DNA of 64,000 bases from Phyllobates terribilis (taxonomy: Eukaryota): NCBI RefSeq assembly GCF_046119375.1, contig NW_027362762.1, forward strand, positions 816,540,001 through 816,604,000. Reading direction: 5' to 3'. The notes under the pieces were generated by a model. It worked only from the letters and a program-made list of their open reading frames with translations, was not told the origin of the DNA and did not search any database. Position numbers and translations under genes: made by a program. This document shows positions 1 through 64,000 of this stretch, one piece after another (the first letter of the stretch is position 1; the number at the start of each line of letters is the position of its first letter).

Positions 1-1850
1 GTTCATCTTGCCTAACCTGTAAGTCCATCAGGGCAGAATTAAGTGTAGATTGATAGATTTAATTTAGCCGTGACCTCAGCTGCCAGTTCCGATGGGTCCA
101 TTTGTGTGTCCCTTTTCCTTACATAAGAGGTGCGGGGTAGTCTAAGGGTGTGGCATGCCTCCTCGTCACCATCTACTTGGTAGAGTTGTTTCTCTTGATC
201 AAGAATTGAGGCCATCTTTCTATAATTAGAAATGTCAATATGGCGAGAAGAGGTGGGCTACGAAGGAGGTAGCGGTCCAAAAACACAAAAGTTGGTATTT
301 AAAGAGCCTTCAACTAGGTGATGACAACAAAGACCTTGAGGGTTCTGAATGTGGGGATCAGATGGTTAAATGGGAAACCATAGGGGAGAACATAAGCAGT
401 TAATTAGAATTCACATGGTTGGTGCCTGAACCAGGAAGACTTACAGAGTCATAGTTTGCAGGTTGTTCTTATCTCATGGTCATCAGAGTAAACTGCCTAT
501 TGTCTATTTATAGATTCTATGCCACACCGTGTCTGGGTATTAGAAGGGAGCAGTAATAAATCATGGATGCAGTACCGGGTTAAGACTGGTTATGGTGTTA
601 TTTTGCATATATCCACAAGATGCCGCCAGAGATTCTGTGATGGTGATATTAGAGAGCTTCTGTAAGTTAGAAAATGGAGAAAAGGAGCCCACTGCAGAAT
701 TTTCATGTGCACAGGCTTTTTTCCCCCACCTATAGAGCAGTATCTATGTGTCTATAGAGGTTTTATAGTGGAAGGGTGATGCAACATATAGGACCCGGTT
801 CTATTGGATTGCCCATTGTGGATTTATTGTGGCCTCTGTCAGAGTCTGTGCTGCTAATAACCAGCTTCTCCTCGGGTCTCAGTCTCCCCAAGATGGCAGG
901 CGCTTCTGTGGCGGGAAACCCCCTCAGGCGGCAGATGTGACTCAGAGGGCAAGCCTCCGTGACCGCCAGCAGCTCCGGTGTCCTCTACTTTATGTGGGCA
1001 CCTCAGGTGAATGCGGGAGAACTGCCAGCACGGGCCCCCGTATGAGCGTGACTCTGCGGCATGGGGATGGGCGTCAGGGTCTTCCCCTACCTCCGCTCCG
1101 GATCTTACCGGACAGCGACTCAGCAGTCGCAGCGCTTCTCTCCGGTCACCGTCTCTTGTCCTTTGCGGCAGGAGGGAGCCGAGCCCCAAGCGATCCTCCG
1201 CGTAACCACCCCAGTCAGGACCGCCGGCACCCTCCTGGGTGCGCTCAAACTACCCAGCAGGAAAGACCACAGCTACAGGGATCCAGGTATGCCTGACCTC
1301 AGAAATCGGTACCTCTGCTCTTGGAGGCTCTCCGCGGGATACCTTCCAATCCTGGGTTGTCACCTGAGATGTTAGAACGGTGGATGGACCCGAGAAACTT
1401 GTTTTAATTGCTGAAATTTAGAGTTAGACTCAGGGAGCTTCCAGCTTGATGTCCTTCTCCTTCAGCAGCTAGACACCTAACCCTTTTTTAATATCTTTTA
1501 TATTCTCAAGAATTAATGCATTTTTACTTTTACACTTTACAGCTCGTTGTCTAGTTTACCTGCCACCGGGGTAACAGTCAAACAGCCTGAGATCAGACCG
1601 CAGTGCACGGACTGGCCAGCGATTGCCCGACCTAAGCATGACAGCTTTATGTATTTGTATGAAGCTGTCACGTTCGGATCAGGAGAACCTCCAGCCAGTC
1701 TGTGCACTGCGTTACGATCTCTGTTCCATTTATACGGCCGTCTGACGGCGCCCTAAGAGTGACCAATTACTTAGGTAAGGAGTGCGAGCCTGCAAGGAGG
1801 CTGTATACTTTAAGGCCTGCTCGCACCGCTCTAAAGCTGGTTGGATCTGG
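1..1850 (-). mobile_element. Probable L1-type LINE 5' region (5' UTR plus decayed start of ORF1), truncated by window edge
   Basis: Minus-strand translation near 100-1 gives MDPSELAAEVTAKL..(frameshift)..QSTLNSALMDLQVRQDE, resembling the coiled-coil start of amphibian L1 ORF1. A GC-rich segment lies upstream (830-1400). Recognition by eye only. Confidence 0.35.
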
Positions 1851-1923
1851 ACGGTTTTGAACCAAACAGGGGCTCTTAATTATATTTTTTTTCTTTTTGC
1901 TTTACAATTCAGACAATTGAAAG

Positions 1924-2137
1924 ACATTATCGGCACTGCCCATTGGGGCTCACAATCTACATTACATTCCCTATCAGTATGTCTTTGGAGTGTGGGAGGA
2001 AACCCGAGAACCTGGAGGAAGACAACGCAAAAACGAGGAGAACATACAAACTCCTTGCAGATGTTGTCCTTGGTGGGATTTGAATCCTGGACCTCAGCGC
2101 TGCAAGGCTGCAGTGCTAACCACTGAGCCACCATGCT
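1924..2137 (-). mobile_element. tRNA-derived V-SINE-type element
   Basis: Reverse complement reads TGGCTCAGTGGTTAGCACTGCAGCC (A box) ... GGATTCAAATCC (B box), then the V-domain-like core TTCTCC..GGTTTCCTCCCACA. Same family as 9365-9620. Confidence 0.8.
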
Positions 2138-2377
2138 GTAATGAGAAAGTGCAAAAAACGTTGGAAAAAAAACACAACCCTGCACATTTGTTGCATTTTT
2201 GGTGAATAAAAATAATTTTATTGAACATGTACTGTAGACAAATGACACATGTAACCAAATAAAGTAGCAAAAAGACTCCAAACCTTGCTTTTTATCAGCA
2301 GCTTCTTTTCTTCCAAGAGAGGCAGAAATGAGGCTGAAATTTCTGCTGTAAATACTTAACGTGTGCACACAACCTAA

Positions 2378-2598
2378 GGCCGGGGTCACACAAGCGTATA
2401 ACATGGCCGAGTGCTATGTGATAAAACATCTCATAACATTCGGCCCGAGAATCTGTTTGTACTTTACCATACAAGTCTATGGGTGTGTGCAAAACATCAA
2501 TGTCACCGTCTCCTCCTTACGTGTGCTGGGATTCTCTTATGCAAGAGGATCGGAGCACAGAGCAATGACGAATACAATATGCTAGTGTGACCCCGTCC
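2378..2598. mobile_element. T2/Kolobok-like MITE
   Basis: Terminal inverted repeats GGCCGGGGTCACAC / GTGTGACCCCGTCC, non-coding. Confidence 0.5.
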
Positions 2599-4133
2599 TA
2601 CGTCTCCTGCTCCTGATGTTTTATACAGCAGGTAAGGGAGCAATCTGCAAATTGTCCTAAGGCCATGTACTATTCAGTTGTGGCATGCTGGTTCTCAGCT
2701 CTGGTACACTGCTGATCGGGGCCTGCATCAGTACCTGGGCAAGTGCCGGGGCCCTGGACCATGACAGGGGCCTGCTCGTCGTCGGGGCCTGGGTCGCTTC
2801 CCTGCATCTGTGCAGGACCACTGGCGCTGCTTGAGTGCCGGCACTTCACCAGACATAGCGGCACGCAGTGCGCTGTGCGTCTGTGTCTGGTGGTAATGTG
2901 GGGGGTGCTGGTTCTCAGCTCTGGTACACTGCTGATGACGTCAGTAATCCCTGTTTATAGATGCTGGCAGTGCGCTCTGCCAGAACACTGTACTGCTCTG
3001 CCAGTAAGGTATGGGAGATCCTGTACGGAGCTGTAGTCTATGAAGCTCACTGTAAGCTGCTGCCTTCTGCTGATCTCACATCATTGTGCATTAACCTTAC
3101 TGTATATACTGCCCTCTTCTGGTCATTATGGGGCTTAGTATCACAAGTGTTATATATGCCTATTCTGTAGATATTTGTGTGTGGGTGCTTTTGCTTATTT
3201 CTGGCTACATATTCTGGTTCTATAAATCTATATTTTATACCCTCTGTTGTGTTTTTATCAACATTGCAAAAGTTTACTCCACTAAATCTCTTCTTTGTCT
3301 AACTCAGAAGGTTTTGATGTACTTTACAGTCATTTGCAAATTATTTTAACAATATTTTCTACAATAATCCCCCACTGCAGCACACCGGAGGATGTAACCC
3401 CTAACTAATAGGGACAGGAAACACAAAGAGGTCAAATAGTCCCTCCCAAATCCTCCCTCCAGTGTTTTTTTTTCCTATCCCTATTGGGATGAAGAGATCA
3501 TCTTATGGTGCTCTGTGCTGGTGGCAAGCACTGGAGAAGATTATAAGCCGGGCAGCAGGGTATCGATTGGGCTTACCTTTCCTCTCCAGACGCTGCTCCT
3601 GTCTTCTATGTGGACTCAGGACTTCCTCTCCAATCCGCGCCTTCGGATAAAGTCTGGGGGTTCTTTGAGCTGGAGGCCTCCCTGAGCTCTCCAGCCTATC
3701 TCTTCCCCTGTCCTCTCGCGCCAGACCTGGGAAGCCTGGAACGCCGGGCTCTGATACTTCCGGCTTGTCCCGTGCTGGAGCGCATGTGATGCAGGCCGTT
3801 CACCAGATGTGAAGTCAGACGCCGGACGTCTTATGATGATCTCACTTTCGGTTTTTGTGTCCCACGCTGGAACGCAATGGCGCAGAATACCGAGGAAAGG
3901 ATAATGGCAGCGTGAATGACCGCATGTGATGGCTGGATTCCCTGCTGTCACACCTAGATGAGGAGTCCCTCTAATGATAAGGAAGGTGCTGGGTCCTTTC
4001 ACCCATATAAGAGCCCTGGATAGAAAACATCCTAAGGTTGGACCAATCCTGTGTGGTTAACATGGAAGGTTTAGGTCCTTCCTGCTCCGCATCTGCGCTG
4101 TTCTAGTCCCAGTAAGTAGTCTGGCATTGGGAG

Positions 4134-5104
4134 GAGGGCCGGCTCCAGGTTTTTCTGGGCCCCGGGGCGAAAGAGTCTCAGTGGCCCCTTTTAACACATA
4201 CCACGATTCATGATGCACAGATACGGCGGAGAAATATATATATAGTACACAGGGCCCAGCCTGCCACCTTCATCCTTCACATATGCAGACATGCGCACGC
4301 ACACACGATACGCAGACACGCGCACGCACACACGGTACGCAGACACATGCACGCACACACGGTACACAGACACATGCACTCACACACGGTACACAGACAT
4401 ATGCACGCACACACTGTACACAGACATATGCACGCACACACGGTACACAGATATGTACACATACAGACATACACATATTTTTACACAAATTCTTAAAGAC
4501 ATATATAAAACAGACAAATATATATACACAGTCATACACACTGACATTCACATACATGCACTCACACAGACCCATTACAAATATTTTTAATATGGGGATT
4601 GGGGACGCCTCACTCACCTGTCCCCGGTCCAGTGTCCTGTCCAGCCGCTCCTCAGGTATGGGGCAGTGCAGGGCCCCCGGCGTGTCACAGACATCATGGC
4701 CGTGGACCATCAGAGGGGCCCACTTGCGGTCGGGTCCGGGTCCAGGCCGCTCCCCCCCATCTGTGCAGGACCTCCGACGGTGTTTGATTGCCGGCACTCC
4801 CCCCAGACACGGCCGCGCGCTGTGCGGCTGTGTCTGCTAGTAATGACGCGGCAGGGGCGACACACAAGCACAATTAAAGGTGCAGTGCCGTCGACCCTGC
4901 CGCGTCATTACTAGCAGACACAGTCGCACAGCGCGCGGCCGTGTCTGGGGGGAGTGCCGGCAATCAAGCAGCGCCTGCGTCACTGAACAGGTGCCGAAGA
5001 AGCGGCCAGGGTGACAGTGAGTGGGCAGGTGGGCGGGTGGGCCCCTCTGATTTTCCAGGGCCCCGACACTTGCCCGGGTACGCCAGGTGCTGATGCCGGC
5101 CCTG
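4134..5104. mobile_element. Non-autonomous hAT-type element
   Basis: Termini (G)AGGGCCGGC / GCCGGCCCTG and a perfect 8-bp TSD ATTGGGAG (4126-4133, 5105-5112). Left end matches 41098-42418. Confidence 0.9.
4283..4560. repeat. About 24-bp CA-rich minisatellite
   Basis: Tandem ACACACGGTACACAGACATATGCAC-like units inside the hAT element. Source of spurious ORFs. Confidence 0.85.
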
Positions 5105-5170
5105 ATTGGGAGTACTCTCCATGGTTCAGCTATGGTGTATGATAGTTTTATTCCTTTTCCCTCTCTTTCA

Positions 5171-6400
5171 GGAGGACAAGGAACCTGCACCAAGAAGCAA
5201 TTCTAAGGTATCAAGCTGCAAATGTGCAATTTGTGCGAAAAAGTTGACATCCACCCATAGGAAGGAAATCCCTATGTCAGGATTGCACTGAGAAAATCCT
5301 CAGAGGAGCAACCTTCCTTAATGGAGGAAATTAAAGGGATAGTCTTCCCTGGCTTCTTTGTCCCAGTCTACACCCACTCCCAATATACCTTTGGCAGCTA
5401 AAGAGGAAGATTAGCCAGGAAGAAGGGGCAGACTTGGACTCTCCAGAGTAAATGTCCATACCGGAGGAACTTCTAGAGGAAGGCGAAGTAAGCCCAGGCC
5501 CAGAAGCTCTCCAAGATAGGAAATACTATTTCACTTCCGAAAACATGGAAGAGCTCCTTATGTCAGTAAGGAGAGCCATGGCGGTAGAAGAGGAGAAGAC
5601 TACCCGTACGGTACAAGAAGAGATATTCGGGGGTCTCTGGTCAAGAAGCAAATTGGTATTTCCCATGCATAAGAATATCCGAGACCTTGTCTTGGAGGAA
5701 TGGGATTCTCCGGAGAAGAGGCTAAGCACTCCCGCCGAACTGAGATACAGGTTTCCAGTGGATGAGAAAACTGCGGAATGCTGGTCCAAGGTACTGAAAA
5801 TAGATATTCAGTTTGCATGAGTGGCCAAGAAGACAACCTTGCCATTTGAGGATTCCTCCCAACTGAAGGATCCCCTGAAGCGCAAAATAGATAGACTTTT
5901 AAGAAAATCCTGGGAAACTTCAGCAGCACTGCTGAACACCAATGCCTTCTCCACATGTGTAGTACGATCAATGTCTCATTGGCTTATAGAACTAGAACAT
6001 TTTTCTGCGGTTAGTCCGAGAAGACATTCTAGCGTCTTTACCTCTCCTCCAAAAAGCCAAAGAATTTCTGTCAGATGTATTGGCGGTAAGAGTGGCGGCA
6101 AGATCGTCAGTCTTATCGAATTCAGTAAGACTCTGACTTCAAAAATAAAGTTGTTCTATTCTCTTTAAGGGAAAATACATGTTCTGACCAGCTCTTGACG
6201 ACTAACTACAGAAGGCTTCAGACAAGAAGAAATCCCTGCCTGAACCTAAAAGCTCTAGAAAGAGATCCTTTCGGCCTTCCCAAGAAACTGCCTCCTCAAT
6301 AAAGAGGAAAAGGAAAGTCAGGCAGATGGATCTATCCAAAAGGTGGACGAGACAGAAAGTTATTTCTCTACCAAGGCCAACGTCAAATTAAGCCATGACG
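5171..6400 (+). pseudogene. DIRS1 gag-like ORF, with stops and frameshifts
   Basis: Follows acceptor TTTTCCTCTCTTTCAG at 5170. Includes a CAIC Cys motif and ORF pieces 5452-5820 and 5821-6168 separated by an in-frame TGA. Confidence 0.65.
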
Positions 6401-6446
6401 CCAAGACAAACATAGGGAGTCGTATCTCAGGATTCCTTCCCCAGCG

Positions 6447-6822
6447 GTGCAGGTTATATACGAACTCATGGACCCTAAAATCAGTCCAAGAAGGATTAAA
6501 AATAGAGTTTGCCTCCTATCCCCCACAGAGTGTGAAAATAACACAACTCTCCTCTCCAAAACTTCAAGGCACCCTAATATCCAGTCTGAAAAACCTACTA
6601 TCCTTGGGGGTATTCTCCCTAGTTCCGGAAAGGGAAAAAACAGGGGACATTATTTCTGTCTTTTTCTGATAAAGAAACCAAGTGGGCCCCACCGAATTAT
6701 AATAAACCTGAAACCCTTGAACCAGCACATTATATACAGGAGGTTCAAAATGGAGTCTATTAGATCAACAGTTCCTCTGATAGGACAAACGTTCACCAGG
6801 GCTACGATTGATATACAAGACG
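6447..6822 (+). pseudogene. DIRS1 reverse transcriptase, N-terminal part
   Basis: FLIKKPSGPHRIIINLKPLNQHIIYRRFKMES...ATIDIQDA. Rejoins 13619 onwards as IDIQDA|YYHIPIH. Confidence 0.9.
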
Positions 6823-6900
6823 CAGTAGCGTAGCTACTGGGGGGCAGAGGGTATGGCCGCCCCGGGCCCTGTGCTCAGGGGAGGCCCACCACGGGGCAAC

Positions 6901-8161
6901 TGTAGCGCCCCGAGGGTTTGGTTGCTACAGGGGTATTGCACCTCAACCAGAGGTGTGATATTCTACTCCTGGGTAAGGATGGAGTGTGGACCAGGGCTCA
7001 GTTATCTGCATACACACACTCACCCCATTTCCGGGGACAGCTTGACGGTGCTCCCATTTATGCAGGCACAACTGACCATGTCCCTGGCTGGAGTGGGGAG
7101 GGGGGAGAGATCCCAGTGATGTAGGAGCATAAGGGGACGGTTTCTGGGAGCATAGGAAGGAGCTCATTGGGTGCAGGTCACCTGAGCTCAGACACAGAGA
7201 AACAGATAAAAGGTGGGAGCCATCTTTAGTCAGTGTTCAGTGCAGTTCAGTGTGGTTCAGAAGAGAGAGAGAGCTGACAGGGAGCTGCGGCTCAGCCTGA
7301 GCTCAGCTCCACGAGGCAGGCCTAGAGAGAAGGCCAGGGCCAGAGAGGAGAAGAGAAGAAGGGGAAGGAAGGAAGGAGAAGAGACAGAGGAGTAGAAAGG
7401 CTCCAGAAACAAGAAGGCAGAATGGACCCTAAGAGAGCAGAACGGACAGCAACCGTTGCAAACCCGCGTTATATTGGGTGAAGGGTCAGGCTGTGGAAGG
7501 GTACCGGATTCCCAAGTTGTGGAGGTAAATCATCCCTCAGCCAAGAACCGGAGGTCGTGATCATTTATTGGTGCGACCCCCCGCCAAACCTGCTAGGAAG
7601 GCGCCATATAGGATAGCGGGAAGCAGAGGCCAACGCTTACCCGACACGGTCCGCGGTAGCTTGACAGAAGTTTGGTCACTGGTGGGGCACGAGAGGCCAG
7701 AGAAAGGACAGAAGGGGGTCCTGTGCCATACTCCTGAATTGCCAGGGGGTTGACCGAGCTCCTCACCTGGTGGACGCAGCACGGCATGGGCAGTCATTGC
7801 TGACAGAAGTGACTTGGATAACAACTGTGAGTAAAAACCCTGGACTGCACCATTGGACTCAGTGTGATTTCTGCTGCGTCGGCACCACCACCCCCAGCAT
7901 CCATATACATGGCCCTGAGGCTACACTCTTCCCGTGGGGAGTTATCCCATCCCTGTGCTGCGCACCAACACAAGCCTCAGCTGTCTGCCTCGCAGCGGCG
8001 GTTATCTCTGACCGCAATCCACGGGTGGAGTAGTCGGACATTCATAAATCTATAAATAGACTGCCACAACATTTGTGTCTGACCCCCCTGAGCCACGGGA
8101 TCGGGTTGCCACTACTACCCCCAGCATCGTACAGAAGCCCCACGGCCCAGGGGGCGAGTCA
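6901..8161 (+). mobile_element. Solo LTR related to the LTRs of the cold-shock-domain element at 52463-57239
   Basis: TGTAGC...GTCA ends and a 4-bp TSD CAAC (6897-6900, 8162-8165). Colinear by eye with the reverse complement of 56045-57239, e.g. GCTACAGGGGTATT.CACCTCAA.CAGAGGTGTG and GGTAAGGATGGAGTGTGGA. Confidence 0.88.
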
Positions 8162-9364
8162 CAACCACCCGGAGCTACGCTACCCTTAACTATATCGGAG
8201 TGCACAGCGCTCCGATATGGTTAAGCCAGGGCTGCACAGCATGTTGCTCACTGCTGGCTCCCTTTTCCCTGTGCTCAGATGTATTCACATCTCTTAGACG
8301 TGAATAAGTCTGAGCAACACTGCAGCGCTGGGAGGAGGGGAGCGCTCATCTCCCCAGCCCGATGTGCAGTGGACCTCATAACTCTGCTGCTGTCAGATCA
8401 CTGAGCCGCAGAACAGCAATGGAGTCAGTGCTTGCATATTTTGGGGCAGTGAGGAAAATTGTGAGAGGGATCAACGTGGGGGTGGGGGAACAATATTGAA
8501 GTGTTGGTACTGTATGTAGAGGAGGGAGCAATGGAGGACAATATGGAGGAGTGGGAGGACCATCTGGAGAAGTGGAGGAAATTATTGAGATGTGGGGCGC
8601 TGTATGGAGAAATGGGTTTTCAATATGAAGAAGTGGGGAGACAGTATGGAGAGTTGGGGGCATGGGGGACAATATGTAGAGATGGGAGCATGAGGGGACA
8701 GCATGGAAAGATGAGAGCTTTGGGGACAATATGGAGAAATGAGGGTGCAGTATGGATTCAGGTACTGACAGTGGATCTGGTAATGGATTCATGTACTGAC
8801 CGTGGTCCTGATCATGTACAAATGTACCAATCCATAACTGATCAGAGGTCATCACCCGGCTGAGGCTGTCACCTTTCTGCCTCTGGGTCCCTACAGTGGC
8901 TTTCAGCCTCCTGCTGCTGTCACCCTGCTGCCAAAGTGAGAAAGGTAAGCACCTTAAAGAGCAGAAGGTTATAGGGACTTTTATTGTATATGAGGGATAT
9001 TAATGGGAAGGCACAGTATCTTGTGGGCAGTATGCAGAGGAGGAAAAGTGTGGTTCTAGTGCTGTATTCATCTATTGATCGTGGTTCTGGCACTGCATTC
9101 ATTTACCTACAGTATAGTGGTTCTGGTGCTACATTCATGTACTGACAGTGGTTCTGTGTATATGGGAGTGTTGGCCCACCATACTGTGTATAGGAAAGCT
9201 GTGGGGCATTATATTGTATATAGGGGAGCTCTGGGCTAATCATACTGTAAATAGGGGAGCTGAGGAGACATCATACTCTGTGTAAGGGAACTATGGGTCC
9301 ACTATACTGTATATAGAGGAGCTGTATATTGGGGGACCCAGTGGATATTATTAAATGTCAAGTA

Positions 9365-9620
9365 GGCAACACGGTGGCTCAGTAGTTAGCACTGCAGCCT
9401 TGCAGCGCTGGGGTCCTAGGTTGAAATCCCACCAAGGACAACATCTGCAAGGAGCTGGAATGTTCTCACAGTGTTTGCGTGGGTTTCCTCCAGGTTCTCC
9501 GGTTTCCTCCCACATTCCTGTTAAGTAATTTAGATTGTGAGCCCCAATGGGGACAGTGCCAATATTGTCTGTGAAGCGCTGTGGAATTAATGGTGCTATA
9601 TAAGTGAGTAAAATAAATAA
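9365..9620 (+). mobile_element. tRNA-derived V-SINE-type element
   Basis: A box TGGCTCAGTAGTT, B box GGTTGAAATCC, V-like core, AAATAAATAA tail. Confidence 0.85.
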
Positions 9621-10229
9621 GTGGGCACTTAAGAAGCATTATTGTTATAGGGGCACCAAAAGGGCAAAATGTGGACACTTTTTTCTAGGGCATTTGCACA
9701 AGAAGCAATTTTAACATCTAAAGGGCACAAAGGAGGCATTATTACTTTGCAAGGGACACAGTGGTGGGCACCAGGGTCGGACTGGGCTGGCGGGGTACTG
9801 GGAATTTCCCGGTGGGGCCCCCCCTGCTGCAGAGGAGAGGGGGAGAAGAGAACAAAAAAAAAAAAACCTGCGGTTTTAAGGGGCACGGGCCCTTAAAAAG
9901 CGCAGGCACAGTGTATGCAGGGACGAGCACACGCGGCGTTCATTACCTGAACCGCCACGGCGCACATCCCAGTGAAGCAGCTGAAGCTGCTCGTCTCCCT
10001 TCGCCGGCCGGCGTATAATGTCATCATCATGCGCCTGCTGTGAAGGAGGCGCACAACTCAGCCGCCGGAGAAGTTGGACACCACATGGGAGCGCAGGACG
10101 GTAAGAGGAATTTGTGTGCGTTTGTGTGTATGAATGCAGAATGGGATGGGGCCCTGGCTGAACACACAAGGGGGGACCCTGGCTGGACACACGAGGGGGG
10201 GGCCCTGGATGGACACACGAGGGGGGGCA

Positions 10230-11060
10230 GGATGGGTATATAGGGGGCAGGCATGACACATGGAGGCCTGGATGGTATATGGGGGGGGGCAGGAGGACAC
10301 ATGGAGGCCAGGATGGATATATGGGGGGGCAGGCTGGACACATGAAGGCCTGGATGGATATATGGGAAGGCAGGCTGGACACATGGGGGCCAGGATGGAT
10401 ATATGGGAGGGGGCAGGCTGGACACATGGAGGCCAGGATGTATATATGGGGGGGCAGGCTGGACACATGAAGGCCAGGATAAATATATGGGAAGGCAGGC
10501 TGGACACATGGGGGCCAGGATGGATATATGGGGGGTAGGCAGGCTGGACACATGGGGGGGGTTAGGACGGAAATATGGGGGGGCAGGCTGGACACATGGG
10601 GGGGCTAGGACGGATATATGGGGGGTTAGGCTGGACACATGGAGGCCAGGGTGGCTATGTAGGGGGGCAGGCTGGACGCATGGAGGCCAGGATGGATATG
10701 TGGGGGGCAGACTCGATACACTTGGGATAGGATAAAAATATGGAGGGGCCACGCTGGACATATGGGGGCCAGAAGAGATATATGGGGGGGTGTCAGGATG
10801 GATATATGAGGGGGCAGGCTGGACTCATGGAGGCCAGGATGAATATGCAGGGGGGCAGGCTGGACACATGGAGGCCAGGATGGATATATGGGGGGGCAGG
10901 CTGGACACATGGAGGCCAGGATGGATATATGGAGGGGCAGCTGGACACATGGAGGCCAGGATGGATATGTGGGAGGGGGCAGACTCAATACACGTGGGCT
11001 AGGATAAATATATGGAGGGGCCACCCTGGACATATGGGGGTTCCAGGCTGGACAAGGGAC
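10230..11060. repeat. G-rich minisatellite, about 35-40 bp unit
   Basis: Tandem GGAGGCCAGGATGGATATATGGGGGGCAGGCTGGACACAT-like units, roughly 20 copies. Confidence 0.9.
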
Positions 11061-11482
11061 TTAATTACTGTTTGAGGGCCAGATTGAGGAACATACTTTT
11101 AGTTTATGGTGGCCAGTGGGGAACATTATTACTTTAGACTCCAATTAGGAACATTACTGCTTCTGTAATATAATTTACAATTTACTTTTTAGGAAATTGT
11201 TTTCCATGGGAGGGGACAAAAAGAGGGCTCCTGTTACTGTGCAGGGTGGCACTATATCGCTTTTTTTCTTCAACTGGTGTAGTGTAGAAGTCGGGGGGAA
11301 AAGTGGGAATGTGCTCTAGAAGATCAGTTAATGATAACTGTGTGTTATTTTCTGCAGAGATGATTCCTGGCTGGAAGAAGTGATGGCCGTCTGTGCATGA
11401 TGAAGAAGAAAAGTGAAGATAAAGGATTTTACCTAGAGACGTCACTGGTGAGTCAGTGTGTTACATGTACACTTACATTACA

Positions 11483-11790
11483 CACGTGGTCAAAATTGTT
11501 GGTGCCCCTCGTTTAATGAAAGAAAAACCCACAATGGTCACAGAAATAACAGAAAAACAGAAAAAAATATTAAGTTAAGAAGAGTACCATCATTTCTGTT
11601 CAGGCCAATTTCATGAGTTTAATTTTTTTTTTAATTCTGTGGAGCAGGGTTTAAAAGCAATGTCTGACTTTCATTTGTTCATTTTCATAGATTTTTTAAT
11701 TTATTACTTTTGTCAGTTTCAAGTTATTTCTGTGACCATTGTGGGTTTTTCTTTCATTAAACGAGGGGTACCAACAATTTTGACCACGTG
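11483..11790. mobile_element. Tc1-derived MITE
   Basis: TIR CACGTGGTCAAAATTGTTGGT.CCCCTCGTTTAATGAAAGAAAAACCCACAATGGTCACAGAAATAAC at both ends. Confidence 0.8.
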
Positions 11791-13618
11791 TGTGTGTGTG
11801 TATATTGTATATACAGAGCTCCTGTGTATGTCACTGGTGATCACTGTATTACCTATACACTATATACAGAGCTCCTGCTTATAATGTCACTGGTGATCAC
11901 TATGTTACCTGTACACTGACACTATATACAGAGCTCCTGTGTATGTCGCTGGTGGTAACAACAGTGTTGTTAGCGTTGTGGTTTGTATAAATGATCAGTA
12001 TTGTAGTATTTGGTCACTTTGGGGTGGTAATGTGTGGTCTGGTCATGGTGTGGCCGTATTTATTCCGTGTATGTGGTATTATTCGGTCACTATGTTGTGG
12101 TAATATGTGATCTAGTCATGGTGTGGCGATATTTGTCCCTTTTGTATGTGGTATTATTGGTGTTGATATAGTGGACTGTGTTGTGTATGGCGGTCATTTT
12201 GTTCTCACTGATATTAGCTAGGAAAAGATTTTTTTCCATTAGGCCACAGCCCCACCATCAGTATTTGGTCAGTATTTTTTCTCAGGAGTGGCTGCCAAAA
12301 CAAGGAGTGCGTGATAAATGCAGGATGGGTGACTTGTTTCTATTATTCTCTTTCTCTGATTGTTCCTCACCTGGCTTTGGCTCCCACATCTGAGAAAAAA
12401 TACTGACCAAATACTGATAGTGGAGCCGTGGCCTTTGAGATTAAATACTTGGACCAGAGCGGCAGAGAAGCACTTACAGGGATTCTCTTGTGAAAACAAG
12501 TAATCACCTCTCCACAGGATCAGTGATAATATTGATTGGTGGGGGTCTGACTGCTGGCACAGAATCGGCAGAATGTGAAGCTTTTCTCCTCATTAGACTG
12601 GAGTGGCATGTGAGATGCGACCACTGATCCATTCATTCCCTCAGTGGCTGTGAGCGCTGCTCTTTTTTTGGAAGCGCCCAAGAGAATGAATAGAACTGTG
12701 GTCAGATGTTCCACCTGTCGCTGCATTTTAAAATGGGGATAAGTGTCCTGTCAGGGATAAAACTTCTCCATTCTTCCGATAGTTGCTTTTTTCAATGTTT
12801 GGACTCAAACGATCAATAAGTGATCACCGATCCTGTGGATCCCATGGATCAGTGATAGTTTGCATTAAAGGGGTTCTTTGGTTAAAACAAGTTAAAGTAA
12901 TTGTACATCCCAGTTATAGTATGTGCACAGTAGATGTGCAGGAGCCTCCAGTCAATGCTCCACTATAACAGGGATAGCGGATAACAGATATTTGCATATT
13001 GCTGTAGGTGGGCCCCTAGAGTCAATTCCACTGTGGGCCCCAGACACCCCAGTCCGACCCTGGTGGGCACTATTATGTGAGGCACTAAGGGGAGCTCTGT
13101 TTTTGTACCACACAGCAGGTGCTATAATAAGGACACATTGACAGCAGCGTCTCAGTATTGGGGTATCAGCAGGATGAGGAGTTTGTATAGATTGGGAATA
13201 GATGGGGACGGTGCGGGAAATGTGAAAAGTCAAATGTGTTTTCATTGTATTCTCTGCAGATGAGTTGTGGCTGGAAGAAGTTGTCATGTCGGTCTGGGCT
13301 AGATGGAAAAGATGGGGAAAATGAACTACGCCACCAGATGGATCATCAGCTGTAAGTTACTATATATACCTGTACTGTAATTACTTGTATGGTCTGCAGG
13401 TCTGGTATTTACCACTATATGGTCACCATATCGTGGTAAGATTAGTGTTGGTCTTTGTATAGAAATTAATATTCAGTAAACAGTGTGTTCATCTGCTGAG
13501 GTTCCTCTATACCCAAGGTCAGGGTTCACCACTGTAGTTGTACCCACAGTTACCTAGTTAGGGGCCCACTCAGATGTTTCGCCCCTTCCCCCAATTTGAA
13601 CACCTAGCTAGGCCTCTG

Positions 13619-15149
13619 AAAAGACGCATACTATCACATTCCTATTCACTCAATTTATTGGAAGGTTTGGAGTGGTCCAGGCAAGACAGATAATGCACAT
13701 CAATTCAATATCCTCCCGTTCGGGATAACATCGGCGCCACGAATCTTCATGAAGATTATGGCAGAAGTCATGGCTTACATCAGAGGTCAGAATATTTGCA
13801 TAATACCATACCTCGACGACTTCTTCTTTATGGTCCCCTCAATAACGTTACTCCAGGAACATTTACAGACAACAACCCATATCCTAACATCTCTTGGATG
13901 GCTAGTGAACTACCAACAGTCCAACAAAGTTCCATCCACGGCAAAGACGTTCCTAGGTGTTCTACTGGATTCTCCCAGTCAGACATCCTTTTTGCCCAAG
14001 CAAAAGCAGAATCCGTTAAGATCAAGGATTGGTGTACTATGTAGCAAAATATCGATGTCTGTGAGGTTTGCTATGTCAGTCCTCGGCTCCATGACATCTT
14101 GCATCCAGACGGTAGCTTGGGCCAAAGCACACACCAGAACCCTCCAGACCCATATTCTTGCAAATTGGAATTGATTCCAAGAATCCCTGGACAATAAAAT
14201 TCCAATACCTGCCCTGGTAAAAGCCTCTCTATCCTGGTGGCTCAGCCCAAGGAACCTACACAGGCGAGTCCCCTGGATCCAGGACCCCCTGATGACAATA
14301 AAGGTATACACCAGCAAAAGAGGATGGGGAGCCATCGTCTCCCAAAACTCCTTCCAGGGACTCTGGTCAAAAAATGTCAGCCAGCAGTCTTCCAATTTCA
14401 GGGAGCTGAAGGCGGTGGATGAAGTAGTCAGATCAGCAAAATCTCTGATCCAGAATGTCGATGTAAAAATCTACTCAGACAACAAAACTATGGTCACGCA
14501 CCTATGTCATCAAGGAAGCATGAGACACAAAGGCATGAAGACTATCTCTGCAAGAATATTCTCCTGGGCCAAAGAGCATCTTCTCTCCTTATCAGCCCTC
14601 TATATAAAAGGTTCTGTCAACATCCAGGCCGATTTCCTGAGCAGGAGAGATATTAATCCGGGAGAATGGAGCCTAAATCCAGAAGTCTTTGGGATATTGA
14701 CCAGAAGGTGGGGTTGCCCAGAGGTAGATCTCTTCTGGATAGGATGCCAGAACGCAAAAGTAGCCAAGTACTTTTCCTTAAACCCAGACGATACCTGTCT
14801 AGGCGTGGACGCGTTCTCCCACCAATGGAAATTCAAACTGGCATACACCTCCCCTCCGGTTCCCATTCTACCAAGAACACGGCAAACAATAAGAACAGAG
14901 AGGGCTAGAGTAATCCTGATTGCACTATTCTGGCTGAAAAGAAACTGGTTTGGCATCTTAAGCAACCTGATTAAAGATAGTCCCCTGTTCCTTCCACCAG
15001 AGACCTCCTTCACTAAGGGCCAATTTACCATCCAGACCTCGAATTTACACCTGGATTCTGAATTCTCAATATTAAAAACCCGGGGCCTCTCAGAGTCATT
15101 AAGACCCTTCAAAAAAGCAGGAAACCTTCGTATCATGGTGTGCGCCTGA
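13619..15149 (+). pseudogene. DIRS1 RT C-terminal part, RNase H and methyltransferase-like domain
   Basis: LPFGITSAPRIFMK, PYLDDF (catalytic YxDD), QSSNFRELKAV and IYSDN (RNase H), then PEVDLF...LGVDAFSHQW..AYTSPP...VILIALFW (DIRS1 MT-like domain). Several stops and frameshifts. Confidence 0.9.
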
Positions 15150-15195
15150 ACATCCAGATCTTCGGCAACCAATCATTGCCCAAATCCTTGATTTT

Positions 15196-16050
15196 TTGCA
15201 GGATGGGCTTGAAAAAGGTCGCAAACCCAGTACCCTCAAGGTCCAGGTGGCAGCAAAAAGTTTTTATTTTGACCAGAGCCTGCCTGAATATCATTGGGTG
15301 AAGAGATTCATTACAGTAGCTTCCCATTTTCATCCTAGAATGCTCAATTTAGTCACCTCGTGGGACTTTAATATCGTCCATAAGAGGCTGACACTTCCAC
15401 CATTTGAGCCCTTATCATCAATAAAACCAGACAGACTGTTGTGGAAGAAAGCCTTAGTTGTAGCAATCACTACAGCCAGAAGGGTTAGTGAACTGCAGAC
15501 TCTCCTAATTAATGAGCCATACTTGAGAATCCTGGAAGACCGACTTATTTTTCGTCTCGACCCATCATTTCACCCTAAGGTAGTCTCAGAGTTCCACAAA
15601 TCTCAAGAGATAATTCTTCCCTCATTGTGCCAAAATCCAGCAAACAAGAGGGAGGAAGAATTCCACACTCTGGACGTAAGAAGAGTGGCCTTTCATTACC
15701 TCCAAGAAACACAGATGTGGAGGAAAGACCAAAATCTGTTTATCCAACTTCATGGCCAAAATAAGGGGAAGAAGACTTCCAAAGCTACGATTGTCATATG
15801 GATCAAAAGACCGATTACTGAAGCATACCAGATTCAGAACCTCTTGCCTCCAAAGAAATTCACGGCTCACTCCACTAGAGCAGTATCTGTCTCCTGGGTT
15901 GAGAAAGCCAGCGCTTCAATCGAGCAGGTCTACAGAGCTGCTACCTGGTCCTCGATCCATATCTTCTCCAAACATTACAGACGTAACTTAGCGTCTGTTA
16001 GAGATTTGTCCTTTGGGAGAAAAGTTCTACGGGCTATTGTCCCTCCCTAG
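15196..16050 (+). CDS. DIRS1 tyrosine recombinase (C-terminal 284 aa open)
   Basis: TARRVSELQTL (catalytic R), AHSTRAVS (HxxR) and ATWSS...FSKHYR (catalytic Y). Confidence 0.9.
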   Translation: MQDGLEKGRKPSTLKVQVAAKSFYFDQSLPEYHWVKRFITVASHFHPRMLNLVTSWDFNIVHKRLTLPPFEPLSSIKPDRLLWKKALVVAITTARRVSELQTLLINEPYLRILEDRLIFRLDPSFHPKVVSEFHKSQEIILPSLCQNPANKREEEFHTLDVRRVAFHYLQETQMWRKDQNLFIQLHGQNKGKKTSKATIVIWIKRPITEAYQIQNLLPPKKFTAHSTRAVSVSWVEKASASIEQVYRAATWSSIHIFSKHYRRNLASVRDLSFGRKVLRAIVPP

Positions 16051-16759
16051 ACGTTACTCTTTGGTATTCCTCAGGTGTGCTGTCATGGGGGGTTATTAGA
16101 AAAAATTGAATTCGACTTACTCCGTAATCCGGTTTCTAATAACCCACCATGACAGCATGGGTAATTCCCTCCCTTTGCTCAATTATTTCTTATATTTTCG
16201 AATCAAGTGATAATAAATATAATAAATATAATTTGAAGCATTCATATTCTTGTGGTCCTTTGTAATAAAACTGGATGGAGGATGTGGGAGGCACTATTTG
16301 ACTCTTTGTGTTTCCTGTCCCTACTAGGGTCCAGTTACATCCTCCAGTGTGCTGTTGTGGTGGGTTATTAGAAACTGAATTGCCGGTAAGTCTAATTCTA
16401 CTTTTATCTGCCTCCAGATATGAGTTGCATGTTGAGATCCGAAAAAGTAAGAGTTAAAAAAAATATCTCCTGAAATCCCTTTCTCCTCTGGTATATGTAT
16501 CTTGAGATTCATTTTTCCGCAAGGAAATTCTTTCAGACGATTCTGATTCAAATGATCTGGATCAATATTTTCTCCTGCACACATATAAGCTGTTAGATTT
16601 CATTATGGCAGTAAAAGGGAATGTGTCATGACAAAATGACCTATTGTTTAATGAGGACTTGTCAGTAGGCCAAAATTGGCTAGTGTTTGCTTGCATTTTA
16701 TTCCAGTTGTTCCCCTTTGCATTCTAGATTTTTTTAAAAATGTTTAAAAATCCACCATA

Positions 16760-17880
16760 CACAGGCAAAGCTTCATGATATTGCCCACATGGCAATCTCT
16801 GGCTACCACTGCATCCAAGTAAAAGGCAGAACTCCTCACATCATAGCCTATGAGAGTGATGGTGTGAGGTCAATGAAGAGGTCTTCACAAAGGAAAATCA
16901 CACAGGTTATGCTGCTCGGGTTATGGTGTCAGGCGGCCTAATATATGGTAGCCAGACCCCGGTAGTCTTAATTCTAACTACACTAACTGTTCGATATTAC
17001 ATTGATTTGGTCATGGATCCAGTGTTAAAGCCATTTCTCTCAGGAGCCATTTTTCAACAAGACAACACCAGACCGCATATTTCCCCTGCTACTGTGAGCA
17101 GCGAGGCGTAAATGGCCTAACATGGCCTGCATCGTCTCTCTGGTTTCCCATCAAGCACATCTGGAACATCATTAGTGAGCAATTTGCACAGGCTGCCAGC
17201 AGCGGATGTTGATGATTTTCCCAAATGCATCCAGTGTGGCACAAGGTTCCTCAGACAGCCATTTAAAGGGGTTGCCCACTAATTTCATATTAATGCCCTA
17301 TCTATAGGATAGGGCATCAATCTATAGGCTAGGGTATCAATGTATGATCGGCCGGGGTCCCGCACGCGGCACTCTCGCTGATCAGCTGTTATTGGTGCCG
17401 GCAGCTGCCGGCCAGAAGTCCTTAACTGCGGAGCTTGGCTGTCAAGTTGTAGTGGCTGGCGCTTGTTACTGCACATCCGCCTTCCATTCAATTGAATGGG
17501 AGGCTGATGTGCAGTACCCCGCGGCGGCCACTACAGATGGATGGCCAAGCACCGCAGGTAAGGACTTCCGGCCGACTGCCGCCGCTGGCACCGATAACAG
17601 CTGATCGGCAGGGGTGCCACCGTTGGGACCCCGGCTAATTATACATTGATGCCCTATTTATAGGATAGGGTATCAATGTGAAAGTAGTGGACAACTTCTT
17701 TAATAACCTCATTGACAGTGGCCAAGGGGTATAAGTGTGGGGATTTCTGCACTTGCTCATACTCTGTGCTGAGTAGATCACAATGTATTGAAATTTTGTT
17801 TCTATCCATCCTGTGATTTCTATAACTTTTTAGGACTTTTCCTTATTGGTGTAGTAATTTCAATGTTAAGGAGTATATTT
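16760..17880 (+). mobile_element. Highly decayed Tc1 element, interrupted by a MITE
   Basis: VMVSGGLIY...AIFQQDNTRPH transposase motif at 16923-17111. Confidence 0.6.
17267..17699. mobile_element. T2/Kolobok-type MITE
   Basis: TTAA on both flanks, termini AGGGGTTGCCCACT / AGTGGACAACTTCT, long internal inverted arms. Confidence 0.8.
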
Positions 17881-18060
17881 TTTAAAAATAATATTATTTT
17901 ACAAGTGATTTGTTCACTGTTTTCATAAGACATTTCTATAATTTCTTCTATGTTCCCATCATAAATCTACCACCCACCATGGACCAAACCTCCAGAATCC
18001 ACTGACCACCAGAATCTATAATATAACCTGGGATGTAGGTCTCTGTCCGAAGCCTCGATA

Positions 18061-18127
18061 GACTGCGCATGCGTGACGCGCAGTCTGGCTCCAGACAGAA
18101 GAACACATCCAGCCGTTACAGGTAAGA
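18061..18127 (+). promoter_or_regulatory. Possible CpG promoter element and first-exon donor
   Basis: NRF1-like TGCGCATGCG next to TGACG, followed by CAG|GTAAGA at 18121/18122. Could be TE-derived. Confidence 0.3.
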
Positions 18128-18489
18128 GGAGGAGTATGGTGTCGAAGATTGCAGTATGCGTAGGCACTGAACGCATACTGCGATCTCCGGCGCCATACTT
18201 ACATACTTACCTGACCGGGAAGAGCGTTGCCGCGGCGCCTCTCTTCAGCGGAGACCGGGGGCGGAGTGAGACGTCGGATCGGCGCGTGCGCACAGCGCTA
18301 TCCGGCGCCATTTTACTGAAGACACATTTACAGTGTGTCTTTAGCAAAATGGTGCCGGACAGCGCGGTGCTCTGTCGCCGCACTCCTCCCCCGGCCTTCG
18401 GCAGAACAAGACGCTGCAGCGCTGGAGTACAGAGAAGAAAGGTGAGTATAACTGTTTATTTTTTTGGAGATGTGTGTATAGTGGGGGGG

Positions 18490-19470
18490 TGAGGGGTGCC
18501 ACGCCTACTGGGATTAGGGGAGCCATGCATGCCAGAATAGGGATGAGGGGTGCCACGCATACCGGGATTGGGGATGAGGGGTGACACGCATACCAGGATT
18601 GGGAATAAGGGGTGCCATGCATACCAGGATTGGGGATGAGGGGTGCGATGCATACCAGAATAGGGATGAGGGGTGCCACGCATACCAGGATTGGGGATGA
18701 GGGGTGCCACACATACCAGGATTGGGGATGAGGGGTGCCACGCATACCAGGATTGGGGATGAGGGCTGCCACGCATACCAGGATTGGGGATGAGGGGTGC
18801 CACGCATATCAAAATAGGGATGAGGGGTGACACGCATACCGGGATTGGGGATGAGGGGTGACACGCATACCGGGATTGGGGATGAGGGGTGACACGCATA
18901 CCGGGATTGGGGATGAGGGGTGACACGCATACCGGGATTGGGGATGAGGGGTGACACGCATACCGGGATTGGGGATGATGGGTGCCACGCATACCGGGAT
19001 TGAGGATGAGGGGTGCCACGCATACCAGGATTGGGGATGAGGGGTGCCACGCATACCAGGATTGGGGATGAGGGGTGCCACGCATATCAAAATAGGGATG
19101 AGGGGTGACACGCATACCAGGATTGGGGATGAGGGGTGACACGCATACCGGGATTGGGGATGAGGGGTGACACGCATACCGGGATTGGGGATGATGGGTG
19201 CCACGCATACCGGTATTGAGGATGAGGGGTGCCACGCATACCGGGATTGGAGATGAGGGGTGCCACGCATACCAGGATTGGGGATGAGGGGTGCCACGCA
19301 TAATGGGATTGGGGATGAGGGGTGCCACACATACCGGGACTGGGGATGAGGGGTGCCACGCATACCAGGATTGGGGATGAGGGGAGCCACGCATAACGGG
19401 ATTGGGGATGAGGGGTGCCACGCATACCGGGATTGGGGATGAGGGGTGCCACACATACCGGGATAGGATG
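18490..19470. repeat. 30-bp G-rich minisatellite
   Basis: About 30 tandem copies of GGGGTGCCACGCATACCAGGATTGGGGATGA. Confidence 0.95.
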
Positions 19471-19539
19471 GTGGGGGCAGCACAAATACCAGGAGGGGGG
19501 CAGCACATACCAACATGGTAGACCATATACCAATAAAAA

Positions 19540-19578
19540 TGCTCGCCACCCGGGCGTAGAGCGGGTTCAATAGTTAGT
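19540..19578 (+). mobile_element. Helitron-like 3' terminus closing the minisatellite-bearing element
   Basis: GC hairpin ACCCG...CGGGT followed by TTAGT (degenerate CTAG|T). 5' end not located. Confidence 0.45.
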
Positions 19579-21359
19579 AAATAATATATTCAGCTGCACA
19601 ACTGTCCATAGCGAGCCTTAGTAAAGTTAGTCCTTGTGTTATTTCTCCATTTCACAGCAGATGTGATATTCTTCAGAGGGTAGGATACATAATGGTTTGC
19701 AAAAGTAAAACCTTCCTGGCTCTCCTGTTCTAGCATCCACAAAAAGTGATTCTACAATATTTTGTTTTATGGTTTGTTTTAAGTGTTAGCATCAGATTTT
19801 ACAAAAATGTATTTGAAAAAGGATTAAATAAAAGTAGTTAAAGTGGATCTACCACCAATATTCAAGATTACAATCTGAATACATTATCTTAGACTTTGAA
19901 AATGAAGTTTTTGTGTTGCAAATTATATCAATGAACTTTTTCTTGCTTTTGGTGTTTTTTTTCTGGTCCATAATCCTGGGCACATGCCACTTGTTTGCTT
20001 TCAGGTTTATGGTCGTGGTGCCAATTCAGCTCACTACAATTATAACTTTACATTGTGGCATCCTGTTCCCACCATCTTTATCCTGCTAATGTACCTCCGT
20101 GTTATGTAAGGCTTTTCTCCATCTGTATCCACCCAATACATCTTGTACTGCAGTAATATATGCTATTCCCATTACATCCCCTTGCTCCAGGTTCACCTTT
20201 CCATATGTGATGGGCTGGAGGCTCCTGACATGGAGCACGGTGTGGAGCTACTGCGGGGTAAGTACAGAGACTATGGAACATGGCCGATCTCTACATGATC
20301 TGTGATATGCGGGGACATTAGTGGAGGTGACTACACTGGGGTAAAGAGCAGTCGCTGATGATGTTAGCCCTATCCCAAGTACAACATGTGATTGATGATC
20401 TGCTGCATATTGGGGCAGTGACATTAGTCTGGGAAAGCCATATGACAGATGGACAGAACATCACTGTCACAATGGGAAACAATCGGCAAAACTCCCCGCA
20501 AAACAAAAAATCAGATTAATTCCTTGGCCATTTGTAACATTCACTACTGCTGTCCAAAATTAAAATAATAGTCACAGCAGAGAGAACAGCATATAAAGAA
20601 GACAGACACAATGAATGGAGTTTATTAATCTTTATTCTTATCTATTATGAAATTTAGTATAATTTAATCATCCAGTGCCATTTATAGGATTTACTGCATA
20701 AAAAGGATGTGAACCAGAGGAAGGCAAAACAACCCCATGTGTGGGGAAAAATTCCTTCCTGACCCCAAGTCCTGGCGATCGGCTAATCCCTGGTTCACTG
20801 CAGTGTCAGCTCTCTATGGGCCCTATCACCGCTCTACATGGAATATTTATACATATCTAATACATATATTTCTATCTTATCTTTATACCTAGACTATTTA
20901 TAGCTTATGTCTAACTAAGGGCGCTGGTAGATTATCGGGAATTGGCGTTTTTAGGAACAGTCATTTTCCAAAAATTGTGTAGTGTAAACAGGCGCGATCA
21001 CCCGACAAACTAACAAAAGGTCGGCTGCTTAAAAATGATTAACACACAGTCACACATACATTCACACATATACACGCTGTGACACATACACATATATGCT
21101 ACATATCTGCAGATACACACGGCGACATTCGCATACATACATTCACTCACATATCTCACACTGAGACACATACATACTTAAAGTCATACAAACATATACA
21201 TTTAATCACACCCACAAAATACATACATGTAGACTAGGGAGCACGTATATACACACATAGTGATTCATTTACACACATTAACATAGATTGATACAAACGG
21301 ACATATGTATGTTTCATTTTCATGTAAATACATATATATATTTACATATGTATATATGA

Positions 21360-22735
21360 AACAAGAAAAATGGAGGCAGCACACCAGGTGAAAAAAGTGC
21401 TATTTATTAGCTCATAATGGTGACATTTCGGTTCTAAATGAGAACCTTTCTCAAGCAGTACAGAAGTGCATGTGCATACCTTATGGAGAACGTCAATTAC
21501 AAAAAGTGTTTAACAATAATTACACAAAAAAGAGCATATCCCATCATATATAGTAAGATATACATACAGTGAATGACAATTCATAATGATGACATTGGAA
21601 TAAAGTGTTTTTCTATTCTGGTCATCATAATGCAATGTAAATAATACATGAAAAAGATTAAATATTAATTTATAGCTGTATATGACTAATCATGCCATAA
21701 CTCACTCCATTGTATTTTGAAAACCGCGCCAATATCAGCGTCCTGCTACATTTAATGCGCAAGTCAAAAAGAAGAAAGGAAGGACATAAGCGGCATTTCA
21801 TGCATGCGCAAAGATGCTATGAGGTTTCCAGCACCATCTTGGTAAAGGAGAATCAAACCATCATCTGCACATGCGTCAGAGTATCCTGAAGTTACGGCAG
21901 TATAGCCGGCTGACCAGTGATACAAGACAGAAAGCCTGCATGCACCCTAAAATGTGGGATCGCACCAGCTGCATTTTGGCCAAGGGATTTGAATTAAAAT
22001 GTGCCAGAAAAGTAACATTAAATCATTAAAGAGAAAATATAATATGCAAGGAGGACTTTATACATATTTATTTAATATCCCCAAAAATGGCACAGGACTT
22101 AATCCAAACGGAAAACACCCCCAGATGCAGGGACTCGAACATAATATACGAGTACACCAAAGCTACTCGATAAGCACCTGAGCATGCTTAGTTAAAGGGT
22201 TAAACTAGCACGCTCACTCATCACTATTCCTCATTCATGACTTAATGTTACTTTTCTGGCACATATTAATTCAAATCCCTTGTTCAAAATGGAGCTGGTG
22301 CGATCCCGCACTTTTAGGGTGCATGCAGGCTTTCTGTCTTGATGTCGATATTGGCGCTGTTTTCAAAATACAATGGGGTGATGATGGCTTGATTAGTCAT
22401 ATACAGCTGTTTCTTAATTTATATTTAATCTTTTTCATGTATTATTTACATTGTTTTTCTATTCTGGTCATCATAATGCACTTTATTCCAAGGTCATCAT
22501 TATGAATTGTCACTCACTGAATGTATATCTTACTATAAATTATGGGATATGCTTTTTTTTGTGTAATTATTGTTAAACACTTTTTGTAATTGATGTTCTC
22601 CATAAGGTATGCACATGCACTTCTGTACTGCTTGAGAAAGGTTCTCACTTAGAACCGAAACGTCACCATTATGGGCTAATAAATAGCACTTTTTTCACTT
22701 TTTCATCTGGTGTGCTGCCTCCATGTTTTGTTAGT
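21360..22735. repeat. Long inverted repeat of a Penelope-like terminal fragment
   Basis: Arm 21360-22030 is the reverse complement of 22245-22735, which has an internal deletion. Each arm has a hammerhead-like CTTGAGAAA-stem-GAAA motif. Confidence 0.7.
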
Positions 22736-22788
22736 GTTGATATATATGTCTATATATATATATATATATATATACACATACACACATA

Positions 22789-24420
22789 CAGTGCTCGGCG
22801 TAACATACATGCACACACACATATACACACATTGCTCTGTGTAACATACATGAACACACACACAGTGCTCGGCGTAACATACATACACACACGCACACAC
22901 ATATACAGTGCTCGGCGTAACATACATACACACACACATATACAGTGCTCGGCATAACATACATACATGCACACACACTCGGCGTAACATACATACACAC
23001 ACGTAAATGAGTACACAAGCTTTGAAAAGTAAGATATTAATCAATGTCTCACTTAATACAAGAACAGTCTCCAATTTTTACAAGGCTGATTTTCATATAA
23101 CATTTTATTAACCCATAGCATGAAAGTAAGGTTAATCATATAACCTTCATTACAAAATCTTCAGTTTTATTCAAATTAGTTGATGCAAAAATGAATACAC
23201 CCACATCAAAATGCTACATCTATTATTTTGTATGATCTCTATGATTTTTTAAGAACAACACTAAGTCTTCTAGGCATGAAATGAACAAGTCGGCGACATA
23301 GTGTAACATCTAACTTTTATACCATTCTTCAAAATTTACCTCTTTTATAGCCTGGACACTGGATGGAGAGTGATGCTCAACTTGTCTCTTCAGAATTCCC
23401 CATAGGTGTTTGATTGGGTTCAGATCAGGAGACACTTGACCACTGAATCACGTTCACCCTGTTCTTTTTCAGAAATGCAACACATGTGTGTTTTGGATTG
23501 TCATGTTGGAAAAGAGCGCATCTACCAAAGGCACGGAGTGAGGGTAGCATCTTCTCTTTCAATATAGATAGTATATCTACTGTGTAGTGGCAGTACATCT
23601 GTGAATTTATAATACCCTGCACGAACTGTGATTCCACTACACAAGAAGAACCCATGTCACCCCACATAAAGAGACTGCCACCACCATGTTTCACTTTAGT
23701 CTCCAGGCATTTTTATAAATACTTTTTTTCTAAATGCATGGTGCCTACAGTGAAACATAGTGGTAGCAGTGTCCTTATGTGGGGTTATATGAGTGCTGCT
23801 CGTGTGGGTGAGCTACAGTTCATTGAGGGTATCCTAAATTTACAGATGTACTGCTCTATATTGATAGAGAATATGCTACCATCACCCCGTGTCCTTGGTA
23901 GATGTGTAATTTAGCAACATGATAATGATCAAAAATACACATTTAAGGTTATTGTTGCATTTCTGAAGAAGAACAGGGGGAACGTGATTCAGAGGCCAAG
24001 TATGTCTCCTGATCTGAACCCAACCGAAGACCTATGGGGAATTCTGAAGAGACAAGTTGAGCATTACAGGCATCCAGGCTATAAAAAGAGGTCATTGATG
24101 AAGAATGAAATAAGATAGATGGTGGAATACGTCGCCATCTTCTTCATCCCATGCCTTGAAGACTTGTTGCGATTCTTAAAAATCATGGTCATACAAATAT
24201 TAGATGTAGCAGTTTTTGTGTGGGGTGTCTTCATTTTGCATCATTTAATTTGAGTCGAACTGAAGATTTTGTAATGAAAGTTGTATTATTAACCTTACTT
24301 TTATGCTATCAAAGTCAGTTTTGTAAAAATGTTGGAAATTAGTCTTGTATTCAATGAGACATTGATGAAAATCTAACTTTTCAAAGGGGGTGTACTCATG
24401 TATGCCAAATCCTATGTGTA
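22789..24420. mobile_element. Old fold-back Tc1 derivative made of two transposase 3' halves
   Basis: Minus-strand KHGGGS..W...FQHDNPKH (23425-23694) and plus-strand KHSGSSVLMW...QHDN...PDLNPTEDLW (about 23735-24100) diverge from a centre near 23710. TIR remnants GTAAATGAGTACAC / GTGTACTCATGTA. Confidence 0.8.
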
Positions 24421-24760
24421 TATGTATATGTTTCTTACATATACTTAGCTTTCTTACATATACTTCTACTTATCATTTTTGTACCTATACTTATCTTTTT
24501 TTACTTATCCTTACTTACCTATACTTAATCTTTCATACCTATATTTATTCTTTTTTATCTACACTTATTTTTACTTGCCTATATTTACTTATACTTTCTT
24601 ACCAATACTTACCTATACTTATTCTAGCTTGCCTATACTTATTATTTTATTTTAGGAAAATGTTTATTGAATGCTAAACATACTTATCCTTATAAGTATT
24701 CTTTTTATTTTTTAAATTTTAAATATACTTATTTATCTGTGCTTATCCTTTCCCACCTAT
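24410..24760. repeat. Low-complexity (TATACTTATCT)-like tract, continuing at 26665-27003
   Basis: Degenerate tandem ATACTTA/CTTATCC units on both sides of the Tc1 insertion. Confidence 0.7.
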
Positions 24761-24763
24761 ATA

Positions 24764-26662
24764 CACTGCTCAAAAAATAAAGGGAACACTTAAACAACAG
24801 AATATAACTCCAAGTAAATCAAACTTCTGTGAAATCAAACTGTCCACTTAGGAAGCAACACTGATTGACAATCAATTTCACATGCTGTTGTGCAAATGGA
24901 ATAGACAAAAGATGGAAATTATTGGCAATTATCAAGACACCCTCAATAAAGGAGTGGTTCTGCCGGTGGGGACCACAGACCACATCTCAGTACCAATGCT
25001 TTCAGGCTGATGGTTTGGTCATTTTTGAATGTTGGTTGTGCTTTCACATTCGTGGTAGCATGAGACAGACTCTACAACCCACAGAAGTTGCTCAGGTAGT
25101 GCAGCTCATCCAGGATAGCACATCAATGTGAGCTGTGGCAAGAAGGTTTGCTGTGTCTGTCAGCGTAGTGTCCAGAGGCTGGAGATGCTACCAGGAGACA
25201 GGCCAGTACACCAGGAGATGTGGAGAGGGCCGTAGGAGGGCAACAACCCAGCAGCAGGACCGCAACCTCCACCTTTATGCAAGGAGGAAAGGAGAAGCAC
25301 TGCCAGAGTCCTGCAAAATGATCTCCAGCAGGCCACAAATGTGCGTGTGTCTGCACAAACTGTTAGAAACCGACTCCATGAGGGTGGAATGAGGGCCAGA
25401 CATCCACAGATGGGGGTTGTGCTCACAGCCCAACACCGTGCAGGACGTTTGGCATTTACCACAGAACACCAGGATTGTCAAAGTCGCCACTGGCACCCTG
25501 TGCTCTTCACAGATGAAACCAGGTTCACAATGAGCACGTCTGGAGATGCCGTGGAGAGCGATCTGCTGCCTGCAACATCCTTCAGCATGACCGGTTTGGC
25601 AGTGGGTCAGTAATGGTGTGGTGAGGTCTACCATTGTCCTGCATAAGGAGGAACCCAGGGCCAACCGCACCAGCATATGGTCTCACAAGGGGTCTGAGGA
25701 TCTCATCTCAGTACCTAATGACAGTCAGGCTACCTCTGGTGAGCACATGGAGGGCTGTGTGGCCCTCAAAAGAAATCCCACCCCACACCATTACTGACCC
25801 AATGCCAAACCAGTCATGTTGAAGGATGTTGCAGGCAGCAGATCGCTCTCTACGGCGACTCCAGACTGTGTCACGTCTGTCACATATGCTCAGTGTGAAC
25901 CTGCTTTTATCTATGTAGAGCACAGGGCGCCAGTGGCGACTTTGCCAATTCTGGTGTTCTGTGACAAATGCCAAGCGTCCTGCACAGTGTTGGGCTGTGA
26001 GCAAACTCCCCATCTGTGGACATCGGGCCCTCATACCACCCTCATGGAGTCGGTTTCTAACCGTTTGTGCAGACACATGAACATTTGTGGCCTGCTGGAG
26101 GTCATTTTGCAGGGCTCTGGCAGTGCTCCTCCTGTTCCTCCTTGCACAAATGTGGAGGCAGTGGTCCTGCTGCTGGGTTGTTGCCCTCCTACGGCCTTCT
26201 CCACATCTCCTGGTATACTGGCCTGTCTCCTGGTAGCGTCTCCAGCCTCTGGACACTACGCTGACAGACACAGCAAACCTTCTTTCCACAGCTCGCATTG
26301 ATGTGCTATCTTGGATGAGCTGCACTACCTGAGCAACTTCTGTGGGTTGTAGAGTCTGTCTCATGCTACCACGAGTGTGAAAACACAACCAACATTCCAA
26401 AGTGATCAAAACATCAGCCAGAAAGCATTGGTACTGAGATGTGGTCTGTGGTCCCCACCTGCAGAACCACTCCTTTATTGAGGGTATCTTGGTAATTGCC
26501 AATTTCCATCTATTGTCTATTCCATTTGCACAACAGCATGTGAAATTGATTTTCAATCAGTGTTGCTTCCTAAGTGGACAGTTTGATTTCACAGAAGTTT
26601 GATTTACTTGAAGGTATATTCTGTTGTTTCCCTTTGTGTTCCCTTTATGTTTTTGAGCAGTG
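24764..26662. mobile_element. Fold-back Tc1 derivative made of two transposase 5' halves
   Basis: TA flanks, TIR CACTGCTCAAAAA. Plus arm encodes [14 protein letters not shown]...FTDETRF; minus arm (25708-26556) encodes the same N-terminus through MQDN. Junction near 25620. Confidence 0.9.
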
Positions 26663-27003
26663 TACTTACCTATATTTCTTCTTTTTTCCTATAGTTATCC
26701 TCTCGTACCTACAGTTATCCTTACCTAGCTATACTTATCCTTAACTACACTTAAACTTTTTTTCTTATTTTTATTGAATTGAAATATATTTAGCCTTTAT
26801 TATGTATTCTTATCTTTTTTTACCTATACTTTTTTTTTTAATATACTTATTGTTTCTTACCTATAATTATCTATAGTTATGCTTTTTTATCAATACTTAT
26901 CCTTCCCTAACTATACTTATATTTTTTTTTGTTTTTTTGTTTTTTTTTTATATCTACTTATCGTTTCTTACCTATCCTTATCCTTATCCTTTCTTATTTA
27001 TAC

Positions 27004-27195
27004 TTATCTGAATAGAGTATTTATGAAGGAGGCGATCCTGACCCTTCCTCTTCTCATCATCCTTCTTGCATTAATGCGGGGCCAGGCGCAGCAAGTTGTT
27101 TCCTCCTCTGTACTTTGGCTGCCTTTTTCTTGGACATGTTCTTCTTCCTCTGTAGAAGTGATGTCTTCTTCTGGAATATTCTCAGTCTCTGGTTC
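27004..27195 (-). CDS. Uncharacterised host gene, last coding exon (EPETENIPEED...RIASFINTLFR*)
   Basis: Acceptor CTTCATTTTGTTTATAG, phase 0, 63 codons plus TAA. Confidence 0.8.
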   Translation of the reverse strand, partial: EPETENIPEEDITSTEEEEHVQEKGSQSTEEETTCCAWPRINARRMMRRGRVRIASFINTLFR

Positions 27196-27955
27196 CTATA
27201 AACAAAATGAAGTAAAGCTAAATATTGTGGCCCTGATTCATCATATGCATTTTTAAGTTCCTTTCCTTTTTTTGTCTTGTGGTATTAGTTGCGTTTTTGG
27301 GTGTCAAATTTATCAAATCGGTGCACCAGATTTATGAATTTGGCATTAAGTAAAAAATGGTCTTTCTGTGTCTTGAACTAGTTTTTGTAAATTTTGGCAC
27401 CAAAAGTTGCAAAAATTGCCCCTAATACTGGCTTACTGAAAAAATGCAGCCGGGTTGGACTGGAGTAAACTTGTGGTAAATTTGGAAAAGGTTTCAATTG
27501 ATGAATCAGGATAAAATATCTGGAATTACTAGACTCCACCCACAAAGCAGAAAATAAAATAAAAAAACAGGCAAGCACATATAGTATAGACTTAGAAAAG
27601 GAGCAAATAAAATAATGAAATAGGTGGAAACAAAAAAGGCGCTAAACACACAAAACTAGACAAAAAATCTGGTGCAAAGGCAATGATGAATCAGGGCCTG
27701 TGACCCGGAGCCGTTCCCTATGTGTAATGATCAGAGAAGCTAAAAAGTGCATCGGCTGAAAGATGAGGGTGATACTGATATATAATCAACTGTGTATCTG
27801 AATCAATGATGAGCATAGTTATGAGGATCTGTATATAACTACTATAACCAAAGATTGACAATTCCATTTTTTTTCCTCTACATGATGCTAATGTAAATCA
27901 TGTCCTTTCAGTTCAGTATGAAGATAAACCCTGGATCATCACCACCATCACTTAC

Positions 27956-28003
27956 CTCATCCTCTGGGATCCTAATGCCATCATCCAGCTTCATGTAGAT
28001 GGG
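27956..28003 (-). CDS. Uncharacterised host gene, coding exon 4 (PIYMKLDDGIRIPEDE)
   Basis: TTCTTACCTGTTGTATTGCAG| 48 nt |GTAAGT, phase 0/0. Confidence 0.82.
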
Positions 28004-28376
28004 CTGCAATACAACAGGTAAGAATTCGTTAGTATTTATTTTTTTTAATATTATAAAGGAGTTGTGTAGCCCTGGTGGAATTTTCATAAAGAATTGTACC
28101 CTAACACACTGTTAGGATTCGGCTTCGCCTGTCGGTGTCAGCAGTTGTTTTATGATCAAAAGTATGCAATTTGCATACAAATTGTCATGTCAGTAGAACA
28201 TTACATACTGCTTGCATTCTGTTGTAAATTACACCAGGGCTGAACAACCCCTTTGATTTCAGTCATTTTATACATTCCTCATATTATTGCATACTAGGAT
28301 TTGTAGCTTAGAGATGCCTGCAGGGCCATAGGTAAGGGAGCACTTATATAAACCATGGTGGCAATGAGTCTCTTAC

Positions 28377-28412
28377 CCCGTCACTGTCGTCATAACCATC
28401 CACATCTTGATC
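28377..28412 (-). CDS. Uncharacterised host gene, coding exon 3 (DQDVDGYDDSDG)
   Basis: TTTTCCTCTTTTCTTCTATAAG| 36 nt |GTAAGA, phase 0/0. Confidence 0.8.
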
Positions 28413-28456
28413 CTTATAGAAGAAAAGAGGAAAATTACAAATTGTATTGGGAAAAC

Positions 28457-28500
28457 ACCTCCTGACGAAACTGCAGCAGCGGTGAAACGCGCGTCGAGGT
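28457..28500 (+). ncRNA. Minimal type I hammerhead ribozyme motif (Penelope/retrozyme type)
   Basis: Stem I ACCTC/GAGGT, core CTGACGA, stem II ACTGC-AGCA-GCGGT, GAAAC, palindromic loop GCGC, cleavage triplet GTC. One extra A after the core. Confidence 0.75.
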
Positions 28501-29432
28501 AGCAAGTGAGCCCACCATCTAAGACTAAATCCAATGTCTACAGGTAATATACCTTTCTAATTATACCTTTGAGACACCTATAGACCATATCAAATATACC
28601 TCTATCATTTACTACTTCAATAAGACCTATCAAATTGTATTATTAGGTAGTCTCCCACATTCACTTTACTGTTTACCATCTTATACCTTAGACTTAGGGG
28701 AGAAAAAATATTATAGTCTGGCTCACTGGTCTCTTAAAAACCTTTGTACTAAGCTATGTCCTATTTCTATGTATATGTGAAAATCTATGTTATCATTCTT
28801 TTAAAAAATACTCTTTTTGATATAATAAATTTCTGAAATGTAAATTACTCTGATCCACTGCTCCTCTATCTTTTTCAGTAATTGGTGATGTATTGGGAAA
28901 ATGTTTGGGTGCTCTCAGATCTGCACTATGATATTATTGGTGTTTTTCTCTGTGTATCCGTGTTTTTTCTATATTCTATTTTTGATGCAGTTGTTTTATG
29001 CTTCATATAACAAAAATTGTAGACACACAAATATATGATTTTGTGCCCTTTTAATCAGTTGCTTAATACACTGCTAGTCATACAATTTTGCTTTTTTCTG
29101 AATATTACTTTGTGTACATGTCTCACGGAGCGGAGTGACCTCGGTGAACTATAATCATTTAACTCTCATTAACTGTCCAAATATACAATATTTCCGCTGA
29201 CTGACTTGAACACAGCAGATCTGACACTACTCGCGGCCCTCACACTTATTCTCCTGTGATTTTGTGTGTTTTTTCTCCTTGAGTGTGATTGGTAGCAGTA
29301 TATATTGCACTGTGACTTTAGTTAAGGTGAACCTTGACTAAGAACAATTTGTTTGTGTGAAACGCGCTAGGGAAAGTTTCTATGTTGCAGTTGGAATACA
29401 CTTTAATAATATGATCTGCTCATATCGCTTAC

Positions 29433-29468
29433 GTAGTATTCCGTCATCTGTAGCACAGAGTCTCTCAT
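29433..29468 (-). CDS. Uncharacterised host gene, coding exon 2 (MRDSVLQMTEYY)
   Basis: TTTTTTTTTCTCATTGCAACAG| 36 nt |GTAAGC, phase 0/0. Confidence 0.8.
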
Positions 29469-29598
29469 CTGTTGCAATGAGAAAAAAAAACATTATTAGT
29501 ATCTTATCTGTATTCTAGTAACAGATCTAAAAAACTCGACTCATGTGGCTTCTGTTACAAACATTTTTATCAATAGCCAAATCGGATCATCCTTTATA

Positions 29599-31132
29599 CA
29601 GCTCTGGTAAAAATTAAGAGACCACTGCAAAATTTTCATTTTCTCTGATTTTTCTCTTTATAGGTCTATTTTTGAGTAAAATGTACATTGTTTTATTCTA
29701 TAAATTACTGACAACATGTCTCCGAAATTCAAAGCTAAAAAGTTTGAATTTATTTGCAGCAAATGAGAAATCGTCAAAATAATAAAAAATAAACAGTTCT
29801 TTCAGATCTCAAATAAGGCAAAGAAAACAAGTTCTTATTCATTTAGAAAAAACAATACTCATGTTTTAACTCAGGAAGAGTTCAGAAATCAATATTTGGT
29901 GGAATAACCATGATTTTTAATCACAGCTTTCATGCGTCTTGGCATGCTTTCCACCAGTCTTTCACACTGCTTTTGGGTGACCTTATGCCACTCCTGGCAC
30001 AAAAATGTAAGCAGTTCTTCTTTGATGGCTTGTGACTATCCATCTTCCTCTTGATTACATTAGAGGTTTTCAATGCAGTTGAGGTCTGGAGACTGGGCTG
30101 GCCATGACAGGGTCTTGATGTGGTGCTCCTTCATCCACACATTAATTGGCCTAGTTGTGTGGCATGGGGCAATGTGCTGCTGGAAAAAAACAGTCTTCAG
30201 AGTCGGGGAACATTGTCTGAGCAGAAGGAAGCAAGTGGTTTTTCAAGGATAACCTTGTATGCAGCTTGATTTATACGTCCTTCACAAAGATTAACCTGCC
30301 CAATTCCAGCCTTGCTGAAGCATCCCCAGATCATCACCGATCCTCCACCAAATTTCACAGTGGGTGCAAGACATTGTGGCTTGTATGCCTCTCCAGTTCT
30401 CCGTCTAACCATTAGACGACCAGGTGTTGGGCAAAGCTGAAAATTAGACTCATCAGAGAAGATTACCTTACTCCAGTCCTCTAGTACCTTACTTCTGCCT
30501 GGCTCTCCTTTGCTTCTCATTGATGAAAGGCTTTTTTCTAGCTTTACATGACTTGAGGCCTGCCTCTAGGAGCCTGTTACGAAGGTCACTTGATGTCATC
30601 CTGCAGTTGCTGAGTGACATTCGAATAAGATGACTGTCATCTCGGTCAGTGGAGAGTCGCTTTCGCCCTCTGCCGGTCTGTAGCTTTGTTGTCCACAATG
30701 TCTGCTGCTTGACCTTGTTGTAATGGACTGCCATCTTCGAAATTTTAAGGATGGAGGCAACATGACGCTCACTGTATAGTAAAACCAGAATTGAGCCCTT
30801 TGCCTCACTCAAGACTTTTCTTTTCAACTCCTTTGGCATGGTTAAACGTTAGTTTTTCATTCAAATTAGTTTTGTGCTATTCCTAGCACTTGTTTTGCCA
30901 TCCAGCTTGTCCTATTGCAAGAGGATTGTGAAGACCACAGCAGTGTTTTTTATACTTTCCCTTGTTACATAAGATTTGGTTCAGGTGATCACCTAATCAG
31001 AAGCACATTAAGTAGAATGGGATGTACTTTGGTTGGAATTCAACTGACACTGGAATGGAATGGCTGTCAGACATGCAGAGATGGTGATTTTTAGAAAACT
31101 GTGCAGTGGTCTCCTATTTTTTGCCAGAGCTG
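29599..31132 (-). mobile_element. Tc1 element, decayed transposase
   Basis: TA flanks, TIR CAGCTCTGG.AAAAAT..GAGACCACTGCA. ORFs 30489-30839 (HTH region) and 30197-30520 (VIFSDESNF...KFGGGSVMIWG). Confidence 0.92.
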
Positions 31133-31460
31133 TATGTATCTGTCCTCCCAATGCACATCACACGTTATCAAATATAATCTGTGCTGAATTCCTCAACAAT
31201 CTCAGTGGCATCTGGAAAATTACTGCTTTTCTTATTCAGGTTAGGGATTTGTTCCTATCTGCCATTTTGACAGCAAAACTAGCAGAGCACTCTGGCAAAA
31301 CAGACTCCGCCTCTGATCGTAAGGCCAAGTTCACACAATTTTATTTTCGGTCTCTACATGAAAAAACAGGAATCACACGGACAGCGCTAGGACCAATGCA
31401 ATTCGATTAGTTGATAGGAGAGTGTTTTTTTTTTTTCTTTTTTAACCCCTTTATGATATA

Positions 31461-33040
31461 CAGTGCAGACCAAAAGTTTGGACACACCTTCTCATTTAAA
31501 GATTTTTCTGTATTTTCATGACTATGAAAATTGTACATTCACACTGAAGGCATCAAAACTATGAATTAATACATGTGGAATTATATACTTAATAAAAAAG
31601 TGTGAAACAACTGAAAATATGTCTTATATTCTAGATTCTTCAAAGTAGCCACCTTTTGCTTTGACTGCTTTGCACATGACTAGCCCAGGGGATGGGGATG
31701 ACTCAGTACCCGGGCCTTTGCCTTCGGGATGTCGCGGTGGTCGGCTCCCAGGCCCGTACCCTGGGGTCTCTCTTTAAAAGGGTGAATAGTTGTTAGTTTT
31801 AAGAAAGAGTTTGTGACGTAACCTGTGGCTTCTGGTGAGAATCACCAGCACTGCGCAGTCCTCTGAGGCCGATGATAAGGCAGCTTGATGGTATAGCTCC
31901 CCACAGGTGGAGCTAGGCCTCAGGGCAGTGTATGACGGGGTATGCAGGACAGACGAGACCCAGCCGAGTCAGAGCAAGAACAGGGACCGACACGATAGTC
32001 ACTTCAGTACCTTTTACTGGTGGAATTTCAGGCACTCCCCGGAGCACTGTAGTGTGAAGGGTGTATGTCCGGATCCTCCCCAATGAGCAGGTTTTGGGCC
32101 TCCTGTTTCTTGCCTCTGCGTAGTAAGTTTCTGACCTGCCTGGAGCTAGGCCTAACTTTGTCTCTGTCCTGCGCTGGCTGACCTTGTGGTAGGGCCTTTT
32201 CTTGGAGTACACGCACCTTAGCTGTGGGCCTATGTGTCTCCTGGCTCTGTTACGTATCAGCACTTTAGCGATCCTGGAACTTGTAGTTCTCCAGGGATTC
32301 CTTTTATGCCTTACTGGGTCTTAGAGATCCCGGTAAACTTCGGACCCGGTGTCCGGTAAATTCTTCGGGGTGAGCTAGTTAAGCTCCTCTGCCCCCTATG
32401 TACTAACTCTCCACTCGCCTTCAGCCCTGCTCGGGGCCCTCACTAGGCTACTCACACTGCAGCCGGGACACTGCTCTTCTTCGCCGCTCTCAGAGCATCG
32501 GCACACTCCTAGCTCTCTATCCTGAGCTCTGTGAGTTCTAGTCTGGACTCTCTCTACAGACTATACTGAACTCTTTCTGCAGGAACTGCTAGGCTCTGGC
32601 TCGACTGCGCTGAGTCTTTCTGTGTCTGAGCAGGAAACTGCTGAATCACTTTCTGGGCTGCCTGGCTCCACCTTCCCTTTATATACTCCTAACGGGCTCC
32701 CTCTGGTGGTCTGAGGTGGAAGGTGGAGGTGTGTGAATGCTTATGAGGGCCTCTTGTGGAGGAATCCGGTAATGCACCCCTCTAGGATCTGTGATGCCAA
32801 GCGCAGCTGGGCGTCACGCACACTCTTGGCATTCTCTTGATGAGCTTCAAGAGGTAGTCACCGGAAATGGTTTCACTTCACAGGTGTGCCCTGTCAGGTT
32901 TAATAAGTGGGATTTCTTGCCTTATAAATGGGGTTGGGCAGAAGTCTGGTGGATACACAGCTGATAGTCCTACTGAATAGACTGTTAGAATTTGTATTAT
33001 GGCAAGAAAAAAGCAGCTAAGTAAAGAAAAACGAGTGGAC
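31461..33040 (+). mobile_element. Tc1 left-end fragment interrupted by a solo LTR
   Basis: TA-CAGT.CAGACCAAAAGTTTGGACACACCTTCTCATT. Same family as 48439-48790 and 59311-59391. Confidence 0.75.
31677..32818 (-). mobile_element. Solo LTR, more distant relative of the 52463 LTR family
   Basis: TGAC...GTCAC ends, CACA duplicated at the flanks, restores the Tc1 sequence TTGCACACTCTTGG when removed. Patchy similarity to 52463-52750. Orientation inferred from that similarity. Confidence 0.7.
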
Positions 33041-34123
33041 ACGGAAACTTGTCGCAGGCGCCGGTGAGTCACTCTGCCTTCCCGGCGCCTGCGCACAAGT
33101 TTCTTGCTCCACAAGGATACACAGACTGCAGGGATTACTGCGCCTCCCGTACAAGGGAAATTACACAGGCGCGGGATCCGGCCGGGAACTGCACGTCACA
33201 GGGCCCTGTGATGTGCAAGGGAGAGGGGGAATATGGAAATTAACAGGCGGGGATTTCTTTGTTTCCTCCAGACACGAAGCTTATCAAAACTAACATGTAT
33301 TTCAAAGCAAGCAAACCTCTACTATGGGCCATACAGGGAAGTATAGATTCACATTTCTATCACCTGTATGCCCATATTAGAGGTCTGATAGGTCCCAGGG
33401 GGGTGACAGATTCCCTTTAAATCACCCCCCTTTCACCCCATTCAAAATAAAACAATAAAAAAAAAATCACATACACATATTGGGCGGTTCTGAACGCGGC
33501 GATACCAAATCTACCAATATAAAAAGAGAGTTTAATCCAATCTGCAAACGGCGTAATGAGAAAAAAAATTTAAACGCCAGAATTACATTTTTTTGGTCGC
33601 CCAACATTGCAATAAAATGCAATAACGGGTGACAAAACCATTGGATCTAGGCCCAAACTATTATCAATAAAAAATGTCAGCTCCGCGTGGAAAAAATAAG
33701 CCCTCATCCAGCCTCAGAGCATGAAAAATGCAGACGCTACGGGTCTCTGAAAATGGAGCCATTTGTTTTAGCAAACTTTGGATTTTTTTTCACCAATTAA
33801 AAAAAAAGAACCTGTACATGTTAGATGTCTGTGAACTCGTAATGACTTGGAGAATAATAAAGGCATTGAGTCTATGAGCGCACAAAAAAATTGGATCCAA
33901 TACGGATCTATATACATACCATATGTATGTACTATATATCTTACACTACTATATAGTGTAAGATTTTTATGGATACAAACAATTCTTTAACATAGTAAAT
34001 TGTATTTGGTCATATAAATGCCATATGGATGAAAATGGAGATGAAAATCATCTGTTTTTCTGAATGAAATAACACATATAAAGTACACAGCCTATCTAAT
34101 AAATGAAGGAGCCTGGCACTGAC

Positions 34124-34216
34124 ACTGTCTATAAAGCTGTCCAGCAGGTCAGAGATCATCGACATGTAGGTCTCAGCATGGTCCATCTCGCTGTCAGAGG
34201 ATGTAGATCCGGACAT
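34124..34216 (-). CDS. Uncharacterised host gene, first coding exon (MSGSTSSDSEMDHAETYMSMISDLLDSFIDS)
   Basis: Exon starts at 34225 after TTTCTAATATCTGCCCAG; ATG at 34216. Donor GTCAGT at 34123 is weaker but gives phase 0, matching the next exon. Confidence 0.65.
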
Positions 34217-34313
34217 CGCTGGTTCCTGGGCAGATATTAGAAATATGCTTAAACATGTAAGAATGTCATATTCCAGAGTCACCAGTATAAAGTTACAAAG
34301 GGAGACCAGAATA

Positions 34314-35909
34314 CAGTGAGGGAAAAAAGTATTTAGTCAGCCACCAATTGTGCAAGTTCTCCCACTTAAAAAGATGAGAGAGGCCTGTAATTGACATTAT
34401 AGTTAGACCTGAACTATGAAAGACAAAATGAGAAAACAAATCCTGAAAATCACATTGTCTGATTTGGAAAGAATTTTTTTTTCAAATTTTGGTGGAAAAT
34501 AAGTATTTGGTCAATAACAAACAAGCAAGATTTCTGTCTCTCACAGACCTGTAACTTCTTCTTTAAGAGGCTCCTCTGTCCTCCACTCATTACCTGTAGT
34601 ACTGTCACATGTTTGAACTTGTTATCAGTATAAAAGACGCCTGTCCGCAACCTCAAACAGTCACCCTCCAAACTCCACTATGGTGAAGACCAAAGAGCTG
34701 TCGAAGAACACCAGAAACAAAATTGTAGCCCTGCACCAGGCTGGGAAGACTGCATCTGCAATAGGCAAGCAGCTTGGTGTCAAGAAATCAACTGAGGGAG
34801 CAATAATTAGAAAATGGAAGACATACAGGACCACTCACTGATAATCTCCCTCAATCTGGGGCTCCACACAAGATCTCACCCCATGGGGTCAAAATGATCC
34901 CAAGAACGATGAACAAAAATCCCAGAACCACACGGGGGGACTTAGTGAATTACCTGCAGAGAGCTGGGACCAATTTTACACATGCTACCATTAGTAACAC
35001 ACTAGGCCACCAGGGACTCAGATCCTGCAGTGCCAGACGTGTCCCCCTGCTTAAGCCATTACATGTCCGGACTTGTCTGAAGTTTGCTAGAGAGCACTTG
35101 GATGATCCAGAGACGTATTGGGAGAATGTCATATGGTCAGATGAAACCAAAGTAGAACTGTTTGGTAGAAACACAACTCGTTGTGTTTGGAGGAGAATGA
35201 ATGCTGAGTTGCATCCAAAGAAAACCATACCTACTGTGAAGCATGAGGGTGGCAACATCATGCTTTGGAGCTGTTTCTCTGCCAAGGGACCAGGATGAGT
35301 GATCCGTGTACATGAAAGAATAATTGGGGCCATGTATCATGAGATTTTGAGTGCAAACCTCCTTCCATCAGCAAGGGCATTGACGATGAAACGAGGCTGG
35401 GTCTTTCAGCATGACAATGATTCCAAGCACACCGCCAGGGCAACGAAGGAGTGGCTTCGTAAGAAGCATTTCAAGGTCCTGGAGTGGCGTAGCCAGTCTC
35501 CTGATCTAAACCCTATAGAAAACCTTTGGAGGGAGTTGAAAGTCCGTGTTGCCCAGCTACAGCCCCAAAACATCACTTCTCTAGAGAAGATCTGCATGGA
35601 GGAATGGGCCAACATACCAGCAACAGTGTGTGCCAACCTTGTGAAGACTTACATAAAATGTTTGACCTCTGTCATTGCCAACAAAGGATATATAACAAAA
35701 TATTGAGATGAACTTTTGTAATTGACCAAATACTTATTTTCCACCAAAATTTGAAAAATTCTTTCCAAATCAGACAATGTTATTTTCAGGATTTTTTTTC
35801 TCATTTTGTCTCATGGTTGAGGTCTACCTATGATGTCAATTACAGGCCATCTTTTTAAGTGGGAGAACTTGCACAATTGGTGGCTGACTAAATACTTTTT
35901 TCCCCACTA
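34314..35909 (+). mobile_element. Tc1 DD34E element, near full length, with frameshifts and a stop
   Basis: TA flanks, about 200-bp TIR CAGTG.GG.AAAAAAGTATTTAGTCAGCCACC. Transposase MVKTKELSK (34680) ... WSDETK ... FQHDND ... PDLNPIE, with 34 residues between the second D and E. Confidence 0.95.
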
Positions 35910-36572
35910 TATAAGACTAGAAATGTGCTGAGTAAATAAATATAACAGAATACAATATCTGAGTGCCCGACCACATGAGTAAAATATACAGGATCAATGC
36001 ACAAATCTGTATTCCCCTGCGCAATGCAGTCAGAGGTGCGGACTTAGTTCACTTTCTGAACATGACGTATTTATTACTCATCTGATCCCAGCATTTTACA
36101 CCAGTTATGACATTTATTCAGTAACCATGAAAAAATAGACCCCTAAAATATAACCTTTAATGATTAAGTTAAAAACTCTCAAAAATATATATTATAAGGT
36201 GTGTACTCAATTACACATTTAACATCCAACATATATAAGGGTCCACAAAAAATATATAATATTTTGACAGGATATGATATATAGGACCCTATTACACCCC
36301 TAATCTAAAGTGCAGCACAAGTAGTAGTAACTACAAAATCCTGGATGTGTGTCAATGTAGCTAAATAAACAGCAATTCACTGTCCATGTTTGAAAAGACA
36401 AGATGTTATATATCAAAGTGCGCATCAATTATTATTAAGTCCCTGACCCCTATAAGTATATGCAGATATGATCAGGAGTAATCAGGGAAAGTACACAAAT
36501 AGGGCAAAACAAAAAATCAAGACACCAAACAGAATAAGCAAATGAGCATAGGCATCTTAATAGATAACCAAT

Positions 36573-36872
36573 AGTGATGAGCGAGCTTGCTCGTTTAACC
36601 CTTTAATCAAGCATGCTCGGGTGCTCGCCAAGTATTTGCGGCATGCTTGGCATCTATGTTTACTCCGCTGCAGCTGCATGTGTCACAGCTGTTAGACAGC
36701 TGCGACACATGCAGGGATTGGCTAACAAACTGGCAATCCCTGCATGTGTCGCAGCTGTCTAAAAGCCGTGAAACATGCAGCCGCGGCGGATAGAAATAGA
36801 TGCCGAGCATGCCGCAAATACTCGGCACTAAAACCAATACTAAAGGGTTAAACGAGCATGCTCGCTCATCAC
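36573..36872. mobile_element. Palindromic MITE, PIF/Harbinger-like
   Basis: TIR AGTGATGAGCGAGC.TGCTCGTTTAACCCTTTA, 3-bp AAT at both flanks. Confidence 0.7.
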
Positions 36873-37564
36873 TAATAACCAGCCTTATAAGAAGTCCACA
36901 TCTGGTGTCTTGATTTTTTGTGTTGCCCTATTTGTATACTTTACAGCAAAACCAAACCTGCATATTTTTTTGTTTATAGAAAAAAAAATTGGAATTTTGT
37001 AAACAGAATGTGATTGTGTCCCCATTTTCCAAAACCTGTTACAGTTTCATTTTTCCATCGATATTGCTGTGTGAGGGCTTTTTTTTTGCATGGCGAGTTG
37101 ATGTGTTTATTGATGCCCTTTGGGGTAGATATCACGTTTTGATCGCTTATTGCATTTTTTTACAGAGTTACTGTAGCCAAAAAATCACAGTTCTGGCTTT
37201 TGGATTTTTTCTCTTTACAGGAGCTGTCCCAACATGTGGCTCGGTGCCACACATGTGGCTTGCGGACCCATGAAGTGTGGCTCACGACTGTCTGCCAATA
37301 TGGTTCATTAGCACCAAGCCTAGCTAACGGCTATGAACAGTACATTTCCAGATGGTGACTTCTGTTATTAGCCCAGTACAGAAGAGCAGATCTGGATGCT
37401 CATCTACTGGCCTTGGGGGTTTAGTGATAATTTAAGTATTGTAAGGTGGAGATAGGGTACTTATAGTCAGAGGGGATGCTTGAAGCTGGATTTAACAGTG
37501 TTGTGGGGGTGGTTGAGGAGACAGTACTGAATGGGGGTAAGGTGGGTCTAGGTATACTGCTTCA

Positions 37565-39607
37565 GGCCCCCTTCACACGTCCATTTTCTATGTCCATATG
37601 CATCCCGTTTTTAAAGGACCACAAATACGGACATAGGCACACCAATTGTATTCAATGGGTATGCACACATGTTAGGTTTTTCATGCTGACCTTGTGTCCA
37701 TATAAAAAAATGCAGACATGTCACGTTTTTTTTGCGCAGCACGCACTGAATAGATCCTGCACACTGATGACACACAGATGACAACCATGTGTCATCAGTG
37801 TGGTACGTACCGGCACCTGGGAATCAGCGGTACAGTTCGCGCAAATCAGCTGCTGCGGCGGCAGCTGCTGCTGCTGGAAGCATCTCTCATCATTGTCCCC
37901 TGCTCATGCTGAGATCAGCACGAGCAAGAGACAATGTTAGGAGTTGTAGGCAGCCCCCGCTGTCAACGGGTTTAAAATAAAGAATAAAATTAAAAAAAAC
38001 CTTATATTCAACTTACACATAATGCCATGAAGCCCATGTCACCGGTAGAAAAACTAAAATAAAGAAACAACCATAATACTCACCTGTCCGACATACTGTC
38101 CCAAACTGTAATCAATGTCTATGATCACTGGTTTACAACCTGAATGGTGCCAAGATGCTACCGTCCAGGCTGTAAATCAGGACACAATGAGCTGCTGCGA
38201 CCAGCGTCATAGAGGTTACCGCCTGTCACTGAAGGTGCGTTCCCACGGGCTGCTCACTGCAAGCTGGGACGAGGAGCTGCCATGTCTTCAGTGAGATCAC
38301 CGCTCGCACCGTGAGAAATTTTTCACGTTGTTGCGCTGAGCTCACTTAATTCAGCGCAATTCACTGTGAACTGTGTTAACAGCGGTGAACTCAGTGAGCT
38401 CAGCTCAATACTGAGAAATTTCTCATGGTGCTCGTGGTGATCTCACTGAGGTCACGGCAGTTCCTCGTCCGAGCTTGCAGTGAGCTGCCCGTGGGAACGC
38501 ACCTTCAGTGACAGGTGGTAACCTCTATGACGCCGGTCGCAGCAGCTCATTGTGTCCTGAGTCCTGATTTACAGCCTGGACGGTCGCATCTTGGCACCAT
38601 TCAGGTTCTAACCAATTATAACAGAGATTATGGTGAGGGACAATATGAGGGATATGGTTGGTTTTTATTTTCAATTTTTTTTTTTTGGGCTTCAGAGGAA
38701 TGGGCATAAGGTGAGTATAAATGTTTTTTATTTTTAAATAAATGTGTAAAACAGTGTACACTTTTATTTCAAATAAAGTACTTTATTCTGGGTATTTGAC
38801 TCTGGGGTTAATAATGGAGGCGTCTTATAGACGCCTCTCCATTACTAACCCTGGGCTTGATATCAGCTGCCGATACAAAGCTGTCATCAACCCCAAACCT
38901 ATTACCCCACTTGCCACTGCACCAGGGCAAGCGGGAAGAGCGGAGGCTAAGTGCCAGAATCTTATGAATGCGCAATTTCTGGGGCGGATGAGAGCTGATG
39001 TTTAAATAAGGGAGGGGACCAAAATCCATGGCCCCTTCCTAGGCTATTAATATCAGCCTGCAGCTGTCTGCCTATCCTTTGCTGGTTGTTAAAATAGGGG
39101 GGACCCCACATAATTTTTTGGGGGGTTCCCCATTTTAATAACCTGTAAAGAATAAGTATACAGCTGTGAGCTTATATTAATAGCCTGGGAAGCTACATGG
39201 GTAGTACCCTCTTCCCAGGCTATAAACATCAGCCCCAGCTTTCCGCTTTCCCTCTGCTGGTTAATAAAATGTAGGGGGATCCCAAGCCATTTTTTTAAAA
39301 ATGTAATAATTTATGAATAAATTACATGTACAGTAAGCTACAACCCCAAAGCACTGAATATATATCTCTCTCACATATTTCTGTCTATCATGTGTTCTCC
39401 CTCTTGCAAGTCCTGTGTTTTTAAATTAAATTTTAAAAATAAATTGTTGAAATAGCATCCATTCTTTTCCTGGACAAAAAAACGGATGCTGCATACGGAC
39501 ACACAGACATATGGAGAGCACATGGATGCCACACAGACACAGACCACAGATCTCGCCAGTAACGTATTTTCCTATACAGGAATTACCAAGATGTGTGAAG
39601 GAGGCCT
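37565..39607. mobile_element. T2/Kolobok-like non-autonomous element with a long internal palindrome (38138-38607)
   Basis: Termini GGCCCCCTTCACAC / GTGTGAAGGAGGCC; about 230-bp inverted arms inside. Confidence 0.7.
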
Positions 39608-40029
39608 CAGTGTGATTTCTGTGTGAAAGCTTAGCCGTCATACTGGTCATGGGAGCTCTAGGTGTCACTACTGCGAGGGGGAGCGGGAGCGAGATGTCAC
39701 TACTCGGGGGACTGGTGGCGTCTGGAAGTGACTTGTGACCCTCTCTCAGAGCTGAATGTGGTTCTCAATGTAAGACATTTTGGGGACCATTGCTCTACAA
39801 TTTGATAGATTGTACTTTTACAAATGTGGAGATATCAAATATGTTTATCTATTTTTTTAAATATCTTTATTTTTAATAGAAGTAAGGGAGTGTGGTTGAC
39901 TCTTTTTTGACTTTTTATAATTTTTTAGATTTTTTTTTACTTTTTTCTTTAATACTTTTGGGGGATTTGGATCTTGGATTGTCTGATTGCCCATAGTTTA
40001 ATAATGTAATACAACTATATAATCAAGAG

Positions 40030-40410
40030 TTTTCCCAAGACTCCTTGAAAAGGAAATATTTAGAAAAAGTGTGGCCCATCCTTTTTGGCGGATTCTACTC
40101 TATCCAAATACTTACCTAATAGACCTAGTATCACCTTTCGGAGAAGTAAAAACCTCCGTGATCATGTGGTGAAAGTCACTACCACAGTGATCCAATCTTC
40201 TTTTTGGATAATGTCCGCCCTCGTCGAGGATGATCAGCTTGTGGCAGATGCATTTCCTGTCCTAACATTGAACGCACTGACACCTTTTGTGATTCCACAA
40301 GACTGAAACATTTTAACATCAATCATAAAATATCTTGTACCACAAAAGCCGTTTATTATGCCACATGCCGCTATTCAAAAATATACGTGGTACTCACTAC
40401 TCATCAGCTT
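40030..40410 (+). pseudogene. Penelope-like element linker / GIY-YIG fragment
   Basis: LPNRPSITFRRSKNLRDHVV then CGRCISCP...INHKISCTTKAVYYATC...KIYV. An AT-rich 3' remnant probably continues at 43790-45000. Confidence 0.7.
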
Positions 40411-41097
40411 AAAGGGGGTGTCCATTATTAGGACAACCCCTTCTCAATCTGAATGTTTGTCACCATGAAAATAAAAACTCCCATACTCACCTCTCATTTC
40501 GGGCCCCTTTCTATCGGTTTCAGCACTCACATTCCCGGAACTCCTGTGCGGCTGTTATGACTCGTGAGCCCGGCGCCCAATCACCGCTGGTGTCTCTGTC
40601 CCTGCCTTGAATGTACATGTAATCAAGAGGAGGTCAGAGCTGCAGCCACTCACTTCCTCATGATTACTTTGGCTGACTGTGCCCTTAGTTTCTGGGAATG
40701 ACTGCGATGTATCGTCACATCATTCTCATCGTCATTCACTGTCCCTCTGAACCATCTGATGTGCACAATTTTACCATCTATGTAGATATACAATTTCTTT
40801 ATATTACTGCACAATGTTGCTTTACTGTGTCCTCTTTGGTTTTTACACCTTCCACCATTTATTCTACTTTCAATTTATGTGAGACCTCTATACTCTATAC
40901 TATACTATACTACTTATTTTCATGTAGGTGTTTTACTTATACCGTATTTTGCAGATTATAAGACGCTCTTTTACCCCCCAAAATTGGAGGAAAGTGGAGA
41001 AGGGTGCATCTTATAGTCATGATGTACCTGGCTGTGGCTGTGGAATTGAGGGGTGGACAGCGGTGAAGAAGCGAGTCACGGGAGGCAGGAGCAGGGT

Positions 41098-42418
41098 CAG
41101 GGCCGGCTTCAGGTTTTTGTGGGCCCTGGGAGAATGAGTCTCAATGGGCCCCTTTAACACATACCACGATTCATGATGCACAGATACCGCAGAGAAATAT
41201 AGGTATAGTACAATGCAAAGATTTCACCTCTTACATTACATGAGTGATATCTATTGTAAATTATACAATAGCTCAGGAACCGACGAATCGCTCCATACAG
41301 AATCCTGACTCCCATAAAAAAATCCATGCAGGCTGTCCCCCCCCCCTACATAATGCCTCATGCAAGATGTCATACCCCCCCTTATAATGCCCCATGAATG
41401 CTGTCCCCCCCATATAATGCCCCATGTAGGATGTCACCCCCCCTTATAATGCACCATGCAGGATGTCACACACCCCCTCCCTTATAATGCCCCATGCAGG
41501 ATGTCACTTGCCCCCCCCTTATAATGCCCCATGCAGAATGTTAATTGTCCCCCCTTATAATGCCCCATGCAGGATGTCACCCCCCCTCCCTTATAATGCC
41601 CCATGCAGGATGTCACACACCCCCTCCCTTATAATGCCCCATGCAGGATTTCACACACCCCCTCGCTTATAATGCCTCATGCAGGATTTCACACACACCC
41701 CCTCCCTTACAATGCCCCATGCAGGATGTCACACACATCACCTCCCTTAAAATGCCCCATGCAGGATGTCACACCACCCTTCGCTTATAATTCCCCATGC
41801 AGGATGTCACACGTCCCTTCGCTTATAATGCCCCATGCAGGATGTCAGCCCCCCCTATAATGCCCCACGCAGGATGTCACACCCCCCTTCACTTAAAATG
41901 CCCCATGCAGGATGTCACACCCCTATTCGCTTATAATGCCCCATGCAGGATGTCACGCGACCCCACCCCCCCTCCCTTATAATGCCCCATGCAGGATGTC
42001 ACACCACCCCCACCATATAATGCCCCACGCCTCCATACAATAAAGAAAAATCAAATACCTCACTCACCTGCTGCCACTGCTCCAGACTCCTCACGCGTGC
42101 CGGCATCTTCCCGCTCTGCGCTCTGATGGCTCAGGAGAGAGGACGGTGTAAAGACGTCACCGCATCCTCTGACCTGAGACGTCACTGTGCAGCATCCACG
42201 GAAGAGACCGGAGCTGCTGCAGAGGCATGGGGAGAGGTAAGTATTGCGCCAGGTGCCGGGGCCCTGAGCAAGTGGGGGGGAGCGGGCGCTGGCAACGCTC
42301 TCCTCCGCTCAAGGGTCCTATAGCACTGCGGGGTGCCTGACAGCAAATGGACCCCCCTGCCTGCTCAGGGCCCCGGCACTTGCCCGGGTGCTGACGCCGG
42401 GTGCTGACGCCGGACCTG
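41098..42418. mobile_element. Non-autonomous hAT-type element with internal minisatellite (41340-42030, about 32-bp unit)
   Basis: Termini CAGGGCCGGC / GCCGGACCTG and a perfect 8-bp TSD AGCAGGGT (41090-41097, 42419-42426). Confidence 0.9.
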
Positions 42419-43108
42419 AGCAGGGTCACAGGAGGCAGGAGCCGGCGCTGGGGCTACCACCTGTGTCTGCTATTAAAGAAAATGAATATGCATCGCTCCC
42501 CACACCAATAATACCGTCCACCTCTCTGCACTGAAGCCAGGACGTAGAGGTGGGTGGGAGTGTGGGAGTGGGGAGCAGTGCGTATTCATTTTTTTTCAAT
42601 ATGGGGTGCACGTGTTAGCCGCAGATACCGGCTTCCAGCTGTGGCTGGGCGATCACGTGTGTTCGCTATTAAAGAAAATGAATATTCACTGCTCCCCAGC
42701 CCAAAATCCCGGGCGTGGGGAGCAGTGAATATTCCGGCAGCTGTCATTGGCATATGGCGGCACATGGCATCAACGTCATGAGCTGCGCCGCTTACATCCT
42801 GAAGTCAGTTGCCAGCATCAGAAGAGGACGCCGCTATGCGAGGAAGCGAAGGGAAGGTGAGTAGAATGGTTTATTTTCTTTTATGTGTGCGGCGTGATGG
42901 AGATCATATACCAGGATGATGGGACATATATACCAGGATGGCGGGGAACATGTATACTAGGATGGGCGACACATGTACTTGGATGGAGGGCCACATATAC
43001 CAGGATAGAGATATACCAGGATGGGTGGGGATATATATATATCAGGATGGGTGGGGATATATATATTAGGATGAGGGGACTTGTATACCAGGATGGGGGG
43101 GACATATA

Positions 43109-43365
43109 CAGTGGGGAAAATAAGTATTTGATACATTGCCGATATTGCAAGTTCTCCACTACAAAGAATGGAGAGGTCTGTAATTTATCGTAGGTACACT
43201 GCAACTGTGAGAGACAGAATCGAAACACAATGTGATTTTCCGTTTGTTTCGATTCTGTCTCTCACAGTTGCAGTGTACCTACGATAAAATTACAGACCTC
43301 TCCATTCTTTGTAGTGGGAGAACTTACAATATCGGCAATGTATCAAATACTTATTTTCCCCTCTG
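43109..43365. mobile_element. Near-perfect palindromic Tc1 MITE
   Basis: TA flanks; two about 120-bp TIR-derived arms joined by a short spacer. Confidence 0.88.
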
Positions 43366-45859
43366 TATAGCAGGATGGGGGGACATATATACCAGGCTGG
43401 AGGGCCATATATAACAGGAAGAAGGGCCATATATACCATGATGTGGATCATATATACCAGGATGGGGGCCATATATACCAAGATTGGGGCCATATACTGT
43501 ATACCTGGATGAGAATCATATAAAGAATTTGGCCCCCATTCTGGTATATATCAGGATGGGGATCATATATACCAGGATGGGACAAGGATGGCCCACATAT
43601 ACACCAAGATGGGGGACATAAATACAGAATTGGGGGACATTATCTCCATAACAGTGGCAGCAGCAGAACTCCCATAAGTGCATCATGACCACATTTTTTT
43701 GCTTCAAATTTTATTTTCTATTTACCTCCTCTAAAATCTAGGTGATTCTTATGGTCTAACTCGTCTTATAGTCCACACAATATGGTACTTAGACATTCTT
43801 TTCCCCCTCTCCCCCATCTATCCATCCCTTCTTCCCTTTTTCTACCCCACTTGCTCCCCATTATTTCCCTACACATTTTACATTGTGGATTCACATACAT
43901 GTATGTACTCTTATCTAATGTAATGAAATCATGCCACTTTGAGTGGTATAAACCTTGATCTATGTGTTCCCTTATTCACATTCACCCATCATTGCTTGTT
44001 TGGATATATAAATATTATATATATTCTTTTTCTCTCTTCACACACATTTATAAATGACACACTTTTTTATTATATTATATTTTTATTATATTTAATTACA
44101 TTATTTTCCATTTCATATTGTTTTTTTGCATTTGTCACAATAGATGTCATCAATAATATGTATCTTATTTATGGCATTATTAATATCCTTTTGTCATAAT
44201 ATCACATAATGTGTTCTCTCCATTGTGCTGTATACAGTTAATACCATGCTCTTTTGCACCATCTTGTGGCCTTTTGTGAGTATTACTTTCCAACTATGCA
44301 CGTTGTTGATTTCTCTCAACTATTAATGCTAGACTTCTTTTGCACATTGGCTCGTCTGGTGCCCGGCCGGCTCTCCCCTTCCTGTATCTTTCGTGCCCAG
44401 TTTGTGTCACGGTCGGTCATGTGACGTGGGTCGAGGCAAGCTCCCGGACTTCACCAGTGCACGCATGCGTCACTACACTCTGCGTCCCTCTCCTATTGGC
44501 TAGTGCTGCATTTTTATTCTCCCTCTTCCTGTGATGTGTCGGGGTGGGCACATCGTAAGGCAGCTCCTGCTGTGAACCAAGTATGTACTAAACTCATTTT
44601 TTCCCATCCATCCTGAGTGTCCGCCGACTATTTGGCCGTGCCATGTATGGGAATATATTTACCTTTTACCCCAATCTTGTATACTTGACCATTATTTAGT
44701 CACCATACCCCCAGATATTCTCATTGCATCATCAATATTAGATATGTATTTTTACACATATTTGCTTATATATATTTCTGATGAGGGTTACATCTAATAT
44801 ACTATATTTGTGATTTTATACTAAGCAGTGAGCCTCCTTTACATTCTGCTATTTATATGTGTGATCTGCGCTGTCTTCCTATTCTTTGTATATCCACTGA
44901 ACCTTTTTACTTCATCAATAAAGTTCATCCTTTATGACATTTATTTATGACTCGCTATATTGACTTAATTATTATTTTTTTGTCCATACCAGTTTTGTTA
45001 CCAATTAGTCTGTTGGTGCTAATGTCTGAGATATAAGAACACACACTTATTATACAGGTAATTTCAGTTCTCCACATTACTTTCCTATAAAGCTTGTTGT
45101 GTGTATACACACATAGAGTTCTCCTGCTCCCTTGTCCCCTTTCTTTCTATGGCCAGTGTTAGACTATTTTTATATCACATTTAGGCATCCATTTAATGTA
45201 TACGCTGGGACATATAAGCTAAACAGATACCTCTGATGGATGATGCACACTTTTAATGTTTATTTTACAACTCTAAAACTATAAATCTGTTATACTGCTC
45301 CTTCCCAACCAAATAATGTGAACAGCTCCATTCCTCCCTCTGTGTATACATTGTGTAATGTGAATGTATTGTGCTCTGTGAACTGTATATGGGGTACAGA
45401 GAATGATACTTGCCACACGATGACCAGTAAAGGATGATGGAATCTTGCAAATCCTGCAAAAATGAAAAATGGGGAAATGGGGGAGGGTACAAATGGGAAG
45501 GGAAGGAAAAAATGCCAAAAAAACTGTGCCTTTTGAAGCTAAAATCTCTCCAGATGCTCCTTGTATACAAGTCGCTGCGTCGCTCTCTCCCAACTGTCAC
45601 CTGAGATACAAATGATAACATTGCAGGAGCCAGGAATGACCAGTAACTGCCAATCACCTGCAGTCACATGACCTCCTCACTGCAGCCAGAACATTTCTAT
45701 TACATTTGAAACTTTCAAGCAAAGATTTAGCCCCGATTCATCCAGACTGGCCGTTCTCATGTCAGAATGTGCTGGTTTCTGGGCCCTTAGTCTGAGATTT
45801 ATTTTCTAAACACTCTGCCAGCATGAGCTCCTGAGTCTTTTTTTTGGACATTCAGTTTT

Positions 45860-46930
45860 ATTCTGGGCACCACATAGTGCTCCATACAGTATAATGTTCC
45901 CCATATAGTGTTCCATACAGTATTATGGGTACCACATAGTCCTCCACACAGTACAATGTTCCTCATATAGTGTTCCATACAGTATTATGGGCACTACATA
46001 GTCCTCCATACAGTATAATGTTCCCCATATAGTGCTCCATACAGTATTATGGGCACCACATAGTCTTCAATACAATATTATGGGCCCCACATAGTCCTCC
46101 ATACAGTATAATGATCCCCATATAGTGCTCCATACAGTATAATGTTCCTCATATAGTGCTCCATGCAGTATTATGGGCACAATATAGTGCTCCACACAGT
46201 ATTATGGGCACCACATAGTGCTCCATACAGTATAATGTTCCCCATATAGTGCTCCATACAGTATAATGGGCACCACATAGTGCTCCATACAGTATTATGG
46301 GCACAATATAGTGCTCCACACAGTATTATGGGCACCACATAGTCCTCCACACATTACAATGTTCCCCATATAGTGTTCCATACAGTATTATGGGCACTAC
46401 ATAGTCCTCCATACAGTATAATGTTCCCCATATAGTGCTCCATACAGTATTATGGGCACCACATAGTCTTCCATACAGTATAATGTTCCTCATATAGTGC
46501 TCCATACAGTATTATGGCCACCACATAGTCTTCCATACAATATTATGGGCCCCACATAGTCCTCCATACAGTATAATGTTCCCCATATAGTGCTCCATAC
46601 AGTATAATGGGCACCACATAGTGCTCCATACAGTATAATGTTCTTCATATAGTGCTCCATACAGTATTATGGGCACCAGATAGTCTTCAATACAATATTA
46701 TGGGCCCCACCTAGTCCTCCATATAGTATAATGTTCCCCATATCGTGCTCCGTACAGTATTATGGGCCCCATATAGTGCTTCATACAGTTATGGCCCCCA
46801 TATAGTCCTCCATACAGAATTATGGGCCCCATAAAGTCCTTCATATAGCTTTGTGGGCACCATATAGTCCTTCATAAAGTATAATGAGCTCCATACAGTA
46901 TTATGGGCCCCATGTAGTCCTCCATACATA
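45860..46930. repeat. About 30-bp minisatellite
   Basis: Tandem CATAGTGCTCCATACAGTAT(A/T)ATGGGCACCA variants. Confidence 0.9.
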
Positions 46931-48917
46931 TAAAATAAATAAACAAATACTCACCTCTCCCTAATCCCTCGCAGCTCCAGCCCCTGCACTGCTCAGCACA
47001 GATGGTGCGCTGTAGTAATGTCTTTGTGCCTTCTACGCTGAGACATCACAGAGCTCAGCTGCAGAGGGGGAATGATGGGAGAGGGAACAACACCTGATGG
47101 CTCCCCTTCCCATCATTGTTTTCAACTGTATCGGCATTCATGATACGGATACACGCAGTCCATTAATTTGGGGAAAAGAAAAAATGCTTTTTATTGTTTT
47201 TTTTTCTTTTTCAACACCAAAATTCGCAAATCTTTTAAAGTCTCAGAAATGCGCCACATTGAAAATTCCTCCAGAAATCTTTCTCAAGTTAGGACTGGAG
47301 AAAAATGCCCAAAAATAATGTGATATTTGGTAAAAGTCGCAATTCATTAATTTAAAACATCTGGATAAGCAAAGTTGTCAAGAAAATGAAAAAAGACTTG
47401 AAAAAGAAAGACAACTTAAAAAGTGGCACAAAACATATAGCAAATAAGGCACAAATACTAAAGTCACTAATATGGGGCAAATTACTCCAGAAAAATGGAG
47501 AAACAGCAATGATGAATCAGTGCCTATGTGATTTCTGCCAAAGACAAGCGCTGTCATAACGGTGGCTTATTGGAAAAGGGTCCAGCAGTTATAGGCAGGG
47601 GCGTAACTACAATGGGTGCAGGGGTTGCAATCGCACCCGGGCTCTGGAGCCTAAAAGGCCCAAAAAGTTCAGTGAAGGTCTCTGAGTGAGTCAAAAAAGA
47701 CCAAGCCATGTGGATCAGTCATATTGTTTGCAGAGGTAACAGTTCTTATCTAGTGAGAGAGCAGGCGCAGGGAAGCTCTTAAAGGAGACATGAGAGGTTG
47801 AAGAACACTAGTCATGAGCAGATAGCTAGTGAATCTGCAGGATAATAGTGTTATGAAAGTGCCCAGCTGCTGTACAGAAAGCATTTCTGAGAAAATTAAC
47901 TTTAAATGGAACCTGTCACTAGAAAAACACTATTAACCTGCAGATATGGGGTTAATCTACAGGATAATAGCATTACTAACCTGCCCAGGGCCCGCTGCGG
48001 GGAGAAAATTAACTTTATTCTCCCCGGCAGCATTTGATTTCAGTCACGGGGCGGTGTCGGCGCTGGTTCAATCATTGCTCTAACTATACAGAGCGGTGGT
48101 TGTAACCGCGCCACCCGGCACTGACTGACAGACGGCCTAAATGCAAAGGGGGAGGGACAGCGGGAGTTTCAATGGAGTTCAGGTCCACATATACAAGGAT
48201 GGAGATCATATACACCAGGATGGGAGGGCCATATACACAAGGACGGGGGAAACATTTATACCAGGACGGTGTGCCACATATACCAGGATTTGAAATCATA
48301 TATACCAGAATGGGAGGACATATATACTAGGATGGGGGACCATATATACCAGGATGGGGGGATATATATACCAGGATGGGGGGGATATACAGTATATACC
48401 AGGATGGAGGGACATATATATCAGGGTGGGGGGATATACAGTACAGACCAAACGTTTGGACTCACCTTCTCATTTAAAGATTTTTCTGTATTTTCTTGAC
48501 TATGAAAATTGTACATTCACACTGAAGGCATCAAAACTATGAATTAACACATGTGGAATTATATACTTAACAAAAAAGTGTGAAAGAACTGAAAATATGT
48601 CTTATATTCTAGGTTCTTCAAAGTAGCCACCTTTTGCTTTGATGACTGCTTTGCACACTCTTGGCATTCTCTTGATGAGCTTCAAGAGGTAGTCACCGGA
48701 AATGGTTTTCACTTCACAGGTGTTCCCTATCAGGTTTAATAAGTGGGATTTCTTGCCTTATAAATGGGGTTGGGACCATCAGCTGTGTTGTCTCTCGTGA
48801 CCCTCACATTGTACGCATTTTGGCCAACTCTAATTACTGGTTGGTCAGCCTTCTAGACTCAACCAAGTAGGATCCTGGCACTCACATGTGAAATAATTAA
48901 CCGTCTATTGTCTCAAC

Positions 48918-49950
48918 CAGGCCCGGCGTCAGCACTCGGGCAAGAGCCGGGGTCCTGAGCAGGCAGGGGGCTCACTCGCTGTTGGGCATCCCGGCACGCA
49001 ATGGGACCTGTGAGCGGAGGGGAGCAGTGCCAGCGCCCACCCCTCCCCCCCACTTCCTCAGGGCTCTGGCACAATACTTACCTCTCCACGTGCCTCCTCA
49101 GCAGGTCCTGTATCTTCCGCGGTTGCTGCACTGTGACGTCTCAGGTCAGAGGGCGCAATGACATCTTTCCACCGTGTCCTCACCTGAGCAGTCACAGCGC
49201 AGAGCGGGAAGACGGCGACACGGATGAGGAGTCAGGAGCAGCGGCAGCAATGAGAGCATTGGCAGCAGGTGAGGAGAAGTGAGGTGAGTTTTTGATTTTC
49301 TTTTTTTTTATGCATGGAGGCATGGAGAATTATAGGGGGGACGACAGCCTGCATGGGGCATTAAGTGTGTGTGGGGGGGGAACAGCCTGCATGGGGCATT
49401 ATGTGGGGGGGGACAGCCTGCATAAGGAATTATGTGGGGGGACGACAGCCAGCATGGGGCATTATGTTGGGGGAACAGCCTACACGGGGCATTATGTGTG
49501 GGGGGGACCACCTGTATGGGGCATTATGTGGGGGGAACACCCTGCATGGGGCATCATGTGGGGGGAACAGCCTGCATGGGGCATCATGTGGGGGGAACAG
49601 CCTGCATGGGGAATTATGTGTGGGGAAAAGCCTGCATGGGGCATTATGTGGGGGGAACAGCCTGCATGGGACATTATATGGAGGCCAGTATCCTGTATGG
49701 AGCATTCTATGGGGGCCAGTATCCTGCATGGAGCATTTTATGGGGTCCATTATTCTGGATGAACGACTATGTAGAGCTCATAATACTGTATGGAGGACTA
49801 TGTGGTGCCCATAATACCATATGGAGGACTATACTGTCCGGTCTGCACTGAGCGCTGCGAGGATTCGCCGGTTTCTGAGCTATTGTCGAATTTACAATAG
49901 ATATCGCTCATGTAATGTAAGAAGTGAAATCTTTGGCATTGTACTATATA
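48918..49950. mobile_element. Truncated copy of the 41098 hAT family in opposite orientation, with 30-bp minisatellite 49330-49700
   Basis: Starts CAGGCCCGGCGTCAGCAC; 49860-49950 is the reverse complement of about 41200-41290. Interrupted by a Tc1 end at about 49954. Confidence 0.7.
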
Positions 49951-52462
49951 TGCACTGCTCAAAAAAATGAAGGGAACACTCAAATAACACATCCTAGATC
50001 TGAATGAATGAAATATTCTCTTTGAATACTTTGTCCTGTACAAAGTTGAATGTGCGGACAACAAAATCACACAAAAATCATCATTGGAAATCAAATTTAT
50101 TAACCAATGTAGGCTTGGATTTGGAGCCACCCCCAAAATTAAAGTGGAAAAACACACTACAACCTCCAGAAATCAACTTATTATATAACATTTCTATAAA
50201 TACATGATACAAAGCTTATTTCATTTGTCTAAATGTTGATATATCAAAATCACCTTACCAACTGTTACATCAGTAGTGTAATCTTTAAAACTAAAATATT
50301 GTGACTCTTGCTACTCTTAGACTAAATGGTGAAACCATCGCCCTTTATATGTAAGATTTTATATGTTTATATGGACTTTCTCATTTTTCATTTTAAATCT
50401 TTTGTAAATCAGATTTATTAATATAATGCATTACAAGAAATACAAACTTTGAGAATTAAGCAGAATATGGCATATCGCAATATAGCAATTTTATAGCTTG
50501 TTTAGAGAATGCCAATTGTAGTTAGATAACACTTAAAGATTGTAGACCATTCTAATCATTGATAACAAGTATATTCCATAATAGAATATGATAATATAAG
50601 TATAGTGATATGTAGAAGAAAAGGAGTGAATAAAAAGGAATGGGTTAAGGGAGAGAGTAAGAATGCATTGGCGAGGGGGAAGAAGGGAAGGGAGTTAGGT
50701 TTTGGGTCTCTCCTCCGGACAAGTCCGGGCCCTCAGCCCAGAGAGAAGACAAGGTCGATTGGACCAGGATGTGGTATGAATTAGTGTTCTGGTAACCAGG
50801 CAACCAAGTCTGATGTTTCCCTGAACGCAATCCAGGGGGTCCAAAGTATTATAAATCTTGTCAGAATTTCCGGCAACTTGGCCTATCAATTGCTCCATTC
50901 TATAGATGTTATTGAGTTCAGATATGAATTCAGAATGTGGTGTCGATTTTTCTTGATTCCAGTACTGGGGGATCAGATTCCTGGTAGCCATGAGAAAGTG
51001 TCTGAGCAGTCCCTTTTTAAATCTAGATATCGAAATGTCTCTTAAAGATGATAAGACTAACTCCATTGAGAGTTGGATATTGTGTATAGAGAGTTTGTTG
51101 TAGAGTTCAAATATTGGCACCCACAATTTCTTAATAGGTGGGCATGCCCACCATATATGTATGTACGAGCCTTTGTCTTCCAAAGATCTCCAGCTGGTGT
51201 CTGAACTTGTGGGGAACATAGAGTGGATGGCAGAGGGACATCTATAACACCGTGATAGGACCTTATAGCTCCTCTCCTGTGACACCGAGCATAGCGAAGA
51301 CCTGAATGTGAATAGGAGGATTTTCGATCGATCCTCGGATGATAGGGGTCCTCCCAGTTCACTCTCCCATTTTGAGAAGAACAAAGGAAAATCGTGTGTG
51401 GTTGTTTGACCTTCTTGGTATGATTTATATAATAAAGAGACGGTGTGATATGGAGGGCTCTTTATTACTCGAAGTGTTTCGAAAGGCGGAAGTGGTCTAA
51501 AGACATTGGTTTGTTTGGCCATTGCATTAATGAAGCTTTTTAGTTGTTCATGAAACCAGGAACCTGCAGGAGGTTCTTCACGAAGAAAATTTCTTGTAAT
51601 GATCTTATTCCGGTTTGATTTATGTAATCATAAATAATAGGTTGTGAGTTTTTATGTTTGTTTAAGAAGATTATTTTGTTGATGCCTGCTGTGAATGATG
51701 GGTTATCATAAACTGGAGTTAATGGACCGGATGTGGGCAATATATGAAGAGACCTATTCCTTTGTCTAAAGAATAGTTTGAGATTTTTGGTAAGGACGGG
51801 GAGGGGCTCGCCTCTTTCCTCCAGAGCTCTTGCAGACCACAGGACCGCCTGCGGGTCACGACAGGAGAGGTCCTTTTCAAAGTTAACCTATTTTTTGTTG
51901 TTTTTATTATGGATAGATCTAGTACACATGTTCCGAGTGAGGCAGAGCTATAAAGAGTGAAATTGGGTAGTCGAATTTGGATTTACTTTATAGGAAGTAA
52001 GAGAGGTGTGGTCGGTTATGGGACCATATGAATCTGCTAATCGCTTTCTTAAGTCGGGAGAAAAAGGAAGCAGGTAAATACAGTGGGATTGTTTGGAAGA
52101 AGTATAGAAGGCACGGTAGAAGGTCCATTTTTATTGCATTGACCCTTCCAAACCAAGATAGCTGTAGTTTGTGCCATTTCTCTAGATCAAGCTCAGCTTT
52201 ATTTAAAGCATTCTTGAAGTTAGCATCATACAATTGGGATGTTTTGGCGGTTATTTTAATTCCTAAATAGGTAATTGAATTAGAGCGCCATTTGAAGGGA
52301 AAGGCGGCAGCTAATTGGGTCACTAATGATGGTTGCAATGATATTTTCATTATCTCAGATTTGTGGGAGTTTATTTTAAAATTACTTAGGGAGCCAAATT
52401 TGTGTAATTCCGAAATTATATTTGGTATACTTATGATCGGGGATGTAATATATAAAAGGATA

Positions 52463-53657
52463 TGACGCACCCCCTGGGCCAGTGTTGTTTGGGGGATACC
52501 CGGAGCCGGATCAGATGGGGGTTGTAGTCTCCGAGTGGCGGTGACCCGGTCCGTGCCCAGGGTGTCAAGCTCAGTGTGAGGCAGTCCTACAGATGTTACT
52601 GGATGTTCTTTAGTGTCGACTACGCCACCCATTGATTTGCGGTCACTACGGCCGCCGCTGCAGCAGGGTCCGCTGAGGCTGGTGGTGTGTGTGCAGCTCA
52701 GGTAGTATAACCCCCAACGGGAGGGGTATAGCCTCAGGGGGTCAGTTGTAGAGGGTGGTGGTTGTGGTGGTGCAGTGAGAGTGGTAATAAGACTCCGAGT
52801 CGGGCTGTGCAGTTCAGGGTTTTACTTACTGCTTTTGTGTTGGTCACTCCGGCCTTGAGTGACCACCCGAGCCGTGCTGCGTCCACCAGGTCCTGGACTC
52901 GGCCAACCCCCAGGTGATTCTGGAGCGTGGTCCTGAGCTCCCTTTCTGACTTGTCCTTCTCTCTGGCCTTCCCCACCAGGGATCCACCTAAGTCCGGCTC
53001 CCTCGGGCCTCTTGTTGGTAAACCCTTGTCTCTGGGTTCCCTGACCCTATTCTTGGTGTGCCTTCCGGGTGGATTTAGTGGGTGGTCGTGGCAGATCCTG
53101 CCCACGACCTCCGGTCTCTGGCTAAGGATTAGGGCCCTCCACCAGCTTGGGATCCGGTACCCTTGTGCCAACTCTTCACCCTCTGGTCTAATTTTGGGTT
53201 CTTGGAGTTCCCTCTTCTCCCCCTCTGGGTCCTTCTTTCTCCTCTCTCTCTCTCTCTTGGCCTTGGAGCTGGCTGAGCTGTTCTGCTTGTCTGACCAAAC
53301 CTCTACAAAAGACCCTGTTCTAAGATGGTTCCCACCTTATATACTCCCTCTATGTGTGAGCTCAGGTGACCAGCACCCAATGAGCTCCTAGCATTACCCA
53401 GACTGCTCCCCCTATCTGCCCCTACACTACTGGGATGTTCCACCCCCCCTCCCACTCCAGCCAAGGACAGACACTATCGTACCTGCACATTTCTCTAGTG
53501 GGAGTACCATTGGTCTGTCCCCCGGAAATGGGATGTGTGTAGTGCATGCAGCCTACTGAGCTCAGTTCCACACTCCATCCTTACCCGGGAGTGGAATACC
53601 ACACCTCTGGCTTGAGGTGTAATACCCCTGTAGCAGCCGAATCCTCAGGGTGCTACA
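52463..53657 (-). repeat. 3' LTR
   Basis: Direct repeat of 56045-57239 with about half a dozen differences seen by eye. Confidence 0.97.
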
Positions 53658-53666
53658 TTCCCCCCT
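53658..53666 (-). promoter_or_regulatory. Polypurine tract
   Basis: AGGGGGGAA directly before the TGTAGC start of the 3' LTR on the minus strand. Confidence 0.85.
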
Positions 53667-54078
53667 GGTAAATCACAGCACGTCCTCGGGCTGTAAGATA
53701 TAAAAACATCCAAAACATACAATTTTTTTTCATAAACATAAACATATAAAACATCACATAAAACTTTTCATAAAAACTCTTCATAAATAACGTCCTTGTA
53801 AACACTCTTGCTCCTCCGGCCACGGTGCAACTTGTGACCGGGAAAAGCGCGACAGTCTCTTTAAGAAAAACAACAGTTTACTATAAAACCGGTAGGGGGC
53901 GCCTTAGGAAGCGCAACTATATACAAGGGGAATATGGCCGCTCTCAGTCCTCGGCCAGGTAATGGGAATAGGGACACATGGTTTAACAGTTCACTCTTGT
54001 CCCAACGGGGACTTATTTAAAGCAGCAACAGTTCACTGTACCCCGATGGGTAACTATTTACAGTCTCTTTACCGTACT

Positions 54079-55863
54079 CTAATGACGGCGTCCTCCTGCT
54101 CCTTCTTTGGATTTAGACCCGTCCGGGTCCTCCTGCTCCTCCTCACACCGCAGCTCCTCCTCCGTCAGGCGATGTACATGGAGGACGTAGGGTCCTTTGG
54201 CACACTTGTGCCGGGTGAAGGTGACCTCGTCCCCTACGTACAGGTCACGACCTCTGTGTCCCTCCGGCAGATGGCTTTCTACGTCTCTGCGTGTGACAAA
54301 GACGTCGCCGGGGGTATGATGGTCTTTTATGAAGCCCCACCCATGCTGCAGGTTGAATTTATTCACAGTCCCGGTGGTACGGGGACCATGAGCTGCACGG
54401 GGGTTCCTCCTGGTCCGGCTCTTCTGCTCCGCGCTCCTTATCTGTGCTTGCTGTTCCCGGACCCGCCTCTCTCTCCGCTCCTCCTCGAAGACCTCGAGCT
54501 GCTGGCGGCAGCACTCTGCACGCTCCGCTGCGGCCGCCCGAGTCTCCTGAGTGAACCCCATGAGGTCTCCTCCGGTGGGGTCCCACTCAAACTGTGCCTC
54601 CTCTAGCGGGGGCTGGGTCCTCCTGACGGGCTTCGGAACCGGAATCAGGGGTTCATCTAGGGGTCTTTCTTTCCGGAGTCGGGGATGGTGAAACTCCGGT
54701 GGCCATATGAAGGGCTGCCCATCCGGGCACGTATGCTGGGCGAACAGGTCCTCACCCAGGTGCGGTACTTTAGGTGTTATGGGCGCTGTGGTGGTAGCGG
54801 CGCCCGGGTTGACCAGGCCTTGCGACCAGGCTTGGGGCACGCTAAAGGAAAAGGGCACCGTAAGAACGGCGGCGCCTGTGGTTACTCGGCCCTGCGACCA
54901 GGCTGGTGGCTCCGCGGAGGTAGGGGGCGCTGTTGGAATGGCGGCGCCCGGGGGTACTAGGCCTTGCGACCAGGCTGATGGTATTTCCTGCTTTGCCGCG
55001 CTCAGGGTCGAAGCGCGTGACGTCACAGGGGTCGCGGCCACGGGTTCCGGTTGAGGCCTAGTCTGCGGCGGTGACGATGCAGCGACGGGCACGGCAGGGG
55101 GAATTTCGGGCTCTGCGACGGGGAGCTGGGGCAGGTACACGGTTTCCCGGCTCGGGGTAGAGACGTCCCCTTTACCTGCCTCCGTCCGTTCAGCTCCCTT
55201 CTCGGCGCCGTCTCCGGCCTTGAGTCCTCCTGCACCATCCTCAGAGGCGGTCTGTCTCCTCGTCTCGGGTGGCGTGCTCCGCTGATGGGTTTCGGTCCGC
55301 TGGGCCATCTCTCGGCTCCACTCCGCCAACGTCTCTCGCTGCACCCGGGCCATCCTCCGTGCGAGGCCCTCCAGCGCAGTCTGTGCACACTCCCGGTCTC
55401 GGGGGAGCTGTGCCAGGACCTCCACTAGGCCTAGTGGGGTTGTTGCTTGCAGCAGGCTCCTGACCACTGGGTCAGTGCTGCCTGACTCTCCCTCCATCTC
55501 CGGGTAGGCTCTCTCTGGACTCCTCTCCAGACTTCTTGTCTCCGGGTGCGCTCTCTCCAGACTGCTCCAGGCGACACCCATCTTTGCTCTCTTGTTCTGT
55601 CTCCGCCCACATTGAGGGTGGTCCCGGGGCCACTTTGTGATTGTCAGTTCCAGGGGCAGTTCTCTCACGCTGATGGACACTTCCAGCATCACAGTCTCTG
55701 TTGGTGGGGGCGGTTTCCGCTTTTGGCGCCATTCTTCGACCTGGCCCACGATGGGAGGTGGCCTCTTGCCACCCTCTGGCACGCCCATAATGGCGTCCGC
55801 TCTTCCAAGGCGGGAAATCTTTGGAAATGGCGGGAATCGTCTCCCAGTGGCGGGAAACTCCAT
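54079..55863 (-). CDS. LTR-element protein, 594 aa from the first ATG: low-complexity and coiled-coil regions plus a C-terminal cold-shock domain (about 54166-54375)
   Basis: Uninterrupted ORF. TGTVNKFNLQHGWGFIKDHHTPGDVFVT...LYVGDEVTF...KGPYVLHV aligns by eye with the Y-box CSD (GTVKWFN..GYGFI..EDVFVH..GETVEF..KGAEAANV). True start uncertain. Confidence 0.85.
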   Translation of the reverse strand: MEFPATGRRFPPFPKISRLGRADAIMGVPEGGKRPPPIVGQVEEWRQKRKPPPPTETVMLEVSISVRELPLELTITKWPRDHPQCGRRQNKRAKMGVAWSSLERAHPETRSLERSPERAYPEMEGESGSTDPVVRSLLQATTPLGLVEVLAQLPRDRECAQTALEGLARRMARVQRETLAEWSREMAQRTETHQRSTPPETRRQTASEDGAGGLKAGDGAEKGAERTEAGKGDVSTPSRETVYLPQLPVAEPEIPPAVPVAASSPPQTRPQPEPVAATPVTSRASTLSAAKQEIPSAWSQGLVPPGAAIPTAPPTSAEPPAWSQGRVTTGAAVLTVPFSFSVPQAWSQGLVNPGAATTTAPITPKVPHLGEDLFAQHTCPDGQPFIWPPEFHHPRLRKERPLDEPLIPVPKPVRRTQPPLEEAQFEWDPTGGDLMGFTQETRAAAAERAECCRQQLEVFEEERRERRVREQQAQIRSAEQKSRTRRNPRAAHGPRTTGTVNKFNLQHGWGFIKDHHTPGDVFVTRRDVESHLPEGHRGRDLYVGDEVTFTRHKCAKGPYVLHVHRLTEEELRCEEEQEDPDGSKSKEGAGGRRH

Positions 55864-56021
55864 GGATGGCAGGAAAAAGCTGCAAATGGCGGACAACCGG
55901 CGGGAAACGACCTGTGATGGGGTCCGTTGGCGGGGACCCTCCGGAACCGGCGGGAGACTTCTTTTTAAGGTAACGGTGAACTTTTCTTCAGGCACGCAGT
56001 ACCCGGTTGTTGCGGGCACGT

Positions 56022-56040
56022 AATCCTGCCGACTACGCCA
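56022..56040 (-). promoter_or_regulatory. Primer-binding site for tRNA-Ser
   Basis: TGGCGTAGTCGGCAGGATT, 4 nt after the 5' LTR, is complementary to the 3' end (AATCCTGCCGACTACG-CCA) of vertebrate tRNA-Ser(AGA/TGA) as recalled from known sequence. Confidence 0.9.
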
Positions 56041-56044
56041 AAGT

Positions 56045-57239
56045 TGACGCACCCCCTGGGCCAGTGTTGTTTGGGGGATACCCGGAGCCGGATCAGATGG
56101 GGGTTGTAGTCACCGAGTGGCGGTGACCCGGTCCGTGCCCAGGGTGTCAAGCTCAGTGTGAGGCAGTCCTACAGATGTTACTGGATGTTCTTTAGTGTCG
56201 ACTACGCCACCCGTTGATTTGCGGTCACTACGGCCGCCGCTGCAGCAGGGTCCGCTGAGGCTGGTGGTGTGTGTGCAGCTCAGGTAGTATAACCCCCAAC
56301 GGGAGGGGTATAGCCTCAGGGGGTCAGTTGTAGAGGGTGGTGGTTGTGGTGGTGCAGTGAGAGTGGTAATAAGACTCCGAGTCGGGCTGTGCAGTTCAGG
56401 GTTTTACTTACTGCTTTTGTGTTGGTCACTCCGGCCTTGAGTGACCACCCGAGCCGTGCTGCGTCCACCAGGTCCTGGACTCGGCCAACCCCCAGGTGAT
56501 TCTGGAGCGTGGTCCTGAGCTCCCTTTCTGACTTGTCCTTCTCTCTGGCCTTCCCCACCAGGGATCCACCTAAGTCCGGCTCCCTCGGGCCTCTTGTTGG
56601 TAAAACCCTTGTCTCTGGGTTCCCTGACCCTATTCTTGGTGTGCCTTCCGGGTGGATTTAGTGGGTGGTCGTGGCAGATCCTGCCCACGACCTCCGGTCT
56701 CTGGCTAAGGATTAGGGCCCTCCACCAGCTTGGGATCCGGTACCCTTGTGCCAACTCTTCACCCTCTGGTCTAATTTTGGGTTCTTGGAGTTCCCTCTTC
56801 TCCCCCTCTGGGTCCTTCTTTCTCCTCTCTCTCTCTCTCTTGGCCTTGGAGCTGGCTGAGCTGTTCTGCTTGTCTGACCAAACCTCTACAAAAGACCCTG
56901 TTCTAAGATGGTTCCCACCTTATATACTCCCTCTATGTGTGAGCTCAGGTGACCAGCACCCAATGAGCTCCTAGCATTACCCAGACTGCTCCCCCTATCT
57001 GCCCCTACACTACTGGGATGTTCCACCCCCCCCCCACTCCAGCCAGGGACAGACACTATCGTACCTGCACATTTCTCTAGTGGGAGTACCATTGGTCTGT
57101 CCCCCGGAAATGGGATGTGTGTAGTGCATGCAGCCTACTGAGCTCAGTTCCACACTCCATCCTTACCCGGGAGTGGAATACCACACCTCTGGCTTGAGGT
57201 GTAATACCCCTGTAGCAGCCGAATCCTCAGGGTGCTACA
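56045..57239 (-). repeat. 5' LTR
   Basis: TGTAGC...GCGTCA on the minus strand, with TATATAA at 56920-56926 and an AGTAAA poly(A)-signal variant near 56405. Confidence 0.97.
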
Positions 57240-57726
57240 GATATCATCCACAAATAATGCTAATTTATGGTCCTCCGATTGGAGCTTGACTCCCTTGATC
57301 GAGGAGTTACCACGTATTGCAGTTGCAAGGTATTCCATGGTTAGTTTGTATAGGAGGGGTGAAAGGGGGCAACCTTGCCTCGTGCCATTCCATATTGGGA
57401 ACGGGCTTGAAATGGAACCATTAACTTTAACTTGAGCAATAGGAGAGGTTTATACTGCAGTTATTCTACGGAGCATATTCCCCTGCAGTCCACTTCCCTT
57501 GAAAGCTTAAAATATGAGTTCCCAGTGTACCCTGTCAAACACTTTTTCTGCTTCAATCAACAAGATACACATGGGATCCCCCCCCAGCTCCATCTATCAA
57601 CAAAATTGTCCTTATGGTGTTGTCTCTCGCCTCACGTCCCGGGATGAATCTCACCTGGTCCTGATTTATCAGTCTTGGGAGAAGAGGACACAATCTTTTT
57701 GCGATCATTTTTGCATACATTTTTGA

Positions 57727-58737
57727 TGTAACACCCCTTCAGGGCTACCACGGTACGCTGGGTGTTATGGGGGGTCTCACCTCTCTAGGGCGCAGTGCCT
57801 CCACCCGAATCTTGATTGGAGCTCTCACTGGGACTGCAGAAGGACTGTTATCTTCTGCCAGGGGCTGATTCGGGAAGCCCCTGCCACAGCTCAGTACACA
57901 CTCATCTGGAACAGGAGTAAAACTGTTTAACAGGTTTATTGCTATGCAGCAGGAATGGGATGGATTTAAAGACATAACATACAATACAAGTAACGGTGCT
58001 CTGTAAAAATCATATACATATCACAATCTAGTTCTTCCCCGACCCTGCAAATATAACGTAGCAGGTTTTCCCTTTTTTGTATTAACTCAGTCCAAACGTT
58101 GAGGCCCAGTTGCCGCGGATGTTGGCGCGCAAATTTATAACCGTTGGTGCACCTAGATGAATATTAACGTCAATAGTCTGGGTTGTAGTGTACTCACTGT
58201 AAATAGCGCTGGTAGAACCACAAGTCTCAGAAGGGCACTCACAGTGCGTCTCAAACGGTCGTATGTTTCCCTGGACACCAGCTGGGGGCGGCAGGATTCA
58301 GGCCTTTATACGGTGGGAGTGCCGGCAGAACTCTCCGAGTCCTTGATGTCACTTGCTTCACCAGGTGACAAGGCCACGCTCTCTCCAGCAGCGCGGGTAT
58401 ATCAGAGGGGACGGCAACGCTCTGCAGCGTAGAGGAATACAGATCCACAGCTCTCCGTCTTTCACAACAACAAGCTGCCATACTCCTTTCCCTCTCAAGT
58501 TTTACTTTCACTTTCTGCCCAGCTCCCTACCCCAAGTTCCTCCTCCCTCCTATCCTTCCAGGCTGTGTTATCTGACTGAAACAAGGATCCATGGGAATTG
58601 TAGTCCACTGCAGCTCAGGGAAAAAATGATTAATGTCTGTAGGTCCCTGTTTAACAGCAGCTGCAAAGCTCTTCTTAGTGTCTGTAAGTCCCAGTATACC
58701 AGTAGCTGCTCTGACAGTTCCATGTGCAGGTGTTACA
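57727..58737. mobile_element. Solo LTR (1011 bp) in L1 ORF2
   Basis: TGTAACACC / GGTGTTACA ends and a 4-bp TSD TTGA (57723-57726, 58738-58741). Removal restores RPISLINLDIKMYAK. Confidence 0.88.
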
Positions 58738-59547
58738 TTGATGTCTAGGTTTATCAGGGAAATGGGGCGATAACTACTGCACGATGATAAATCTTTTCCT
58801 GGTTTGGGGAGCACTGTGATGTGGGCAGATCAGGCCTGAGATGGAAAAGAGCCTCCCAGTGATATGAAGTTACATACCGATAGGTATAGAGGGCTTATAA
58901 GTTCAGAAAACTGTTTATAGAAACCAGCAGAATATCCATCGGGGCCAGGGCTTTTCCCTTGCTTTAATTCTTTCATGGTGGTAGTGACTTCTTCAAGCGA
59001 AAAGACATTTTTTAAATGTAATAGTGCTTCCTCTGGGACTGCGGGTAATTTATTCTGCTGCAGATATAATTTGATTTTATTGCGGAGTGACTGCACTGGG
59101 AGGTTTTTAAAATGCCCAGCTATATTGTAAAGAGATTTGTAGTACTTCCTTTTAAATCTTAGTTGTTTTTTTTTAAAAAAACTTTGAAAAAAAAATCTTA
59201 ATCTTTTATTGCTATTCTGTATTTCAAATTTATAATTTGCATATTCTTTACATTCCATATTATTAACGGTATAGAAGATGTGGCTTCAATTATCTATAGA
59301 CATACATACAGTACAGACCAAAAGTTTGGACACACCTTCTCATTTACAGATTTTTCTGTATTTTCATGACTATGAAAATTGTACATTCACATTCGTACTG
59401 TATATTTCAGCTCTGTATCCAGAAATAGTATTCCCATAAACTTTTGTACAAAAAGTTTGCAGATCAGCGTGTGACTGATGTCGGAAAAAAAGGAAAAGAA
59501 ATACATTTAATTAACTGAAAAAAGGATGACGAAAAACATGTTAACTA

Positions 59548-61221
59548 CACTGTGTGCAGAATTATTAGGCAAGTTGTATTTTAGAGGATTATTTTTATTA
59601 TTGATCAACAACTATGTTCTCAATCAACCCAAAAGACTAATAAATATCCAAGCTTAATATTTTTGGAAGTTGGAGTGGGATTTTTTAGATTTGGCTATCT
59701 TAGGAGGATATCTGTTTGTGCAGGTAACTATTACTGTGCAGAATTATTAGGCAACTGAACAAAAACAAAATATAATCCCATCTCACTTGTTTATTTTCAC
59801 CAGGTAAACCAATATCAGTGCACAAAATTTAGAAATAAACATTTCTGACATGCAAAAGCAAAAACCAAAAAAATTAGTGATCAGTATAGCCACCTTTCTT
59901 TATGGTGACACTCAACAGCCTTCCATCCATAGATTCTGTCAGTTGCTTGATCTGTTTTCGATCAACATTGCGTGCAGCAGCCACCACAGCCTCCCAGACA
60001 CTGTTCCGAGAGGTGTACTGTTTTCCCTCCCTGCAGATCTCACATTTTATGATGGACCACAGGTTCTCTATGGGGTTCAGATCAGGTGAACAAGGGGGCC
60101 ATGTCATTATTTTTTCTTCTTTTAGACCTTTACTGGCCAGCCACGCTGTGGAGTAGTTGGATGCATGTGATGGAGCATTGTCCTGCATGAAAATCATGGC
60201 TGGACAGACATCTGTCTAAGATGATTTAGTGAATCCTGCCTTGAGCAGGGGGTTGGACCAGATGACCCAGGAGGTCCTTTCCAACTCTACCATTCTATGA
60301 TTCTATGATTCATGGTTTTCTTGAATGATACCAACTTCTTCCTGTACCACTGCTTGAAGAAGTTGTCTTCTAGAAACTGGCAGTAGGTCTGGGAGTTGAG
60401 CTTCTTTCCATCCTCAACCCGAAAAGGTCCCACAAGTTTATCTTTGATGATACCAGCCCATACCAGTACCCCACCTCCACCTTGCTGGCATCTGAGTCGG
60501 AGTGGAGCTCTCTGCCCTTTATTGATCCAGCCTCTGGCACATCCATCTGGCCTGTCAAGAGTCACTCTCATTTCATCAGTCCATAAAACCTTTGAAAAAT
60601 CAGTCTTAAGATATTTCTTGGCCCATTCTTGACGTTTTATCTTATGTTTCTTGTTCAAAGGTGGTCGTTTTTCAGCCTTCCTTACCTTGGCCATGTCCCT
60701 GAGTATCGCACACCTTGTGCTTTTTGATACTCCAGTAACGTTGCAGCTCTGAAATATGGCAAAACTGGTGGCGAATGGCATCTTGGCAGCTTCACGCTTG
60801 ATTTTCCTCAATTCATGGGCAGTAATTTTGCGCCTTTTTTGGCCAACACCCTTCTTGCGACCCTGTTGGCTATTTGCCATGAAATGCTTGATTGTTCGGT
60901 GATCGCTTCAAAAGTTTGGAAATTACAAGACTGCTGCATCCCTCTGCTAGACATCTCACAATTTTGGACTTTTCAGATCCCGTCAAATCTCTCTTCTGAC
61001 CCATTTTGCCAAAGGAAAGGAAGTTGCCTAATAATTAAGCACACCATATATAGGGTGTTGATGTCATTAGTCAACACCCCTCCTCATTACAGAGATGCAC
61101 ATCACCAGATTTACTTAATTGGAAGTTGGCTCTCAAGCCTATGCAGCTTGGAGTAGGACAACATGTATAAAAAGTATATGTGATCAAAATTCTCATTTGC
61201 CTAATAATTCTGCACACAGTG
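59548..61221 (-). mobile_element. Tc1-superfamily DD37E (TRT-like) element, decayed
   Basis: TA flanks, TIR CACTGTGTGCAGAATTATTAGGCAA. WTDEM...MQDNAP...PDLNPIE with 37 residues between the second D and E. Confidence 0.9.
60200..60311 (+). mobile_element. CR1 LINE 3' end fragment inserted in the DD37E transposase
   Basis: GGGTTGGACCAGATGACC..GAGGTCCTTTCCAACTC followed by the (ATTCTATG)n tail; TCATGG duplicated at the flanks. Confidence 0.85.
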
Positions 61222-61244
61222 TAATCTTGTATAATCCGACTTAT

Positions 61245-64000
61245 GTCATACTCTTCATTCAATCCGTTGGGGGATAGGATATTTTAATTTGTGGATCCAC
61301 AATGCCTTTCTCTTAAGGAGAGCTTTTTTAATATAACCCCATCTCCTGGAGTAAGTTACTTCTGCAATCACCTGATATTTTAGTTGTGCAATTGTGTGAT
61401 TATTATCCTTGAAGTGTTGTGGAAGAGGCAGTAACATATGTCCATATCAAATTTTCGATTTTTGTCTATTGAAACGAGTGTCCACTTGCTGCATTGTCTC
61501 CCCAACTTAAATGTATCCGCAAGGACAGATAATTAAATAGATTACATTACTGGACATACATGTAAAATATCCATATAGGACTGTCCCGTCCGTGGGTGGG
61601 TAAAAGTTTCTCCTCTAGTCACATTGCCACATTGTGCGCAGTTCAGACAGGGATATGTTCCATTCCTTTCAGCCGATATAAAAGTCTGTTTTGATATCTT
61701 GATTTCATTACCCATATCTCCACGGACTAATTTGTTTTTATTGTTGGGTAACCTCTTATTAGAAATCAATGGAAAGTCTTTAAACTCAAGTATATCTGTG
61801 TAGGCTGGATGTAAGGTATGCCAGTGTTTGCTTATTAATTGATCAACTTTCAGGTTGGTGGGTGATATTCTCTGACAAAGGGGATTCTCATTTGGTTTTC
61901 TCCCAAATGTTTAATTATCTCTCATGAGTCTCTCCCAGCTTTATTTAACAAATGTAAGGGATAACCCCTCTTCAAAAAATTGGTCTTCATTTCTATCAAT
62001 CTATCCTCACACACAGATGGTTCTGATACAATTCTCCTAATTCTCTTGAACGATGATTTACGAATCGCTCTTTTTAGCGTATAGGCATGTGCACTTTCAA
62101 AATGTAAGATACTATTTTTGTCTGTATCCTTCCTAAAAAGACCAATGTCAAAGACTCCTCTTGTGTTTTTAATTAACATAGTATCCAGAAAATTAATTTC
62201 CTGGAAACTGTGTGACATTGTAAATTTAACTTCAGGCCAAATACTGTTCATGACATCAAAAAAGGTTAGAAGCGACTCGAGTGGCCCCTCCCATACGCAA
62301 ATGATATCCTCAATAAATCTGTACCATGTTCTAACATGGTTGTGAAATAACATATGATCAAAGAAAAATTCATTTTCAAAGAAAGCCATGTATGCATTTG
62401 CGTATGGGGGGGGGGGCACATTCGCTTCCATTGCCGAACCCCTCTTCTGGCTATAATATCTGTCCTGGAAGAGAAAATAGTTTTCATTTAAGTCCGATTT
62501 CACACTTCCGTATATCTCCGGTACTGGAAATACCGTTACCGTAGATATCCGTGTCCCGTGTGCCTGTGTGTTTTACGTGTTGCATTTGCATCAGGATCAT
62601 GCGGACGGTGCCTGGGAATTAGCGCTACAGGTTGAGCTGTTCATAAGCGCTGGTGCTGAACACTGCACTCATCATGGTTCCCTGCCGGCGCTGCGATCAG
62701 CTCCAACAGGGACTCTGATGAGGGTAGTGGTAGTCAACTCCCGATGTCCCCACCTGTTAAAATAAGAATAAAATAATAAAATCCATGTACTCACCTCTCC
62801 TAGGTGTCCCCCGCTGTAATCTATGTGACCGCTGCTGCCTGGGAGAATGAGCCACTCCGGAGCTGCGCTCAGTGAGTGACAGGACACCGCTCCTAAGCTG
62901 TAGCTCCGGAGCCACTCATTATCCCCGGCTCCTAAGCAGCAGCGGTCGCCTGGATTACTGCAGAGACACCAAGGAGAGGTGAGTATATGGATTTTATTAT
63001 TTTATTTTTATTTTAACAATGGGGACATCGGGAGCAGACTACCGCTACCCTCATCATGGTCCCTGCTGGTGCTGATGGCAGTGCCGACAGGGAACAATGA
63101 TGAAAGCAACGTTCAGCACTGGCACTTGGGAACAGCGCCATTCCCAGACGCTGGATGCCACACGGCTGACACACGGATGTCATCCGTGTGGTACGTTTTG
63201 CGGACCATGTATCTGCAAAAAAAAATGTACTTGTCTCCGCGTGGAGCACACGGACACATGGTCCGTGAAAACACACTGAGATGTTCACAGAACCATTCAT
63301 TTCAATGGGTCTGTGTATGTCAATGTCTCCGGAATGTGTGGAAGCTGTCACCACTTGTACAGGAGATACTGACGTGTGAAAGAGGCATAAAACCAATGTG
63401 AGAAGATCCATAACCAGATCAAGTTTGCGATTGTGGGAAGCTGTTCTGGTTTAGTATCCAGTTCAATGCCTCAAGTCCTTTTGAATGTTCTATTGAGGTG
63501 TAAAGACTCGCTACATCTATAGTAACCAAGATGGTGCTCAGAGTGATGTTATCAATACATTTCATTTTATTCCAAAATATTTAGATTTAAGAGACCTCAG
63601 TGGTTCATACCTTTAATTCAAGAAATTGTTGGTATCTAACAAAAAAAGCTCTTGTTTTTTAATCAAAGGTGCTAGAATTTTCTCTAGGGTTATTGATAGT
63701 GGCAATAATACGGAATTAGTCAATGCCACTATCGGTCTCCCCAGTGGATCTATGAGGGTTTTATATACCTTTGGTACTATATAAAACAAAGGTGTGAGAG
63801 GATCGTCTTTTATTGAATATCGAGCCAGTTTGTCATCAATGGTTCTCAAATATTTATGTTTCTCTATTATTATAGAAATTTTCTTTTGTATATCTGCAAG
63901 TGGATTATGATTTAGGGGGACATATGTATCTATATCTGACAATTGTCTTAAAATTTCTTTTTAATACTGTGATCGGTCTATTATAACAATCGGTCTATTA
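61245..64000 (-). mobile_element. Penelope-like element (RT plus GIY-YIG), decayed, runs off the window
   Basis: FYIVPKVYK...GRPIV, LVTIDVASLYTSI, NYFLFQDRYYSQKRGSAM, WYRFIEDII and INFLD motifs; YPCLNCAQC and VIYLIICPCG...VGET (GIY-YIG). Confidence 0.92.
62492..63386. mobile_element. T2/Kolobok-like MITE inserted in the Penelope RT
   Basis: TTAA-GTCCGATTTCACAC left end and GTGTGAAAGAGGCA right end, internal inverted arms. Confidence 0.7.

Follow-up and report, generated by a model that had tools for sequence, protein, structure and literature searches.

CSD capture by retroelements is already known from birds, where 46 endogenous retroviruses (ERVs) are reported to carry a cold-shock domain (CSD; PF00313) that was acquired in several independent captures (He et al., 2025; PMC12287698). 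Zebrafish Bik-1/Bik-2 (bhikhari, crestin) and chicken ENS-1/ERNI are young, non-autonomous LTR elements with one long ORF and a partner that supplies Pol, like the frog element described here; these ERVs count 196-393 insertions, and the product of their ORF is a Gag in which capsid structure is recognized (PMC12067270). Xenopus 1a11/xretpos(L) are likewise frog LTR elements without pol, with one ORF and embryonic expression; the 1a11 protein is described as Gag-like, ORF copies number in the tens, and no CSD is mentioned in the part of the source concerned (PMC4585706). We found no report of a CSD-only LTR element in the published literature searched.

Read on the minus strand, the element occupies 52463..57239 of the window, the 64,000-nucleotide stretch of the Phyllobates terribilis assembly (contig NW_027362762.1) that was analysed, and has an interior of 2,387 bp. 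Its cis features are as follows.

52459..52462, no strand: left GATA copy of the target-site duplication (TSD; one GATA in each of four paralogous sites without the insertion)
52463..53657, minus: 3' LTR, 1,195 bp (LTR comparison)
53658..53666, minus: polypurine tract (PPT), directly adjoining the 3' LTR (sequence)
53667..54078, minus: untranslated 3' interior, partly A-rich (sequence)
55840..56364, minus: LTR 3' end (putative U5), primer-binding site (PBS) and leader of about 200 nt (68-72% with gag-pol elements)
56022..56040, minus: PBS, 19 nt, tRNA-Ser(AGA) (match to genomic tRNA genes)
56045..57239, minus: 5' LTR, 1,195 bp (LTR comparison)
56408-56403, minus: AGTAAA in the 5' LTR, putative poly(A) signal
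56924-56920, minus: TATAA in the 5' LTR, putative promoter element
57240..57243, no strand: right GATA copy of the TSD (same four empty sites)

The LTRs have TG...CA ends and are 99.6% identical, with three substitutions and two one-base gaps in 1,196 columns, and the PBS pairs over all its 19 nt with the 3' end (with CCA) of genomic tRNA-Ser(AGA) genes. All four paralogues compared for this segmentally duplicated region have an empty site with one GATA each. The LTRs, TSD, PBS and PPT of the original prediction were thus all confirmed, and together they identify an LTR retrotransposon. The insertion is inside a decayed LINE reverse transcriptase (RT) gene (RVT_1, E 0.019, below the cut-off). 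An empty-site contig from one sequencing run (X1) was considered as a sign of allelic polymorphism and rejected, because the assembly itself holds empty paralogues and the contig is therefore uninformative on this point. Contigs of four sequencing runs, none on record as RNA, cover the element. The element represents a recent insertion of a frog family that has reached very high copy numbers.

A single intact ORF had been predicted to fill the interior. The ORF is indeed single, but it covers 75% of the interior and not all of it.

54079..55863, minus: sole long ORF, 594 aa (P0001; ORF list)
54175..54375, minus: CSD, aa 497-563, modelled as an OB barrel of five strands; omega 0.14 (Pfam, model, codon ML)
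54394..54633, minus: conserved motif and charged helix of about 48 residues ahead of the CSD, aa 411-490, omega 0.13 (model, codon ML)
54781..54976, minus: three in-frame repeats with 72-nt spacing, in a Pro/Ala-rich, predicted disordered linker (sequence, model)
55279..55395, minus: helix predicted in the N-terminal part, aa 157-195; omega 0.33 over aa 130-200 (model; no Pfam or capsid match)

The start codon is uncertain, because M1 is restricted to the closest subfamilies, M26 (55788) is present in several, and codons 26-94 are near neutral (omega 0.82, not significant). The 1,031-nt leader of the present copy has no ATG (none of 1,000 shuffles was as low). As general proof of translation this was rejected, since most of eight other copies have several upstream ATGs each.

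As predicted, capsid, CCHC, protease, RT and integrase were not found by Pfam, motif scan or tblastn. The Pfam profile search gave no other family in the ORF at E<=1, and CCHC, D[ST]G and YxDD motifs were absent from the element in the motif scan, as were an RT or integrase of its own. The Gag capsid and the PR-RT-RH-IN series of an autonomous Ty3/Gypsy element are accordingly missing. Gag had no Pfam match, and the predicted model has no capsid; since most of its N-terminal part is modelled at low confidence, a decayed Gag remnant may be present there. Descent of the ORF from the gag or pol of the putative helper (see below) was rejected (best tblastn E 0.14 and 0.82, the latter with helper Gag and Pol against the element).

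The CSD matches PF00313 at aa 497-563 with E 1.1e-7 and 32.1 bits (cut-off 27), and all 15 aligned family members match at E<=0.05. It was modelled (AF2) as a five-strand OB barrel with a mean pLDDT of 85. The top Foldseek matches to this model were all CSDs, with an rmsd of about 2 Å, bacterial Csps coming first by a small margin, and the ESM Atlas returned only generic CSD clusters, under 0.9. Among solved structures, the best sequence matches to the family profile were YBX1/YBX2 (FRGY2), at 52 bits, ahead of CspA (45), CARHSP1 (25), LIN28 (24) and CSDE1 (21). The long beta3-beta4 loop aligns with that of YBX1/2 with a one-residue gap, and a Pro/Ala-rich region precedes the CSD in both. Identity to YBX1 is about 30%. 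The equivalents of F74 and F85 are each kept in 21 of 22 aligned rows, and that of Y72 is W in 19; W65 is missing from all 22 and H87 is retained in one. W65 and H87 both contact RNA in YB-1 (PMC7498358); of four residues that stack on RNA, the family has other residues at these two. The CSD may bind single-stranded nucleic acid, with F74/F85 kept, Y72 changed to W and W65/H87 replaced. The near-invariant CSD with W65, F74, F85 and H87 and the long charged C-terminal tail that mark the Y-box family are lacking; unlike YBX1/2, the frog protein has its CSD at the C-terminus, followed by a tail of only about 30 aa, and it is intronless and mobile.

The assignment to a Y-box-type CSD therefore holds for the Pfam score and the best sequence match but not for W65 and H87. 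Judged from sequence, the domain was likely taken from a host Y-box (YBX) gene, a descent that the tree, which had no intact YBX row, does not show, the only host YBX sequence found being a decayed YBX-like locus (L051) under the tree inclusion score. CSDE1 was rejected as donor: the top PF00313 loci (L031-L038), which we take to be a CSDE1-like retrocopy and exons, score <=13 bits against the family profile. Dinoflagellate multi-CSD proteins, which fill the phmmer list, were rejected as relatives because their scores come from repeated domains, and querying with the divergent L041 ORF returned nothing.

Selection on the ORF was estimated by codon ML from nine copies of different subfamilies, mostly top Pfam-CSD scorers, a choice biased towards conservation, although aa 411-490 lie outside the Pfam domain. 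At dS of 0.4-1.4 between subfamilies, omega was 0.14 for the CSD (2dlnL 166 versus omega=1), 0.13 for aa 411-490 (2dlnL 173), 0.33 for aa 130-200 and 0.51 for aa 201-410. Variation of dS along the ORF suggests recombination between subfamilies. The expectation that the family keeps the ORF open was upheld by this purifying selection, and both the profile score and the omega of the CSD favour the original prediction. They also bear on whether the ORF is a functionless, transduced host fragment that is open only through the youth of the copies. Host fragments are frequent in LTR elements. In bird ERVs, CSDs occupy varied positions (PMC12287698). Yet synonymous diversity surrounds a fixed motif, and a second, shorter family with a different PBS keeps little besides the CSD. 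We regard this explanation as very improbable; the omega tests already contradict it, provided that the signal persists when copies are sampled without bias.

In a young subfamily, 24 of 30 copies were intact and six broken, and singleton omega was 0.72 (19 intact copies). It is thus the lineages that transpose which are under selection, and not the copies once they are inserted. Strong constraint between subfamilies, together with decay after insertion, suggests that the protein probably serves transposition. The intact majority would also suit an addiction or co-option beneficial to the host, in which many copies jointly supply the protein to the frog germ line or embryo, much as young pol-less one-ORF LTR families (Bik-1/Bik-2) are needed for zebrafish development (PMC12067270). 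Because inserted copies decay near-neutrally and the constraint falls on branches between transposing subfamilies, we hold this to be quite improbable.

An autonomous partner, proposed as a check in the original prediction, was found through an LTR-PBS pattern search. It is a PNMA-type Ty3/Gypsy gag-pol family of the same genome (L165-L200 set), which shares element nt ~876-1400 at 68-72%, plus the PBS. Alike are the tRNA-Ser PBS, LTR 3' end, leader, PPT type (a G-run like that of the element precedes its 3' LTRs) and 4-bp TSD; no relationship is seen in U3, R or the coding interior, and the partner encodes Gag-CCHC and PR-RT-RH-IN, with RT before IN, but no CSD. The shared block at 55840..56364 would hold signals for priming, integration and packaging. 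This family is likely the helper that mobilizes the CSD element. Among 100 PBS junctions, a gag motif followed in 35, a CSD motif in 38, both in none and neither in 27. An autonomous CSD-bearing element was rejected: when 100 gag motifs were compared with 83 CSD positions, one gag motif lay near a CSD motif (<=6 kb), and this was a CSD element nested in pol. Also rejected as helpers were Gmr1/SCAN, a clade in which IN precedes RT, since 18 SCAN-bearing loci had no shared PBS or own-LTR match (their LTR pairs, where found, have another PBS, and some LTR matches are nested or flanking repeats), and the top 30 PNMA-scoring loci, none of which had the common PBS or LTR within 3.5 kb.

The best explanation, to which we give about an even chance, is a non-autonomous Ty3/Gypsy-type element whose CSD protein is an RNA-binding accessory factor that aids its spread, with a quantitative advantage. 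Element RNA would be primed by tRNA-Ser and, given the shared signals, packaged, reverse-transcribed and integrated by the helper Gag-Pol. The protein, with its flexible linker, long helix and remodelled CSD, would bind RNA and favour its own template or family RNA in the germ line. The RNA might be stabilized or masked and reach helper particles more readily, much as host YB-1 is reported to stabilize HIV and MLV genomic RNA (PMC6040738); Gypsy RNA is reportedly abundant in poison-frog ova (PMC6278860). The benefit would be quantitative rather than essential. One CSD-deletion junction was found 318 times across chromosomes (locus L172 was read), and two further CSD deletions were seen. Either copies lacking the CSD transpose, or reverse transcription generates them again and again, and the CSD may therefore not be strictly required in cis.

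Such derivatives are what would be expected of free-riders on a shared good, if the protein instead acted in trans, competing with or weakening the host's silencing of RNA or its Y-box masking in germ cells, so that the whole helper/satellite group became more active. This counter-defence or host modulation would fit the purifying selection equally well, and a remodelled RNA-contact surface next to an equally conserved non-CSD helix suits a protein partner. A purely shared benefit, however, should erode through ORF-less free-riders, whereas CSD copies are about as common as gag copies (38 versus 35) and the ORF persists in deeply diverged subfamilies; we consider this reading rather unlikely. 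CSDs are RNA chaperones, and the ORF sits in the gag position. The protein could be co-packaged as a structural component of the helper particle, where it would assist tRNA annealing or strand transfer, either as a chaperone resembling a nucleocapsid or as an adaptor for Gag; the long conserved helices predicted for it might serve to dock it on Gag. This seems improbable to us: the helper Gag already has a CCHC knuckle, neither a capsid fold nor a motif like that of a protease occurs in the protein, and gag-pol copies whose LTRs are 94-99.9% identical move without encoding a CSD. The nucleocapsid substitute of the original prediction is unlikely as stated, because of that knuckle and the missing capsid fold.

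The element belongs to a large group of subfamilies. The genome has 25,211 CSD-motif matches, which at 3.6-4.8 kb each would make about 90-120 Mb, roughly 1% of the assembly with duplicates included. Insertions are in many cases recent and dispersed, and 28 of 30 close copies have an exact 4-bp TSD (one has 5 bp, one a mismatch). The recent mobility that had been predicted was therefore seen, but this is not one young burst: there are many subfamilies, and homologues bear the names of three genera of dendrobatoid frogs. More tentatively, and with somewhat less than even confidence, we propose a satellite-like LTR class with a single gene, which would code for a Y-box CSD protein, captured and remodelled, and would serve the element's own RNA in frog germ cells, by selfish mRNA masking or routing to helper particles. 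The class would have been kept since before the dendrobatoid genera split, have spread to at least two primer-tRNA families and account for about 1% of a giant genome.

The family would imply an undescribed step that gives an advantage to an element parasitic on a retrotransposon; the most plausible candidates are the stabilization, masking or packaging of its RNA in the oocyte. It also offers a testable handle on the richness of poison-frog genomes in Gypsy-type DNA. The single-ORF non-autonomous LTR elements compared here all retain Gag; the frog family drops both Gag and Pol and keeps an RNA-binding protein of host type under strong selection. The rule of the Gag-only class (Bik-1, 1a11, ENS-1), that the single ORF is Gag, does not extend to it: its ORF lacks a capsid fold, and its partner, unlike those of Bik and ENS-1, is Ty3/Gypsy. 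With the CSD ERVs of birds it shares PF00313 in a retroelement. Those are retroviruses with RT, which the frog element lacks, and two listed examples score E 1e-25 to 1e-23 to Pfam, near host sequence; the part of the bird account concerned contains no selection test, pol-less family or helper pairing (PMC12287698). In the frog element, the CSD is the sole recognizable domain, is about 30% identical to YBX1, is under selection and exists in tens of thousands of copies; the family would thus add a further retroelement lineage to convergent CSD capture.

The original prediction placed a cold-shock domain (CSD) at the C-terminus of the single ORF of the element, and a Pfam CSD match at residues 497-563 was indeed the only one in its one long ORF of 594 residues. 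The element comprises the following features:

57239 to 52463, minus strand, whole element
56022-56040, PBS, complementary to the 3' ends of genomic tRNA-Ser(AGA) genes plus CCA
adjoining the 3' LTR, G-rich PPT

An AlphaFold (AF2) model of the CSD region predicted an OB barrel (mean pLDDT 85), the Foldseek matches of which were cold-shock domains throughout. The model of residues 26-594 was largely of low confidence. It showed helices at about residues 157-195 and 439-486, and a search with it gave no match to a capsid. Neither Gag nor Pol was detected in the element, as predicted. The family profile scored YBX1/2 highest (52 bits), followed by CspA (45), CARHSP1 (25), LIN28 (24) and CSDE1 (21), and aligned the YBX1/2 long loop with a one-residue gap; structure ranking by Foldseek placed bacterial Csps first by a slight margin. 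Judging from sequence, a Y-box gene is the likely donor. The residues through which YB-1 makes contact are reported to include W65, Y72, F74, F85 and H87 (PMC7498358). Among 22 family rows, the F74 and F85 equivalents were each retained in 21, Y72 was replaced by W in 19, W65 was retained in none and H87 in one. At these residues the contact surface is remodelled relative to YB-1, and binding of nucleic acid is plausible. An 86-residue overlapping frame with a MAPK start in good Kozak context (55732-55472, minus strand) was found again in other subfamilies, and is continuous with the CSD frame at loci L054 and L071; the N-terminal frame is therefore not fixed.

The predicted signals of retrotransposition, tRNA-Ser PBS and PPT included, were all recovered. 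The LTRs, of 1,195 bp each, differ by three substitutions and two one-base gaps, in line with the 99.5% identity estimated by eye. The window belongs to a segmentally duplicated region with several copies (C2:815.6-818.3 Mb of the assembly), and the right flank was matched at 100% in seven places. The insertion was present in three of these; the other four were read as empty sites, each with a single GATA, which proves the predicted GATA TSD. Since only some of the duplicated copies carry it, the insertion, into a decayed LINE RT gene, dates between duplication events. Within each LTR (56209-56199 and 52627-52617, minus strand), 140-170 nt before its end, 11 nt of the 5' end of the PBS recur, as in 25 of 30 junction loci of CSD and gag type alike; this second copy is possibly a second tRNA contact. 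Target sites in the flanks of L001-L030 were often TG-NNNN-CA-like with AT-rich cores, which may point to an integrase preference. Four other repeat remnants in the window, at 14175-16050 (+), 25708-26556 (-), 60287-60907 (-) and 61922-62572 (-), were named from translations; we take them to be a DIRS-like RNase H plus tyrosine recombinase, two Tc1-like transposases and a Penelope-like RT.

Recent mobility, as predicted, was evident in the genome itself. In a DNA search of the 10.57-Gb assembly, the 40 candidates scored (of 7,625) all showed 99-100% identity. All 30 copies read had paired LTRs (1-10 substitutions per pair), 28 an exact 4-bp TSD and 24 an intact 594-residue frame. A substitution rate of 2.5e-9 (bioRxiv 2023.11.06.565769) puts the age of the window copy at about 0.5 My, and that of the 30 copies, a set biased towards close, young ones, at 0.2-1.7 My. 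Exact patterns counted 46,495 LTR-end/PBS junctions (control 0), 25,211 CSD codon motifs (control 1) and 35,105 helper gag motifs (control 0); copies in tandem or in duplicated regions are included in these figures, and diverged copies escape them. Tandem copies in head-to-tail order were common, at intervals of one LTR and one interior (3.4-3.8 kb; C3:108075781/108079364, C81:5594396-5601556, L073, L134).

A likely autonomous partner, such as had been sought, was found through the LTR-PBS pattern, as gag-pol elements with a PNMA-type Gag with CCHC and a PR-RT-RH-IN Pol. Their LTR pairs were 94-99.9% identical (6/6 read), and no CSD motif occurred in their frames. They share with the window element a single block (nt ~876-1400, 68-72%), consisting of the LTR 3' end, the PBS and a leader of about 200 nt, where signals for priming, integration and packaging are expected. 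The first 100 junctions on C1 were followed by the gag motif in 35 cases, the CSD motif in 38, both in none and neither in 27; the one case of a CSD motif neighbouring a gag motif proved to be a CSD element, its LTRs 99.9% identical, nested inside pol. This Ty3/Gypsy family is likely the helper, and would mobilise window-type elements in trans. SCAN/Gmr1-type elements (18 loci) and the top 30 PNMA-scoring loci (within 3.5 kb) were rejected as helper, as they had neither PBS nor LTR in common with the window element. L121 and L128 are gag-only SCAN/Gmr1-type elements (1.7-kb interiors, 99-100% LTRs), a separate non-autonomous group.

The predicted maintenance of the ORF held between subfamilies. 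In pairwise counts on closer pairs, dN of the CSD was <=0.10 at dS 0.4-1.4. Codon ML on nine copies (eight for the first region), mostly picked as top Pfam scorers, gave omega (dN/dS) of 0.82 for residues 26-94, no different from 1, 0.33 for 130-200, 0.51 for 201-410, 0.13 for 411-490 and 0.14 for the CSD. Within a young subfamily, singleton omega was 0.72 over 19 copies, six broken copies and five with duplicated flanks having been removed. Constraint therefore sits on transposing lineages, which argues that the protein aids transposition rather than the host; co-option by the host, ranked fourth, is accordingly improbable, and that the ORF is a passenger, ranked last, is hardly credible. dS was uneven along the ORF, which suggests that subfamilies recombine.

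At three of 30 unbiased junction loci the CSD was deleted, at short repeats, and one such deletion junction had 318 matches (<=2 mismatches) spread over many chromosomes. Either CSD-less copies transpose, or they keep arising by template switching from intact RNA. They count against a strict cis role, and we therefore modelled the advantage as quantitative: the CSD protein would act at the RNA level, a model that we rate best, with about an even chance of being right. Host YB-1 has been described as stabilising retroviral genomic RNA (PMC6040738), a precedent for this model, and high Gypsy expression has been reported in poison-frog ova (PMC6278860). A trans-acting counter-defence comes second and is rather unlikely; a protein that is a co-component of the particle comes third and is doubtful indeed.

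Among 18 further CSD loci (10 kb each), 13 were LTR elements that share the Ser PBS of the window element (degenerate in one) and have LTRs 68-91% like its own; no RT motif was seen between their LTR pairs. Two had a different PBS, one resembled these with no LTR pair recovered, one had LTRs with no PBS match, and one was a decayed YBX-like locus. L072:2699-6483, L062 and L070 form a second CSD family, with a PBS unlike that of the window element and presumably tRNA-Ser(CGA)-like; L072 has a 1.4-kb interior and an ATG-started ORF that opens at the CSD. A far more diverged intronless CSD ORF (L063:3727-4623, minus strand, the same as L041; 39% to that of the window) keeps the RNP2 histidine, with no LTR pair within 5.5 kb and no homologue in the databases searched. 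L031-L036 (C1:734.44 Mb) are fragmented intronless retrocopies interrupted by LINE-like sequence, which we take to be CSDE1-like.

In protein databases, true homologues were confined to frogs. The species were Phyllobates terribilis itself, Ranitomeya variabilis, R. imitator and Anomaloglossus baeobatrachus. The P. terribilis entries may stem from the assembly analysed here and were not treated as independent; the other species are known as protein entries alone. Because annotation usually masks repeat ORFs, absence outside frogs carries little weight. In a 45-row tree, built without an intact YBX row, the 22 family rows clustered (90/86, unstarred) and other-species rows fell among P. terribilis subfamilies, as would be expected if the capture predates these genera or if the family spread horizontally. 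Database gene models P0157, P0158 and P0159 join the element CSD to domains unrelated to it, R3H, transposase-like and MIF4G (by Pfam accession), and are either annotation chimeras or exonisation.

The CSD-only architecture is almost certainly real, abundant and under selection. No CSD-only non-autonomous LTR element was described in the full-text literature searched, most subscription papers lying outside its scope; the word 'cold' is absent from a paper on frog LTR elements (PMC4131045), and in the main text of the D. tinctorius preprint it occurs in a reference only. The family may be catalogued in Dfam/Repbase as an unannotated LTR repeat. Capture of a CSD by a retroelement is itself known, from 46 bird ERVs (PMC12287698), which in this respect resemble the window element. 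What appears to be new is a non-autonomous, probably Ty3/Gypsy-dependent element whose one gene encodes a CSD protein: the single-ORF, pol-less LTR elements compared encode Gag (PMC12067270; PMC4585706), whereas here the ORF encodes a CSD protein.
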